64,000 nt of DNA from an uncultured Acidobacteriota bacterium (GTDB taxonomy: Bacteria; Acidobacteriota; Terriglobia; UBA7540): contig CAWDSK010000003.1 in NCBI GenBank assembly GCA_963804995.1, positions 160,001 through 224,000 of the forward strand. Reading direction: 5' to 3'. The notes under the pieces are model-generated. The model worked only from the letters and a program-made list of their open reading frames with translations. It ran no database searches and was not told the DNA's origin. Made by a program: the position numbers and the translations under genes. Positions within the stretch are counted from its first letter, which is position 1. Each line of letters begins with the position of its first letter. Of this stretch, positions 1-64,000 are shown one piece after another.

Positions 1-216
1 GTGCTAAATGGATACCGCGTGGACCGCCTCCCCCGATAAAAGGATTGCCTTCTCCCACGTCACCCGTGGCTGTGTGGGCAGGAAGCCCTGACACGCACCG
101 CTGCTGGAGAGCCCATTGGCGCCGCAATCGGCAAAGAAGGTCGGTCGTGGTCCTGGAAGACGAATAGGAGAGCGGACAACAGGGACGGAGAGGGGTCCGC
201 GTCCTAGCTCAAGTGC

Positions 217-1746
217 TTACTCCACTCGGAATGCCAACAGGCCGGCATTTCTCAAGATGAATTTGAATCGCACCACTTGGCCACGCAGGTTGCTAAGATC
301 CGGATGTTGCGCCCAGGAGACGGTCCGTCGCGCGCTCTCTCCGCGCAAGGGGGCGCACTCCTCCGCCGTATAGCCAGGGATAGGCCGCTCGAATTCGTCC
401 AGCACCTCCACCCTCACATCGCCCTCCCCATCCTTGACTTTGCTGAAGAGGCCGGCCCAGGCCGGATCCACCTTCCCCGCCTTATCGCGAAACGTGTAAG
501 TTGCCGCGGTGACACTCAACGCCTTACCCTGCAGCCGCAGGGGCCGCGTCACCACGGTGCCCTCGGAGGTCGCGTTCAACGAGGTAATCTCGTCCTCAGG
601 CATCGACGCCGCCCCGATCTGCCCCACGCCATCGGCGTAAGTATCGACGAACTTGCCCATCGCCGCGTTATGCTTGACATCAAACCCCGAATAGAAGAAC
701 CAGAGCCGGCCGCCTTGGACAACCGGTGGCGCGACCGCCATAATCATCTCGCTGTCAAACGCCTTGCCGGCATAGTCGAGTTTCACAAACCCCAGGGGCA
801 TGAACACCCGGCGGTGGGCACTCCGCTCCCAGCGCCTCCCGTCCCGGCTGGAGACAAGTTGCATATCGATCTGCTGAACATAAGTGTGAAGCACCCAGAG
901 CAATCCCAGATACTGATCGCCGTAGGGGAAGGGGGACATCCCGTAAAATTCCGTGTCGGACTGGTCGCGATCATCCGGCTCGAGGATCAGTTCGTCATCC
1001 CGCCAGTTCACGAAATCGTCGCTCACCATCCGCGAAACTTTCCGCACGGGAAATATGGAGGGCTTGTGGTACATCCAGAACTGGCCTGTCGCCGGGTCCT
1101 GCATGACGCAAAACGTATCGCTGCTCGCGGCCATCGGCACCACCGGATTCGGCCGTATGCTCCACCGGACGCCATCCGCCGAAAACGCGACCCACACTCC
1201 CTCCTTCCCTTTAGCGAGCCAGTTCCAGTAAGCCAGTTTGTATCGCCGCGACGGATCCCTTTCGCGCCAGTCCTTGATGACGCTCATCGTCCAGGAGCAC
1301 TGTTTCAGGAGGATGTTATTCTTCTTCGAACCTCTGAACTCCACCAGGTTCAATTCCGGCCGAGTCCAGTGAATTCCGTCGGGTGAGGTGGCGTAGCAGA
1401 TGAACTCCTCGATGTCCGGCTGGCTGGTTGTGGGGAGGCTGTTGTACCACATCTTGAAGAGGTGTTCCTCCTGGTCGTACAACACCGTGCCCGGCTGCAG
1501 AACCAGGCTGCCTTCCCAATCCCGCTCGGGCTTCAGCACCGGATTCTCCGCGGCTCGCTCCGGGTTGTGGAGCGTCCATACCACGTTGTCCATGCGCTCG
1601 ATCAGCCGGTCGTCCACGAAGAATTGCGGGGCGGTGCCGAGTAGGATCGGCGCCGGCCCCTGGCTCTTGACGGTTTGCGGCAGCGCCAGCCTCCCTGCGA
1701 GACTACAGAAGAGTAAGAGCGTGCAAACGTGAGCTGACGTTTTCAT
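217..1746 (-). CDS. Exported glycoside-hydrolase-like (5-bladed beta-propeller, GH32/GH43-like) protein
   Basis: Start moved to ATG 1746 (GAGGAG SD upstream, signal peptide MKTSAHVCTLLLFCSLAG); ENPVL, YATSPDGIHW, SADGVRW, SRDGRRW Asp-box/propeller motifs. Confidence 0.65.
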   Translation of the reverse strand: MKTSAHVCTLLLFCSLAGRLALPQTVKSQGPAPILLGTAPQFFVDDRLIERMDNVVWTLHNPERAAENPVLKPERDWEGSLVLQPGTVLYDQEEHLFKMWYNSLPTTSQPDIEEFICYATSPDGIHWTRPELNLVEFRGSKKNNILLKQCSWTMSVIKDWRERDPSRRYKLAYWNWLAKGKEGVWVAFSADGVRWSIRPNPVVPMAASSDTFCVMQDPATGQFWMYHKPSIFPVRKVSRMVSDDFVNWRDDELILEPDDRDQSDTEFYGMSPFPYGDQYLGLLWVLHTYVQQIDMQLVSSRDGRRWERSAHRRVFMPLGFVKLDYAGKAFDSEMIMAVAPPVVQGGRLWFFYSGFDVKHNAAMGKFVDTYADGVGQIGAASMPEDEITSLNATSEGTVVTRPLRLQGKALSVTAATYTFRDKAGKVDPAWAGLFSKVKDGEGDVRVEVLDEFERPIPGYTAEECAPLRGESARRTVSWAQHPDLSNLRGQVVRFKFILRNAGLLAFRVE

Positions 1747-1887
1747 GTAACTCCTCTTATTCGACGGCGGGGGCGAGCCGCATCCAGAGGCGGAGGCTCG
1801 CGGCCCCGCATATTCAGTAAAGCCAGTCATGCAATGCCTGTGCCGAATTATACGCCCTGGCCGAGGCGGGCGAGTGACGCAGTCGGA

Positions 1888-1916
1888 TTGAGTTATACAC
1901 GAGATTCGTGTACACT
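1888..1916 (+). promoter_or_regulatory. Sigma70 promoter with operator palindrome for TA operon 1
   Basis: TTGAGT-N17-TACACT; palindrome TACACGA-GAT-TCGTGTA at 1896-1912; ATG only 8 nt after the -10 element, no SD. Confidence 0.65.
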
Positions 1917-1924
1917 CAGTTCGT

Positions 1925-2143
1925 ATGAAAAACATCACCCTCAGTGCGGATGAAGACCTGATTGAGCAGGCGCGGCTTATTGCCCACGCTCAACGCGAGA
2001 CTCTCAATGCGGCGTTCCGCAAGTGGCTTTTGCAGTATACGGCGCAGGGGGGGAGTGTGCGTGAGGTGGAATCCTTGATGAAACGCTTACGCCATGTCAA
2101 GGCGGGCCGCCACTTTACGCGGGATGAGATGAATGAACGATAG
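1925..2143 (+). CDS. Antitoxin (RHH-like, MKNITLSADE type)
   Basis: 72 aa, overlaps the downstream PIN toxin gene. Confidence 0.8.
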   Translation: MKNITLSADEDLIEQARLIAHAQRETLNAAFRKWLLQYTAQGGSVREVESLMKRLRHVKAGRHFTRDEMNER

Positions 2144-2555
2144 GTTCTTCCTTGACACCAACATCTTTGTTTACTGCTTTGACCGAACCGCGCCTGCGAA
2201 AGCCCGCCGCGCCTTGCAATTGATCCGCACCGCGGTGGAAACCCGCAAGGGTATCATCAGCTACCAGGTCGTTCAAGAGTTCTTCAACGTCGCGCTGCGG
2301 CGGTTTGTGCAACCGATGACCATCGCTGACGCAGAACAGTACCTGTCCACGGTTTTTCGCCCTTTATTGGCCATCCATTCTTCCCCGGCCCTTTACGGAG
2401 ATGCCCTCCGCCTCAGCGCCCAGCTCCGGTCTTCCTGGTACGATTCGCTCATCGTTGCTGCGGCCATCCAAGGTCAATGCACTATCCTGTACAGTGAAGA
2501 CCTCCAATCTGGCCAACGCATCGGGGATCTGGAGATCAAGAATCCTTTCTTGTAA
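2133..2555 (+). CDS. vapC: PIN-domain toxin
   Basis: FLDTNIFVY, QVVQEF, YDSLIVAAA, LYSED motifs. Confidence 0.9.
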   Translation: MNDRFFLDTNIFVYCFDRTAPAKARRALQLIRTAVETRKGIISYQVVQEFFNVALRRFVQPMTIADAEQYLSTVFRPLLAIHSSPALYGDALRLSAQLRSSWYDSLIVAAAIQGQCTILYSEDLQSGQRIGDLEIKNPFL

Positions 2556-2693
2556 GCCCGAAGTGCTTCCCACCACCCGTCCCTTTGGCCGAGCATTCTT
2601 CCCTATTGTACCAAGCAGGGGGAAAGGCCGCCGCTACAGCAACTGACCCGCTACCGACGTTCCGCGACCAGGAAATTCGCCGACGCGGAAGTC

Positions 2694-2816
2694 TTAGGGC
2701 GCGACCCAGGTGACCCGCGGCCGGCCGCTGGAGGGATTCTTATCAACGAGGACGGGGGTGCGGAAGGCCTTGCTCAACAAATCCGCCTGGAAAACGTCCT
2801 CCGGCTTTCCCTGGCG
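2694..2816 (-). repeat. Diverged direct-repeat copy of the btuD 3' end (3592-3714)
   Basis: 123 bp, 114 identical; encodes the same 40 aa plus stop. Confidence 0.95.
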
Positions 2817-2828
2817 AGGGACCCGAAT

Positions 2829-3239
2829 TTACTTAGACCAATCCTCCCAGGACAGACCCTTGACTCTCGCAAACTCCTTAACATTTGCGGTCACCAAGGT
2901 AAAATTGCGCTGCAGCGCCTGGCCTGCAATCAGCAAATCATACGCCCCAATCGGGTTGCCACGAACCTCCAATGCCGCCCGAATCGCGCCCGCCGACTGG
3001 GCGTCCTCGTCGTCAAAAGCCAGGAGAGCAACGGGGGCGGCGATGAATGCTCGGAGGCGCTGGCGGTTGGCTTCCGGCTGCGAACTTTTGCTAACACCAT
3101 ACCAGAGCTCGAAAGCCACGATCGAAGAGACGAATACTTTGCCACCCGCAGCGACGGCCGTTCGGAATCGGGTGCGGACGGAGGCAGGCTCGCCCTTGAT
3201 CAGCGCGATGCAGGCGTTCGTGTCGAGAAGAAAGTTCAC
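2829..3239 (-). CDS. vapC: PIN-domain toxin
   Basis: LLDTNACI, FELWYG, IGAYDLLIAGQA, LVTANVKEF; GTG start overlaps the vapB stop. Confidence 0.9.
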   Translation of the reverse strand: MNFLLDTNACIALIKGEPASVRTRFRTAVAAGGKVFVSSIVAFELWYGVSKSSQPEANRQRLRAFIAAPVALLAFDDEDAQSAGAIRAALEVRGNPIGAYDLLIAGQALQRNFTLVTANVKEFARVKGLSWEDWSK

Positions 3240-3481
3240 TTGAAGATCTCGCGGCGCGGGGTCCGGGGCTGCTTTCGCCCCTTTTCCATGAAAGGCACGG
3301 CAGCCCATCGGTCCAATTCTTCAAACCACTTGTCGGGGTCGGCTACGAACGGCTCCAGAAGAACCCCCCCTGGAACCCGCCGCACCCGCACCCGGTCCCC
3401 CTCAAAGCGGAACTCCTGGGGAAGCCGAACAGCCTGGCTTCGTCCATTGCGAAACAGCTTGGCGACTCCCGTTTTGGCCAT
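3236..3481 (-). CDS. vapB: AbrB/MazE-type antitoxin
   Basis: AKLFRNGRSQAVRLPQEFRF signature. Confidence 0.92.
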   Translation of the reverse strand: MAKTGVAKLFRNGRSQAVRLPQEFRFEGDRVRVRRVPGGVLLEPFVADPDKWFEELDRWAAVPFMEKGRKQPRTPRREIFK

Positions 3482-3501
3482 GGTATTTTCCCTTCCGACT
3501 G

Positions 3502-3530
3502 AGTATAGATCACTAGACTATACCCGGCAA
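3502..3530 (-). promoter_or_regulatory. Sigma70 promoter and operator of vapBC
   Basis: TTGCCG-N17-TATACT on the minus strand; GTATAG-N9-CTATAC palindrome at 3503-3523. Confidence 0.7.
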
Positions 3531-3591
3531 GGGGAAAGACCGCCCCTCGGCCCGGCATTCTGCAACCATGAGAGGGGCCGACGAGCAAGTC

Positions 3592-4404
3592 TTACGGCGC
3601 GACCCAGGTCACTCGGGGGCGGCCGCTGGAGGGATTCTTGTCGACGAGTACGGGGGTGCGGAAGGCCTTGCTCAGCAAATCCGCCTGGAAAACGTCCTCC
3701 GGCTTTCCCTGGCGGAGACAATCTCCCTCATGCAATAGCGCAACGTAATCCGCCATTTCCGCCGCCAGATTGAGTTCATGAGTCACGACGACGCCCACAA
3801 AGTTTTCAGAAGCGGCAAGCCGGCGAAGCAGACGGAACATCTCCACCTGATAACCGATGTCCAGATTCGCGGTGGGCTCGTCCAGCAGGACCAGGCGCGG
3901 CCGTTGCGCCAGCGTCCGGGCCAGGACGGCGCGCTGGAACTCTCCGCTGCTCATTTCCATCACCCGTCGCCGCGCGAATTCCTGCAAGCAGGTCTTTTCG
4001 ATTGCCCACTCAACCCAGCGTTCGTCTTCCGGGCTCTCAAACAAGCTGTTGCCCAGATGCGGGTGCCGCCCTTGACGAACGAACTCTCGCACTTCAAACG
4101 AGAAGAGCAGAATCGTCTCCTGCCGCGCCAGCCCCACTCTTCGGGCGCGCTCCCGCGGGACGAGACTGTGCAGGTTCTGGCCGTCGAGATAAACACCGCC
4201 CGCCCGGGGCTTCAGGTGTCCACTGAGGATCTCAAGCAGCGTGGACTTCCCTGACCCGTTGGGCCCAAGAATGGCGGTAAGTTGGCCCGCGCGAGCCTGG
4301 AAACTGACAGGAGCCAGCGCAAAGTGCGGGTAGCGGAAGGTCACGGAATCGACAATCAGCTCCGCCGGCGTGTTTGCCACGATTTGTGCTGTGGGGCTCG
4401 TCAT
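3592..4404 (-). CDS. btuD: Cobalamin/iron-chelate ABC transporter ATPase
   Basis: GPNGSGKS, MSSGEFQR, LLDEPT, THELN; last gene of a B12-riboswitch operon. Confidence 0.85.
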   Translation of the reverse strand: MTSPTAQIVANTPAELIVDSVTFRYPHFALAPVSFQARAGQLTAILGPNGSGKSTLLEILSGHLKPRAGGVYLDGQNLHSLVPRERARRVGLARQETILLFSFEVREFVRQGRHPHLGNSLFESPEDERWVEWAIEKTCLQEFARRRVMEMSSGEFQRAVLARTLAQRPRLVLLDEPTANLDIGYQVEMFRLLRRLAASENFVGVVVTHELNLAAEMADYVALLHEGDCLRQGKPEDVFQADLLSKAFRTPVLVDKNPSSGRPRVTWVAP

Positions 4405-4431
4405 ACCCAATCGGTGTCAGGTACCGGAAAA

Positions 4432-4632
4432 AACGAAACTCGCGTTGCAAGGAAAAACGAAATTCGAAAATCGAAATTCGAAACTCGCCGCATCAGGAAA
4501 GAACGAAACTCGAAAATCGAAACTCGCGGCGTTGGGAAGCGGCGGAACTCGAAAGTTGAAATTAGAAACTCGCAACGATTTTCGAGTTTCCGTCTTTCCC
4601 TTTTGCCTTTTGCCTTTTGCCTTTTGCCTTGC
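4432..4632. repeat. Heptamer tandem-repeat block (CGAAAHT)n and (CTTTTGC)n
   Basis: 7-bp periodic units between btuC and btuD. Confidence 0.85.
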
Positions 4633-4643
4633 TCTTCCCCCCT

Positions 4644-5645
4644 TCACCCCGTAGTCCGTCGCAGCAGATAGATAAAAACGGGCGCTCCCGCCACCGCCGT
4701 CACCGCGCCCACCGGCAGCTCTGCGGGCGCCACCACGGTCCGCGCCAAGGTATCGCAGAGCACCAGCATGATGGCGCCGCCAAATGCCGCCGTGGGGATG
4801 AGGGTTCGATGATCGTTTCCCACCAGCATGCGCCCCAGGTGGGGCACTAGTAATCCGAGGTATCCGATGGCTCCGCTGACCGACACCGCCAACCCCGTAA
4901 GCAGTGACGCGAGCAGGTAAACCGCCGTTTCAACCCGGGCGACGTTTACTCCCAGGTGAGCAGCTTCCTCCTCACCCAACAGCAGAACATTGAGGTCTTT
5001 TGAAAACGCGTAAAGCACCACGATGGCGATGAGGATGGTGGGAACCAGGAAACGGATTTGCACGTCCGTGACCACGCTCAGGTCCCCCATCAGCCAGAAC
5101 GCCGTGCCGCGCACGTCGCGCGTGGAAAGCAGCGTCAGGACGAAGAGAATCACGGCAGAAAGGAAGGAAGCGGTCACCACTCCCGCCAGGAGCAGCGTGT
5201 AACTTGAGAGACGCCCCGCGCGCCGTCCCAACAAGTAAACCCAGGACATGGTAAGGACGGCGCCTGCAAATGCGGTAAGCGGTGACAGGGCGGCCACGCG
5301 TCCGCCCACATAAAGAGCGACGATGGCGCCCAGCGCTGCGCCGCTTGAAATCCCCAACACGTAAGGATCGGCCAGGGGATTGCGCAGCAGAGCTTGCAGG
5401 CCGGTTCCGGAAACCGCCAGGGCCGCACCCACCAGCATGGCCAGAATGATGCGCGGAAGGCGGATCTGGCGAACAATCACACTGGCCTCCGAGGCCGATG
5501 AACGTCCCAGCAAACCTGACCAAACTTCACCAAGGGAAAGGTGAACTCCGCCCAGTGCCAGCGACAACAAATCCACCAGGATCAGCGCCGCAGCCAACGC
5601 GAGCAGCAGTTGTCCCACATTTTTCCGCGTAGCAGGCAGGGTCAT
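4644..5645 (-). CDS. btuC: Cobalamin ABC transporter permease (FecCD family)
   Basis: IRLPRI, LRNPLADPYVLGISSGA, GEEEAAHLGV, GLLVPH. Confidence 0.9.
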   Translation of the reverse strand: MTLPATRKNVGQLLLALAAALILVDLLSLALGGVHLSLGEVWSGLLGRSSASEASVIVRQIRLPRIILAMLVGAALAVSGTGLQALLRNPLADPYVLGISSGAALGAIVALYVGGRVAALSPLTAFAGAVLTMSWVYLLGRRAGRLSSYTLLLAGVVTASFLSAVILFVLTLLSTRDVRGTAFWLMGDLSVVTDVQIRFLVPTILIAIVVLYAFSKDLNVLLLGEEEAAHLGVNVARVETAVYLLASLLTGLAVSVSGAIGYLGLLVPHLGRMLVGNDHRTLIPTAAFGGAIMLVLCDTLARTVVAPAELPVGAVTAVAGAPVFIYLLRRTTG

Positions 5646-6595
5646 GGCAATTTCTTTGTGGCGGGGTGCAGAATCCCGGCCAGATTTTCCAGCGCGTCAA
5701 TCAATCGAGGACAGGGCCGCATGATGGTCTCTGAAACAAAGTAGACTCGCTGATTTTTGACGGCGGGCATATCCCTCCACCCCGGCAGGTTTTGAAATTC
5801 ATCGAGACCGGGCGCGAAGGCTTCGGTCTGAGGAAAAAGAATGACGTCCGGATTGCGCTTCAGAACTTCCTCCAGACTCAGGTGCGGCCATTCACCCCTC
5901 AGATCATTGCTGATTGAAATGCCTCCGGCGCGAAGGATGACATCGGCAATGAAGGTCTGGCTTCCCGCCGTGATGAGGGGGCGATACCAAACCGCGAATA
6001 GCACTTTGGGCTTCGGCTGGCCTTCGACCCGCTTTTCAATAGCCGCCGCTCTCTCCCTGAGGCGAGCAACCAGCTCTTGAGTTTGTTGCTGCGCCCCCAG
6101 AATGTTTCCCAAGTCCGCGAGGGATTGGATGGTTCCATCGACCGTATGGGCAGTCACTCCGTAAAGCGGAATGCCGAGGCTCGCGAGTTGGTCCGCGGTC
6201 TCCCGCCGGTTGGCTTCATCGGTGCCCAAGACGAGGTCGGGTTTCAGCGCTACGATTCTTTCCAGACTGGGATTGATCATCGCGCCCACGTGCGGCTTGG
6301 AGCGAGCCTCCTCAGGGTAGTCACAATAATCCGTATCCCCCACCAGCCGGTCGGCGAGCCCCAAGGCGTAAAGCGTCTCGGTAATGCTGGGCGCAAGAGA
6401 AATAATGCGCTGCGGATGGTCAGGAACGTTGACGTGCCGGCCGGTCTGGTCAATCACCTCGCGCGCTGGGGCCAGCCGCACTGACAGGAGGATTGCGAAG
6501 GCAAAGACCCACAGGGGTCGCACGAATCCGCGGTGTTGGCACGGCGAGCCCGGCAATCCGTATTCATGAAAGCTTCCGATCACAACCCGGCGCAT
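5642..6595 (-). CDS. btuF: Cobalamin-binding periplasmic protein
   Basis: RIISLAPSITETLYALG, YCDYP, ERIVALKPDL, RPCPR; start at ATG 6595 (GGAG upstream) or GTG 6523. Confidence 0.85.
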   Translation of the reverse strand: MRRVVIGSFHEYGLPGSPCQHRGFVRPLWVFAFAILLSVRLAPAREVIDQTGRHVNVPDHPQRIISLAPSITETLYALGLADRLVGDTDYCDYPEEARSKPHVGAMINPSLERIVALKPDLVLGTDEANRRETADQLASLGIPLYGVTAHTVDGTIQSLADLGNILGAQQQTQELVARLRERAAAIEKRVEGQPKPKVLFAVWYRPLITAGSQTFIADVILRAGGISISNDLRGEWPHLSLEEVLKRNPDVILFPQTEAFAPGLDEFQNLPGWRDMPAVKNQRVYFVSETIMRPCPRLIDALENLAGILHPATKKLP

Positions 6596-6611
6596 CCCGT
6601 CAAACTCCACA

Positions 6612-6649
6612 ATAAAAAAGCTCCGCACACTCTTGAGAAGGGCGGAGCT
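6612..6649 (-). terminator. Intrinsic terminator in the btu leader (probable riboswitch expression platform)
   Basis: AGCTCCGC...GCGGAGCT stem followed by a T run on the minus strand. Confidence 0.7.
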
Positions 6650-6724
6650 GGCTCCTCCCACTCTTTCTCGCGAAGAGTGTGCGGCGGGAACGATCATCGC
6701 GAAAACGCGACGCATCCCGATGAA

Positions 6725-6935
6725 CCCAGGCAGGTCTCCTGACTCGCGGCGTAGTAACGGCCCTGCAACGCCTTCCCACCCAATTCCAGCTTCTGCTGAC
6801 TTGAGCAGTGGCTTCGTCCGGCAAACCCTCCGCCGGTCGAACCCGCAGGGCCCACCGCTTACAGTGGCGGGACCGTGGCCGATTTGCACGGCCTTCCCTC
6901 TTGTTCCTCGCCGGCAGCGAGAACCTGGGTCTGTG
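6725..6935 (-). promoter_or_regulatory. Cobalamin riboswitch
   Basis: GGTTC...AGGGAA..CGTGCAAATC..CGGTCCCGCCACTGTAA...GCCACTG...GGGAAGG...AGTCAGGAGACCTGCC (B12 box) upstream of btuF. Confidence 0.95.
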
Positions 6936-7068
6936 CTGCAAAACCGCATTTCGAGCCATTCCAGCGCCCTGCGCAAGCGGCGGCATGCTGACTCGAAGCG
7001 GGTCATCAGTCTAAGGCGCGAGATTTTGTTTGTCAAACCTCTACGCCTCGTCAACAATAGGCAGTGCC

Positions 7069-8034
7069 ATGCGACGCTGCATCCTAGCTGCCATTCTGAT
7101 ATCACTCATGGGCGTTTCCCTGCCCCTCCCTGCCAGCGCTCAAGAGGTCAAATTGCCACCGGGGGTCGGATGGATCTATTTGCAAACCGGGTCCCGCACC
7201 ATGGTTCCCGGGTCCGGCTCACTGAAAGGCAAAACAGTTAAGATCGGCCAGGGAAGCCTTGTCCCTGTGTTCAACACCAGGACGAAGGATGGAGTCAAGT
7301 CAGCTCTCGTCCGAATCTTCGATCTGGGCACGGCCAATCTGCAGGTTGGATGGGTGGAGGTGGCGCAAACTGACGTCCTGCCGCTGGATTCCTACCCGAC
7401 CGACTCTGACTTGCTGCGACAACTCGGCGAACCCTATTTGGATGATTTCACGGCTGCGCACACGCACTTGGCAAGATTCCTGCTCCGGCAAGGTCCGAAC
7501 CCGCCGATCCTACTTTGCTACGTGTACGCGAACCCGTTGCCCGTGGCGAAACTCGTAGCTTTTACGCCCAGCCAGGGAAAATTCCTTCTCAGCGCTTCAC
7601 TCGACTACTCCATCAGTAATTTTAAGGCGGGGATAATCCTGATGGATATCCGCGATCTCCTGGGTGATGGGGAAGAATGTTTAATCACCCACGAACCCTT
7701 TCAGGAGGGGCCCGACTCCACGGGTACGAACGTGGTCATCAGGAGGATTGAAGGAAACAAGTTTCAGACCCTCTGGCAGGCGCCCATGGGATATCGAAAC
7801 TTCTCGGTATTTACCTCAAAGATACAAATTCTTCAACCCCCGGAAAAGAACATCGGAGCGCCCGGCACGGTGACCGCCGGCGATGTCACATTCCGCCCCC
7901 AGGGAAAGGGGCAGGCGCCGGTCTGGAAAGGCAAGGTCGAGTTTTTCGCCTTCGGCCGCGAAAAACCTGTCGATTCGGTGTCTATCGAAAAAATGTGCCC
8001 CTGGGACGGAAAACAGTTTACGCCGTTGCGGTGA
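7069..8034 (+). CDS. Exported hypothetical protein
   Basis: Signal peptide MRRCILAAILISLMGVSLPLPASA; long ORF. Confidence 0.7.
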   Translation: MRRCILAAILISLMGVSLPLPASAQEVKLPPGVGWIYLQTGSRTMVPGSGSLKGKTVKIGQGSLVPVFNTRTKDGVKSALVRIFDLGTANLQVGWVEVAQTDVLPLDSYPTDSDLLRQLGEPYLDDFTAAHTHLARFLLRQGPNPPILLCYVYANPLPVAKLVAFTPSQGKFLLSASLDYSISNFKAGIILMDIRDLLGDGEECLITHEPFQEGPDSTGTNVVIRRIEGNKFQTLWQAPMGYRNFSVFTSKIQILQPPEKNIGAPGTVTAGDVTFRPQGKGQAPVWKGKVEFFAFGREKPVDSVSIEKMCPWDGKQFTPLR

Positions 8035-8153
8035 GGGTCAGGCGCGTGAAATTTGTGGGATATCTGAATTATAATCTGGCGCGCTGGCGATTGCCGCTGA
8101 CCCTCAGGGCGCGCCGCTGAGAAGGTTGAAGTCATCGCGCCCGGAGCCTTCCC

Positions 8154-8801
8154 ATGGAGGAAAACCTACTACCGCTGTTTCCCCTTGAACTCGTACTCCT
8201 TCCCGAAGAACCCCTGCCGCTTCACATTTTTGAAGAACGCTACAAAACGCTGATTGGCGAATGCCTGGAGGCGAAGGCTACGGGAAAAGGCCAACAGGAA
8301 TTCGGAATCGTCCTCCTGCGGGGCCAGGAGTTGAGCAGCGTCGGCTGCACCGCGCGTATCGTCAACCTCACACGCAAATATGAAGACGGGCGTATGGACA
8401 TACTCACCATCGGCAAACAGCGCTTTGAGATTCTGCTGACCAATGAGGAAGCACCCTACCTGCGAGGCGCCGTGGATTATTTCAGCGACAACGAAGGGAA
8501 AGATGCGCCTGACGATGCGGAGGCGGATCAGGCCATCGAGCGCTTTCGGGAAGTCATTAGAAAATTGCGCCATGCCTCCGAGATGCCCATCCATCTGCCT
8601 CGCCCCTACCGCTATCTATCCTTCCGCCTGGCGGCCTCACTCCCCCTCGAGGTTGAATTCAAGCAGCAACTACTCTCCCTTCGCAACGAGCCCGAGCGTC
8701 TCAACCTTGTGGTCAGCGCCATGGATATGCTGATGAATCAGCTTGAGCGCGTACAGAAGGCACAAAAAAAGGCGGGCGGGAATGGGAACGTCCACCCCTG
8801 A
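8154..8801 (+). CDS. Lon protease N-terminal substrate-binding domain protein
   Basis: LPLFPLELVLLP, LHIFEERY, GCTARI, KQQLL. Confidence 0.88.
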   Translation: MEENLLPLFPLELVLLPEEPLPLHIFEERYKTLIGECLEAKATGKGQQEFGIVLLRGQELSSVGCTARIVNLTRKYEDGRMDILTIGKQRFEILLTNEEAPYLRGAVDYFSDNEGKDAPDDAEADQAIERFREVIRKLRHASEMPIHLPRPYRYLSFRLAASLPLEVEFKQQLLSLRNEPERLNLVVSAMDMLMNQLERVQKAQKKAGGNGNVHP

Positions 8802-8859
8802 CTTGCTGGCTCTCCAAAGAGGCGTTGAGAATTAATCCCGCGCCCCTACCCGTTCATTG

Positions 8860-9169
8860 GGTAGTGTCCTAGTTTGGAAAAAAGCCCCAAGTGACCCCTC
8901 ACCCGTCCCGCCCCGGCTGATGAAAACGCCGGCTGCGGTCCACCCTCTCCCCTCGGAGAGGGCGGTTGCTCAAGGTAAGGTGCGGCCCCGTAGCCACCCT
9001 GAGATCATAGCCTTCTCCCTAGGGGTCGCAGATCCGCCGTGGCGGAAGAAGGTGGCTGACGTAGGAGGCCAGATGAGGGGTTACTTACACCCGCAGGGCG
9101 TCGAAACAATTTGCAACTTATAAATTCAAAAACCATTAGCCCGGCGCTACGTCAAACTAGGACACTACC
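8860..9169. mobile_element. MITE, 310 bp, with 17-bp TIR and 8-bp TSD
   Basis: GGTAGTGTCCTAGTTTG (8860-8876) and CAAACTAGGACACTACC (9153-9169), flanked by GTTCATTG at 8852-8859 and 9170-9177. Confidence 0.9.
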
Positions 9170-9174
9170 GTTCA

Positions 9175-9203
9175 TTGAGTTAGCTTGCGGCCTGCCTTAT
9201 AAT
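9175..9203 (+). promoter_or_regulatory. Sigma70 promoter of the AAA/VWA/redoxin operon
   Basis: TTGAGT-N17-TATAAT, 20 nt before the ATG. Confidence 0.75.
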
Positions 9204-9223
9204 GAAGGTGGGGCTAAGGGCAA

Positions 9224-10690
9224 ATGCAAAAACCAATAACGCTGGGCGAGCTGAAGAAGTCTCCGTATCGAAGTGTCAGTATCAAGGATGAGATGCGCGC
9301 GAATCTCCTCCGCAAACTCGCGGCGGGAGAAACCATCTTCCCCGGTATCATCGGGTTCGACGATACGGTCACTCCGCAAATCGTCAACGCCATCCTCTCG
9401 AAACACAATTTTATCTTGCTGGGGCTGCGGGGCCAGGCCAAGAGCCGGATTCTGCGCTCGCTGGTTGCCTTGCTCGATGAAGCGGTGCCCATCGTCGCGG
9501 GTTGCGAAATCAACGACGACCCGCTTAAGCCCATCTGCCGAGCCTGCCACGAACGCCTGCAGGAGTTAGGGGATGCGACGCCGATCGATTACCTTCCGCC
9601 TGACCAGCGTTACGTGGAGAAGCTGGCGACACCGGACGTGACGATTGCCGATATCATCGGCGACCTTGATCCCATCAAGGCGGCGCGGGGCGGGCACACG
9701 TTGGCCAGCGAACTAACGATTCATTACGGCTTGCTGCCTCGGGCCAACCGCGGCATCTTCGCCATCAACGAATTGCCTGATTTGGCGGGCAAAATTCAGG
9801 TGGGCCTCTTCAACATCATGCAGGAGGGCGACGTCCAGATCAAAGGCTATCCGGTGCGCCTGCCGCTCGATGTCGCATTGGTCTTCACTGCCAATCCGGA
9901 GGACTACACGGCGCGCGGCAAGATCATAACTCCCCTCAAGGATCGCATCGGCTCCGAAATCCGCACCCACTATCCCGCCACGCTCGAGCAGGGAATCGAA
10001 ATCACCACGCAGGAAGCCTGGACTGACCGCAACGGAGAAAAGCCGCTGGTGATTCCGCAGTTCATGCGGGAAGTCATCGAAGCGATTGCCTTTGAAGCGC
10101 GCGCCGATAAGCGCGTCGACAAACGCAGCGGCGTCAGCCAGCGTATGCCCATTACCTGCCTGGAAAATGCGGTCAGCAGCGCTGAGTACCGCGCCCTTAA
10201 GAATCGTGAGACAAAAGCCGTTCCGCGGCCTTCTGACATTTACGCTGCCCTGCCCTCTCTTACCGGCAAGCTGGAACTTGAATATGAGGGCGAACTTCGG
10301 GGACCTGACACCGTGGCGCGGGAAATCATTCGCCAGGCGATGGCCAAAGTATTCAAAAGGTACTTCGACAATGTTCCTCTCCACTCCGTTGTGCAATGGT
10401 TCGAGCTTGGGGGAGCATTGAAGTATTCACCCCAATCCTCCTCCGAGGATCTTTTCCAGCAATTCAAGAAAATCCAAGGACTGCTTGAGAAGACCCAGAG
10501 TTTGGGCCTAAAAGCCAAGGATGACCCTTGCCTGCTGACCTCGGGTGCGGAGTTTATTCTGGAAGGACTGTACGCGCTGAAACGCATCAGCCGCAACGAG
10601 GAATTGGGTTACCACACGGAACATCGTGCACCCGAGAAATCTGACGAGGAGCCCACCCCGTTGAGTCCGCGACGCCGTCCTTTGAATTGA
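9224..10690 (+). CDS. AAA+ ATPase (MoxR/Mg-chelatase-related)
   Basis: Variant Walker A GLRGQAKS, Walker B FAINE, TANPEDY, PLKDR. Confidence 0.85.
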   Translation: MQKPITLGELKKSPYRSVSIKDEMRANLLRKLAAGETIFPGIIGFDDTVTPQIVNAILSKHNFILLGLRGQAKSRILRSLVALLDEAVPIVAGCEINDDPLKPICRACHERLQELGDATPIDYLPPDQRYVEKLATPDVTIADIIGDLDPIKAARGGHTLASELTIHYGLLPRANRGIFAINELPDLAGKIQVGLFNIMQEGDVQIKGYPVRLPLDVALVFTANPEDYTARGKIITPLKDRIGSEIRTHYPATLEQGIEITTQEAWTDRNGEKPLVIPQFMREVIEAIAFEARADKRVDKRSGVSQRMPITCLENAVSSAEYRALKNRETKAVPRPSDIYAALPSLTGKLELEYEGELRGPDTVAREIIRQAMAKVFKRYFDNVPLHSVVQWFELGGALKYSPQSSSEDLFQQFKKIQGLLEKTQSLGLKAKDDPCLLTSGAEFILEGLYALKRISRNEELGYHTEHRAPEKSDEEPTPLSPRRRPLN

Positions 10691-10765
10691 GGCGCCCGGG
10701 ACCCGGCGTGAGATAAGGACGAAACTCGCTAACCGTCCGGCGATTTTCGATCTTCGAGTTTCGGT

Positions 10766-12022
10766 ATGAAATACGTCAAGTACTCCAAATACGTTGCCGA
10801 CCTCTTCGATGATTTGAGCGCGGAAGATCTGCTTCAAATGCTGCAGGACTTCCTTCTCGACAGTGGATTCTACGAACAGTTTCAGAGCATCTATGAGATG
10901 GACCCCGAGCGGACCATGGAGCAGCTCCACCAGGCATTGCTGGAGGCCCTGCGCGAACAGGGAAAGATCCCTGACGAGCTTCTGCAACAAATGCTGCAAA
11001 ACTGGGAGGATTATCAGAAGTCCGAGTTGGCGGAGAAGATCAATAAGCTGCTTGAGCGCCTTGCCGAAGAGGGTTACGTCACCATTGAACCGCCCAATCC
11101 CAGCCAGGGAGAATTGATGGAGCGAGCCAATCAGGGCATGGCCGGGCCCGAAGGTAAGGCCAAGTTTGAAGTCACCGACAAGGCGCTGGATTTTCTCGGG
11201 TTCAAAACCCTGCGGGACTTGATGGGTTCACTCGGCAAGTCCAGCCTGGGCCGGCATGATACGCGCGAACTCGCCACGGGGGTCGAGTCCGAAGGCTCCA
11301 GCCGCCGTTACGAGTTTGGCGATACCATGAACCTGGACGTCAACGCGACCCTGCTCTCAGCGATTCAACGCAATGGGCTGCAAGTCCCACTTGACCTCGA
11401 TTACCAGGACTTGCAGGTCCACCAGTGCGAATATCAGAGCTCTTGCGCGACTGTCTTGATGCTGGATTGCAGCCACAGCATGATCCTGTACGGTGAGGAC
11501 CGCTTTACACCCGCCAAGAAAGTTGCGCTCGCCTTAAAGCACCTGATCCAAACCCAGTACCCTGGCGACACCTTACACTTGGTGCTCTTCCACGACTCAG
11601 CGGAGGAAATGCCGCTTTCGGAGCTGGCCAGAATTAAAGTGGGCCCCTATTACACGAATACTCGCGAAGGCCTGCGGCTCGCGCAGCGCATCCTTTCACG
11701 GCAGAAGAAAGACATGCGCCAGATCGTGATGATCACCGATGGCAAGCCCTCGGCTCTCACCCTCGAGGACGGCAGGATATACAAGAACGCCTTCGGACTT
11801 GATCCCTTGGTCGTATCTGAGACCCTGCATGAGGTGGCTCGTTGCCGCCGCAACGGTATCCTGATCAATACCTTTATGCTTGCTTCCGACTATGGATTGG
11901 TGAACTTCGTTCAGAAGGTCACGGAAATCTGCCGGGGCAAAGCCTACTTCACCACCCCTTATACCCTTGGGCAATACCTCCTGATGGATTACATGAAAAA
12001 GAAGGTTAAACATATCCATTAG
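10766..12022 (+). CDS. VWA domain protein, partner of the AAA+ ATPase
   Basis: MIDAS DCSHS, TNT, ITDGKP. Confidence 0.85.
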
Positions 12023-12037
12023 CTCGGGAAGAAGCCT

Positions 12038-12547
12038 ATGCCTACGCTGACCGCAGGTAAGACCGCACCAACCTTCCAGCTTGCCACGATAACCGGGGAA
12101 ACACTGTCCTTGCAGGTGGCGCTTGCCAAAGGGCGGGTTCTAGTGGCCTTCTTTAAGGTATCCTGCCCGACCTGCCAATATACGTTCCCGTATTTGGAAC
12201 GCCTCCACCAGCAGTTTCGCGGGCAGGGCGTCCAAATCTGGGGAGTCGTACAGGATAAAGCGCAAGACGCCGAGAAATTTGCGGCAGCCTTGGGAGTGAC
12301 CTTCCCGATCCTGGTCGACGATTACCCTTACAAGACCTCGCGGGAATACAACTTGAAGTATGTTCCCACCCTATTCTTGATCGGGCCTGATGGCCGCGTC
12401 GAGATGTCCAGCGAGGGCTTCTGCAAGTCAGACCTCCTGGCGATGCAGAAATCTTTGGGCCAGGCGCTGTCGATAACACCCTCCCCGCTCTTCCTCCCCT
12501 CGGAAAGAGTCCCCGAATACAAACCTGGCTGAGGGTCGAAAAGCTAG
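12038..12547 (+). CDS. Thioredoxin-fold (TlpA/AhpC-like) redoxin, probable selenoprotein with UGA=Sec at 12530-12532
   Basis: CPTC motif, VPTLFLI cis-Pro loop; ends KPG-TGA-GSKS-TAG; hairpin follows; selC nearby. Ends at 12532 if UGA is a stop. Confidence 0.75.
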
Positions 12548-12567
12548 GCTTGGTTCAAGCCTTTTTC
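12538..12567 (+). promoter_or_regulatory. SECIS-like hairpin (may also be a terminator)
   Basis: AGGCTT-GGTTC-AAGCCT, extendable by GAAAA/TTTTC; G-leading loop about 20 nt after the UGA. Confidence 0.55.
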
Positions 12568-12623
12568 ACAAAAGACGCGGATGGGGAATAGGGGCGGGTA
12601 CGGTGCGTGCTGCATCGCAATGA

Positions 12624-12788
12624 CTATGGAATCTCTACGTCCGCCAGTCCCTCGCGCTTTTTATGTTTGGGTTGCTTCTTGCGACGGTCCTGGTGACGTT
12701 GCACCGGGGGCGGAGATCCCACCTGTGCTCGTGCCAGTCGCTTGACTTCCTTCGTAGCCTGGAAACGCTTGCGCTTTGCTGGTTTCAT
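12624..12788 (-). CDS. Small basic hypothetical protein
   Basis: 54 aa MKPAKRKRFQATKEVKRLARAQVGSPPP..., directly downstream of selC. Confidence 0.6.
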   Translation of the reverse strand: MKPAKRKRFQATKEVKRLARAQVGSPPPVQRHQDRRKKQPKHKKREGLADVEIP

Positions 12789-12825
12789 TGTTCTAGAAAG
12801 AAGGCAAATCTCGGGCGCAAAAAAT

Positions 12826-12920
12826 TGGCGGAAGTGTGTCGGAATCGAACCGACCGGTCCACCAAAGGCAGACCCACAGGATTTGAAGTCCCGGACGGAC
12901 ACCAGCCCGCATGCACTTCC
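12826..12920 (-). tRNA. selC: tRNA-Sec (UCA)
   Basis: 95 nt; GGAAGTG 5' end, GGAC-TTCAAA-TCC anticodon arm, long variable arm, GGTTCGATTCC T-loop, CACTTCCGCCA 3' end. Confidence 0.96.
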
Positions 12921-12988
12921 GCCTTGATTTTAGGCGACTCGAATCTCAGCGTCAACTTCGGGGCGCCGGTGGTAGTGGTACAGTTTGG

Positions 12989-13060
12989 TGTAGAGGGGGC
13001 GGCATTCATCCCGATCTTATTGGGGACTCCGCCATATGGCGAGGTAAACTCGCCGCTACG
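12989..13060. repeat. GTAG-headed REP-like element
   Basis: Near-identical copy at about 58806-58875. Confidence 0.8.
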
Positions 13061-13089
13061 AGATCAATCTCAACCACCACGCCGGCGCG

Positions 13090-14610
13090 CTATTTGGAAC
13101 TCACCAGCTCCTTGGTGGTGGGAAGTTTCGAGGTATCCCATCCCCCGCCCAGGGCTTCGATCAGAAGGACGCTGGCGCTCATGCGGCGAGTCAGGATGTT
13201 CAGCGCTTGCACCTGGTCTTGCAGAAGAATGGCTTGCTCGGTGATGACGCTTAGGTAGTTCACGGTGCCGGCCTTGTACTGATAAGTGGAAATATCCAGC
13301 GAACTCTGAGCTGCCGCCACGGCCTCGTTCTCAGCTTGCGCTTCTTTCTCCAGGACGCGCAACGCCGCCAGACTATCCTCAACCTGCTGGAAACCTACCA
13401 GAACGGTCTGGCGATAATTTGCCACCGTCGCGTCATAGGCCGCCAGCGACTGATTAACAGCGGCGCGGCGCTTGCCCGCATCGAAGATGGTTTCCGCCAA
13501 CTCGGGGCCCACGGACCAGGCACGGCTTGGCCAGGAGATCCACTTCAAAAAGTCGGCGCTTCCAAGACCCACCCCGGTGCCGTTGGCGAGGGTGAGGTTT
13601 GGGTAATAGGCCGCTTTGGCGATGCCGATTTGCTCGTTGGCCTGGGCCATTTGCCGTTCGGCAGCGGCGATATCAGGACGTCGTTCCAGCAGTGTGGAAG
13701 GAACCCCCACCGGCACAGGCGGGGGTGTGATCTTGATGGCACTGTAAGAAATGGAAAGTTCCGCGGGAGGCTTGCCCGTCAGGACGGCGATGGCGTGCTC
13801 ATACTGCGCCCGCGCCACATCATAATCGATCAACTGGGCCCGCGCCGTGTTCAATTGGGTCTGCGCTTGAGCCACGTCCGCGCCCGACGCCACACCATTG
13901 GCAAACCTGTCCTGCGTGAGCTTGAGGTAATCCTGATAGGACTTCACGGTAGTTTCAAGCAATTGCTTTTCGCCATCCGTGCCCCGCAACTCGAAGTAAT
14001 CTTGCGCAAGTTCCGCCTGGTAAGACAGTCGCGCGTTCTCCAGTTGGGCGTCACTGGCTTGAGCAGCCTCGGCGCTCGCCTGAATACTGTGCCGGATACT
14101 CCCCCAGATATCGGCTTGATACGACACATCCACCGGAAGTTCGAAGGTGTTATACGCCTTTCCGTTATTGGTACCAGACGTTCGCGAGTTCACGATGGAA
14201 GGAGCGGCGGAAACGGTGGGGTACAGGTTCGAGCGCGAAATCCGCACGGCGAATTTGGCCTCGCGAAATTGCGCTTCCGCCGCGATGAGATTCTGGTTGG
14301 AGACACTCACCTGCTCTTCCAGGGCATTGAGCTCCGGATCGTTGTAGATTTCCCACCATTTGCCACGCGCCAGGGCGTCACTGGGTTGGGCAGCCTTCCA
14401 CTCCGGCATGTCGGGGGAATTATCCGGAGGAAATTCCTTATAGGCGGAGGGAACCGGCGCCGGTGGGCGCTTGTAATCCGGACCCACGCGGCAGGAAGAT
14501 GCGAACAGGAGCGTTCCTGCTGCCACCAGGAAAATGAGATTATGCAGGGGTGTCCCGCCCAGCTTATTTGAACCAGCGGGTTGGGCGGCCTTCGGAAGTT
14601 TCGATGGCAT
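13090..14610 (-). CDS. RND efflux outer membrane lipoprotein (NodT/OprM family)
   Basis: Lipobox ASSC-RVGPDY, WWEIYNDPEL, LLERRPDIAAAER, ALGGGW. Confidence 0.92.
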   Translation of the reverse strand: MPSKLPKAAQPAGSNKLGGTPLHNLIFLVAAGTLLFASSCRVGPDYKRPPAPVPSAYKEFPPDNSPDMPEWKAAQPSDALARGKWWEIYNDPELNALEEQVSVSNQNLIAAEAQFREAKFAVRISRSNLYPTVSAAPSIVNSRTSGTNNGKAYNTFELPVDVSYQADIWGSIRHSIQASAEAAQASDAQLENARLSYQAELAQDYFELRGTDGEKQLLETTVKSYQDYLKLTQDRFANGVASGADVAQAQTQLNTARAQLIDYDVARAQYEHAIAVLTGKPPAELSISYSAIKITPPPVPVGVPSTLLERRPDIAAAERQMAQANEQIGIAKAAYYPNLTLANGTGVGLGSADFLKWISWPSRAWSVGPELAETIFDAGKRRAAVNQSLAAYDATVANYRQTVLVGFQQVEDSLAALRVLEKEAQAENEAVAAAQSSLDISTYQYKAGTVNYLSVITEQAILLQDQVQALNILTRRMSASVLLIEALGGGWDTSKLPTTKELVSSK

Positions 14611-14627
14611 GGTCTAATTTCTCAATC

Positions 14628-17600
14628 CTACATCTCCGGGGCTAGACGGCGTGCCTCATGAGGATCCTTCCCTTGGATCCTGTACCACCAGTATTGCAGC
14701 CTGTCGAAATAGAGATATACGACCGGAGTCGTGTACAAAGTCAGCAACTGGCTTACCAGCAAACCACCGATGATGGCGATACCGAGCGGACGGCGAAACT
14801 CCGAGCCGGTACCGGTGCCAAGCGCCAGCGGCAGGGCGCCCAGCATCGCGGCCATGGTAGTCATCAGGATGGGGCGGAAGCGCAATAAGCACGCCTCATA
14901 GATGGAATCGCGCGAACTCTTGCCTTCGTTGCGCTCGGCGGCCAGAGCAAAATCAATCATCAGGATGGCATTCTTCTTCACGATTCCGATCAGGAGAATG
15001 ATACCGATGATGGCGATCACCGTGAGGTCGGTCCGTGTGAGCATGAGCGCCAGCAGTGCACCCACCCCGGCGGAAGGAAGCGTAGAAAGAATCGTGATGG
15101 GGTGAATGTAACTTTCGTACAGGACACCAAGCACGAGATAAACCGAAACGAGCGCTGCCGCGATCAGGAGAGGCTCACTCCCCAGCGAATCCTGGTAGGC
15201 TTGGGCCGTTCCGGAAAACCCCGTACGGACGGTAGGTGGAAGACCGATTTTGGAGGCGGCAGCGTTGATGGCATCGACAGCATCTCCGAGCGCCACCCCG
15301 GGCTGAAGGTTAAAAGAAACCGTGACAGCGGGAAAAAGGCCCTGGTGGTTTACAGAGAGAGGAGCAGTGATGGAGTTATAACGTGTAAAGGCGCTCAGGG
15401 GAACCTGTTGCCCGCTCGGAGAGCGCACGTAGAGTTGGCGCAGGGTGAGCGGATTCTGCCAATATTCGGGCGCCGTCTCCATAACCACATGGTATTGATT
15501 CAGCGGGGTGTACATGGTTGAGACCTGCCGCTGGCCGAAGGCATCGTAGAGCGTGTTGTCAATCAACTGGGGCGAAATGCCGAAGCGCGCGGCGGTGGCA
15601 CGATCATACTTCAGATAAGCCTGCAGCCCACGGTCCTGCTGGTCGCTGTTCACGTCCGCGATCAGACGGATGCCCCGCAACTCGTTTAACATCCGGGGAG
15701 CAAAATCCTGGAGGTCCTGGAGATTGTCGCCACTCATGGTGTACTGATACTGGGCGGCGCCAAACCGCCCCCCCACGCGCACATCCTGCGATGCCTGCAT
15801 GTAGAGTGCAGCGCCTGGCACCCGGGCCAGCTTGGGGCGGAGCCTCGCGATGATAAGATCGGCACTGACCTTTCTCTCCGCGAGCGGCTTCAGGGAGATG
15901 AACATCTGCGCGCTGTTCTGGGAGCCGCCCCCGCGACCACCTCCCCCCGTGAACCCATTGACGGTATCGACGGCCGGGTCGGCGTCCACGATGTCGATCA
16001 TCTGCCGCAAAATCCCGTCCATGGCTTGAAACGAGGTGTCCTGGTCAGCTTGAATCGCGCCCATGATTCGTCCGTTGTCCTGCTGGGGAAAGAATCCTTT
16101 GGACACGTGGATGTAGAGATAGATGTTCAGCGCAATGGTTGCCAGCAGCACCGCCAGGGTGATGGCCGGGAATGCCAACACTTTGGATAAGGTTCTCCCG
16201 TAAGCCCTCACCACTGCGTTGAAAGCTCGCTCCGAAGCGAGGTAGAGCCAACCATGGGACTCGTGTTCCTGCAGAAGATGAGCGCACATGGCAGGGGTGG
16301 CGGTGAGCGAGACCACCATCGATACCATAATGGCGACGGAGAGCGTTACTGAAAACTCGCGAAACAGGCGGCCCACCACGCCTCCCATCAGCAGCAGCGG
16401 GATGAACACCGCTACCAGCGAGATGCTGATGGTGAGGACGGTAAAACCAATTTCCCGCGCGCCGGTGAGCGCTGCTTGGAAAGGTTTCATGCCCTTTTCG
16501 AGATAGCGCGTGATGTTTTCAATCACCACAATCGCATCGTCAACCACAAAGCCTGTCGAGATACAGAGCGCCATCAAGGAAAGATTGTCCAGGCTGTAGC
16601 CCAGCAGATACATGACTCCGAAGGTTCCCACTAATGACACGGGAACCGCCACGCTCGGGATGAAGGTGGTCCGGGCGCTGCGCAGAAAAACAAAAACCAC
16701 CACGATAACCAGGAGCACGGAGATCAGCAGGGTTCTTTCCACATCGTGCACGGAGGCACGGATAGTGACGGTCTGATCCATGGCCACGCGCATATCGATG
16801 GTGGGTGGGATGTCCGCCTTAAGCTGGGGAAGCAGGGCACGGACGTTGTCGACGGTGTCGATAATGTTGGCCCCGGGCTGACGGAAGAGGATGAGTAGAA
16901 CGGAGGGCTTGCCGTTGGCATAGCCCGAGGCCATGATGTTCTCCGGCGCGTCCCGCGCCTCACCGATGTCCGAGATCCGAACGGCAGACCCCTTCCGGTA
17001 AGCCACGATCAGCGGCATGTAGTCAACCGCCTGGAAGAGCTGGTCGTTGGCGCCCACCTCCCACATGCGGTAACCATCCGAAAAGTGCCCCTTGGGGGTG
17101 TTGGCATTTGAGCCACTCAGGACGGTCCGGACCTGCTCGATCCCGATGCCGTATTTGTCCAGCTTGGCGGGATTCAGTTCGATTCGAACCCCCGGCAGGG
17201 CGCCTCCGCCCACGATCACCTGGCCTATCCCGCTCACCTGCGAAAGCTTCTGCGCCATGATCGTAGAAGCCGCGTCGTACATCCGGCTCTTACTGAGCAC
17301 GTCAGAAGTGAGCGCGATCATGAAAATGGGAGAATCGGCCGGATTCACCTTCCGGTAGGTGGGGTTATTGGGAAGGTTCGTGGGCAGGTAGCCCCGGGCA
17401 GCGTTGATGGCAGCCTGCACATCGCGGGCTGCTGCGTCAATGTTCCGGTTCAAGTCGAATTGCAAGGTTACGCTGGATGATCCCAGGGCACTGGAAGAAG
17501 TCATCTCCGTAACCGCCGCGATGCGGGAGAACTGACGCTCCAGGGGTGTTGCCACGGCGGAGGCCATGGTCTCAGGGCTGGCCCCTGGCAACCCGGCCCC

Positions 17601-17741
17601 CACCGAAATCGTCGGAAAATCCACTTGGGGCAGGGGTGAAACAGGGAGAAGGCGGAAGGCTACGGATCCGGCCAGGGCAATGGCGATGACCAGCAGCGTC
17701 GTAGCAATCGGTCTGTGGATGAACGGCTCGGAGATGCTCAT
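14628..17741 (-). CDS. mdtC: RND transporter permease
   Basis: [45 protein letters not shown]. Confidence 0.9.
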   Translation of the reverse strand: MSISEPFIHRPIATTLLVIAIALAGSVAFRLLPVSPLPQVDFPTISVGAGLPGASPETMASAVATPLERQFSRIAAVTEMTSSSALGSSSVTLQFDLNRNIDAAARDVQAAINAARGYLPTNLPNNPTYRKVNPADSPIFMIALTSDVLSKSRMYDAASTIMAQKLSQVSGIGQVIVGGGALPGVRIELNPAKLDKYGIGIEQVRTVLSGSNANTPKGHFSDGYRMWEVGANDQLFQAVDYMPLIVAYRKGSAVRISDIGEARDAPENIMASGYANGKPSVLLILFRQPGANIIDTVDNVRALLPQLKADIPPTIDMRVAMDQTVTIRASVHDVERTLLISVLLVIVVVFVFLRSARTTFIPSVAVPVSLVGTFGVMYLLGYSLDNLSLMALCISTGFVVDDAIVVIENITRYLEKGMKPFQAALTGAREIGFTVLTISISLVAVFIPLLLMGGVVGRLFREFSVTLSVAIMVSMVVSLTATPAMCAHLLQEHESHGWLYLASERAFNAVVRAYGRTLSKVLAFPAITLAVLLATIALNIYLYIHVSKGFFPQQDNGRIMGAIQADQDTSFQAMDGILRQMIDIVDADPAVDTVNGFTGGGGRGGGSQNSAQMFISLKPLAERKVSADLIIARLRPKLARVPGAALYMQASQDVRVGGRFGAAQYQYTMSGDNLQDLQDFAPRMLNELRGIRLIADVNSDQQDRGLQAYLKYDRATAARFGISPQLIDNTLYDAFGQRQVSTMYTPLNQYHVVMETAPEYWQNPLTLRQLYVRSPSGQQVPLSAFTRYNSITAPLSVNHQGLFPAVTVSFNLQPGVALGDAVDAINAAASKIGLPPTVRTGFSGTAQAYQDSLGSEPLLIAAALVSVYLVLGVLYESYIHPITILSTLPSAGVGALLALMLTRTDLTVIAIIGIILLIGIVKKNAILMIDFALAAERNEGKSSRDSIYEACLLRFRPILMTTMAAMLGALPLALGTGTGSEFRRPLGIAIIGGLLVSQLLTLYTTPVVYLYFDRLQYWWYRIQGKDPHEARRLAPEM

Positions 17742-17744
17742 GAA

Positions 17745-20700
17745 TTATTCCGCCGGAGCAGGCTCTGCACCAGGCAGGGCCACATGCTCGCCGGAGAACC
17801 GTTTGGCCAGACGATCGAACCAGAGATAGATGACCGGAGTGGTATAGAGCGTCAACATCTGGCTGAAAATCAGGCCCCCGACGATACTGATGCCCAAAGG
17901 CCGGCGGAGCTCCGACCCGGTGCCGGTACCCAGCGCCAGGGGAACACCACCCAGCAGCGCCGCCATGGTGGTCATGATGATCGGCCGAAAACGCAGCAGG
18001 CAAGCCTGGTAGATGGCGTTGATCGGCGTCAAGCCTTCCTTTCGTTCCGCTTCCAGGGCAAAATCGATCATCATGATGGCGTTTTTCTGTACAATGCCAA
18101 TCAACAGCACCAGGCCAATCAAGGCAATAACACTGAAATCGTTGCGGGTAAGCCAAAGGGCCAGCAGTGCCCCTACGCCCGCGGAGGGCAGCGTGGAAAG
18201 AATGGTTATGGGGTGAATATAGCTTTCATACAAAACCCCCAGAATGATATAGACCGTAACCACCGCGGCCAGAATCAGCCAGAGCTCATCCGCCAACGAG
18301 GCTTGGAAGGCCTGGGCCATGCCCTGGAACGACGGCTGGATACTCGCCGGCAGGCCCAGAGCCGGATCATCTTTCACCCGATTGACGGCCTTGACGGCGT
18401 CGCCCAAGGAAGCATCTTGTGCCAGGTTGAAGGAGAGCGTGACCACGGGAAACTGGCCTTGATGATTGACGGTAATCGGCACATTGATCGGCACGACATG
18501 GGTAAAAGCCGCCAAGGGCACTTGATTACCGGTTAGAAACACACCTGTTGAGGAGATCGATTTCCCTCCGAAGGCATTGTTCGAAGAGATCGAACTCAAG
18601 CTGCTGAGTGAGGAGGTGGTTGTAGACAGGCTGGCACTCGCCACGCTGGCCGAGCTGGAGGGTCCAAAGATCTGACTCGTCGCCGTCCCGCCTGCCACCA
18701 GTCCCGTGGCACCGCTGGGGGCTCCCGTCCCCGTCCTGATGTACAGGTCGCGCAGATCCAAGGGGTTCTGCTGAAAGTTGTTTTTCACTTCCAGGACCAC
18801 GTGGTATTGATTCAATTGGGTGAAGATCGTCGAAACTTCCCGCTGGCCATACGCATCATAGAGCGTCTGGTCAATAGCGGAGGGCGTGATCCCCAGGCGA
18901 TAAGCGGTTTCACGATCAAAGACCACTTGGGCGCGCAGGCCCTGGTCCTGCTGGTCGCTCGCCACGTTGCGCAGCTCGGGCTGCTTCCTCAACTCCTCCA
19001 CCATTTTGGGCGCGAACGCATTCAGCTCATCGACGTTGGGATCTTCGAGGGTGTACTGAAACTGCGTACGGCTCACCCGGTCCTCAACGGTTATATCCTG
19101 CACCGGTTGCATGAACAGGGTGATTCCTGCCACTTTGGCTAATTCCGGCTGCAAGCGCCGAATGACATCGCTGGCACTGACTTTGCGTTCGGAGAGTGCT
19201 TTCAGATTGATGAGTATGCGCCCGCTATTCAGTGTGGTGTTCGTGCCGTCGATTCCGATAAAAGAGGAGAGGTTATCCACGGCCGGATCTTGCAGAATGA
19301 CATTCGCCAGCGCCTGCTGTTCCCTGGACATCTCAGGGAAGGAAACGGTCTGCGCCGATTCCGAAACACCCTGAATGACCCCGGTATCCTGAATCGGAAA
19401 AAAACCTTTGGGGATATAAATGTAAAACAGCGCGGTGCAAGCCAGGGTGGCAATGGCCACGAGCAGAGTCGTGGTCTGATGGCGTAACACCACTTGGAGG
19501 GTGCGGTCATACAGTGCCAGCAACCCGTTCCACCCTGCCTCAATCGTGCGGTACAACCTCCCTTGCTCAGCAGCGGTATGGTGCCGCAAGAGTTTGGAGC
19601 ACATCATGGGCGTCAGGGTCAGCGAAACGATACAGGAAACCAGGATGGTCACCGCCAAGGTAACGGCAAATTCCCGGAAGAGGCGCCCGACAATGTCCCC
19701 CATGAACAACAAAGGGATGAGGCCGGCAATCAGGGAGATGGTCAGCGAAACAATGGTGAAACCTATCTGCTCCGATCCTTTGAGCGCGGCTCGCAGCGGC
19801 GCATCGCCCTCCTCGATGTAGCGCATGATGTTCTCAATCATCACGATCGCATCATCGACCACGAAACCCGTCGAAATGGTCAAGGCCATCAGGCTCAAAT
19901 TGTTCAAGCTATAGCCGAGCATGTACATGACGCCGAAAGTCCCCACCAGGGACAAGGGAACAGCAACACTGGGTATCACGGTGGCAGCCAGGTTGCGCAA
20001 GAACAGGAAGATCACCATCACCACCAGCGCAATCGCCAGGAGAAGCGAGAATTGCACATCGGTAACCGAGGCCCGGATCGTGTTGGTCCGGTCGGTCAGA
20101 ATGCTGACCTTGACGGAGGAGGGCATGGTGCTGGTGAGCTGGGGAAGAAGCAACTTGATGCGGTCGGCAACCGAGATGATATTCGCGCCCGGCTGCCGCT
20201 TGATGTTGACGATTACGGCAGGAACGTCGTTCATCCAGGCCGCTTGGCGAAGGTTCTCGGCGTCGTCGGAAATTTCCGCAACATCCGTTAATTTCACCGG
20301 GGAGCCGTTCCGGTAAGCAATGACCAACGGAGCGTAATCGGCGCTGGAGAGAAGCTGGTCGTTGGCGCCAATCTGGTAGGACTGCCGCGGCCCATCAAAG
20401 TTGCCCTTCGCCAGGTTAACATTGGCTGCCACGATGGTGCTGCGCAAATCCTCCAGGTTGAGCCCGAAGGCTGCCAGCGCCGTGGGATTGGCACGGATGC
20501 GGACCGAGGGTTTCTGGCCACCGCTGATGCTGACCAGCCCGACTCCCGGCAACTGTGAAATCTTCGGAGCCAGCCGCGTGTCGGCAAGGTCTTCGACTTT
20601 GGTGAGCGGAAGATTCTTGGAAGTCAGGGCCAGGGTCAGAATAGGAGCGTCGGCAGGATTGCTTTTGCTATAGATGGGTGGCGTCGGAAGGTCAGGGGGA

Positions 20701-21056
20701 AGGTAGGTTCCCGAAGCATTGATGGACTGCTGTACTTCCTGTTCCGCAACGTCAATATTGAGGCTGAGGTTGAATTGCAGGGTGATGACCGAGCTTCCGT
20801 CGGAGCTGACGGAGGTCATCTGCTGGAGCCCCGGCACCTGGCCAAATTGGCGCTCCAGCGGAGCCGTGACCGAAGACGCCATCACATCCGGGCTGGCCCC
20901 GGGATAAAACGTGATGACCTGAATGGTCGGGTAATCCACCTCCGGCAAGGCCGATACCGGCAACTGCTTGTATGCTACTGCGCCCGCCAGGAGGATGCCG
21001 ACCATGAGCAAAGAGGTCGCCACGGGTCGGAGGATGAATATCCGTGACGGGCTCAT
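17745..21056 (-). CDS. mdtB: RND transporter permease with Ser/Thr/Gly-rich insert
   Basis: [39 protein letters not shown]. Confidence 0.92.
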
Positions 21057-22327
21057 GAACTTCCCTTCTGGGTCCTTTCGTCGTTCATCTGCACTTTAAC
21101 CTTGGTCCCCTCTTGGAGTTTGTCCACACCAGTCATGACCACTACATCACCCGGGGATAGACCCGCGGTAACCTCGGATTCGTCACCTTCCGTGGTGCCA
21201 ATGCTGATGGGCCGAATCGTCACACTGGAATCGCCTTTCACCACAAAAGCGTAAGCGGTTTGGGAGTTCCTCTGCACTGTAGCGGTAGGGATCAGGGTCA
21301 CGCCTTGCTTCTCCTCCACCAATAAGCGCACGTTGACAAACTGGTTGGGGAACAAGCTCCCATTCCGATTGTCGAAGTTCGCGCGCAGTTTAATGGTACC
21401 GGTGGTCGGATCGATTTGATTATCAATTGTCTCCAGCCAACCTTGTGCGATTTTGACCTTCTTATCCGGGTCAACCGCCTCCACTCCTAGCCGCTTCCCA
21501 CCGCGGAATTTTTGGAGGACAGTAGGAAGCTGGCCTTCCGGGAGGGTGAATATTACGCTGATGGGTTCAACTTGCGTGATGACCACTAACCCGGTGGCGT
21601 CGTTCGCCGTCACGTAGTTCCCCGGATCAATGAGGCGCAACCCCACGCGGCCGGTAATCGGGGCAGTAATATGACAATAAACGAGGTCTAGCTTGGCGTT
21701 ATCGATCTGGGCTTGATCAGATTTGACGACTCCCTCAATCTGCTTCACCATGGCGGTTTGCGTCGCCAATTGCTGCTCGGGAATTGCCTTCAGGGGCGCC
21801 AGAGTCGCATAGCGAGCGAGATCCACTCGGGCGTTGTCCAGATTGGCCTGGTCACGCGCCAATCCCGCTTCGGCTTGCTCCAACATAACCTGATAGGGCC
21901 GCGGGTCGATTTCCGCCAGTAAGTCACCCGTGTGGACCGTGTCACCCTCCTTGTAGAGGACGTTCATCAGATATCCACTCAGTTGACTTTTGATAGTAAC
22001 CGTGTAAATCGGGGTCACCGTGCCCAAACCTGTGAAAAACACGCCGATGTCGCCCTGATGAGCGCGCGCCGCAACCACGGGAACTACGCCCGAGCCTCGT
22101 CCGGACTTGCTGCCTGGCGATTGGGCAGAAGCAGTGGCCGCCTTGGCAGAATTTGCATGAGAGCGGAAATAATAATAGACGCCCGCCCCGACCAAAACTA
22201 AAATCACCACCCACAGCCATCCATATCCCTTGGGTTTTCCCGGAGGGGGGGACTCTGTCATCCGAAAGCTCGGCATGGTTTCCTGCAGGTCATGCCGATC
22301 GAGCGTGTTGGGTTTTTCCAGATTCAT
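21053..22327 (-). CDS. mdtA: RND membrane fusion protein
   Basis: [37 protein letters not shown]. Confidence 0.92.
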
Positions 22328-22840
22328 AGTCTATAGGCCTCTGCTATTGCTGAGGAAAACGGACGGGATCTCGCCGGATGTGCGTTTTCGCAAGAGAGGG
22401 CTTTTCTCGCTGCCAGTGGCGCCTCGGCGCCTCCTCAAGCCGAAGGCGGTACCCTTTATGCCGTCGTAGGAAGTATGGTCTGGGATGGCTAAGTATCAGT
22501 CTTCCGTAGTCCTTCCGGACGTGCCACCACTCCGATCCCTATCCCAGGAAACAGCTTTATTGCGCCTTACAAATTTAACAAGATAATTCGACGATACAGG
22601 AACACTCCTGGTTACCTCTTACGACCCCCGTGGCTTCATTTAACTACGGTGCTCCACCCGCTATACTCATCATTCCGCACCTACTGTTACCCCTGGAGGG
22701 GGTATTGTAAAGAATCGATTCCCTTGCGCCCATGGGATCCCACCACCGACTACCACGGCGGCCAGAATATCATAAGTGGTAATTCCAGAATACCTTCCCC
22801 GAAGTGGCTCCGAATGGCAGTCCCGGAAAGTACCCAGGGC

Positions 22841-23557
22841 TCACAATTTCCCGATATGAAAGACAATTCCTGCCGTGTATTCCAAATTGTGAGCACGCCC
22901 GGTCACGGGAAAAATCGCTTCACTTTGCGGGTTCGGCAGGCCGAAAGCGGGCGAGCTGGTAATGTGATCTCGCACGTCAAGGCGGAGTGTAACCCGCTTC
23001 ATGATTTTGCGATCCAGGCCGCCTCCAAAGTTTAATCCGAATTTATTGTTGGCGTTGATTGCTGCCGTGCTCACCGCGCCGAATCCCTGGTTTTTGGCAG
23101 TGGTGATAGCCGCGGGCGTGGGACTGAACCGGTCGTCCTCAGCTCCCGCCTCCCCATAAGGCCGCAGGCCATGGAAGGCGAAGGGCGCGTGGAAAACCGC
23201 ACTCATGCTGCCCATATAATCGCGGACCGGGTACACCACTCCTACGTGTGGAAACACATTGGTATTGGTCACTACCAAATTATTCGGTCCGTACGAGTAC
23301 GCTGCCTCGATGCTGAGAATCTTATTGTAAGGTACTGCCACACCCAGGTTAAACTTGGGGCCCAGGTCATATCGCGAATGGTACTGCCTTTCCGCGGATT
23401 GAAAATACTCCGCATCGACAAGGGTTGACGCCCCTCCCAGCAAAAAGACATCAAACTGCATATTCTTCGTGAGATCTCGGGCTTGCGCCCCGGCTGTGCT
23501 CAATAACAAAGCCGTCAGCACCATCAACCTCTGCAGCGTTCTCTTCACCATGATCAA
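22841..23557 (-). CDS. Outer membrane beta-barrel protein
   Basis: Signal peptide, alternating beta-strand pattern, C-terminal AGIVFH; GGAGG SD; start 23557 or 23551. Confidence 0.75.
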   Translation of the reverse strand: MIMVKRTLQRLMVLTALLLSTAGAQARDLTKNMQFDVFLLGGASTLVDAEYFQSAERQYHSRYDLGPKFNLGVAVPYNKILSIEAAYSYGPNNLVVTNTNVFPHVGVVYPVRDYMGSMSAVFHAPFAFHGLRPYGEAGAEDDRFSPTPAAITTAKNQGFGAVSTAAINANNKFGLNFGGGLDRKIMKRVTLRLDVRDHITSSPAFGLPNPQSEAIFPVTGRAHNLEYTAGIVFHIGKL

Positions 23558-23629
23558 ATGAACCTCCTGGGCATCTTAAACCGGGGAATTTAGGCTCTCT
23601 TCGGGCGACGCTTCTTCTCTGGCGCGGGT

Positions 23630-23783
23630 TGCGGCTTCGAATCTGCGCGGGGGGGGCTGACCCGAAGGTTTGAACTTACCCGCCCATCCCCGAGCGCCCG
23701 TCAGGATTGGCAGGCGCCAGGGTTTGATGCCGGCCGCCTTTAGCCAGTTGGATTGACCATCCCACCGAGTGGAGATTACCGCA
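23630..23783 (-). ncRNA. Rod-shaped structured RNA, 6S RNA candidate
   Basis: End-to-end pairing with a central bubble and terminal hairpin; G-U pairs favour the minus strand. Confidence 0.45.
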
Positions 23784-23928
23784 CGCTATCCGTTCGATAG
23801 CGCAGTGATCTGTTTAGCATTCCTTGCACCTTCGCCGCGCACCGAATCTCGACGAAATAGTTTACTACGCATAGGGACCAAGGGCCTAGATCCGTGATGC
23901 AATAACCCGGCGCCCTCCAACCTACCTT

Positions 23929-23957
23929 TTGACGGCTCACCCCAGGCTCGCTATAAT
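23929..23957 (+). promoter_or_regulatory. Near-consensus sigma70 promoter
   Basis: TTGACG-N17-TATAAT upstream of the FmdB-like gene. Confidence 0.8.
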
Positions 23958-23990
23958 TTAGCTTAGGGCGGAATTGAAAGGAAGGTGTGC

Positions 23991-24302
23991 TTGCCGCTTT
24001 ACGAATATCAGTGCAAAAAGTGCGGACAACGCATTGAAAAAATCCAGAAATTCTCCGACTCCATACTAACCACCTGTGGAGAATGTGGAGGAAAACTGGA
24101 ACGTTTGCTTTCATCACCCGCCATTCGGTTCAAGGGTTCCGGGTGGTACGTCAATGACTACGCACGCGGCTCTTCACCAGGTTCCAACTCCCGCTCGCCA
24201 GATCCTTCCGAGGGAGCAGCCAAAAAATCTGGGGAATCGAGCCAAGCCAGTGAACCCGCGAAGTCCACCGAACCCGCCAAGCCCACTCCCAGCAAGGATT
24301 GA
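23991..24302 (+). CDS. FmdB-family zinc-ribbon protein
   Basis: PLYEYQCKKCG...CGECGG...FKGSGWY; TTG start. Confidence 0.9.
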   Translation: MPLYEYQCKKCGQRIEKIQKFSDSILTTCGECGGKLERLLSSPAIRFKGSGWYVNDYARGSSPGSNSRSPDPSEGAAKKSGESSQASEPAKSTEPAKPTPSKD

Positions 24303-24393
24303 TTCTCTTCCCCGAATACCCTGAGCCAGCCGGCAGAGCCAGACCCTTCGCCACCCTCAAGTCGACAGGTTCAAAAGCGTCTTCAGCAAATTG

Positions 24394-25272
24394 TTAAAGA
24401 TGGAGCGATTTAAGGTACCGCCGAAAAGCTCTGCCCATGTCCGGACGGTTCAGGGCCATTTCAACCGTCGCCTGAAGAAAACCAAGCTTGTCACCCGCGT
24501 CGAATCGCTTACCCTCAAAGACATAACCGTAGATCGGTTCCGTCGAGAGCAGCCCCCGTAAGGCATCCGTGAGTTGGATCTCTCCCCCCGCGCCTGCTGT
24601 CGTAGCAGAGAGCTCTTTGAAAATTGTCGGGGTCAGGATATAGCGCCCGATGACTGCCAAATTCGAGGGGGCTTCCTTAGGAGAAGGTTTTTCGATCATA
24701 TCCTGGATAGCATACAGGCGGCCGTCCCAATCGCGGCCCGGCACCAGATGCCCCCGAATGATCCCATAGCTCAAGACGGCCTTCCGCGGAACCCTCTGGA
24801 TGGCAATCACGCTTCGCCCATAGCATTCGAAGACCTTCAGCATCTGTTTCAGGCAGGGAACCTTACTCACAATGACGTCGTCTGAAAGCAGCACGGCAAA
24901 GGGTTCGTCTCCCACCAAATCACGCGCGGTCAGGATGGCATCGCCCAAGCCGCGCGGAATCTGCTGCCGAATATAGGCGAACCGCAGCATGCTGGAAATC
25001 CTGCGCAGTTGCTCGCGCAACTGTTCCTTCCCTCTTCCCGCCAACTCCTGTTCCAGCTCCGCCGAAACATCAAAATGATTTTCAATGGCCTGTTTGCCGC
25101 GCCCCGTCACGAAGACCGCCATGGGAATGCCGGAGGCCGCAACTTCCTCCACCGCGTACTGCACGAGTGGCTTGTCCACGATGGGCAGCATTTCTTTCGG
25201 TTGAGCCTTGGTCGCCGGCAGAAAACGTGTGCCTAATCCTGCCACAGGCAATACGGCTTTTTGAATCGTCAT
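24394..25272 (-). CDS. galU: UTP--glucose-1-phosphate uridylyltransferase
   Basis: KAVLPVAGLGTRFLPATKAQPKEMLPIVDKP, EKP, GEIQLTDA. Confidence 0.96.
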   Translation of the reverse strand: MTIQKAVLPVAGLGTRFLPATKAQPKEMLPIVDKPLVQYAVEEVAASGIPMAVFVTGRGKQAIENHFDVSAELEQELAGRGKEQLREQLRRISSMLRFAYIRQQIPRGLGDAILTARDLVGDEPFAVLLSDDVIVSKVPCLKQMLKVFECYGRSVIAIQRVPRKAVLSYGIIRGHLVPGRDWDGRLYAIQDMIEKPSPKEAPSNLAVIGRYILTPTIFKELSATTAGAGGEIQLTDALRGLLSTEPIYGYVFEGKRFDAGDKLGFLQATVEMALNRPDMGRAFRRYLKSLHL

Positions 25273-25715
25273 GATCCCTCTTGCACCATCAGGCATTGCA
25301 GCAATCAAACTTCCCAATTCACGCTCAGTGTATCCTCTCACCTCCCGCCGCGTCAAAGAGTGTCCTTTGACTGCTTAGTGTGGCGGAACCACCCATGAAA
25401 AGTCAGGGGGGGGAAAACGCATGAAGATGAGGAAATTGGTGAGAACTAGCCCGCTATACCCCGCTAAAAGCAACAAATTGGACATGTCCCACAATGACAA
25501 ATAGTCGGAGGCCTGCAAAAGTGGTATGGGCGAGAACCCAACGCCGGGCCCGACTTCGTCACCCCTCGCCGCAGCGGGCGTGCCCCATTTCCACCTCCGG
25601 CTCTCACCCCAATTCTGTTAACACATCCGAATCTCAACGCAAGGGCGCGGCGTGGGGGAGCGACAACCCAACGAGCACGCCATTCTTATGTTCGTATTAA
25701 CCAGATCCTTGCTAA

Positions 25716-27730
25716 CCGAACTTTCGCACTTCAGGGTGTTGAGTTGGGTTAACTCGCTTCTTTTCAGTACAGGCATTGCCAAGGTCTGGCCTACAAACGC
25801 AGCATTCCAGCAGGAAAGATTTCCGGCTGGACCGTGATCCTGGGCGGTGGCTGAGTGGGGAGCACGAGCTGCAGTTCGTGCAACAGGAGCTTTTGTTCGG
25901 GTGTCGGCTCGGTGTAGCGGGGCATCACTAATCGGCGCCCATCCGTGGTCGGGAAAGACACATCGAGCATCTGCATGCCCGCCAGCTTCTCCAGCACCGC
26001 TTTCGGCGTCAGGCCCGGAGCGTGGGCCTGCAGACGCTGTTTCAGCGTCACCCACAAGCCGTACGCCAGAAAGGCAATGAGGATGTGGGCCTCGACGCGA
26101 TGTTCTATTTGATGATAAATCGGCCGAATTCCCAGCTCACTCTTCAAACACTTAAAGGCCGCTTCGATCTGCGCCAGTTGCATGTAGCGGTCCCACAACA
26201 CCTCGGGATTTTCCCCCGTCAGATTGGTGCGCAACAGATAATGTCCATCGCGCCGCTCCGCTTCCTCCAACTTGCTGCGCTCGAGCCGGAACTGGAAGGT
26301 CTGGCGAGTCACTTCTTCCTGGGCCTTGGGCACGCTGATCTTCACGAAACCGAAGGCCCGTCCGGCTTCACTCTTGGCTGCTCCGATCTTCATCAGCAAC
26401 GCATCACGCGTCGGACACACGCGCCGCAAGGCCCGCAGCCTCCACAACAGCCGTGCCAGCTTGCGTCGACGGATGGCCATCTCTTTCGCCTGGCGGCCTG
26501 CGCTCTTCGCCAGCACATACAACTCGCCTTCCTCCGCGAACAGTTTCACCTCTACCGACTCGCGCACCTTCCGCCACGGCAGTTCCGTCCACTTCGCTTC
26601 GTACTGCCGGATCTTGCCCCGTGGCGTCCCCACCAGGTAAAACATCTCCCGCCCCGGGGTGCGCATCTCCGCCAGCAGTTCTTCACTGGGAACTCCCCGA
26701 TCCATCATCCACACCCGCCGTGCCTTGCCGTACACGCTCTCGATCTTGTCCAGAAAACCGCGCAAGCTGTTCCGGTCGGAAGTATTCCCCTCCATCACTT
26801 CGTAGGCCAGCGGGAAACCTTCCGGCGTCAGCACCAGGGCGATCACCACCTGCCGACAGTCGAACCGCCCGTCCCGGCTGTAACCGTGGCGGGCTTTGGG
26901 AATCGCTTCCGCCTCTCCTTCCACATAGGTGCTGGTGAGATCGTAGAGGAGCAGATCAAAGCGCGCCGCAAAGAGGTCTTGCCACCGCAGCCGCAGGTGC
27001 TGGAACAACTCCGCCTTGTGCGCCAGTATTCGATCCAGACAACGATAGAGCCGGTCCTTCTCGGCCACCGCGAAGTTCACTGCCAGCAACTCGGCCATGG
27101 CGGTCTGATCGAACCAGTGCCGATGCACACGGAATTCGCTGCCCGGCTCGATCAACCGGTTCACCACCAGCAGCCGTAGCACCTTCTCCCACGGAACTCC
27201 CTCGCGCCCTTCCGGCAACCTCGCCTGCCAGAACTCGTCCAGCTTCAACTGGCGCCACAGCTCGCAGCCCAACCAACAGCCACCGAAGGTGCGCGGCCGC
27301 TCAACGCGCATTTCACTCAACTTCACTTGTACGCCGTCCACAGCATCCGCAGGAAGTTCGCGGTCCTCCGGGAAGAGGCTCAGGGACGCGAGGACGCGAC
27401 GGTCCTCGTCAAAAACCTCCAGCGTCTTGCGCCACGCGGATTGTTGGCTGTCGTTGATTTCGCCCAGATACAGCACCGTCCGATGCACGACCTTCGAGCG
27501 CGACACGCGCCGACTCTCGACGATGCTGAAATAACGATGTTCCTTGCCGTCCTTTTTGCGTCGATGAATCTTCAGGTGCACGCCCCAGAATGCCAGACCT
27601 TCGCGCCCCAGAAAAGAGGGTAGGTCGGGCCTACAAGCACTCTTCAACCCGCGCCCATTGAAGGCAAAGACCTTGTGCACCGCAAGCTGCCAAAATCAGC
27701 CCGGTAGCGGGTGGAAGTGCGAAAGGCAGG
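25716..27730 (-). mobile_element. IS1634-family insertion sequence (about 2015 bp)
   Basis: Imperfect 17-bp TIRs CCGAACTTTCGCACTTC and GAAGTGCGAAAGGCAGG; CTAA repeated on both flanks. Confidence 0.88.
25791..27581 (-). CDS. IS1634-family DDE transposase
   Basis: LYDLTSTYVEG, GYSRD, MDRG, IEAAFKCLK, RPIYHQ..RVEAHI; GTG start inferred. Confidence 0.92.
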   Translation of the reverse strand: MHLKIHRRKKDGKEHRYFSIVESRRVSRSKVVHRTVLYLGEINDSQQSAWRKTLEVFDEDRRVLASLSLFPEDRELPADAVDGVQVKLSEMRVERPRTFGGCWLGCELWRQLKLDEFWQARLPEGREGVPWEKVLRLLVVNRLIEPGSEFRVHRHWFDQTAMAELLAVNFAVAEKDRLYRCLDRILAHKAELFQHLRLRWQDLFAARFDLLLYDLTSTYVEGEAEAIPKARHGYSRDGRFDCRQVVIALVLTPEGFPLAYEVMEGNTSDRNSLRGFLDKIESVYGKARRVWMMDRGVPSEELLAEMRTPGREMFYLVGTPRGKIRQYEAKWTELPWRKVRESVEVKLFAEEGELYVLAKSAGRQAKEMAIRRRKLARLLWRLRALRRVCPTRDALLMKIGAAKSEAGRAFGFVKISVPKAQEEVTRQTFQFRLERSKLEEAERRDGHYLLRTNLTGENPEVLWDRYMQLAQIEAAFKCLKSELGIRPIYHQIEHRVEAHILIAFLAYGLWVTLKQRLQAHAPGLTPKAVLEKLAGMQMLDVSFPTTDGRRLVMPRYTEPTPEQKLLLHELQLVLPTQPPPRITVQPEIFPAGMLRL

Positions 27731-27834
27731 CTAAGACAACAAGGAATTGCGCTATTTCACTTTAAGGCGCACGCCATGACGGACGCCGGGGCGGAATTCC
27801 AGGTTGTGCTAACATGAAAACCGAGGGCCTTTGC

Positions 27835-28962
27835 ATGTTGGTGTTGGGCATTGAATCGAGCTGCGATGAAACTGCCGCCGCGGTGGTGGCAGACGGCGTG
27901 GAAATTCGTTCGAGCGTAGTCGCCTCACAGGTTCTTACGCATGAGAAATTTGGGGGTGTCGTACCCGAGCTCGCCTCGCGCGAACACTTGTGCAAAATCG
28001 TGCCGGTCGTCGACGAAGCCTGCCGCCAGGCTCACGTGGCTCTCGGCGACGTGGATGCCATTGCGGTTACCGAGGGCCCGGGCTTGATCGGTTCGCTCCT
28101 GGTCGGATTGGTTTACGGCAAGGCGCTGGCCCTCGCGCTCCACAAACCGCTGATTGGGGTGAACCATCTGGAAGGCCACATCCACGCCGTCATGCTCGAG
28201 AATAAAACGGACCGTGCGGCTGGGAAAACGGTTCCGGAAGCACAACTCCCCGCCGTCACTCTGGTAGTCTCCGGCGGTCACACCAGCTTGTTTCGTGTGG
28301 CGGCCAATTCTTCCGATTCCCCTGCGTTCACTTACTCCCAGCTCGGTCACACTCGCGACGATGCCGCAGGCGAAGCTTTCGACAAGGTCGCGAAGCTGCT
28401 GGCTCTGGGATACCCGGGCGGGCCGATTATTGACAAGCTTGCGCGCTTTGGAAATCCCCGGGCGGTGGAGTTCGGCCACGTCAAGATGAAAGGCAATCCG
28501 CTGGATTTCAGTTTCTCCGGCATCAAAACCGCCGTGCTCTACCGCGTGCGCGGCACTCACTTTGCCCGGGAAGCGGAGGAGCGCCGCGCCTGGCGCCAAA
28601 CCGTCGAGCGCCCCAGCATCGATGATCTTCGCTCCCATTGTTCCCAGGAAACGCTCAACCTCGTGGCGAGCTTTCAAAGTGCCGTGGTCGAGGATTTGCT
28701 TGAGCGCACACTTGCCGCCGCGGACGCCTGCCGCCTCGACACCGTCTTCGTCTCGGGAGGCGTGGCGTCCAATTCCCTGCTCCGTCAGCGCTTTGCCGAG
28801 GCCAGCAAACGACAGGGCCTCGAATGCTTCTTCCCTTCCCCCGCCCTATCGACCGACAACGCCGCCATGATTGCCGCCGCCGGCTATTGCAAACTTCTGG
28901 CCGGTGAGCGGGCCGGCATCTCGCTTACCGCTCACGCTTCGTTCCCATTGGGCACTACTTAG
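27835..28962 (+). CDS. tsaD: tRNA N6-adenosine threonylcarbamoyltransferase
   Basis: LGIESSCDET, GGVVPELASR, NHLEGH, SGGHT, DDAAGEAFDK, TDNAAMIA. Confidence 0.97.
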   Translation: MLVLGIESSCDETAAAVVADGVEIRSSVVASQVLTHEKFGGVVPELASREHLCKIVPVVDEACRQAHVALGDVDAIAVTEGPGLIGSLLVGLVYGKALALALHKPLIGVNHLEGHIHAVMLENKTDRAAGKTVPEAQLPAVTLVVSGGHTSLFRVAANSSDSPAFTYSQLGHTRDDAAGEAFDKVAKLLALGYPGGPIIDKLARFGNPRAVEFGHVKMKGNPLDFSFSGIKTAVLYRVRGTHFAREAEERRAWRQTVERPSIDDLRSHCSQETLNLVASFQSAVVEDLLERTLAAADACRLDTVFVSGGVASNSLLRQRFAEASKRQGLECFFPSPALSTDNAAMIAAAGYCKLLAGERAGISLTAHASFPLGTT

Positions 28963-29269
28963 CGGGGCGACTACATAGCAGCTAGTTCCGCTCACGGCCT
29001 CTCGGGACGGTGAAGGTTCCATTTCCGGTTTGGCGACTAGAACAGCCAAGTGACGAGGGCGATGTTGATCCTTCCCACGCATGGAAGGGCGTTTTTCGTT
29101 CCAAATCCGCGTTTGCAGTTTGTCTCACCTCCGGCCACATTCGGTGAGCCGACAAGTAAGCCAGAACTTCGGTATACACCTACCGCCAAGCGCGAGGCCT
29201 ACGGCCCCGAAAGTCTGAGCTGGAATCAGCCAAATCGAGGCGGCAACGTCTGTGTCCCTTTTTGAGCAG

Positions 29270-29376
29270 ACAGTCTGCCGCTAGCGGGGATGCGGATGGC
29301 GTATTCCCGACCCCACATTTCCAGCGCCTCGTAGACTTCCGGCTTGGCAAAGGCTGCGTCCCCCCGGAAGGCGAAT
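29270..29376 (-). pseudogene. IS1380-family transposase remnant
   Basis: Manual translation AFRGDAAFAKPEVYEALEMWGREYAIRIPAS resembles the second-Asp region of IS1380-type transposases. Confidence 0.65.
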
Positions 29377-29755
29377 TCCTTGGGATGAGCAATTTTGACC
29401 AGAGCGGTGAGCAGTCCCGAACTGACACGGAAGCAAGCCCATAATACAAGGGTTTATGGATCTCGGCCCTAATCCAGCGCACCGCGCCGGCGACATGTTC
29501 AAGTACAACCCAGATCCGACTTGGACGCCAGCAAAAGAGCAAGAATGATGCCGAGAGGCCGCGTGTGAGGGAAGGCCTTGGTGATTCCGTGCCGCAACCC
29601 TAAGCAAGTGGCTAGCCCATTACGCAATCCCGAACCATCGATCTCCACTTTACCGTTTACGGGCATTCTATGAAACCTTTCGCCCAAAGACTCCGGAGGA
29701 CACGGTGATGCAGATGCTAAACGAAATATTTCGTTCCAGGGAAAAAGGGCACTCC

Positions 29756-31756
29756 ATGAGACTTTTTCGTCAACGCCTGGTTGGTTTTATGTTTGTAGTG
29801 GGTACCTTAATGGTTGGGTCCAGCCTCGTGGGCCAGCAATCCAAGCCCACGGAGGTGGCTGCGCCCGTTCAGTCTGCCGATATGAAATTCGGCAATACCC
29901 GGTGGTTTCCGACGTTCTGGGAACCTTATTTCACGCCCATGGTCCCCGAGCCGAAAATGAGTAACTCTGAGCGTTTGCAATCGCTCCTGAGCGACGGGAA
30001 GCTGCATCTTTCCGTCCAGGATGCCATCACACTGGCGCTCGAGAACAATCTCGACATTGCCGTAGCGCGATACAACATCGCTTACTCCCAGACCGATATC
30101 CTTCGCACTCAGGGCGGCGGGGCGGCGCGCGGGTTTTCTGGATCGTTCACTTCGGGAGCGTTATTTGCAGGCGCCATTGGCGGCGGTGTCAACGCCAGCG
30201 GTGGGGGTGGCGGGGGGCGTGCTGGCGGGATCTCTGGCAGCGCGGGCGCCACGCAATTGGGGGGTGGGACTTTCGACCCCGCCGTCTCCTTTTCGATGGG
30301 CTGGGATCAAAACACCTCACCCCTTGGCACCACGGTGGTTACAGGCGTTCCCTTCGTCACGTCACAGGGGACAAGTTATTCGTCGAACTTGACGCAGGCC
30401 TTTCAGACCGGCACCAGCTATGAAGTGATCTTGGGGGGCTCGCGAGGGACCACGACATCGCTCACCTCCTCATATAACCCCCAGGTGAACGCTTTCATGG
30501 GCATAGGCTTTACCCAGCCCCTCCTGAATGGCTTTGGCCGTCGCGCCAATGCAGCGCAAATCCGTATCGCCAAGAATGACCGCAAGGTTGCGGACTCGGT
30601 GTTCCGCCAACAGGTCATCACTACCATCGCTCAAATTCTGAACTACTACTGGGATTTCGTGACGTTCGAGGAGAATATCCGCGTGGCACAGCAAGCTCTG
30701 GTCTATGCCAGGAAGTTGCTTTCCGACAACCAACGTCAAGTCCAAGCCGGCACACTGGCGCCCATCGAGGTGGTCCGTGCGGATTCCGAAGTTGCGGCTC
30801 GGCTGCAGGACCTGATTGTGGCACAAACCACCATGCAGCAGCAGGCTGAACTGATCAAGACGGCCCTCTCCAAACAGGTCGGCCCCGAATTGGCGGATGC
30901 CCAACTGGTCCCCGACGACAAGTTTCCTGAACCCCAACCGGATGACGTTCCGCCCCTCGCGGAAGCACTGCGAGTGGCTTTTGCCAACCGCCCTGAAATC
31001 GAACAAGTGGATTTGAAATTCAATGATCAGGACATCACAATTCAGGCTCGGCGCAACTCGCTGCTCCCCTCGTTGAATGTCTTTGCGAGCTATATTGCCA
31101 CGGGCTTGTCAGGGAACCAGTTGCTGTGTCCGCCGGGAGACACGCGCCACGGCAACGCCTGCTCTGTTCCCAACGACGGGTTGGTACCGCCGATCGGAAC
31201 GTTCATGGGCGGAGTTAATCAGGCTTTCACTCAGACTTGGCAAGGCCACTACCCTGATCATTCATTTGGCGTAAACCTCAGCATTCCGATTCGCAATCGC
31301 GCGGCGCAGGCTGACGCCGCCCGTGCGCTCCTGGAGCGGCGCCAGCTGGTGACCCAGCTCCAGCAATTCAAGAACAATATCGCCCAACAGGTGCGTAGCG
31401 CAGAGATTGGCGTCATCCAGGCCAAAGTTCAAATCGAAGCCGCTGTGAAAGGCACACAACTCGCCCAGCAGACCCTCGATGCTGAGCGCGAGAAATTTCA
31501 GTACGGCGGATCCACCGTCTTTCTGGTTATCCAGGCCCAACGAGACCTGGCTACCGCGGAGGGCAACGAAGTGAAGGCTCGTTCAACCTACGCCAAGGCC
31601 CTTACGCAGTTCCAGCAGCAGACCGCTACAATCCTGCAAAAGTACGGCGTGGAAATGTCGGACGCGGTTTCTGGAAAGGTGGAACGTACACCCAATATCC
31701 CCGGCTCGGCTGAGCACCCGCAGCCCCAGAAGCTCGAGACGCCGCCGCAAAGCTAG
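29756..31756 (+). CDS. TolC-family outer membrane efflux protein
   Basis: Signal peptide, DAITLALENNLDI, QPLLNGFG, RPEI, LSIPIRNR, LVIQAQRDL. Confidence 0.88.
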   Translation: MRLFRQRLVGFMFVVGTLMVGSSLVGQQSKPTEVAAPVQSADMKFGNTRWFPTFWEPYFTPMVPEPKMSNSERLQSLLSDGKLHLSVQDAITLALENNLDIAVARYNIAYSQTDILRTQGGGAARGFSGSFTSGALFAGAIGGGVNASGGGGGGRAGGISGSAGATQLGGGTFDPAVSFSMGWDQNTSPLGTTVVTGVPFVTSQGTSYSSNLTQAFQTGTSYEVILGGSRGTTTSLTSSYNPQVNAFMGIGFTQPLLNGFGRRANAAQIRIAKNDRKVADSVFRQQVITTIAQILNYYWDFVTFEENIRVAQQALVYARKLLSDNQRQVQAGTLAPIEVVRADSEVAARLQDLIVAQTTMQQQAELIKTALSKQVGPELADAQLVPDDKFPEPQPDDVPPLAEALRVAFANRPEIEQVDLKFNDQDITIQARRNSLLPSLNVFASYIATGLSGNQLLCPPGDTRHGNACSVPNDGLVPPIGTFMGGVNQAFTQTWQGHYPDHSFGVNLSIPIRNRAAQADAARALLERRQLVTQLQQFKNNIAQQVRSAEIGVIQAKVQIEAAVKGTQLAQQTLDAEREKFQYGGSTVFLVIQAQRDLATAEGNEVKARSTYAKALTQFQQQTATILQKYGVEMSDAVSGKVERTPNIPGSAEHPQPQKLETPPQS

Positions 31757-31895
31757 GCCGCAGTTCGAAACCGTAAAGAAATTGACACGCCACGGCCGCC
31801 GGCAGTGAGCGCCAGCGTTGTGGTGCTTCCGGCTTAAAAGAACTTCATCGGACTGATTCTTTAGAAGCTGTGGATCTGGTTGCGCGCTGCAAGCG

Positions 31896-33131
31896 CTATT
31901 CGGAGCGCAACGCTTCGATGGGATCGAGATAGGCAGCCTTTCTCGCAGGGTAATAGCCAAAGCTGATTCCGACCAGAGCAGAGAAAAAGACCGCGAGCAT
32001 TACCGCGCCCGGGCCGACTGTCGTTGCCCAGCCTGCCAGGCGTGAGATGAGGGTCGACGCCCCGATTCCGAGAATGATTCCCACGATTCCCCCCGCGATT
32101 GACAGCGTTATCGCCTCAACCAGGAACTGCGTAAGGATATCGCGCGTCTTGGCGCCGATAGCCTGGCGCAATCCAATTTCTCGCGTCCGCTCACGGACAG
32201 AGATCAGCATAATGTTCATAATGCCGATACCGCCCACCACCAGCGACACAGAAGCAATGGCCGCGAGCATGACCGCCATGATGCTCGCCGACGCCTCTTG
32301 CGCTGCGAAGAGCTCTTGCAAGTTGCGGATCGAGAAATCGTCGGCCTCGGATGCCTGCAGATGATGGCGCTGGCGAAGCAGCGCTTGGGCCTCGTCCTGG
32401 GCGGCCTGAATCACCCCGGCGGATTTTGCCTGCATCATGATGGTGTTCACGGCGTCCGCATTGGCTGAGCTGACCCCGATGACTTTCCGTTTGGCGCTTG
32501 AAATCGGGAGCAAAATAACGTCGTCCTGGTCCTGCCCTTGGGACGATTGGCCTTTGGGTGTCAGTACGCCGACGACCGTGAACGGCACATTCTTGATGCG
32601 AATCACCTGGCCGATCGGGTCCGCGCCGCCAAACAGATTGTCCACCGGCGTCTTGCCCAGCACCGCGACTTTGGTCGCCGAATCCACATCCTGCTGAGTG
32701 AATTCCGCCCCGTCCGAGACGGAGAGTTGACGAATGGTCAGATAGTCAGGAGTAACGCCATAGATTTGCGTCGCCCAATTGTTATTCCCGGAAACCACCT
32801 GGGCGCTGCCACGAACATACGGCGCCGTGAGCTCAACATCAGGACACTGCACGGGAATTTCTCTGGCATCCGCTTCCGACAACGTAACCGCATTGCCGGT
32901 GCCCAGGCGCACTCCGGAGCTGCTCGTGCTGCCCGGGATAATGATGATGATGTTGCTGCCGATGCTCGCGATTTGGTCCTGAATACGCTGCGTGGCGCCG
33001 GAGCCAATCGCCACAGTGGCAATCACGGATGCGACGCCGATCACAATGCCCAGCATGGTCAGCGCCGAGCGCAGCTTGTTCATCGTCAGCGCCCGGAACG
33101 CGATGCGCATGGATGATATTAGCTTCTTCAT
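31896..33131 (-). CDS. MacB-like ABC transporter permease
   Basis: NKLRSALTMLGIVIG, VGGIGIMNIML, ERTREIG, DPIEALR. Confidence 0.92.
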   Translation of the reverse strand: MKKLISSMRIAFRALTMNKLRSALTMLGIVIGVASVIATVAIGSGATQRIQDQIASIGSNIIIIIPGSTSSSGVRLGTGNAVTLSEADAREIPVQCPDVELTAPYVRGSAQVVSGNNNWATQIYGVTPDYLTIRQLSVSDGAEFTQQDVDSATKVAVLGKTPVDNLFGGADPIGQVIRIKNVPFTVVGVLTPKGQSSQGQDQDDVILLPISSAKRKVIGVSSANADAVNTIMMQAKSAGVIQAAQDEAQALLRQRHHLQASEADDFSIRNLQELFAAQEASASIMAVMLAAIASVSLVVGGIGIMNIMLISVRERTREIGLRQAIGAKTRDILTQFLVEAITLSIAGGIVGIILGIGASTLISRLAGWATTVGPGAVMLAVFFSALVGISFGYYPARKAAYLDPIEALRSE

Positions 33132-33886
33132 TGCGAAACCTCGACCGGCGTCCGGAGGTAAGCCAACAGGTCCTCGCTGGCTTTCTTGGGGTTGATCACC
33201 GGCGCGTCGCTGACGACGAGGCCATCGCGAAAGCCGATGATTCGACCCGCGTGCGCGGCGACCTCATCCGAGTGTGTGACCAGAACAATGGTGATGCCTT
33301 GAACATGGTTCAAATCCTCGAAGATGCTCATGATTTCGGCGCTGGTGTGCGAGTCAAGCGCCCCGGTGGGCTCGTCAGCCAGAAGGATTTCCGGTTTGTT
33401 GATCAGCGCGCGCGCGATGGCCACGCGCTGTTGCTGGCCACCCGAAAGCTGCGTGGGGAGATTGTGCTCGCGGCCGGCCAGTCCAACCAAGGTCAGCGCG
33501 TGTTCCGCCCGGTCGTCCGCATCAGGAGTATCAGTGTCCTTGTACAACAACGGCAGTTCCACGTTCTCCAGGGCACTCATGCGCGGCAGAAGATTGAAAT
33601 TCTGGAAGACGAAGCCGATCTTCTGGTTGCGAATTTCCGCAAGCTGGTCGCGATCAAGGCTCTCCACCGAATTACCATCGAGCAGATATTGACCTGAGGT
33701 TGGCCGGTCGAGACAGCCGATCAGGTTCATGAAAGTCGATTTGCCTGAACCTGACGCGCCCATGATCGCCACATACGTACCCTTCTCGATGGTGACGGTG
33801 ACGTTCACCAGGGCGTTCACGGTCACTTCCCCCAACCAGTAGGTCTTCTTGAGGTTTCTAACGTCGATGAGCGGTGGCACCAGCAC
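33128..33886 (-). CDS. MacB/LolD-like ABC ATPase
   Basis: [26 protein letters not shown]. Confidence 0.93.
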
Positions 33887-33891
33887 CCTCC

Positions 33892-35345
33892 CTAGAATCC
33901 CGGGCCCCGGCGCCCGCCGCTGGCGCCGGGCGCCGAAGGCGCGGCCGCAGCCGGGGTGCTCGTAGCCGTGGTAAACCTGACCACAACCTGTTCTCCCACT
34001 TGTAGGTCGCCTGAAGTTACGGCCGTTGATTTGCCATCCGAGAGCCCAAAAGTCACCGGCACAGCTTTGAGCTTTCCAGCCGGCAGGGCATAGACTTGCT
34101 GCTTACCGGCTGGTGCCGGCGGGAGGCCGACCTTCGCCAGCACTGCTGCCGTTGGGTGGACTCGCAAGACAGCGTTCGGCACCTTGAGCGCATCATCCAG
34201 TCTTGCGGTCAGGATGCGCGCATTGGCCGTCATCCCCGGAAACAGTTTGAGATCAGGGTTGGCAACCGAAATCACGACATCGTACGTGACCACGTTCTGT
34301 ACATTGATCGGCGCCTTGCGGACGGCCGAGACTTGCCCGTGGAAGGTGGTGCCTGGATAGGCATCAACAGTGAATGTCGCTTTCTGGCCGGCGCTGAGGT
34401 TGCCGATATCGGACTCGTCCACGTTGGTATCGAGCTGCATTTTTGTGAGGTCTTGTGCGATCTCGAAAATGGTGGGGGCCGCAAACGATGCCGCAACGGT
34501 TTGGCCTACATCCATGCGACGTGCGATGACCGTACCATCCACGGGCGCGGTGATCTTGGTATGGTCGAGGTTGGCCTTGGCCTGCTCCAGTGACGCGCGT
34601 GATTGGCGTTCCTGGGCTTGGGCGGACATCAACTGGTTTTGCGTTACGCTCACCTGGGACTTCGCTGACTGGATGGTCTGCTTGGATGCTTCAATCTGGG
34701 ACTGGTCCGCCGCCACCTGAGCATCAGCAGCGTCCACGGCAGCCTTGGCGATGTCGTGATCCGTTTGGGAAATTATTCCATCCTTGAAAATGATGTCTTG
34801 CCTTTGCCATTGGTTTTTTGCGTTAAGCGCGTTGGCCCGGTCCTTGGCCAAAACTGACTCCGCACTCTTCTCATTGGCCATTGTCCCGGCCAGATCTGAT
34901 TTCGCCTTTTGGACCTGCGCGGCGGCCGTCATTGCAGCCGAGTGTACAGATGCCAGTGCAGCCTGGGCCTGGTCGACTTGCGTCTGGAATACCTGGGGGT
35001 CGATTTCCGCCACCAGCTGGCCTTTGGTTACCTTCGTGTTGAAGTCAGCGTATAGCGCTTTGATGTTGCCTGATACCTGGCTGCCGACCTGCACATCCAC
35101 AACTGCGTTGAGCGTGCCTGTCGCCGTGACACTGGCTTGGATCATCCCTCGCTCAACAGACACTAGTATCGTAATGAATTGCGTTCAGCGAATGCATCCG
35201 CCACAGTTCCAAGATTACGGCCAGTACCTACGACAATGCCGGCTGCCATGGCCCATTTGGCCCATTTGTGCCGGGGAGGTGCCTTGACTGGCAGCGGGGG
35301 AACCGAAATCAGCGGCGGGAGGTAATTCTGTATGGACATGATCAT
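33892..35345 (-). pseudogene. MacA-like membrane fusion protein with two +1 frameshifts near the 5' end
   Basis: VGSQVSG, APVDGTVI, GQTVAAS, VDESDIG; removing single bases at about 35228 and 35164 restores the TM anchor in frame; may be an assembly error. Confidence 0.75.
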
Positions 35346-36330
35346 CTACTGCCGTGGCCATCGGTCACCATCCTTTTTTTGCTCGGGGAGACTGCTGCTC
35401 TCCGCCGCTGATCCGTCCCACTTGTGCCGTCCGAGACACGCGCAGCACCTCGTGTGTTCGGCGAGTAGGCCTCTGCCAATCGCTATCAATTGAGTCGTAC
35501 CCAACCACAAATCATCTCGGGGGCTAAATACCCAACACCGCTATTCCTTCCGGCATGCTGCAATACCCTTCTGAGTTCTGCTGGGCATCCCACGGGGGTG
35601 GGAGGCCGGCGATATCCGCCTCCCACCAAAACTTAGGAGCCATTATCTTTATACTGCCGGGTCAATTCGATGTCAGTTCCACACGGCTCACCTGTATGGT
35701 CACAATTGCTCATCCCGGTTTGTTACGCTAAGACGCGGCGACTGTATAGCAGCACGGTGCGGCGAATCTCGGAGCTAGCGCCTCCGATCCATCGAGGCTA
35801 CGCACAGAGGGTGTCAGGGCAAATGTAAATAGAATCTGGAAGTAAAGTTTCGGCTCACGACACTAGGGGGACATCCCTGTCCCACCAGTGGTTTACTGGT
35901 GAACGACAGCGCCGCGAGCGGATTTGGCCTGGGAAGTCGCCTTCCCGTCAAGTGGGCGCCACATGGTTCTATAACGGCCTACTTGTAGAAGTGCCCATGC
36001 CTGCGCAGGATTACAGAACCTGTCATCGATGACTGGCCGGGAAAAACGCCATGGGTTAGGGCCAAGTCGCTCAACTCCCGCCTCGTATGCAAGATGCTAG
36101 CTTGTGTCCGCAGCGGGCGGCTACAAGGACTTTTCACTTTTGCATTTTGCCTTGCCCTTGCGGCTCGGCCGCGCCGCGCTATCTTCTTCCCTTTTGCCTT
36201 CCACAGGTGTATACGATTACCCCATCGCGTGGTCATGATGTACGCAGCTTGCGCAGATCACGAGCAGCGCCATGCACCTGACCCGGACAGCAGGCGCGAC
36301 CGCGCGGAAACCCGAGGTGAGATTACGCGC

Positions 36331-37212
36331 ATGTTGAAGCTTGACCGCCGCACCTTTTTGGCATCGGCCGGAGTGGCTCCGGTCCTGGCTGGCTGGAAGT
36401 CCGCCCCGCGCGCCGAGCGCGTCTACGACGTCCCTGCAGCCATTCACCGCTACCGCAAGCTGGATTGCCACAATCACATCTTCGGTGAACCCCGCCAGGT
36501 GATCGCTGCGGCGGACCGGCTGGAAATCGAGAAAGTTGCGATTTCCATTCCCGTCACGAAACCGGGCGAGGCCACGCCGGAGGCTTGTCGCGCGGCCAAC
36601 GATCGGGTGCTGAAGGCGATGCAGGATTTTCCCGGCCGCTTTCTGGGCCAGTGCTTCATCAATCCCCATTATCAGCGCAACGCGCTCGAGGAGATGACCC
36701 GGTGCCTGGACGCCGGCATGATCGGTCTGGGCGAACTCTATACGGCCGTGCGCATCAATGACCCTCAGTATTTCCCCATCTTTGAGAAGTGCATTGAGCT
36801 GAGGGTTCCCCTGCTGAGCCACGCCGGGGGAGATCGCAAGGATTACCGTGAGCCCAACCTGCCCGGCGCATCGAATGCCGACGATTTTGTGGAGGCCGGC
36901 CGCCGTTATCCGGAGCTGATGCTGATCTACGGTCACATCGGCGGAGGAGGCGACTGGGAGTCTGCCTGCAAAGCGTTGCGCAGCGCGCCCACCGTGTTTG
37001 CCGATACCAGCGGCAGCGTCACCGACGAAGGCATGGTCGACTTCGCCGTCAAATGTCTGGGAGTCCATCGCCTGCTCTTTGCCACAGATTTGAATTTCGA
37101 AACCGGCGTGGGAAAAATCCTGGCAGCGCAGCTTACTGAGGAAGAACGTCACCAGATCTTTTTCGACAACTTCAATGAACTTTTAAGGAAGCGGTCCAAC
37201 CATGCGCATTGA
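36331..37212 (+). CDS. Tat-exported amidohydrolase-family protein
   Basis: DRRTFL Tat motif, DCHNH, GHIGGGG, LLFATD. Confidence 0.85.
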   Translation: MLKLDRRTFLASAGVAPVLAGWKSAPRAERVYDVPAAIHRYRKLDCHNHIFGEPRQVIAAADRLEIEKVAISIPVTKPGEATPEACRAANDRVLKAMQDFPGRFLGQCFINPHYQRNALEEMTRCLDAGMIGLGELYTAVRINDPQYFPIFEKCIELRVPLLSHAGGDRKDYREPNLPGASNADDFVEAGRRYPELMLIYGHIGGGGDWESACKALRSAPTVFADTSGSVTDEGMVDFAVKCLGVHRLLFATDLNFETGVGKILAAQLTEEERHQIFFDNFNELLRKRSNHAH

Positions 37213-37996
37213 TTTCCACACTTATATCGGACACTGGCCGTTCCGGCAGTTACGCGGCAACACCCCGGCTGGCCTGGTTGATTACATGGGGCGGTTCGGC
37301 ATCGATCAGACGGTGGTCGCGAATATCAACGGCGTGTTCTACAGAAACACGCAGCCCGCCAATGAAGAGCTGGCCGAGGCCATCAAACCCTTTCCCGGCC
37401 GCTTCATCCCCTATGCGGTCATCAACCCCAGTTATCCCGACTGGGAGTACGACTTCGAAGTCTGCCACACCAAGCTCGGGATGAAAGGCCTGCGGCTCTA
37501 TCCCCAGTACCATGATTACAAGCTGACGGACCCGCGCCTCGCGAAATTGCTGGAGCTGGCGCGAGGACTCAAGATGCCGGTGGCTTTTTCGCGGTGGCTC
37601 GAGGACGATCGCCAACGCTCCTGGATGGATATCGGGGGGGAACTGACGCTCGATAGCCTGGTCCCCATGATTAAGGACAACCCGGGAACCTTTGTGCTCC
37701 TGAACGTCAACTTCTACCCGATTAAAGATGAGTACCTGAGTGGTCTCCACAACGCGGACGTATATTTCGATACGGTGTATGCCACCGCGAGCCTGCCCGC
37801 TCAAAGTGGTTACGACCTTCTCCGGCTGATCAAGGAGTTCGGGGTCGACCGCTTCCTGTTCGGCAGCGCGTATCCTTTTCGGGACCCGATTTCGGCGCTT
37901 ATTCGTCTGGAGGTCGTGCATGAATTGGACGCGGCGGCGAAGGATGCCATCTGGTCGGGCAACGCCCAGCGGTTAATAAATCGGCGTTCGGGATGA
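37202..37996 (+). CDS. Amidohydrolase-family protein with a degenerate metal site
   Basis: IDFHTYIG, RLYPQYH, FLFGSAYP; overlaps the upstream gene. Confidence 0.8.
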   Translation: MRIDFHTYIGHWPFRQLRGNTPAGLVDYMGRFGIDQTVVANINGVFYRNTQPANEELAEAIKPFPGRFIPYAVINPSYPDWEYDFEVCHTKLGMKGLRLYPQYHDYKLTDPRLAKLLELARGLKMPVAFSRWLEDDRQRSWMDIGGELTLDSLVPMIKDNPGTFVLLNVNFYPIKDEYLSGLHNADVYFDTVYATASLPAQSGYDLLRLIKEFGVDRFLFGSAYPFRDPISALIRLEVVHELDAAAKDAIWSGNAQRLINRRSG

Positions 37997-38093
37997 GGCG
38001 GTAGGGTTGAGAGTTAATATCGCGAGGCGGAAGTTCGTTAATGAAGGCTGCCCCAATCCCTCGGGCCGAGAAAGTGTGGCCCATTCCTAAGTG

Positions 38094-38264
38094 ACCCCCT
38101 CACCCGTCCCGCACCGGCTGATGAGAACGCCGGCTGCGGTCCACCCTCTCCCCCAAAGGGGCGAGGGTTATAGATTCCAATTAAACCTCCCTCTCTCATC
38201 CGAGCAAACCCAAACTGACTCCCCCCTCGCCCCGTTGGGGGAGAGGGGCGGGGGTGAGGGGGTT
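38094..38264. repeat. Palindromic repeat, CCCCTCACCC...GGGTGAGGGG family (no TIR or TSD)
   Basis: Related to 43788-43958 and to the interiors of the four MITEs. Confidence 0.85.
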
Positions 38265-38365
38265 GTCGCATCCGGCGAGCACACACGATTCTTCTCTGAA
38301 ACCATCTTATTCCGCTAAAATGGGTGCGCTTTTCGGCGACTTTGAAGGAGTGTGCGGTTCAGTCC

Positions 38366-40491
38366 ATGCGCATTGGAGTAGATACAGGCGGTACGTTTAC
38401 GGACTGCGTCGTCTTTGCGGGCGGCCAGGTCCGGATCCTGAAGGTCTTCTCCACACCTGAGGACGCCTCGAGCGCTATCGTCCGAGGGGTTATGCAACTG
38501 GCGAGATCCTCCACAACGTCCTCCGGCCGCAGGGACACGGAGCAGCAGCCGCCTGCCGGGAAAGTGCCGCGTCTCAACATCATTCATGGAACCACGGTGG
38601 GAACCAATAGCCTGATCGAGCGGCGTGGCGCGCGCGTGGCACTGATCACCACGGCCGGCTTCGAGGACCTTCTGGAAATTGGCCGCCAGACCCGGCCGCG
38701 CCTCTACGACCTGAACGTCCGGCGTGAACCCGCTTTGGTGCCGCGCGCTTTGCGTTTCGGAATAAAGGAACGGATTGCGGCGGATGGCAAGGTCCTCCTC
38801 CGGCCCTCCGAAAGCGCCATTCGCAACCTGAAGCGGCGTGTGAAAGAGTCACAGGTCGAGTCCCTCGCCTTGTGCTTCCTGTTCTCTTTCGCCCATCCTG
38901 CCCACGAGCGCCTCGTAGCCCGCCGCCTCAGAGACCTGGGTCTGCCGATCTCCGTTTCTCACGAAATCCTTCCCGAGTTCCGTGAGTTCGAACGCCTTTC
39001 GACCGTGGTGATCAATGCTTTTCTGGCTCCGCGCATGGGCAGGTATTTATCCAGCCTTGACCACCGCATGAGCGCCGAGCTTCGACGCCTTGACTCCCCT
39101 CCTGGGTTGAGAAGGAGGGCAGTAGGTAGTGGGTCCCGCATCTACGTGATGCAGTCAAACGGAGGAATCTCCACCGCCGCACGGGCCGCACGGGAGCCGG
39201 TGCGAACCATCCTCTCCGGGCCAGCCGGGGGGGTGGTGGCTTCAGCGTGGCTCGCTCAGCAATTGGGAATTGCCCGCGCCATCAGCTTCGATATGGGAGG
39301 GACTTCCACCGATGTCTGTCTGCTGGATGGCCCCCCACGCACCACGAACGAAACTTCGCTCGCGGGCTTACCCGTCGCCGTGCCCGTGCTCGAACGTGCA
39401 TTCCGTGGGCGCTGGAGGCGGGTCGTTGGCGCGGCTCGAACGCGGGAGGTGCGCTACGGGTGGGGCCGGAGAGCGCGGGTGCTACCCCCGGACCGATTTG
39501 CTACGGCCGAGGTGGCAAGGGACTGACCGTGAGCGACGCCAACCTGCTTCTGGGACGCCTCGATCCCGACCATTTTCTGGGTGGAGACTTTCGCCTCGAC
39601 GCGGAAGCGGCGGAGCGCGGGTTCGAGCGATTCCTTGCCGCGCACGCCCGCCATGCCGGGTTCAGGACCACCCGCCAGCTTGCCGCGGGAATTGTGGCCG
39701 TCTCAAACGCCACCATGGAGAAAGCCTTGCGCGTGATCTCCGTCGAGCGCGGCTACGACCCGCGAGACTTCTCCCTCATCTGTTACGGAGGCGCGGGCGG
39801 CTTGCACGCGGCTGATCTGGCGCGCGCGCTGGGCCTGCCTGCCGTCATCGTCCCGCAAAACCCGGGCGCCTTTTCGGCTTTGGGGATCCTGCTCTCTGAC
39901 GTGGTGCGAGACGTGGCGCGCTCGGTTCTGCTGCATGTGCCCGCCAATAATAATTCGGCCCTGCGCCCTCTCGTCGCGAATCTCAAGCAGCGCTTCGTGG
40001 GGCTGGGTCGCCTGGCCCGTTCTGAACTACGGAACGAAGGCTTCGAGGTCGAGCGCGCGACGGCCGCGCAGAGCCTCAACCTGCGCTACCAGGGCCAATC
40101 TTATGAGTTGTCCGTACCCTTTACGGCGGGCTTTCGCCAGGCTTTCGAGCGTGCCCACGAAAAAGCTTACGGCTATGCCCATCCGGGGCGGGAGCTTGAA
40201 ATCGTCAACCTCCGCCTTCGCCTGGTGATTCCTACCCCCAAGCCACGACTGCGGGCGCAGAAGTCGAGGCCAGGGCGTGACGCGCGCGGGGCGCTCGAGA
40301 AAACCAAACCCGTGTGGTTCGGACCAGAGGCACACCCGACCGGGATTTATGCGCGCGAACGCCTAGGGCCCGGCGCCCGTTTGGTGGGTCCGGCAGTCAT
40401 CACCGAGTATAGTTCGACGACGGTTGTGCCCCCGGACTTCGCCTGCGAGGTTGACGAGCACTTGAACTTGATCTTAAAGAGATGCCCGTGA
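38366..40491 (+). pseudogene. Hydantoinase/5-oxoprolinase subunit A with two +1 frameshifts
   Basis: GVDTGGTFTD, HGTTVGTN, SGPAGG, DMGGTSTD, GAGGGS, RYQGQSYE; extra A at about 39394 and 39440; may be an assembly error. Confidence 0.8.
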
Positions 40492-40511
40492 CGATCCGCA
40501 GACGTGGACGG

Positions 40512-40665
40512 CCGAAATTCGAAACTCGAAAATCGAAATTCGGCGCGAGTTTCGAATTTCGAGTTTCAATTTTCGTTTTGTGGTAATCAGGAGCCGGGGA
40601 GGTTCCACAATGACGACACTGCCGACCTGAAGGTCGGCGCTACTGTTCCCTATTCCCTATTCCCT
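40512..40665. repeat. Inverted heptamer array, GTAG-type REP and (TATTCCC)n
   Basis: CGAAATT/CGAAACT/CGAAAAT units and their complements; GCCGACCTGAAGGTCGGCGCTAC. Confidence 0.8.
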
Positions 40666-42348
40666 ATGAAGCACGTTGACGCTGCCGAACTCGAAATCTT
40701 CAAAAACCTCTTCCACTCCGCGGCGGAGGAGATGGGCGCCGCGCTGCGCCGCTCGGCGTTCTCGCCCAACATCAAGGAACGCCGCGACTACTCGTGCGCG
40801 GTGTTTGACGGCCAGGGACGCGTCGTGGCTATGGGCGATCACATGCCCGTGCATTTGGGTTCCATGCCCATGTCGGTGGCCGCCGCCTTGCACGCCCTCA
40901 AGCTGGGGCCGGGCGACATCGCCATGCTGAATGATCCTTATGCCGGGGGCACCCACCTGCCCGATATCACGCTGGTGATGCCGGTGTGGGAGCAAGGCTT
41001 CGGGATACGGGATACGGGGCACGGGATACGCTTGGTCACGCCCCTACCTGCGTTGGAAGTACCGACAATCGGCGCCAACCTCAAGGCCGAACGCCGTTCG
41101 GCCCTACCAACGCGAAACCGCCCCAGCTTCTACGTCGCCAATCGCGCCCATCATGCCGATGTAGGCGGCGCGCAGCCTGCCTCGATGGGCCTCAGCCGGG
41201 AAATTTACCAGGAAGGCCTGCGCATCCCACCCGTGGCGCTGGCGCGGGGCGGCGTGCTTCAGCAGGACGTACTCTCCATCCTGCGCTCGAACGTGCGGAC
41301 CCCGCGCGAGCGCGAAGGCGATCTGTTGGCGCAGGTAGCGGCCTGCCGGTTGGGCGAGCGCCGTTTGCAGGAGCTGCTCGAAAGATACGGGCAGGCGCGA
41401 ACCAATTTCTATCTCAACGCCTTGCAGGCCTATTCCGCACGCCTGATGCGCGAAGCCCTGGCAAATATTCCGCCCGGAGTCTACACCGCGGAAGACTATC
41501 TCGACAACAACGGCTACAGCTCCAAACCCATTCGCCTGCGCGTCGAGATCACGATCCGTAAAGGGCGGGCGGTAGTGGATTTTACGGGCACCTCGCCGCA
41601 GTGTGAGGGCAGTGTGAATGCGGTGTTCGCGATCACTTATTCAGCGGCGTTCTATGTTTTCCGCTGCCTGCTGGGTGAGGATGTTCCAGCTTGCGCGGGC
41701 TTGATGGATCCCGTGGAAGTGCTCGCGCCGGAAGGCAGTGTGGTGAACGCTCGACCGCCCGCCGCGGTGGCCGCCGGTAACGTTGAGACCTCGCAGCGAA
41801 TCGTGGATGTCCTGTTGCGCGCCTTAGCCAAGGCACTGCCTGACCGAATTCCCGCCGCCAGCTCTGGAACCATGAACAACCTCTCCTTTGGCGGGATCGA
41901 TCCGCGCACGGGTGAGCCCTTTGCCTACTACGAAACGATTGCGGGCGGCATGGGGGCTCGGCCCTCTGTCGATGGTCTCAGCGGCGTGCACACCCACATG
42001 ACGAATTCGCTCAATACTCCCATCGAGGCCCTGGAATCCGCCTATCCTGTACGCGTGCGGCGTTACTCGCTGCGTGAAGGCTCAGGAGGCGCCGGCAAAT
42101 TCCGTGGCGGCGAAGGGATTGTTCGCGAGATGGAGTTTCTTACGGAAGTGCGTGGGAATATCCTGTCAGACCGCCGCCGCTTCGGGCCTTACGGTTTGGT
42201 AGGGGGCAAGCCGGGGCGACCGGGAAAGAATGAACTGACCGTGCGGGGAAGAACGCGCGTTCTACCGGGCAAGGTGGCCTTTACGGCTCCGCCCGGCAGC
42301 GTCTTGAAAATCGAATCACCTGGAGGCGGTGGGTGGGGTAAGCGGTAG
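40666..42348 (+). CDS. Hydantoinase/5-oxoprolinase subunit B
   Basis: AFSPNIKERRDYSCA, PVHLGSM, NDPYAGGTHLPD, HHADVGG, YQEG, PGGGGWG. Confidence 0.92.
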   Translation: MKHVDAAELEIFKNLFHSAAEEMGAALRRSAFSPNIKERRDYSCAVFDGQGRVVAMGDHMPVHLGSMPMSVAAALHALKLGPGDIAMLNDPYAGGTHLPDITLVMPVWEQGFGIRDTGHGIRLVTPLPALEVPTIGANLKAERRSALPTRNRPSFYVANRAHHADVGGAQPASMGLSREIYQEGLRIPPVALARGGVLQQDVLSILRSNVRTPREREGDLLAQVAACRLGERRLQELLERYGQARTNFYLNALQAYSARLMREALANIPPGVYTAEDYLDNNGYSSKPIRLRVEITIRKGRAVVDFTGTSPQCEGSVNAVFAITYSAAFYVFRCLLGEDVPACAGLMDPVEVLAPEGSVVNARPPAAVAAGNVETSQRIVDVLLRALAKALPDRIPAASSGTMNNLSFGGIDPRTGEPFAYYETIAGGMGARPSVDGLSGVHTHMTNSLNTPIEALESAYPVRVRRYSLREGSGGAGKFRGGEGIVREMEFLTEVRGNILSDRRRFGPYGLVGGKPGRPGKNELTVRGRTRVLPGKVAFTAPPGSVLKIESPGGGGWGKR

Positions 42349-42558
42349 TCGCGGCCTGAAACTAATCTGGTCGGCTGGCGCAGACCCCGGCCCTTTGAGG
42401 TCTGCGATTTCCGAAGGACACGCGTGGGAAGTGACGGCTTACAGAAATTGTCCTCCAGAATGGCCTGCTGTTGGAGGAAGTGGCCGCACCAAAGCCTGGA
42501 ATCCCTTTGGGAGATCGCAGACGCTAAAGAGCAAGCGTCTGCGCCAGCCAGCCCTGCT

Positions 42559-42690
42559 CAGCACCACCCCGTCGCTCGACGCGCCACCCCTCCTCATCTG
42601 AGGAGGGGAGTTCTTAAAAAGCTCCCCTCCTGATTTAGGAGGGGTGGCGCTCAGAGCGACGGGGTGGTTACGGTGGCGCCGGGGTGGTTA
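42559..42690. repeat. CCCCTCCT-N-AGGAGGGG palindromic repeat
   Basis: Copies at 44075-44253 and 58724-59008. Confidence 0.85.
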
Positions 42691-42784
42691 CGGCGGGTAG
42701 AGTCAGAGACGTGAATCGCAGAGTTGGGCTCACTCTGCGCCAGCCGCCCCGATAAGATGGGGCATGAATTTGTCAGGAGCAACT

Positions 42785-43756
42785 ATGAACTCTCTCGATC
42801 GGCGTGATTTTATGAAGACCGTAGCAGGAACTGCCGCACTGGCGGCTGGCGAAGCTCGGGTGGGCGCGGCCGAAACATCCGGTCCGGTATTCCTATCCAC
42901 CTGGGCGCATGGCAAACCGGCGAATGAACGCGCCGCGGAAGTCTTCAAGGGCGGTGGCAGCCTGCTGGATGCGGTTGAGAAAGGCATCAACGTGCCGGAG
43001 AACGATCCCGCCGTAACCAGTGTCGGCTATGGTGGGCTGCCCAATGCCGAAGGGGTGGTCGAGCTCAACGCTGCCATCATGGACGGCGCGCGGCATCGTG
43101 CCGGCTCCGTGTGCAACCTGCACATGATCAAGAATCCCATTTCGGTGGCGCGCCTGGTAATGGAAAAGACTCGCCACACCACGCTGGCGGGTGAGGGAGC
43201 CTTTCGCTTCGCGCTGAAAATGGGGTTCGAGCCCCAAACCCTCCTCACACCCCAGAGCCTTGCGAAGTGGCAGGAATGGAAAGCCAATCCCAAGCACGAA
43301 ACCTTCTGGCTGACTCCGGAGAACCACGACACCATCGGGATGGTGGCGACGGATGGCAAGGGACACGTAGTCTCGGGCTGCTCGACTTCCGGCCTGGCGT
43401 GGAAAATTCCGGGCCGCGTGGGAGACTCACCGCTGGTGGGGTGCGGAGTTTGCGCCGATGATAACGTGGGCGCGGCTTCGGCCACGGGGGATGGCGATCT
43501 GATGACCAATTACTGCACCAGCATCTCGATTGTGCACACCATGGCGCGCGGGGCGTCACCGCAGGAAGCGTGTATGGAATTGCTGCGTCACATGGTCAAA
43601 ACGGATTCGCGGAATAAGGACGGCCAGGTGGGAGTGATCGCCATCAACACGCGCGGCGAGATCGGCGCAGCCTGCATGAATGACCTCTTCCACTTGAAAT
43701 ACGCGATCTGGCAAAACGGGGAGAGCCAGATAGTTGATTCCGTGAAGCTGATTTAG
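42785..43756 (+). CDS. Tat-exported glycosylasparaginase (asparaginase-2, Ntn hydrolase)
   Basis: DRRDFM, SVGYGGLP, HDTIG autocleavage site, STSG, GRVGDSP, ATGDG. Confidence 0.9.
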   Translation: MNSLDRRDFMKTVAGTAALAAGEARVGAAETSGPVFLSTWAHGKPANERAAEVFKGGGSLLDAVEKGINVPENDPAVTSVGYGGLPNAEGVVELNAAIMDGARHRAGSVCNLHMIKNPISVARLVMEKTRHTTLAGEGAFRFALKMGFEPQTLLTPQSLAKWQEWKANPKHETFWLTPENHDTIGMVATDGKGHVVSGCSTSGLAWKIPGRVGDSPLVGCGVCADDNVGAASATGDGDLMTNYCTSISIVHTMARGASPQEACMELLRHMVKTDSRNKDGQVGVIAINTRGEIGAACMNDLFHLKYAIWQNGESQIVDSVKLI

Positions 43757-43787
43757 TGATATAGCGGTTGTCGGAGGTTACACTGCT

Positions 43788-43958
43788 GACCCCCTCACCC
43801 GTCCCGCTCCGGCTGATGAAAACGCCGGCAGCGGTCCACCCTCTCCCCCAAAGGGGCGAGGGTTATAAGCTCCAATCAACCGCTCTCTCCTCTGCCTAAA
43901 TTCAAATTAAATCCCCCTCGGTCGACGTGGCGACAGAGGGGCCGGGGGTGAGGGGGTT
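43788..43958. repeat. Palindromic repeat, CCCCTCACCC family
   Basis: Highly similar to 38094-38264. Confidence 0.85.
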
Positions 43959-44074
43959 GTAGTATCCAGCGCAGAAGCACCACTCGAGGGGGCTTTTTAC
44001 TTTTGCCTTTTGACTTTCCTTTGCGGCTCGGTCGGGTGCCAGGGGACGTTTCCAAGCACGTCTATCATCCCCCG

Positions 44075-44253
44075 ACTCCCCTCCTCAGATGAGGAGGGGT
44101 GGCGCTCAGAGCGCCGGGGTGGTGCTGAAATAGGTAATGCTGATCGCGGCGGCAAGCCGACCGGCAGATGGGATAACCACCCCGTCGCCTCAGGTGCCCG
44201 CGTAACCACCCCGTCGCCTACGGCGCCACCCCTCCTGAATCAGGAGGGGAGTT
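44075..44253. repeat. CCCCTCCT-N-AGGAGGGG repeat pair overlapping the CPBP gene end
   Basis: Supplies codons NSPPDSGGVAP and the stop of 44218-47595. Confidence 0.85.
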
Positions 44254-47200
44254 ACGGGGCATTGTCAATTCCGTGCCACCCGGAGTCCAGAACATCCACG
44301 CCAGCACCGCTGCGGACAACAAGGCCAGCACGGCGCCATTCCAGAGAAAGAAGCTGCTGGGTTGCGTGAATGACTTCACCAAAGGTTCCCCCACCTGGGC
44401 ACAGAAAATCACCAGCACATAGGCCAGGATGTTGTCGCGAAGGAAAAGTCCAACCCCGACAACCACAGCTACCAGGGGGAGAAAATTCTCCACCCACGCA
44501 GCAGCATAAGCGCCCACCGAGTGCGCCTGCGTAGGCCCGAGCGATACCAGCAGGAGCGCAATCCCCACCCACAGCCACCACGCCCGAAGCTTCCACCCCA
44601 GGCGGACCACGAGGATTGCTATTCCCACCAAAGCCGCGTAAATCAAGCTCCGGGCAAGAGCGGGGAGGAAGAACCCCAGAGCGGGCGATAGGGTGTTGAA
44701 AGTCGGAGGGAAAAAGTCGTAGTTGATGGGGGCATAGGCATGAAAGAAATTCGTCAGGAGGGCCTCCAGCCGCGCCAGCCCCGCGCCGGTGGCAACGGAC
44801 AGAATCCCCACAACTAAAGCGTCGCGGCGCCACACGCGGCGTGCCGGCCCACGCCAGAGCCCCCAGGCGGCGGGATAGAAGCTCGCGGCCAATCCCAGCA
44901 ACAGCCACGCAATCAAGCCCATCACCAGCGGTATCACGATCACGCTAACCCCGACCTGGACGTAAAAAAGGTTGAGCGGACTCAACGTGTCGTAGTTCTG
45001 GTCGAACATACTTATCTCATTCAAGGTTGACGCGAGAAACAGCATGGTGACCCCGACTCCAAACTTTGCCGAGCGTTTCCAGGGCATGCGTCCGGACCGC
45101 ACCTGGCTGACAAAGAGAATCAACCCGACCGCCACTAACGCGATGGCCATCAGGATGGACGCCCCTTTCAGCACGAAGTTGATAAGCCGGTTGCTCTGCC
45201 GTTCCCGCACCCATTCTTCCGGCAACTTAAAAAATCGCGAGAACCCCACCACCTGGTCACCGGCAATATTCACATCGAGTCGATAGTGGGCATCTCCGAC
45301 ATTGCGAGAATCGCCGGGCTTGGCCTGCCAAACCAGCGTGTAGTCTTCGCGGGCCTTGCGCTCTTGCGCCTCGGAATCTTGCAGGTCGAAGTCCTCCAAG
45401 CGGTATCCGTGCTCACGCACCGCCCCGGCGGCCAACTCAAGCGCCTGATCAGAGGTGAGTTTGGCGCCCGGCGCGTCCTCGGCGAGCATGTGGTGGTATC
45501 CAAAGACCTCGCCCGAACCCGGATCGACATAAACCAGGTACTCTTCCTTTTCGAGGGGGCGGAAATAGCGGACGTGCCACAAGGCAAGGCGGGTTGCCTG
45601 GCGGTAAATCTGGTCGGACCGCTCAAGGGATTTGCGCTCCGCAATGTATCGAAGGGCCTGCGGATCAATGTTCTCACTGACCCACACCACATGCCGGTAA
45701 GTAGCCGGATCAATCTGACGATGGCGCAAGAAATCGTCGGCGATGCTGAGCGCGTCGTGCGGAGATTCGCGCAGGAAACTTCCCTTCCCAAATTGATAAA
45801 CGGGGATGGATGCCAGGGCGGTGAAAATCAGCGTCAGAGCGCCTGCCAGCATGAGTCGCGACTTGCGAAGGGGTTCGTAGACGAGTGGCGCATCTACTAT
45901 TGCGGCCGGCTCCTCGTGGGGAGGTGCGGCGACCTTTCCTGCCCCATTCAGCAACGGACCCTCGTCCGAAAATGAGCCGGTTTTCAAGTACGCGCCGCAC
46001 GCCACGATCAGCGGGATGAGCATGATCCCCGCCGCCGCTGCGCCAGACAGCATCAGGTAATGATTGGGCGAGCAGATTAGAAGAAACGCGGTGTAGAGCG
46101 CATCCACTGAGTAGTGCCAGATCAGCGTGGCCAGGATTCCGAAACGCAGCATGATAACGCCAACAATGATGCCCCCCAAGCCCACCTCCAAGCCGCGGAT
46201 AAAGAAGGGTTGATTGGGATAGGCCGAGTGCAGGAATCCCCAGATGAAGGCCGACAGCACCACGGCCGCCGGCCCTGACTTCAGGAATCTCCGTAGCACG
46301 GGGATGGCAAAAGCGCGGAATTGTATTTCCTCGGAGACCGCCGGCATGAATCCCATGAAGAGAACCATGACCCACGGGAAGCGCGTATTGAGCAAATCCG
46401 AGAAGGGAACATCCGCAGGCGCCCAGGCTCCGAGTTTATCGGCGGCAAGATAGAACACGGTTTGATAAGCGAAGAAGAAGAACGTCATGGCGATTCCCAC
46501 CACGTTCGCGAGAAAGAAGGAACGGGTGCGAAGTCCCTGCCAACTGAAGTAACCACGAATGGAAAGGGCGCCCGGGTAGGCGTCGCGATAGACGGGCTCC
46601 GAACTGGCCAACAGGAGGAAGATGAGCGCGCCCAACCCCAGGGCGGAGAGCAGATTGTCCCGCACGTAGGTACTGACAAAGCTCGAATATGGATCCGTGG
46701 TGCGATAGCCGAATTCCGCCAGCGAAAAGGTATTCAACTGGCCGAGGAAATAGAGGATGGCGGCGACCAATCCGAACCCTATGGAAAGCCTGATGGGTAC
46801 GTCGCGCTTGCGCACGCGCTGGATGAGCAGCGCGAGGCCCACTATGCACAAGAGGATCCAGGGGACTTCATCCACAACCTGGGCGGCATTGTTGCGGGAA
46901 CGCAGCTTTTCGTAGTCGCGGGTCCACCCTTCGGGGATCTTGAGGAATTCCCGATAGCCCCCCACCTGGTCACCATCCACTTCCACTTCCAGGCGCCAAC
47001 TGCCCTCACCGAGTTCGATATTCTTTTGCTTCCAGGTGAAGGAATGATCGGTTCGCGCCTGGCGTTTTTCTATTTGGGTATCGACAAACTCCAACCCCGC
47101 CAGGTCACGCCGCATAACCTCCAAAAGAAACTTCTCTGCGATGGCACGAGCGGCTGCCGGTTCCAAATTCGCACCCGGCGCCGATTCCAGCACGTCATGG

Positions 47201-47595
47201 TCGAAGCCCACCACCTGTCCCGCGGGACTGACATCTACGCGGAATTCTTCTTTCTGTTGCGGCTTGAACCAGCGGTGCGACCAATGCCACAGTTGGATGG
47301 GACCCCGCGACAGGGTATCCATGCGCTCGAGGCCTTGCGTGCGCTCCAGATAGACCTTGGCGTTGTCGTCGTATTCAAACACCGCGGCATGCCGGTAGCC
47401 TTGAATATTCCAGGCGCGCTCCGCCAGGAATTTCAGGGCCAGCGGCGTAGAATCGTCGCGGTTCACACGAAACTCAATGGCGGCCTCAGGAAAGGCGTGG
47501 GAAAAGTACTTTACTCCAATGGCCAGTGAGATGGCCGCCACAGTAACCGCAATTGCGATGGTTCGGCGGTCGGTAGAAGATAAGGTCGTCGCCAT
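44218..47595 (-). CDS. Large CPBP (CAAX/Abi) intramembrane metalloprotease with internal duplication
   Basis: SEEIQFR, WGFLH, HYSVD motifs; many TM helices; two homologous soluble domains. Confidence 0.85.
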   Translation of the reverse strand: MATTLSSTDRRTIAIAVTVAAISLAIGVKYFSHAFPEAAIEFRVNRDDSTPLALKFLAERAWNIQGYRHAAVFEYDDNAKVYLERTQGLERMDTLSRGPIQLWHWSHRWFKPQQKEEFRVDVSPAGQVVGFDHDVLESAPGANLEPAAARAIAEKFLLEVMRRDLAGLEFVDTQIEKRQARTDHSFTWKQKNIELGEGSWRLEVEVDGDQVGGYREFLKIPEGWTRDYEKLRSRNNAAQVVDEVPWILLCIVGLALLIQRVRKRDVPIRLSIGFGLVAAILYFLGQLNTFSLAEFGYRTTDPYSSFVSTYVRDNLLSALGLGALIFLLLASSEPVYRDAYPGALSIRGYFSWQGLRTRSFFLANVVGIAMTFFFFAYQTVFYLAADKLGAWAPADVPFSDLLNTRFPWVMVLFMGFMPAVSEEIQFRAFAIPVLRRFLKSGPAAVVLSAFIWGFLHSAYPNQPFFIRGLEVGLGGIIVGVIMLRFGILATLIWHYSVDALYTAFLLICSPNHYLMLSGAAAAGIMLIPLIVACGAYLKTGSFSDEGPLLNGAGKVAAPPHEEPAAIVDAPLVYEPLRKSRLMLAGALTLIFTALASIPVYQFGKGSFLRESPHDALSIADDFLRHRQIDPATYRHVVWVSENIDPQALRYIAERKSLERSDQIYRQATRLALWHVRYFRPLEKEEYLVYVDPGSGEVFGYHHMLAEDAPGAKLTSDQALELAAGAVREHGYRLEDFDLQDSEAQERKAREDYTLVWQAKPGDSRNVGDAHYRLDVNIAGDQVVGFSRFFKLPEEWVRERQSNRLINFVLKGASILMAIALVAVGLILFVSQVRSGRMPWKRSAKFGVGVTMLFLASTLNEISMFDQNYDTLSPLNLFYVQVGVSVIVIPLVMGLIAWLLLGLAASFYPAAWGLWRGPARRVWRRDALVVGILSVATGAGLARLEALLTNFFHAYAPINYDFFPPTFNTLSPALGFFLPALARSLIYAALVGIAILVVRLGWKLRAWWLWVGIALLLVSLGPTQAHSVGAYAAAWVENFLPLVAVVVGVGLFLRDNILAYVLVIFCAQVGEPLVKSFTQPSSFFLWNGAVLALLSAAVLAWMFWTPGGTELTMPRNSPPDSGGVAP

Positions 47596-47700
47596 AGGCT
47601 CCTCTGCTTTGCACTGCGAACGTCTTACAGGCATTCGATTCGAACCGCTGCAGGTTATTTAGCGCGGTCGGTCACCTCTAAGATAGAGGACCGCCCGGCT

Positions 47701-48144
47701 TCAAGACAGCTCTTTTACCATCACCCAGGCAGCAGTTCCATCGGAATAATAGCCCTCGATCTCACTTACTTTCTGGTAGCCCCGCGCTTTGTAGAAACGC
47801 TGCGCCGCACGATTATCCTCGGCGGTTTCAAGACCGATCAGGCGGAGCTCCTGCTCTCTCGCCCAGCCCTCCGCGGCATCCATCAGGAGCGAGCCCACCC
47901 GGCGGCGGCGCCAGGCTTCCACCACGTCGATCGTAACGATGTGCAGGATTTTGCGCGGCTCCCGATTGGCAATCAGAAAACCGGTGATCTCACCGCCTTC
48001 TTCCGCTATCCATGTCTGGGATTGCCGATGTCCGATGAAGCGCGCCAGTTCTGACCGCGAATAAGAAATCCCCGGGGCAAAACACGACTGATCGATCTTG
48101 TACAACTCTTCAAGGTCCGCGGGAAGGAAGGAGCGAAGGCGCAT
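47701..48144 (-). CDS. RimI-like GNAT acetyltransferase
   Basis: IDQSCF, TIDV..WRRRRVG, NRAAQRFY, GYYSDG. Confidence 0.85.
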   Translation of the reverse strand: MRLRSFLPADLEELYKIDQSCFAPGISYSRSELARFIGHRQSQTWIAEEGGEITGFLIANREPRKILHIVTIDVVEAWRRRRVGSLLMDAAEGWAREQELRLIGLETAEDNRAAQRFYKARGYQKVSEIEGYYSDGTAAWVMVKELS

Positions 48145-48517
48145 GGGCGGTCCAGGTTAGGTGCGTACAAACGTTTGCGGTGTTGGGAAAATAAGAATGG
48201 TTCAATCCTTTGGTTGCGGCTCCACCGCGCCGCGCTCGCCTCGAGACTCCGAGGTGGAACCAAAGTCCGTTGGCCTAAGAGCCGAGGCGGTAGATCTGCA
48301 AATCCAGCCGGGCGCGAGGTGAGGAGGTCGGGCGCGGCATCACCTGCTGTCCCACTCTAATTTTGCGGGCCCGCGGCGTGTTGTAAACAAGTGGGACTGT
48401 CCCACTTGTTACTCTCCGCGCGGCATAGCGCGCGAGGTCCCACCAACTTTCCCGCCCTCATGCGTTTTTTTCCTATGACATTTCACTAGCGGATTCGCCG
48501 CGCCAAGCAACACTGCC

Positions 48518-49660
48518 TCACTCTTCCCGCCCGCAGGCGATTTCCAACAGCCGGTCGATGTCAGCCTCGTCATTGTAGAGATAGGGCGAAACCCGGATCA
48601 TCCCCTGGCGCAAACTCACTCCGATGTGATGCGCGCGCAGCCTTGCGTGTAACCGTGCCGTCGCTTCGAGTGTCGAGGCATGGAAGCCGAGGATCGTCGA
48701 CTCATGGCCAGGCTGCGCCGCCTCAGATAGCGTATAGCCACAAGCCAGCAGTCCCTGGCCCAAGCGATCAAGAAGAGCGCGACAGTGCGCGTACACCGCC
48801 TTGGTCGTGACACCCTCCACATATTCCAGCGAGGCGTCCAGTCCGGAAAGATTAATGAAACTTCCAGTTTCACCCGAATCGAAAACCCGCGCGTCGTGAA
48901 TCAAGGTGAATTGGTCTTTAGGAAGCGAGTCGAAATTCTCCGCGCCTTCCACCGCGTACCAGTTGATGACCGCGAGATCCAGTTTGCCGATGAGATCACG
49001 CTGCACATAGGCAAACGCCGTCCCGTAGGGGCCCAGCAGCCACTTGTACGCGGCGCAGGCCATCACGTCCACAGGCACGGCATTGAGATCCAACTCGATT
49101 GCCCCCACACCCTGGGTGCCGTCCACCACAAAAATCCCACCGAAGTCGTGAATCAATTTTCCAAACGCAGTGAGGTCAATGCGATATCCGCTGGTATAAC
49201 CGACCCAATCGAGCGCCAGCACACGGGTCCGCTTAGTGACGACGGCCGCCATTTGTTCAATCGTCACTTCCCCGTCGGTGGGATTGACGACCTTCACGTC
49301 CACACCTTTCCGCCGTAGATGAAGCCAGGTGAAAAGGTTCGACGGAAAATTCGAGCTGGCCACGACTACTTCATCCCCCACGCCCAGCCCCATGCCGGCC
49401 GCCACTATTCCAATGCCCTGCGTGGCACTGGTCGTGACGGCGATTTCCGTGGGGTCCGAGCCTACCAGTCGTGCGATCCGGGTGCGCACGCTCTTCGGCA
49501 AACGAAAGTAATCCGACTTGTCCTGAAGGCTGGGATTGGATTTGAGTTCAATCGCCTGGCGAAACCGATCCGCCGCAACGAGCGGGCAGGGAGCCTGGTA
49601 GGCGCAGTTGAGATAAATAGTAGGCGAGAAATCTGAGAATTCGTGACGATAGCTACGCAT
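48518..49660 (-). CDS. Class V PLP-dependent aminotransferase (cysteine desulfurase/epimerase-like)
   Basis: YLNCA, NFPS, VDGTQ, AYKWLLGP, RVSPYLYN. Confidence 0.88.
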   Translation of the reverse strand: MRSYRHEFSDFSPTIYLNCAYQAPCPLVAADRFRQAIELKSNPSLQDKSDYFRLPKSVRTRIARLVGSDPTEIAVTTSATQGIGIVAAGMGLGVGDEVVVASSNFPSNLFTWLHLRRKGVDVKVVNPTDGEVTIEQMAAVVTKRTRVLALDWVGYTSGYRIDLTAFGKLIHDFGGIFVVDGTQGVGAIELDLNAVPVDVMACAAYKWLLGPYGTAFAYVQRDLIGKLDLAVINWYAVEGAENFDSLPKDQFTLIHDARVFDSGETGSFINLSGLDASLEYVEGVTTKAVYAHCRALLDRLGQGLLACGYTLSEAAQPGHESTILGFHASTLEATARLHARLRAHHIGVSLRQGMIRVSPYLYNDEADIDRLLEIACGREE

Positions 49661-49777
49661 AAGCCAATCCAATCTACAGCCTGGAACCAACCCACACAAG
49701 CTCTTCCGGTTTTCCAACGAGTGCGGCAGCGACTGGTGGCCTTCGGAAACTGCCCCGCCTGATCAGGCAGGCTAATC

Positions 49778-50605
49778 TCACTTTCCAAACATCCGTGCCA
49801 GCAGGGATGTCTTGGGTTTTCCCTGAGCCTGGAGAGGGACTGCCGCGAGCAGGGGTTCCACTCTTTCCGGCGGCCAAGGCGCCCCTTGACGCTCCCAGGA
49901 GGCCACTTCCAGAAGCGAAGTCCAAAGCTCCAGGCAGTGCAGGCAGGACGTGCGGTGGGCCTCCGCCGGATCCTTGTCGTACCAGCTTGCCTGGCCATCC
50001 AGGATGCGGATGAGCAGCCGCAACGGTGCGCAATCTTTCTGCCCACCGACCCGAGCCGCGTGACTGATGCCAATCCAGGCGGAAGGCCAGAGGCAGCGGT
50101 CCCCGGTTCGATCCAATACTCGCGCGTAATGGGAGCGCAGGCGGCCAAGTCCCTCGCCCGCCACGGAAGGAGAGATTCTCAAGATCCTTTCGATCGTCCC
50201 CTGGGAATAACCGGCGAGCGCGAGAAAATCAATTTCCTGATGTACCAGGGGCAAGCCTTTGAGTATCTCGACGAGTATATCTGCTGTGGGCGCCGGCGGC
50301 TCAAGGGCATCATGGGAGGGCACCAGCTTAGTAGCCATCCAATCCATCAGGAACCCACGCAGGTTCACCAGGAACTCGCGCTTCGACTGGTGTGAGAAAC
50401 TCCGCAGAGGCGCGCATTGGTCTCTTGTCAGGGCGCGCAAAGCCTCCGGCCAGAACTCCAAGCACTGGTCAACGGTCCACGGCGAATAAGTCTCGAACAG
50501 CCTGAAAGCAATGGGCGAGTAATCAGCAAGCAAAGCTTGCCAGGCGTCACGGTTCCCTTCCTCGCACCCTGGAAGGATTCTGTGAAAGGTCATCAAATTG
50601 GACAT
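49778..50605 (-). CDS. Degenerate ECF-sigma-like protein fused to an HxxxCxxC (ZAS) domain
   Basis: GCEEGNRDAWQALL, LKGLP..GYSQGTIERILRIS, ILDGQ...AHRTSCLHC. Confidence 0.55.
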   Translation of the reverse strand: MSNLMTFHRILPGCEEGNRDAWQALLADYSPIAFRLFETYSPWTVDQCLEFWPEALRALTRDQCAPLRSFSHQSKREFLVNLRGFLMDWMATKLVPSHDALEPPAPTADILVEILKGLPLVHQEIDFLALAGYSQGTIERILRISPSVAGEGLGRLRSHYARVLDRTGDRCLWPSAWIGISHAARVGGQKDCAPLRLLIRILDGQASWYDKDPAEAHRTSCLHCLELWTSLLEVASWERQGAPWPPERVEPLLAAVPLQAQGKPKTSLLARMFGK

Positions 50606-50695
50606 ATTGGATTTAAGCAGTCCTGCTGGGCAGGCCCGGCGCACACACGGCCTTTAAGAAACGTGGGGACAAGCGAACTATCGGGACCCAGTCGC

Positions 50696-51238
50696 TTACT
50701 TTCGCTGGGCCTCGCGAATGCTCTCCTCCAAGTGCTCAGACACCACGGCGGCCGTATCGTTAACCGCTTGATCCAGGGAAGGAGGATTGTAAGGCCGTTT
50801 GATTGAATCCTGCCACACCGAAGCGCCGGTGCGGTCGGAAATGAAAACCTCAGAATGCACCATCTTCAACCGGCGCGACTCCAGGCACGACCCCCGTACC
50901 GTGGCGTCAGCTTCCTTGGGTTTGGTAACGAGGTGAAACCGTCCCGATTTGCCGAGCGCTTCGACCAGCTTATCGTTTAGCGAGTTGTCAATCCTCTCAA
51001 TGTAAAGGGTGTGGATTCGCATTAATTTCCGCGCGTCAGTAACGGTCTGGGTTCGCGGTCCGCCTCCGCCTCCCAAACTCGGAGCCGGTGCAGGACCCAG
51101 CGTAGGACGCTCCTCCTGCCGGGGCTGCTGCGGTGGCGGTTGCTGTTCGGGTGAATTTTCCGGCTTTTGCTCTTGCTGTGCCCACACCGACAGTGCGGCG
51201 ACGAGACACATCGCCACCCACCAACCACTTCTTTTCAT
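50696..51238 (-). CDS. Exported hypothetical protein
   Basis: Signal peptide, Pro/Gln linker. Confidence 0.65.
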   Translation of the reverse strand: MKRSGWWVAMCLVAALSVWAQQEQKPENSPEQQPPPQQPRQEERPTLGPAPAPSLGGGGGPRTQTVTDARKLMRIHTLYIERIDNSLNDKLVEALGKSGRFHLVTKPKEADATVRGSCLESRRLKMVHSEVFISDRTGASVWQDSIKRPYNPPSLDQAVNDTAAVVSEHLEESIREAQRK

Positions 51239-51294
51239 GGCGACCTCATTACGCAGAATCTCTGCGGATCAGGCCCAATCCAGCCGCGCGGCGC

Positions 51295-51624
51295 TTATTG
51301 ACTATTCAACCTTTGATTAGCCCGGAGCGACCGTTGGCGGTCTTTCAAATCCTGCATCGAGTCCCTCTGCGCCTCCCGCATGTTACGCTGTGTGCGTTCC
51401 ATTTGGTGTTTGGCCTGCACGCGTTGGGATTTAGGGACCCGCTGCCCATTCCAAGAACGCTTTACATTCTTCTGTTGGATCTTCAAAAGACCGCGCTCGC
51501 GTTTCTGCTGCGCCTTAAGCTGCTTTTGTTGCTCTCTCAGATTGGAGTTCTGGGCTCGGACGGTGCGGACCGCACTGAGACCCAAACTAAGCGTAATAAG
51601 CATCACAACCAGAAGGTTGCGCAT
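51295..51624 (-). CDS. Small exported Gln/Arg/Lys-rich coiled-coil protein
   Basis: Signal peptide; GGAGG SD upstream. Confidence 0.6.
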   Translation of the reverse strand: MRNLLVVMLITLSLGLSAVRTVRAQNSNLREQQKQLKAQQKRERGLLKIQQKNVKRSWNGQRVPKSQRVQAKHQMERTQRNMREAQRDSMQDLKDRQRSLRANQRLNSQ

Positions 51625-51896
51625 CCTGCCTCCCTAGGCGCTTTGGTAACTGCTAGACGCGAACATGCCCTGTCCTGAGCTTACCGGCTGGAGTATCCCC
51701 TCTCCATCTGTATCTTAGCGAGATTATGCCCAGAGTACAACACCTTCCCTTGCTGGAGGGCGGCACTAAGGCGCCGGACGGTCCACGGTCGGGTTCCCAC
51801 ACGAAGCGCGTCTGGCAATGCCGTCCCTTCCCCCCGAGAAGCAATTTTCTCCACGCCTGCTCATCAAGAGATACCCTGTCCCCTTCAGGAGATATC

Positions 51897-52976
51897 CTAG
51901 CCAGCTTCCGACACGGCAGGACGGAAGAAAACGTAAAGCATCCAAATCACAGTGGCAATACCGGCAACCAGCAGCACGGCAAACAAAGCGAACACGCCCC
52001 ATTGGCCTTGCACGGGCAGGCGGTGAGGATCAAAGTAAGGCTGAAGATAGGCAATTCGCACCAAGTGCCGCATTACCGCCATCAGGCAGATCGTGGCGAT
52101 GATTGCGGTGGTCGAAGCCGTAAGGCTGCGGCGCGCAATCACCACGGCCAGAATCGCGAACACCACCGCCACCGCCAGCAATCCAGTCGCAAATGCGCTC
52201 GTACCCAGAAACTGCCCGCGCACGTTCGCAGGCAGACTGAGCAGAAACCAGATCCCGACCAGGAACTCGGTGCCCGTGCCGGCCTGAAACCAGCGCAATC
52301 CATAGCGATGCGCCCAGGCGGCTAATTCCGGTGCTTCTTTCCTCCAAAGGCGCGAAACGAGCGCCACACCCAATCCCGCCACGGCCAGTGAAGCCACCAC
52401 AAAATGCAGCAGGCGCGCCACGCCTGAACTGGTCAACGGGCCCAGAATGCCGCCTACGTTGCCGCTCAGGAACTGCTTGTAGAAATCCTGAGGGTGCAGC
52501 ATGGCAGTCAGGTTTTTGGAGAAGAAGAGTGCCACATGCACGAAGATGACGCTGGTGGCCAGCATGACCCACGGCGCGCGCCGGCCCAATTCCTGCTGCT
52601 GCAGGTTGAACCAATATACGCCGTAGTATCCGAGCATCACCAGGAAGACGATGGCCAGCCAGAACCAGGCCATCATCACCGAAGAGGTGTAGAAAAGCTG
52701 GCCATACACAACTTGCAGGAAGAGCAACGGCGCTACGCCGAGCGTAATGGCAAATGCCACCACGGGCGGCAAAGCCTGCGCAACGCGGCGGGAAAATTCA
52801 CGGTGTTTGCTGTCCTTCAGGCCGAGAAAGCTTGAAACGGTTGCCATCACTACTCCACCCAGCAGAAAGTTCATGGGCAGCAGATGAAGGATAAAGGTGA
52901 ATACGAGTAGAAACTCGAGCAACCACACGGGCGCGGGCAACGGCACGGGAACCGGCGCAGGGATTACGGGGATCAT
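51897..52976 (-). CDS. CydA-paralogous membrane protein (CydA'-like)
   Basis: FILHLLPMN, GVAPLLFLQ, RLLHFVVASLAVAG; overlaps the upstream gene. Confidence 0.65.
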   Translation of the reverse strand: MIPVIPAPVPVPLPAPVWLLEFLLVFTFILHLLPMNFLLGGVVMATVSSFLGLKDSKHREFSRRVAQALPPVVAFAITLGVAPLLFLQVVYGQLFYTSSVMMAWFWLAIVFLVMLGYYGVYWFNLQQQELGRRAPWVMLATSVIFVHVALFFSKNLTAMLHPQDFYKQFLSGNVGGILGPLTSSGVARLLHFVVASLAVAGLGVALVSRLWRKEAPELAAWAHRYGLRWFQAGTGTEFLVGIWFLLSLPANVRGQFLGTSAFATGLLAVAVVFAILAVVIARRSLTASTTAIIATICLMAVMRHLVRIAYLQPYFDPHRLPVQGQWGVFALFAVLLVAGIATVIWMLYVFFRPAVSEAG

Positions 52977-54328
52977 GGTTGTGGCGCTCCTTCCCGGGAT
53001 GCTGGCGAGGTGTCGGCTTTCTCATTGGGCGTGATCTCAATGTCCGCGGGAGGTGGACCGAGACCCGCCAGCCAGGCGCCCAGGGCTTTGCGTTCCTCCT
53101 CTGTTCCAACGAAAGGAGGCATGAAACCCTTCAACTGGCTGAGGTGCACAAGCTGGTAGTCGATCATGGTCCAGCTCCATCCCTTTACAGCAAAGCGAAT
53201 GCTGTTGTAGCCATTCACCGTATGGCAGCTCGCGCATTGGACGCGGAAGATGTCTTCCCCAGCCTTCTCGAGCGCCTTGGGGTCCACCTCGTGGACGCGC
53301 ACCCAGAGCGCGGATTTCAGAATGCCATCCCGGCGAACGCGGTTGACATCCTCAGTGCGAAGTGTATTAGCGTACATGTAATCGTAAATGATGAAGGGTT
53401 TGCGGACGGCCTCGCGCACCCACTCCGTAACTCCGGTGGTGGAAAGTGCCATGACCGCGATCGCGAAAGCAAAGGTCAAATTGAAGTGGCGGGAATTCCG
53501 GTAAGCCCCAAAGTAAGTAAACAGAACCACCAGCCCCGAGAAAAAAACCGAGAGGCCGGCGAAGATGGTTACCGCCGGCGCCCCGCCCATCGAGATTTCC
53601 CGCGCCAGGACCGGCAGTGTGGAAATATACCAGAGGCCTCCCAGCGGGATCCCCAGCGTGCCCACCAGCACCCACTTGGCGGCGTAGTGGACGACCTCCG
53701 TGCGCAAGCCCACGTCACGCACCGCCGCCGCCGTCACCAGCGCATAAACGCCCGCCAGAGCCACGGAAACTGCGGTGCGCACCAGGCAAGACGGCCACAT
53801 GCCGGGATTAAAGAAGGCTGCGGCAAAGCTCGGCGCTTCGAGCCAACGGCCAGGCGTCAGCATGAAGGTCAGAATTCCATTGATGACGAACAGGCTCGCC
53901 CAAGCCGCCCCAAAGTAAATCCAGCCCACCAGCAAATGCGTGTCGGGGTCCAGACGGTCCCAACCATAGTAGTAAATGAAAGCCGCGGCGATTTCGACCA
54001 AGAAGAACACCCACTCAATCGCCCAACCCCACACGAAAACGTGGATGAGCGTAGCCGTGGCCTCCGGATTCACCAGGGCTATGGTCCACCAGATGCCCAC
54101 GCCACTCACCGCGCCGAAGACGAGCACGACCAGCACGAAGAACTTCGAGTGGGAGCGCACGTATTCGAGCAGCGCGGGATTGTTATCGCGATACGCCTTG
54201 CGTTCCGTCAACGGCAAGAAGAGGCCGCCACCGACCGCAAAATGAGAAACGAATACGTGCAGGATGGCGATGAAACCGATAATCACACCACCACCCAGCA
54301 AGGAAGGTTCCCAGACAGGGTAGTTCAT
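52973..54328 (-). CDS. Cytochrome bd subunit I-like protein fused to a c-type cytochrome
   Basis: LHVFVSHFAVG, WAIEWVFFLVE, EWVREAVRKP, C-terminal CASCH and MPPF. Confidence 0.8.
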   Translation of the reverse strand: MNYPVWEPSLLGGGVIIGFIAILHVFVSHFAVGGGLFLPLTERKAYRDNNPALLEYVRSHSKFFVLVVLVFGAVSGVGIWWTIALVNPEATATLIHVFVWGWAIEWVFFLVEIAAAFIYYYGWDRLDPDTHLLVGWIYFGAAWASLFVINGILTFMLTPGRWLEAPSFAAAFFNPGMWPSCLVRTAVSVALAGVYALVTAAAVRDVGLRTEVVHYAAKWVLVGTLGIPLGGLWYISTLPVLAREISMGGAPAVTIFAGLSVFFSGLVVLFTYFGAYRNSRHFNLTFAFAIAVMALSTTGVTEWVREAVRKPFIIYDYMYANTLRTEDVNRVRRDGILKSALWVRVHEVDPKALEKAGEDIFRVQCASCHTVNGYNSIRFAVKGWSWTMIDYQLVHLSQLKGFMPPFVGTEEERKALGAWLAGLGPPPADIEITPNEKADTSPASREGAPQP

Positions 54329-54622
54329 GGTTGGACCGTGCGAGGTCGAGCGGGTCCCAGCCGAACGCGCTCATGTTAGTCCCGCAGGCATGGTTTTTCA
54401 AGGGGTAGCGCCGCGTTGGGTATAGAATACTATGCCTGCCGCCGGCGAAGCTGAAACTCAAGGGCGGAATACTCCGCCTATCTTAAACTTTAGTGAGTTT
54501 GCCGGTGTAAGCCAACTCATACAATGATTTCTCCATCCAACCAGGGAGTGAACGCCGGTTGGCAGACAGGCTGAAGCATCGTGTGAGCCGTCCAACGCCG
54601 CTTCCGAGCGGCCAATAAACCT

Positions 54623-55342
54623 ATGATGAAAGTCCTGATTGTGTGCTTGGCACTGGCTTTCACGGTACCGTGCTTGTACCCAATAGATCCGCCGGCCTCG
54701 GCAGGCTTAGCCGGCAAGTGGGTCTTGGATTTCTCCCAAACCAAAAATCCTCCGGCAGGTTTGCAGGATTACAGCATGGTCGTCGACCAAGACGCACAGC
54801 AAATCAAAGTCGAGACCACCCTGGTGGGCACACTGCAGGCGACTCCGGGCTCTGTCAGTCCAGGCGCTGGGATGGGCGGCGGTTCCGGCCGTGCAGCAGA
54901 CATGGGGATGGGCGGACGCCGGGGCATGGGAATGCCGCGCGGAGGTTCGGGAATGCCGGGAGGAGTGGGGGGCGGACCCCGCGGCGAAGGCCCGATGCAG
55001 GGCAACCTTGCGGCTTACCAGGTTTATCCCCAGAGCGTCGTTTACATGCTCGATGGCAGTGAAGCCCGCTCACAATTCTCTGACCCTGACGCGACCCAAG
55101 CTACCTCCAAAGTGGAGCGGACAGGGCACGACCAGATCCTCAGGGTCTCCTTGACGGGAAATAACGAATCGGCGGAGAAGACCGGTCGAATCAAAGTCAG
55201 CGACCAATGGCAACTCTCCGAAGATGGAAAATATCTGAAGCTCGATCGCACTATCAAGTCCCCGGAAGGCTCGGGAACTGTGCACATGGTATTCTGCCGA
55301 CCTGAGGAAAGGGCGGCCCGCGAGAAAGCCGACAGCCCCTAG
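54623..55342 (+). CDS. Exported protein with a Gly/Met-rich loop
   Basis: Signal peptide, LAGKWVLDFSQT, LSEDGKYL; TAG stop is part of the MITE flank CTAG. Confidence 0.7.
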   Translation: MMKVLIVCLALAFTVPCLYPIDPPASAGLAGKWVLDFSQTKNPPAGLQDYSMVVDQDAQQIKVETTLVGTLQATPGSVSPGAGMGGGSGRAADMGMGGRRGMGMPRGGSGMPGGVGGGPRGEGPMQGNLAAYQVYPQSVVYMLDGSEARSQFSDPDATQATSKVERTGHDQILRVSLTGNNESAEKTGRIKVSDQWQLSEDGKYLKLDRTIKSPEGSGTVHMVFCRPEERAAREKADSP

Positions 55343-55571
55343 TGTGGTGTCCCGGTTAATATTTGACAAGGCTGTCCGACCCCCTCACCCCCCAGCCCCT
55401 CTCCCCCAAAGGGGCGAGGGGAGAGTTAATTCTCTTGCCCTCGCCCCTTTGGGGGAGAGGGTGGCTGGCCGAGGCGTTCTCATCAGCCGAGGCCAGAAGG
55501 GGGCCCCACGTTCTGCTTGTCGTGGGGGTGAGGGGGTTCTACCCTTGTCAACTCTAACTCGGGACACCACA
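55343..55571. mobile_element. MITE (IS630-like ends), copy 1
   Basis: CTAG-TGTGGTGTCCCG...CGGGACACCACA-CTAG; 229 bp. Confidence 0.88.
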
Positions 55572-55631
55572 CTAGAACGGAATTCAGGTGGCGCGACAAA
55601 CAGAAATGCCGAACCGACAACGAGACAAACC

Positions 55632-56834
55632 ATGAAAAGGACCACCAAACCTCCGCGTGAATCCACCCAGCGCCCGCCCTGTGCCTGGCGCGCTTCGTAT
55701 CTCGCACTCGCCTTAACGTCCCTGCTGTTGGCAGGGTCGCAATCGAGCAGCCAACAGCCGACTGGGGCCACGCAGCAACCGCCCATTACCGTCCATGTCA
55801 AGGTGGTCAACGCGCTGGTCACCGTACGGGATAAGAAAGGAGCCATAGTCTCCAACTTGACCAAGGAAGATTTCGCGTTGGAGGACGACGGCCGTCCGCA
55901 AACCATTCGTTACTTCTCGAACGAGACGGATCTGCCGCTGACGCTGGGTCTGCTGGTCGATACCAGTATGAGCCAGCGACGCGTGCTTGGCGAAGAGCGC
56001 AGTGCCAGTTCCACTTTCCTCGATCAGGTGCTGCGCGTCGATAAAGACCAGGCGTTCGTGATTCACTTCGACCGCGAAGTGGAACTCCTTCAAGACCTCA
56101 CCTCGTCGCGGCAGAAGTTGCAGGCGGCCCTGGACCTGCTTCAGATGCCGCAGCGCTCCGAGGAAAATCGGGGCGATTCGCCTGATTCGGGATCGCAGGG
56201 CAACCCCGGTGGAGGCGGTGGCGGCGGACGTGGAGCAGGTGGACGTGGGGGCGGCTCACGTGGCGGGGGCACACTGCTCTATGACGCTGTTTACCTGGGG
56301 TCCAAAGACGTCATGGCGAAGCAGACGGGGCGCAAGGCTCTTATCGTTCTTTCCGATGGGGTCGACCGCGGCAGCAAGAAGACTCTGGCCAGCGCCATCG
56401 AGGCTGCGCAGCGTGCCGACACGCTGGTGTATTCCATTCTATTCCAGGCGGAGGAGCAGACGAGCGGTTACGGCCGTGGGGGGATGGGAGGAATGGGTGG
56501 TGGAATGGGCGGCAGAGGGGGTGGCATGGGTGGCGGGATGGGCGGTCGCCACGGCGGTGGCTACCCGCGATATCCCCAGGAATCGCGACCCGACGGCAAG
56601 AAGATCCTGGAGCGGCTTTCCAAAGAAACCGGGGGCCGCTTCTTCGAGGTTTCGAAAAAGCATCCCATCGACGCCACCTATGACCAAATCCAGGATGAAC
56701 TTCGCCATCAGTACAGCTTGGGCTATTCACCCAATCCACCCCACGACGAAGCCGGCTACCACAAAATAACGGTGACGGTTCCGAAGAAAGATGTGGTTGT
56801 GCAGACTAGGGATGGATATTATTCGGGGCAGTGA
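55632..56834 (+). CDS. VWA domain protein (Acidobacteria-type) with Gly-rich inserts
   Basis: VTVRDKKG, LLVDTSMS, TLLYDAVY, RKALIVLSDG, LRHQYSLGY. Confidence 0.88.
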   Translation: MKRTTKPPRESTQRPPCAWRASYLALALTSLLLAGSQSSSQQPTGATQQPPITVHVKVVNALVTVRDKKGAIVSNLTKEDFALEDDGRPQTIRYFSNETDLPLTLGLLVDTSMSQRRVLGEERSASSTFLDQVLRVDKDQAFVIHFDREVELLQDLTSSRQKLQAALDLLQMPQRSEENRGDSPDSGSQGNPGGGGGGGRGAGGRGGGSRGGGTLLYDAVYLGSKDVMAKQTGRKALIVLSDGVDRGSKKTLASAIEAAQRADTLVYSILFQAEEQTSGYGRGGMGGMGGGMGGRGGGMGGGMGGRHGGGYPRYPQESRPDGKKILERLSKETGGRFFEVSKKHPIDATYDQIQDELRHQYSLGYSPNPPHDEAGYHKITVTVPKKDVVVQTRDGYYSGQ

Positions 56835-56979
56835 AGCTATCAGCTTTCAGCTCTCAGCTGTAAGCTTCGAGAAGTCAGCCTTCGGGTGTCGGATTCTGAA
56901 TGCGGCGCGTCACAACCGAAACCCCAAATTCGCCCTCGATCTGACGAGTTTCGAATTTCGTTCTTTCCCCAGCCCCTAG

Positions 56980-57182
56980 TGTGGTGTCCCGGTTAATATT
57001 TGACAAGGCTGTCCGACCCCCTCACCCCCCAGCCCCTCTCCCCCAAAGGGGCGAGGGGAGAGTTAATTCTCTTGCCCTCGCCCCTTTGGGGGAGAGGGTG
57101 GCTGGCCGAGGCGTTCTCATCAGCCGAGGCCAGACGGGTGAGGGGGTTCTACCCATTCTCAACTCTAACACGGGACACCACA
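56980..57182. mobile_element. MITE (IS630-like ends), copy 2
   Basis: Same ends and CTAG flanks; 203 bp. Confidence 0.88.
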
Positions 57183-57220
57183 CTAGTACCCAGTCCCCGG
57201 CTTTCGCTGAGAACTGGCCG

Positions 57221-57730
57221 CTACAATTTCAGCAACAGGTGCTCGTCATCAAGATAGCGGTCGCCAACTTTCAGGGCGTGGGGCTCCATTCCGTATACCT
57301 CGAAACCAAGTGAGCCATACAGGGCCCGCGCCGCCACCAAGCCTTTCACCACGGTCAGCGTTACCTGTTCGACCCCCGGGCAGGCGCGAATCCTCTCCAG
57401 CAGCGCGACGAGCAGCGCCCGGCCCAACCCCTGCCCACGGCAATTGGTACTCACATACACCCCCCAGATTCTTCCCTTATGCCGAACCCTGGCGCCCGGA
57501 TAACGGTAGAATCCCGCCATACCTACCAGCTCGCCCGCTCGAAAGACCCCCATCACAAAGGCTTCGTCGGGATTTGCGCTCAGGCGTTCGGCGGCATCCT
57601 GGAGAGTGGTCTTCTTATGTTCCTCAGGGGTAGTAGCAAAGGATAGCGATTCGCGCTCCAGGCCCTCCAGCCGCAATTGCCAATAGGCGGCCGCATCCGC
57701 TGCAGTAAGAACTCGAGTCTCCACGTCCAT
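57221..57730 (-). CDS. GNAT acetyltransferase
   Basis: HKGRIWGVYV..CRGQGLG, ALYGSLGF. Confidence 0.88.
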   Translation of the reverse strand: MDVETRVLTAADAAAYWQLRLEGLERESLSFATTPEEHKKTTLQDAAERLSANPDEAFVMGVFRAGELVGMAGFYRYPGARVRHKGRIWGVYVSTNCRGQGLGRALLVALLERIRACPGVEQVTLTVVKGLVAARALYGSLGFEVYGMEPHALKVGDRYLDDEHLLLKL

Positions 57731-57753
57731 CCTGATCGACCTTTCACGCCATC

Positions 57754-58517
57754 CTATTTCAAGGCGCGTTCAATCGCTGCGGCGGCGATGGGCGCCATGA
57801 GTTCGTATCCCTTATCATTCGGATGGAGCCCGTCGTTCGAGTAGCCATCGCGCAGCATGCCTTTATCATCCACCAGTGCCGAATAGTAGTCGGCGATTTC
57901 GCCATGGATGTCCGGGGCATAACTCTCCAGCCAGTGATTAAGGCTCATGATATCTGCCGGCGGCCGGCGCTCGGTTTGCTTGGCCTTGGTGTAGTCGCTG
58001 ACCGGGGTGAGCAGGCAGAGGATGACTTTGATGCCGTGGCTGGTAGCGAGGTCGCCCATGGCGCGGAAGTTGTCTTCCACCATCTCAGAGTCTCGGGGCC
58101 GGTGTTGCCGGCGATATCGTTGGTTCCAGCCAGAATGATAAGCGCCGACGGACGCAAATGGATCACATCAGGATACAATCGCGCCAGCATTTGAGGAGTG
58201 GTTTGCCCGCTGATGCCACGGTTCACATACGGCTTGCCGGGAAAGTATTTGGCGAGATCCCAGCCATCTGTAATGGAATCGCCCAGGAAGACGACGCGCC
58301 CTTTGACTTCTGGAGATTTCTCGAGGCGTACATCGTCATCGTGGTAGCGGCCCAGTTGGTTCCAGTCCTGGAGTTGGTCCGCCAGACGCGTCGCCAATGA
58401 CGGCAGACAACACGCCGCCTTGGGCGGATGGAAATCCTGAACCAATTGCGCCTGCGCCGCAAACGCCAGGCAAATGCTGAAGCACAGTCCGATAAGAACC
58501 TTCAGCGCTATTTTCAT
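57754..58517 (-). pseudogene. SGNH/GDSL hydrolase with a 1-bp deletion at about 58087
   Basis: FLGDSIT, NRGISGQTT, AGTND in one frame; DGLHP in the next. Confidence 0.8.
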
Positions 58518-58662
58518 TATGTCCTCCCTGCGTGGTGTTATACCTGAGCTTAGGGCAAGCCGTCAAAGAGATACATCGCGCCAAGACACTGCTTCCCTTC
58601 CCCTTGCCCCGTATGGCCGAACGCCATAAGATATCGTCCGCCGATACGCGGGAGTGTTACTT

Positions 58663-59095
58663 GTAGGGCCGAACGGCGTTCGGCCCTGGGCCACCGTCAC
58701 CGCGGCTAATCAGGCTGCGGCGAAACTCCCCTCCTCAGATGAGGAGGGGTGGCGCGCTGAGCGCCGGGGTGGTGCTGATAAGATAAACGGGTGCTGCCAA
58801 TCAATGTAGAGGCGGCGGCATTCATCCCGATCTGATCGGGACGCCGCCATATGGCGAGGTGAACTCGCCGCTGCGGCATCTTGACCCAGGTGGGATAACC
58901 ACCCCGTCGCCTTCGGCGCCACCCCTCCTGAATCAGGAGGGGAGTTCTTAAAAACACTCCCCTCCTCAGATGAGGAGGGGTGGCGCGCTGAGCGCCGGGG
59001 TGGTGCTGACCGTGCCGCAGTAGCACAGCCACTCCTGGTTGTGTCATCAGGCTCGAACCTCGAGCCACCTTCACAGGCAGGAGTGCCTGTGCTAC
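58663..59095. repeat. Composite cluster of REP-like repeats
   Basis: GTAG REP (58663), CCCCTCCT units, GTAG element (58806), inverted GTAG pair (59020-59095). Confidence 0.85.
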
Positions 59096-59197
59096 CGTGC
59101 GGGCTCGGCGTCACAGAAATCAAGAGTTGCCCGGAGTATTTCCATTTCTGGTGGCGCGCATCCGCAGACGCCGACTCGTGCCCAAGGGAGAGAATGC

Positions 59198-61036
59198 ATG
59201 TTGCGAGCCAATCGAAAATGCAACCTGATCGGTCTGTTATTAGGAATCCTGATGCTGGGGGTAATGGGGATGTCAGCCGCTGACGAGAAACCGTCTTCAA
59301 ACGCCCCTCCGACTGTGCAAGAGGCTGTGGCGTTCATCAAAAGCGCAGAAGCCAGACTGCTCGAGCTCAATGTCCTGGCCGCCCGCGCCGATTGGGTAAA
59401 GGCCACCTACATTACCGACGACACCGAGATCCTGGCGGCGAAGGCCGACGAGCGCGCCATTTCCGCGCAGGTTGAGCTGGCGAAACAGGCCACGCGTTTC
59501 GACCACCTGAAGCTGCCCGCCGACGTTGCCCGCAAAATGCACCTGCTGAAAGTCGCACTGGTGCTCCCCACGCCCCGGGACCCGGCGCTGAGTTCAGAGC
59601 TCACCAACATCACGGCGCGCATGGAAGGTACCTATGGCAAGGGCAAGTGGTGCCCGCCCGGCAAGGACAAGTGTCTGGACATCGAAGACCTGGGCCGCCT
59701 CATGGGAGCGAGCCGGGATCCCAATGAACTGCGCGATGCCTGGGTGGGCTGGCACCAGATTTCCCGGCCCATGCGTCAGGATTTTGTACGCTTCGTCGAG
59801 CTCTCGAACCAGGGCGCGCGCGAACTGGGTTTCAAAGACACGGGCGCGCTGTGGCGATCGAAATACGATATGCCGCCAGACGACTTTGCCCGCGAACTCG
59901 ACCGGCTGTGGGAGCAGGTACGCCCGCTTTACTTGCAACTCCATGCCTACGTGCGCTGGAAGCTGCGCGAGAAATATGGCGACCAGGTGGTCCCCGCGAG
60001 CGGACCTATTCCCGCGCACCTATTGGGAAACATGTGGGCGCAAACCTGGGACTATACCTTTCCTCTGGTGGCGCCCGCGAACGCCGATCCGGGTTACGAC
60101 CTGACGGAAATCCTGAAGAGCCGCAATACGGACGCGCTCGGGATGGTGCGCTACGGCGAGCACTTCTTCACTTCCCTGGGCTTTCCGCCGCTGCCCCCCA
60201 CGTTCTGGGAACGCTCCATGTTCATCAAGCCGCGCGACCGCGAGGTGGTGTGCCATGCCAGCGCCTGGGATGTGGATTTTGAAGATGACCTGCGCGTGAA
60301 AATGTGCATCGATATCACCGCCGAGTATTTCTCCACAATCCATCACGAGCTCGGGCACAACTTTTATCAGCGCGCCTATAGCCATCAACCTTACCTCTTC
60401 CGTGAGAGCGCCAACGACGGCTTCCATGAGGCTATCGGCGACACCATCGCGCTCTCTATCACCCCGCCATACCTGGTGAAGCTGGGGCTGATCCCCAAGG
60501 CCCCCGATACCTCCAAAGACCTCGGCCTGCTCATCGAGAAGGCGCTTGAGAAAATCGCCTTCCTGCCCTTTGGATTGCTTATCGATCAATGGCGGTGGAA
60601 AGTCTTCTCGGGTGAGATTACGCCGCAGCAATACAACCGCGCCTGGTGGGATTTGCGATTGAAATACCAGGGTGTGGCCCCGCCCGTGCCCCGCAGCGAA
60701 GAGGACTTTGACCCCGGCGCCAAGTACCACGTGCCGGCCAATGTTCCTTACACGCGCTATTTCCTGGCAGACATCTTACAATTCCAATTCCATCGCGCCC
60801 TGGCGAACACCGCGGGCTGCACTGACCCGCTTAATCGCTGCTCGATTTACGAAAACAAGGAGGCCGGCGCGCGCCTGGCCAAGATGCTCGAAATGGGCCA
60901 GAGCCGTCCCTGGCCCGATGCCCTCGAAGCCATGACCGGCCAGCGTCAAATGGACGCCACAGCGATTCGCGATTACTTCGCGCCGCTCGAAAAGTGGTTG
61001 GAGGAGCAGAATCGGGGCAAGCCGGTGGGGTGGTGA
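59198..61036 (+). CDS. M2-family peptidyl-dipeptidase (ACE-like)
   Basis: PAHLLGNMWAQ, VCHASAW, HHELGH, GFHEAIG, FDPGAKYH. Confidence 0.95.
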   Translation: MLRANRKCNLIGLLLGILMLGVMGMSAADEKPSSNAPPTVQEAVAFIKSAEARLLELNVLAARADWVKATYITDDTEILAAKADERAISAQVELAKQATRFDHLKLPADVARKMHLLKVALVLPTPRDPALSSELTNITARMEGTYGKGKWCPPGKDKCLDIEDLGRLMGASRDPNELRDAWVGWHQISRPMRQDFVRFVELSNQGARELGFKDTGALWRSKYDMPPDDFARELDRLWEQVRPLYLQLHAYVRWKLREKYGDQVVPASGPIPAHLLGNMWAQTWDYTFPLVAPANADPGYDLTEILKSRNTDALGMVRYGEHFFTSLGFPPLPPTFWERSMFIKPRDREVVCHASAWDVDFEDDLRVKMCIDITAEYFSTIHHELGHNFYQRAYSHQPYLFRESANDGFHEAIGDTIALSITPPYLVKLGLIPKAPDTSKDLGLLIEKALEKIAFLPFGLLIDQWRWKVFSGEITPQQYNRAWWDLRLKYQGVAPPVPRSEEDFDPGAKYHVPANVPYTRYFLADILQFQFHRALANTAGCTDPLNRCSIYENKEAGARLAKMLEMGQSRPWPDALEAMTGQRQMDATAIRDYFAPLEKWLEEQNRGKPVGW

Positions 61037-61060
61037 ACCGGAGGATCAAAGCACAAAAAT

Positions 61061-61165
61061 CACCACCAAGACACCAAGGCACCAAGAAACAACTCAAGGC
61101 TAGAAGCCGGATAAATTACTGGCCTCTAGCTGTGCTTTTCTTTGTGTCTTGGTGTCTTGGTGGTA
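61061..61165. repeat. Inverted repeat built from CACCAAG units
   Basis: ACCACCAAGACACCAAGGCACCAAGAA ... TTCTTTGTGTCTTGGTGTCTTGGTGGT between convergent genes. Confidence 0.75.
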
Positions 61166-61174
61166 GATCCCTGC

Positions 61175-62017
61175 CTATTTCTTCTCCAAGCTGCGGGCGC
61201 TATGGTCATGGGTGGGCTCAAGCCAGGCAACGTCTGCGCCACCCTCAGCAAAGCGCCGCAGACCGGCGTCTTTGATAGCAGCGTCGGGCACCTTGTGGAG
61301 CGGCGTGTAGCGGGGATGGTGGGATTCCTTGTAAGGATCGTTCCGCGCCGCATTGTAGCAACAGATCATCGACCAGCGCGGATTATCGGAATGGTTTTGG
61401 TCAGAACGATGCAGAAGGTTGCAGTGAAAGATCAGGGTGTCGCCCGGGTCCATCTCCACGTAAACCAATTCCTGTTTCTTTAGCACTTCGCGAACGCGTT
61501 CCATGTCGGCCCCGGCCTGTTGTCCGGTCAGAACGTGATTGATACGCCCCAGTTGGTGCGAGCCGCGAATGACCTGCACACAACCATTCTCCCGCGTGGC
61601 GGGATCGACAGCGATAAAGGCGCTACAAAGCAGCGGGAACAGGACCCCGTTCTCATACCAGTAGCCGTAGTCCTGATGCCAGGTCCAGGCGCCCCCCACC
61701 TTGGCATCCTTCATGACCATCTTGGAATGGTAGTGGTACACCTCGCCGCCGAGCAGCTTTTCCGCCGAGTTCACGATGGATTCCGAGCGCGCGAACATGC
61801 CGTAGAGCGAGTCACCGGGATGGTTCCACAGTGAGAGGCGCACCGTCCCGCCTTCGCCGTCTCCCCGGCCGAAGGAGTGCTGATCGAGCTCGCGGTCCTC
61901 TTTGGCAGCGCGCCGCAGCAGCCCGATTTCTTCATCATCAAACATCTTCCGGACCAGGACGAAGCCGTTTACTTCATATTCCTGAACCTCGCGATCGCTG
62001 ATGGGACCTTTGGCCAT
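61175..62017 (-). CDS. PhyH-family Fe(II)/2-oxoglutarate dioxygenase
   Basis: WHQDYGYW, ENGC..IRGSH, FHCNLLHRS..N...R. Confidence 0.9.
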   Translation of the reverse strand: MAKGPISDREVQEYEVNGFVLVRKMFDDEEIGLLRRAAKEDRELDQHSFGRGDGEGGTVRLSLWNHPGDSLYGMFARSESIVNSAEKLLGGEVYHYHSKMVMKDAKVGGAWTWHQDYGYWYENGVLFPLLCSAFIAVDPATRENGCVQVIRGSHQLGRINHVLTGQQAGADMERVREVLKKQELVYVEMDPGDTLIFHCNLLHRSDQNHSDNPRWSMICCYNAARNDPYKESHHPRYTPLHKVPDAAIKDAGLRRFAEGGADVAWLEPTHDHSARSLEKK

Positions 62018-62130
62018 GGGGTAGTCCTTTGGAGAAAAATGGATTGCTAAGCCTAGACCATCATTGTGGAGCCATTGCGAGCGGCGCGTCAATACCCGGC
62101 GCGGGGAAAAGATTGAGGCAGCCCACCTAG

Positions 62131-62324
62131 TGTGGTGTGAGTTGCCAATGGGTAGACCCCCCTCACCCGTCTGGCCTCAGCTGATGAGAACGCCTCGGCC
62201 AGCCACCCTCTCCCCCAAAGGGGCGAGGGCAAGAAAATTAATTCTCCCCTCGCCCCTTTGGGGGAGAGGGGATGGGGGGTGAGGGGGTCGGACAACGTTG
62301 TCAAATATTAACCGGGACACCACA
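62131..62324. mobile_element. MITE (IS630-like ends), copy 3, inverted with one decayed end
   Basis: CTAG-TGTGGTGTGAG...CCGGGACACCACA-CTTG; interior is the reverse complement of copy 2. Confidence 0.82.
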
Positions 62325-62357
62325 CTTGCTTCTCCCCGCGCCGTACCGGTCATGCCC

Positions 62358-63542
62358 TCACGCCTTGGTAAGGAAAATCGGCAGGCCCTTCTTGTTGGCG
62401 TAATTGGGCAGGTAACTCCGGGTATCGTACATATTCTCAACGTCCACCCGGCGCGGTCCCAATTTCGGATCGGGGATCGGCACCATGGCGAAACACCCAT
62501 GGTTGATCGCCGTCATCATGCCGTGCTCGCCCTTTTCAATGCAATCCGTGGCCATGCTGGCGAACGTGGACGCCACCAGTTTATCGATGAAATCGGGGCT
62601 GCCACTGCGCAACTCATAGGTCAGGTCGCTGACCACTGTCTCCTGCCCCGAGGCCTGCTTGATTTCGTCGCTTAAATCTTCGCCCACGTTGGCCTTCTTG
62701 CGATGCCCGAAGGCGTCAGCTTCACCATACTCCTTAACGTTGTAGCCTTCCCACTCGGCGCCTTCCGAAAGCACTACCATCGAGTAATTGCTGGGATTCT
62801 CCTTCTTATCTTCGATCAGCAATTCAATCATGTGCTGCAGGTTGAACTTGTATTCCGGAATCCCGCAACGCAGCCCCCCGACGTAGGCCGTATACAGCGA
62901 TGTGTACCCGGCATCGCGGCCGAAAACACGGAACACGCCGATGCGCTCGTGCGAGCCCACCGTGGTGCGCTGCCGGTCAATGGCGTCCATGGCGCGGGTG
63001 ATGGCGGTGGAAAATCCGATGCAGTACTCCGTATTACGCACATCGTTATCCATGGTCTTGGGAACGGCGATCACCTTCACGCCTTCCTTGTCGAGCCGCG
63101 CGGCGTAGCTCAGCGTATCGTCACCGCCGATGGCCACCAGGTAGTCGAGGCCGAGCGCTCCGACGTTCTTGAGCACCTGCGCGGTGATGTCATAGACGAT
63201 CGAGGTCACACCCTTCTTGGTGCTCTCCGATTTCGGGAAAGTACCGCTTGCGCAGACCGGCGGCAACTTTTTCATCTTGGCCGGATTGGTGCGCGAAGTG
63301 TGCAGAAACGTGCCGCCCGTGCGGTCGATGGTGCGGGTGTTGTTGCGGTCGAGAGGAAGTATGTAACGCTCCCGGCTGGCGGGGTCCGCCAGGTCGACGT
63401 GCGTCAACCCTTCCCACCCGCGCCGGATGCCGATGACCTCGCAGTCGATCTCGCTGCCTCGATAGACAACCGTCTTGATGACGGAATTCAATCCGGGCAC
63501 ATCACCGCCCCCGGTGAGAATCCCGATACGCTTTGCCGCCAT
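62358..63542 (-). CDS. pfkA: 6-phosphofructokinase with PPi-type signature
   Basis: LTGGGDVPGLN, GGTFLHTSR, GGDDT, PKTMDND. Confidence 0.9.
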   Translation of the reverse strand: MAAKRIGILTGGGDVPGLNSVIKTVVYRGSEIDCEVIGIRRGWEGLTHVDLADPASRERYILPLDRNNTRTIDRTGGTFLHTSRTNPAKMKKLPPVCASGTFPKSESTKKGVTSIVYDITAQVLKNVGALGLDYLVAIGGDDTLSYAARLDKEGVKVIAVPKTMDNDVRNTEYCIGFSTAITRAMDAIDRQRTTVGSHERIGVFRVFGRDAGYTSLYTAYVGGLRCGIPEYKFNLQHMIELLIEDKKENPSNYSMVVLSEGAEWEGYNVKEYGEADAFGHRKKANVGEDLSDEIKQASGQETVVSDLTYELRSGSPDFIDKLVASTFASMATDCIEKGEHGMMTAINHGCFAMVPIPDPKLGPRRVDVENMYDTRSYLPNYANKKGLPIFLTKA

Positions 63543-64000
63543 GATTGCTCCTTGTAACTATGAGATTTGAACCCGCTCCCAGGGATGTGATTCGCGCTTC
63601 CTGGAGCGTAGAAGTTTACACCGCGCGGGAGCGTTTGGGAACCATGGTGCGGAGAACTACTGCGGAGCAAAACTCTGATTTCTGGTTTCTCAGCAAGGAT
63701 ATTGCGCACGTCGTAGGGGTCGCCGCGGCTGAAAGTCCGCCGATCTTAATGGCGCACGAGCGTTCGGCCGGGGCCAGCGCCGCCCCGGCGTCCGAAGCCA
63801 GCTCCGGGGCGCAGGGCGCTCTCCCCTACGTGTTGGGTTGCTGCTCCCCTGCGTTACAACTGCGGGGCAGTGAAAGTTGGCGTGAGGGCCGGCGGTGGGA
63901 AAATCTGCACACCCAGCCCGGCGAAAGATGGGGAGGTCAGGCCCGGCATCACGGGTTGTCCCACTTGACTTTTGCAGGGGGACAATTCGTCAAATTGGGA

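What the first reader, a model, noticed from the sequence alone, without database searches (positions are those of the whole stretch)
12038..12920. Hidden selenoprotein: CxxC redoxin with a C-terminal G-U-G tail, next to tRNA-Sec
Seen: the ORF track stops at TGA after EYKPG, but the frame continues GSKS-TAG; a stem with a G-leading loop lies about 20 nt downstream, largely beyond the stop; selC is about 280 bp away on the opposite strand. Established: bacterial Sec insertion needs UGA, an adjacent SECIS and tRNA-Sec. Inference: a thioredoxin-fold protein with CPTC, a third Cys (GFC) and a tail Sec that could act as a redox arm. The hairpin is followed by T residues and could serve as both SECIS and terminator.
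Basis: partly seen in the sequence, partly recalled or inferred. Interest (0 to 1): 0.85.

Follow-up and report, generated by a model that had tools for sequence, protein, structure and literature searches.

The report
Thioredoxin with hidden selenocysteine tail
The apparent stop codon of this small redox-protein gene is very likely read as the rare amino acid selenocysteine, adding a five-residue tail predicted to fold back onto the protein's own active-site cysteine, in a family widespread in Acidobacteria that databases record as cut short.

Summary
Confirmed. The frame reads EYKPG-TGA-GSKS-TAG, followed by a G-loop hairpin, with tRNA-Sec 278 bp away. Among 150 loci, 128 (126 distinct) carry TGA at this site and 19 carry Cys. 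None has TAA or TAG, while the real stop downstream varies freely. The tail is conserved as protein, and the hairpin keeps its spacing and covaries. Within the class, the gene occurs in 14 of 15 selA-positive and 0 of 23 selA-negative genomes. The tail aligns with the G-C-x-x-K tail of PrxL (cd02969) proteins, and coevolution places it at the active site. The likely mechanism is a Cys43–Sec165 bond recycled by Cys46 and an NADPH flavoreductase. The substrate is unknown. Caveat: selA and selB each carry one frameshift in this error-prone assembly. No NCBIfam model or entry in a 2026 catalogue of 119 families matches. The scan found this family twice before on other genomes.

The parts
12038..12547 (+). 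Redoxin gene read through the UGA: 169 aa, TlpA/ResA-type thioredoxin fold plus a 26-residue C-terminal arm ending K-P-G-U-G-S-K-S
   Evidence: PF00578, PF08534; pLDDT 96.8
12164..12175 (+). CPTC active-site motif (C43, C46)
   Evidence: Sequence; C43 99%, C46 94% conserved
12365..12367 (+). Pro110, at the position of the thioredoxin cis-proline, invariant
12422..12424 (+). C129 of GFC; variable, not a family feature
   Evidence: Cys in 8% of the weighted alignment
12530..12532 (+). In-frame UGA, predicted Sec165
   Evidence: TGA in 128 of 150 loci, Cys in 19, TAA/TAG in none
12533..12547 (+). Tail codons G-S-K-S and the true stop TAG
   Evidence: Synonymous variation, Ser as both TCN and AGY; true stop TAG 87, TGA 31, TAA 7 of 125
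12546..12562 (+). SECIS-type hairpin: 7-bp stem, GUU loop 20 nt after the UGA, almost wholly in the 3' untranslated region
12624..12788 (-). Small basic ORF (54 aa, KR-AR motif) between the redoxin and selC; neighbour, not shown to be part of the system
   Evidence: found in 12 of 15 selC-adjacent loci checked; no Pfam hit
12826..12920 (-). tRNA-Sec (selC), the only TCA-anticodon tRNA among 72 found in the genome; convergent with the redoxin
   Evidence: promoter-like site at 12955-12927
9224..12022 (+). Upstream AAA+ (MoxR-like) and vWA genes; vWA ends 15 nt before the redoxin, so they are probably co-transcribed here
   Evidence: same neighbours in about 45 of 147 loci

Best explanation
This gene very likely encodes a 169-residue selenoprotein, a thioredoxin-fold CxxC protein whose UGA is predicted to be read as selenocysteine with the help of a hairpin in the 3' untranslated region, and whose selenium-bearing tail is predicted to lie in its own active-site groove and pair with Cys43. 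Step 1 (well supported by comparative data, not measured): SelB with Sec-tRNA binds the G-loop hairpin 20 nt downstream and inserts Sec165; translation ends four codons later. Step 2 (predicted): the arm wraps along the CxxC helix and places Sec165 where a thioredoxin substrate binds, as the G-C-x-x-K tail of PrxL proteins does. Step 3 (inferred): the selenolate is the outward nucleophile that reduces an oxidised partner, most likely a protein disulfide or sulfenic acid, and is captured by Cys43 as a selenenylsulfide. Step 4 (inferred): Cys46 releases the tail by forming the CxxC disulfide, which an NADPH-dependent flavoprotein (thioredoxin reductase or a CoA-disulfide-reductase-like enzyme) reduces. 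The protein thus works like a thioredoxin with a tethered, self-recycled selenium arm. My odds: readthrough as Sec in the family about 0.95, Cys43-Sec165 pairing about 0.75, this direction of electron flow about 0.5.
For: Readthrough: TGA in 128 of 150 loci and Cys in 19, none TAA/TAG, while the true stop varies. The tail is conserved with synonymous codon change. Short stand-alone Cys forms exist, e.g. P0148, P0168, P0197, P0201, P0210, P0249 and P0295, P0297, P0299, P0303. The hairpin is present in 118 of 125 loci against 28 of 600 controls; all 7 pairs show two-sided change, with covariation 0.67 against 0.28 or less when slid. The gene is in 14 of 15 selA-positive and 0 of 23 selA-negative genomes of the class. 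Of 48 fetched TGA-type genomes, 46 have selA; the other two have selB and tRNA-Sec. This genome has a Sec-type SelD and two Sec-type peroxiredoxins. Geometry: the tail is modelled at pLDDT above 90. Of the 50 best structural matches only the PrxL-type entries 2ywi, 2cvb, 2ywo and 3u5r align through residue 169 (Z 17.8-18.3, rmsd 2.4-2.8, 151-152 residues), and they end in G-C-x-I-K-W. The profile alignment puts U165 on that Cys (98% probability). Coevolving pairs include F128-P159 (rank 3), Y48-E156 (7), F128-P163 (11) and V109-S167 (53). Eight TGA loci have lost C46 but keep C43. PrxL's two distant cysteines are reported to be disulfide-bonded and kept reduced in vivo (PMC3322552, passages). 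Electron supply: a CoA-disulfide-reductase-like gene lies directly upstream in 17 loci, and trxB or a glutaredoxin-TrxB fusion directly downstream in 5.
Against: No protein, RNA or labelling data exist. selA and selB each carry one frameshift in this assembly. Frameshifts also hit 10 of 145 and 2 of 33 other genes, so error is plausible, but both genes being hit by chance is only about 1% likely, so real decay of the Sec system in this strain is not excluded. Model coordinates could not be inspected, so the Cys43-Sec165 distance was not measured. The coevolution signal is shallow (effective depth 250), and tail positions are gaps in 54% of rows. The covariation set was picked for a common register. 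Related genomes are not independent. Most loci have non-redox neighbours, and this genome has no homologue of the CoA-disulfide-reductase-like neighbour. A tail in the groove must move aside for a reductase to reach the CxxC.
Confidence: 0.7

Rival explanations
1. Sec is inserted and pairs with Cys43, but the roles are reversed: Cys43 attacks the substrate and Sec165 is the resolving residue, or the entry point for electrons from a reductase, with Cys46 as a backup.
For: PrxL proteins have only the first Cys and the tail Cys. Eight family members lack C46. C43 is more conserved than C46.
Against: C46 is kept in 94% of the family. A docked tail would cover the groove an outside substrate needs. 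Sec is usually the attacking residue in selenoenzymes (recalled).
Confidence: 0.3
2. The protein is a selenium-dependent peroxide or hypochlorite scavenger: the selenolate is oxidised directly by a small oxidant and recycled by the CxxC.
For: The chemistry fits the same geometry. JGI labels many members 'peroxiredoxin'. The hosts are mostly soil and peat Acidobacteriota by record title.
Against: There is no peroxiredoxin PxxxTxxC motif. Caulobacter PrxL showed no peroxidase activity (PMC3322552). The genome already has two Sec-type peroxiredoxins. Cys forms are fused to a UGSC-partner domain, which points to a protein partner.
Confidence: 0.2
3. The family is a selenoprotein family, but this strain has lost working SelA and SelB, so here the gene gives only the truncated 164-residue protein.
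For: One frameshift each in selA and selB; jointly unlikely at the measured error rate.
Against: The assembly has frameshifts in about 7% of tested genes, including housekeeping ones. tRNA-Sec, Sec-type SelD, two Sec-type peroxiredoxins and this hairpin are intact. Another long-contig genome (G166) has a selA break at about the same position.
Confidence: 0.2
4. TGA is the real stop and the hairpin is a terminator or stabiliser; or UGA is read as Cys, Ser or Trp by a suppressor or allo-tRNA.
For: All databases end the protein at xPG. The window has a T run after the stem. Allo-tRNAs are reported in Acidobacteria (PMC5389517, passages).
Against: TGA is never swapped for TAA/TAG while the next stop is. 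The tail is conserved as protein and aligns with Cys homologues. The T run is seen in 1 of 125 loci. The gene tracks the Sec machinery. The only TCA tRNA found is tRNA-Sec, and TGA ends three ordinary neighbouring genes.
Confidence: 0.04

Closest known systems
PrxL / PRX_like1 (CDD cd02969; PDB 2ywi, 2cvb, 2ywo, 3u5r; Caulobacter PrxL, PMC3322552)
   Same: Thioredoxin fold with a C-terminal arm carrying G-C-x-x-K that aligns with G-U-G-S-K by structure and profile; first active-site Cys at the same place.
   Different: PrxL has C-N-H-C-P with no resolving Cys and a Cys tail ending K-W. This family has a full CxxC, a Sec tail, about 22% identity, and no PrxL insertions.
ResA / TlpA / CcmG (DsbE) thiol-disulfide oxidoreductases (PDB 1st9, 3c71, 3gl3; NF002854)
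   Same: Best sequence and fold matches for residues 1-145, with CxxC and the cis-Pro position.
   Different: These matches stop near residue 145 and have no Cys/Sec arm. No hydrophobic anchor is seen at this N-terminus. The NCBIfam score is 70.9 against a cut-off of 170.
Known bacterial redoxin-type selenoproteins (Prx TxxU; Prx-like UxxC; UGC-containing TlpA, NF041054; VPGUxxT, NF041383)
   Same: Thioredoxin superfamily, UGA plus a bacterial SECIS.
   Different: The catalogue motifs are of the active-site type. Here the CxxC is all Cys and Sec sits five residues from the C-terminus. NF041054 scores 21.5 against a cut-off of 300; NF041383 gave no hit.
Bacterial C-terminal selenoproteins (SaoC, KCU-star, UXX-star)
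   Same: Sec at or near the C-terminus with the SECIS past the stop. The SaoC hairpin (7-bp stem, GGU loop; bioRxiv 2022.07.06.499078) resembles this one.
   Different: Different proteins. None is listed as a CxxC TlpA-type protein with a G-U-x-S/A-K/R arm.
Mammalian thioredoxin reductase C-terminal Gly-Cys-Sec-Gly arm (recalled, no call)
   Same: An internal dithiol recharges a C-terminal selenium arm.
   Different: Analogy only: unrelated fold, no flavin, no adjacent Cys, and this arm appears docked on its own domain.

Membership tests
Bacterial selenoprotein (criteria of Haft and Gwadz) | At least ten candidate examples | tested here: met
   126 distinct TGA loci
Bacterial selenoprotein (criteria of Haft and Gwadz) | TGA in 100% of truncated members | tested here: met
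   128 of 128 non-Cys orthologue loci; no TAA/TAG
Bacterial selenoprotein (criteria of Haft and Gwadz) | Similarity runs through the site, with Cys homologues of like length | tested here: met
   Tail G/S/A-S/A-K/R-N/S; short Cys forms of 165-175 aa and 19 fused Cys loci
Bacterial SECIS model (PMC13188914 section 5) | [quoted passage not shown] | tested here: met
   Window: loop GUU, 7 bp, 20 nt, -8.0 to -8.5; 102 of 125 loci meet -7.5, against 25 of 600 controls
Bacterial selenoprotein | Intact selA, selB, selC and selD in the genome | tested here: inconclusive
   All four found; selC and selD intact, selA and selB each frameshifted in an error-prone assembly
Bacterial selenoprotein | Selenium shown in the protein | not testable with these tools
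   Needs 75Se labelling or mass spectrometry
ResA/TlpA/CcmG | Thioredoxin fold with CxxC and the cis-Pro position | tested here: met
ResA/TlpA/CcmG | Score above a curated family cut-off | tested here: not met
   NF002854 70.9 against 170; best E-value among 105 members 1.4e-24
ResA/TlpA/CcmG | N-terminal export signal or membrane anchor | tested here: inconclusive
   None visible in the sequence; no signal-peptide predictor was available
PrxL (cd02969) | C-terminal G-C-x-x-K arm aligned to the active site | tested here: met
   Met with Sec for Cys
PrxL (cd02969) | C-N-H-C-P motif with no resolving Cys; Trp after the tail Lys | tested here: not met
   This protein has S-C-P-T-C and ends K-S
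PrxL (cd02969) | Score against the CDD model | not testable with these tools
   CDD is not among the libraries
Peroxiredoxin | PxxxTxxC motif with conserved Arg (PMC3322552) | tested here: not met
   The motif is F-F-K-V-S-C-P-T-C
Catalogued redoxin selenoprotein families | Sec within the listed motif (UxxC, TxxU, UGC, UxxS, VPGU) | tested here: not met
Intrinsic terminator | Conserved U tract after the stem | tested here: not met
   1 of 125 loci; scan found 0 sites

The most novel reading that the evidence does not exclude
This is an uncatalogued, phylum-wide selenoprotein family with a new redox design: a thioredoxin that carries its own selenium substrate arm and recycles it internally. 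It may be among the commonest selenoproteins of soil Acidobacteriota. It identifies the PrxL tail cysteine as the catalytic residue of that unexplained family, and its Cys fusions mark it as the electron donor of the UGSC/Unknown_1 reductase system.
Probability: 0.4. Interest if true: 0.75.

Novelty: new variant of a known kind. Interest (0 to 1): 0.6.

Why it matters
All 120 close homologues listed stop at the UGA, so public records omit the probable catalytic residue of a family found in at least 48 of 400 sampled genomes of the phylum. It would add a family to the bacterial selenoproteome with an unusual layout: an all-Cys CxxC plus a tail Sec. A Sec-for-Cys swap marks the PrxL tail as redox-active and gives a testable handle on PrxL and on the UGSC system, both of unknown function. 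It is also a compact natural case of a SECIS lying almost wholly in the 3' untranslated region, free of coding constraint, which is useful for studying SelB recognition.

Tried and rejected
Third Cys (C129) as catalytic: rejected, 8% conserved. SECIS-terminator dual role: rejected as a family feature. selC adjacency as essential: clade-limited. A genome-wide scan for SECIS-like hairpins after TGA gave 1043 unspecific hits, so the hairpin alone proves nothing. A single-sequence fold of the fused Cys form failed (pLDDT 34.8) and was not used. The quick tree (the careful search did not finish) is open at depth: Cys forms are scattered, but the direction of Sec/Cys change is not resolved. Whether the selA/selB breaks share an error-prone motif with other breaks was inconclusive (2 of 12). 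No RNA holder was listed. No UGSC or Unknown_1 gene was found in this genome by tblastn, and no formate dehydrogenase alpha over the cut-off. A search for longer forms scored only the top 7996 candidates and missed the known fusions. DNA for the Chloroflexota-type group was not obtained, so TGA there is inferred only from proteins ending in G. Cluster names and an atlas look-up stayed unavailable. Haft and Tolstoy 2025 could not be read; its families were seen only through the review's Table 1 and NCBIfam release 20. The BSepDB entries themselves were not searchable.

Full report
Observation. The sequence is as described. The frame from 12038 reads EYKPG, TGA (12530-12532), GSKS, TAG (12545-12547). 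A 7-bp hairpin with a GUU loop spans 12546-12562, with its loop 20 nt after the UGA. tRNA-Sec lies convergently at 12826-12920 and is the only TCA-anticodon tRNA among 72 found in the genome. TGA ends three ordinary neighbouring genes, so there is no general recoding.

Is the UGA read? All 120 listed close homologues (of 1214 hits; one is the window's own protein) end at xPG. Of 150 representatives at 50% clustering, 111 end in Gly (two of these are unrelated multidomain proteins) and 7 continue with Cys. I then examined 150 DNA loci: the window's own, 69 from a 400-genome sample of the phylum, and 80 GTDB records whose titles are nearly all Acidobacteriota. TGA stood at the site in 128 (126 distinct) and a Cys codon in 19. 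Two loci were ordinary TlpA proteins, and one was frameshifted but has the TGA and tail in the shifted frame. None had TAA or TAG. The true stop a few codons later was TAG 87, TGA 31 and TAA 7 of 125, an internal control.

The tail and the hairpin. The tail is conserved as protein: all four Gly codons at +1, Ser as both TCN and AGY at +2, and Lys or Arg in 123 of 126 at +3. A hairpin with G in the first two loop positions, starting 18-26 nt after the UGA, occurs in 118 of 125 loci, against 28 of 600 TGA-ended long frames of this genome (the controls include non-genes). The loop lies past the stop in 114 of 125. In 22 loci chosen for a common register, all 7 pairs show two-sided changes; covariation is 0.67, against 0.28 or less when slid. 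The choice of register favours this result.

Sec machinery. Within the class sample, the gene is present in 14 of 15 selA-positive and 0 of 23 selA-negative genomes. Of 48 fetched genomes with the TGA form, 46 have selA against a background of 300 of 400; G230 and G318 lack a selA match but have selB and tRNA-Sec. Kin are not independent, so no P-value is claimed. This genome has selD with its own in-frame TGA and hairpin and two peroxiredoxins with T-P-G-TGA. Against this, selA and selB each show one frameshift. Frameshifts also affect 10 of 145 and 2 of 33 other genes, including housekeeping ones. Assembly error is therefore the likelier cause, but two hits are only about 1% likely at that rate, and I leave 0.2 for real decay in this strain.

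What the protein is. Pfam gives AhpC/TSA and Redoxin. No NCBIfam model reaches its cut-off for this protein, and a scan of 105 members showed only the same weak generic matches. The model is confident throughout (pLDDT 96.8) and matches ResA/DsbE best over residues 1-145. A paralogue in this genome aligned through the tail and led to the PrxL family. Among the 50 best structures only 2ywi, 2cvb, 2ywo and 3u5r align to residue 169. They end in G-C-x-I-K-W, and the family profile places U165 on that Cys. Cho et al. report that Caulobacter PrxL (cd02969) has two distant cysteines that are disulfide-bonded when its reductant is depleted, and no detectable peroxidase activity (PMC3322552, passages). 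Coevolution links the arm to F128, Y48 and V109, residues that by thioredoxin knowledge (recalled) line the substrate groove. C43 is 99% and C46 94% conserved, and eight TGA loci have CxxS or CxxT. This points to Cys43-Sec165 as the core pair. C129 is Cys in only 8%.

Context. The AAA+/vWA pair precedes the gene in about 45 of 147 loci. A CoA-disulfide-reductase-like gene lies directly upstream in 17, and trxB or a glutaredoxin-TrxB fusion directly downstream in 5. This genome has trxB elsewhere and no hit to the former. All 19 Cys-codon loci are long fusions. In the three read in full the added domain carries the A-x-N-x-V-M-A-G-C motif of 'Unknown_1', the UGSC fusion partner in Zhang and Gladyshev 2008. 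A conserved small gene follows in 15 of 19; the one tested matched the UGSC model below its cut-off because it is cut by the locus end. Source names extend the family to Dehalococcoidia and Tectomicrobia, without DNA.

Mechanism. Shown: the sequence features and their conservation. Predicted: Sec insertion and the docked tail. Inferred: the selenolate reduces an outside partner, Cys43 captures it, Cys46 releases it, and an NADPH flavoreductase restores the CxxC. The reverse assignment of roles and a peroxide-scavenging role remain open, and the substrate is unknown.

Novelty. Table 1 of the 2026 review (PMC13188914; sections 5 and 7 parts 1-2 read) lists 119 families, none described as a CxxC redoxin with a terminal Sec arm. 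Motif searches in the GOS and deep-Sep supplements showed only other families in the passages returned. Deep-Sep lists three other selenoproteins for its one Acidobacterium. Passage searches of PMC13326102, PMC5029168 and bioRxiv 2022.07.06.499078 gave no mention. Library searches (listings only) found no description. Haft and Tolstoy 2025 and the BSepDB entries could not be seen, so a prior annotation under a generic name is possible. Two unreviewed notes of this scan reach the same reading on other genomes. I saw them after forming my reading and do not count them as support.

Verdict. A real, very probably translated selenocysteine tail defines an apparently uncatalogued thioredoxin-fold selenoprotein family related in design to PrxL. 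It is a new variant of a known kind; interest 0.6.

Noticed in passing
G000:C9:298251-299595 (selA) and G000:C5:338047-339943 (selB): Each gene carries a single frameshift; G166 has a selA break at about the same position. Assembly error or recent decay is unresolved.
   Followed up: partly
L158 (G000:C3:157800-158267) and L159 (G000:C2:655888-656280): Two BCP-type peroxiredoxins with an in-frame TGA at the peroxidatic position; one lies about 14 kb upstream of this gene.
   Followed up: partly
L157:923-2068: Exported-looking protein with a PrxL domain (G-C-S-T-K-W) fused to a second TlpA CxxC domain, a natural PrxL-plus-reductant fusion.
   Followed up: partly
window 12023-12037; L037-L040, L065, L089 and others: 44 of 111 orthologues have an in-frame upstream Met, often giving a basic amphipathic extension. 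In some it overlaps an extended -10-like motif and the ribosome-binding site, so it may be partly a gene-calling artefact. The window lacks it, keeping only LGKKP after the vWA stop.
   Followed up: partly
L028, L034, L036, L120-L152 (19 loci): Cys-form redoxin fused to an approximately 380-residue domain without Pfam or NCBIfam match (GOS 'Unknown_1'), usually followed by a UGSC-type gene; an uncharacterised redox system.
   Followed up: partly
L020, L027 (and frameshifted L031): Glutaredoxin-thioredoxin reductase fusion directly downstream of the selenoredoxin.
   Followed up: partly
window 12624-12788 (-): Conserved 54-residue highly basic ORF just downstream of selC, without Pfam match.
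   Followed up: partly
window 6712-6943 (-): Cobalamin riboswitch upstream of a BtuF-like periplasmic binding protein gene.
   Followed up: no
window 13090-21056 (-): RND efflux operon (two MdtB/C-like subunits by inspection and a NodT-family outer membrane protein) ending about 170 bp before selC.
   Followed up: no
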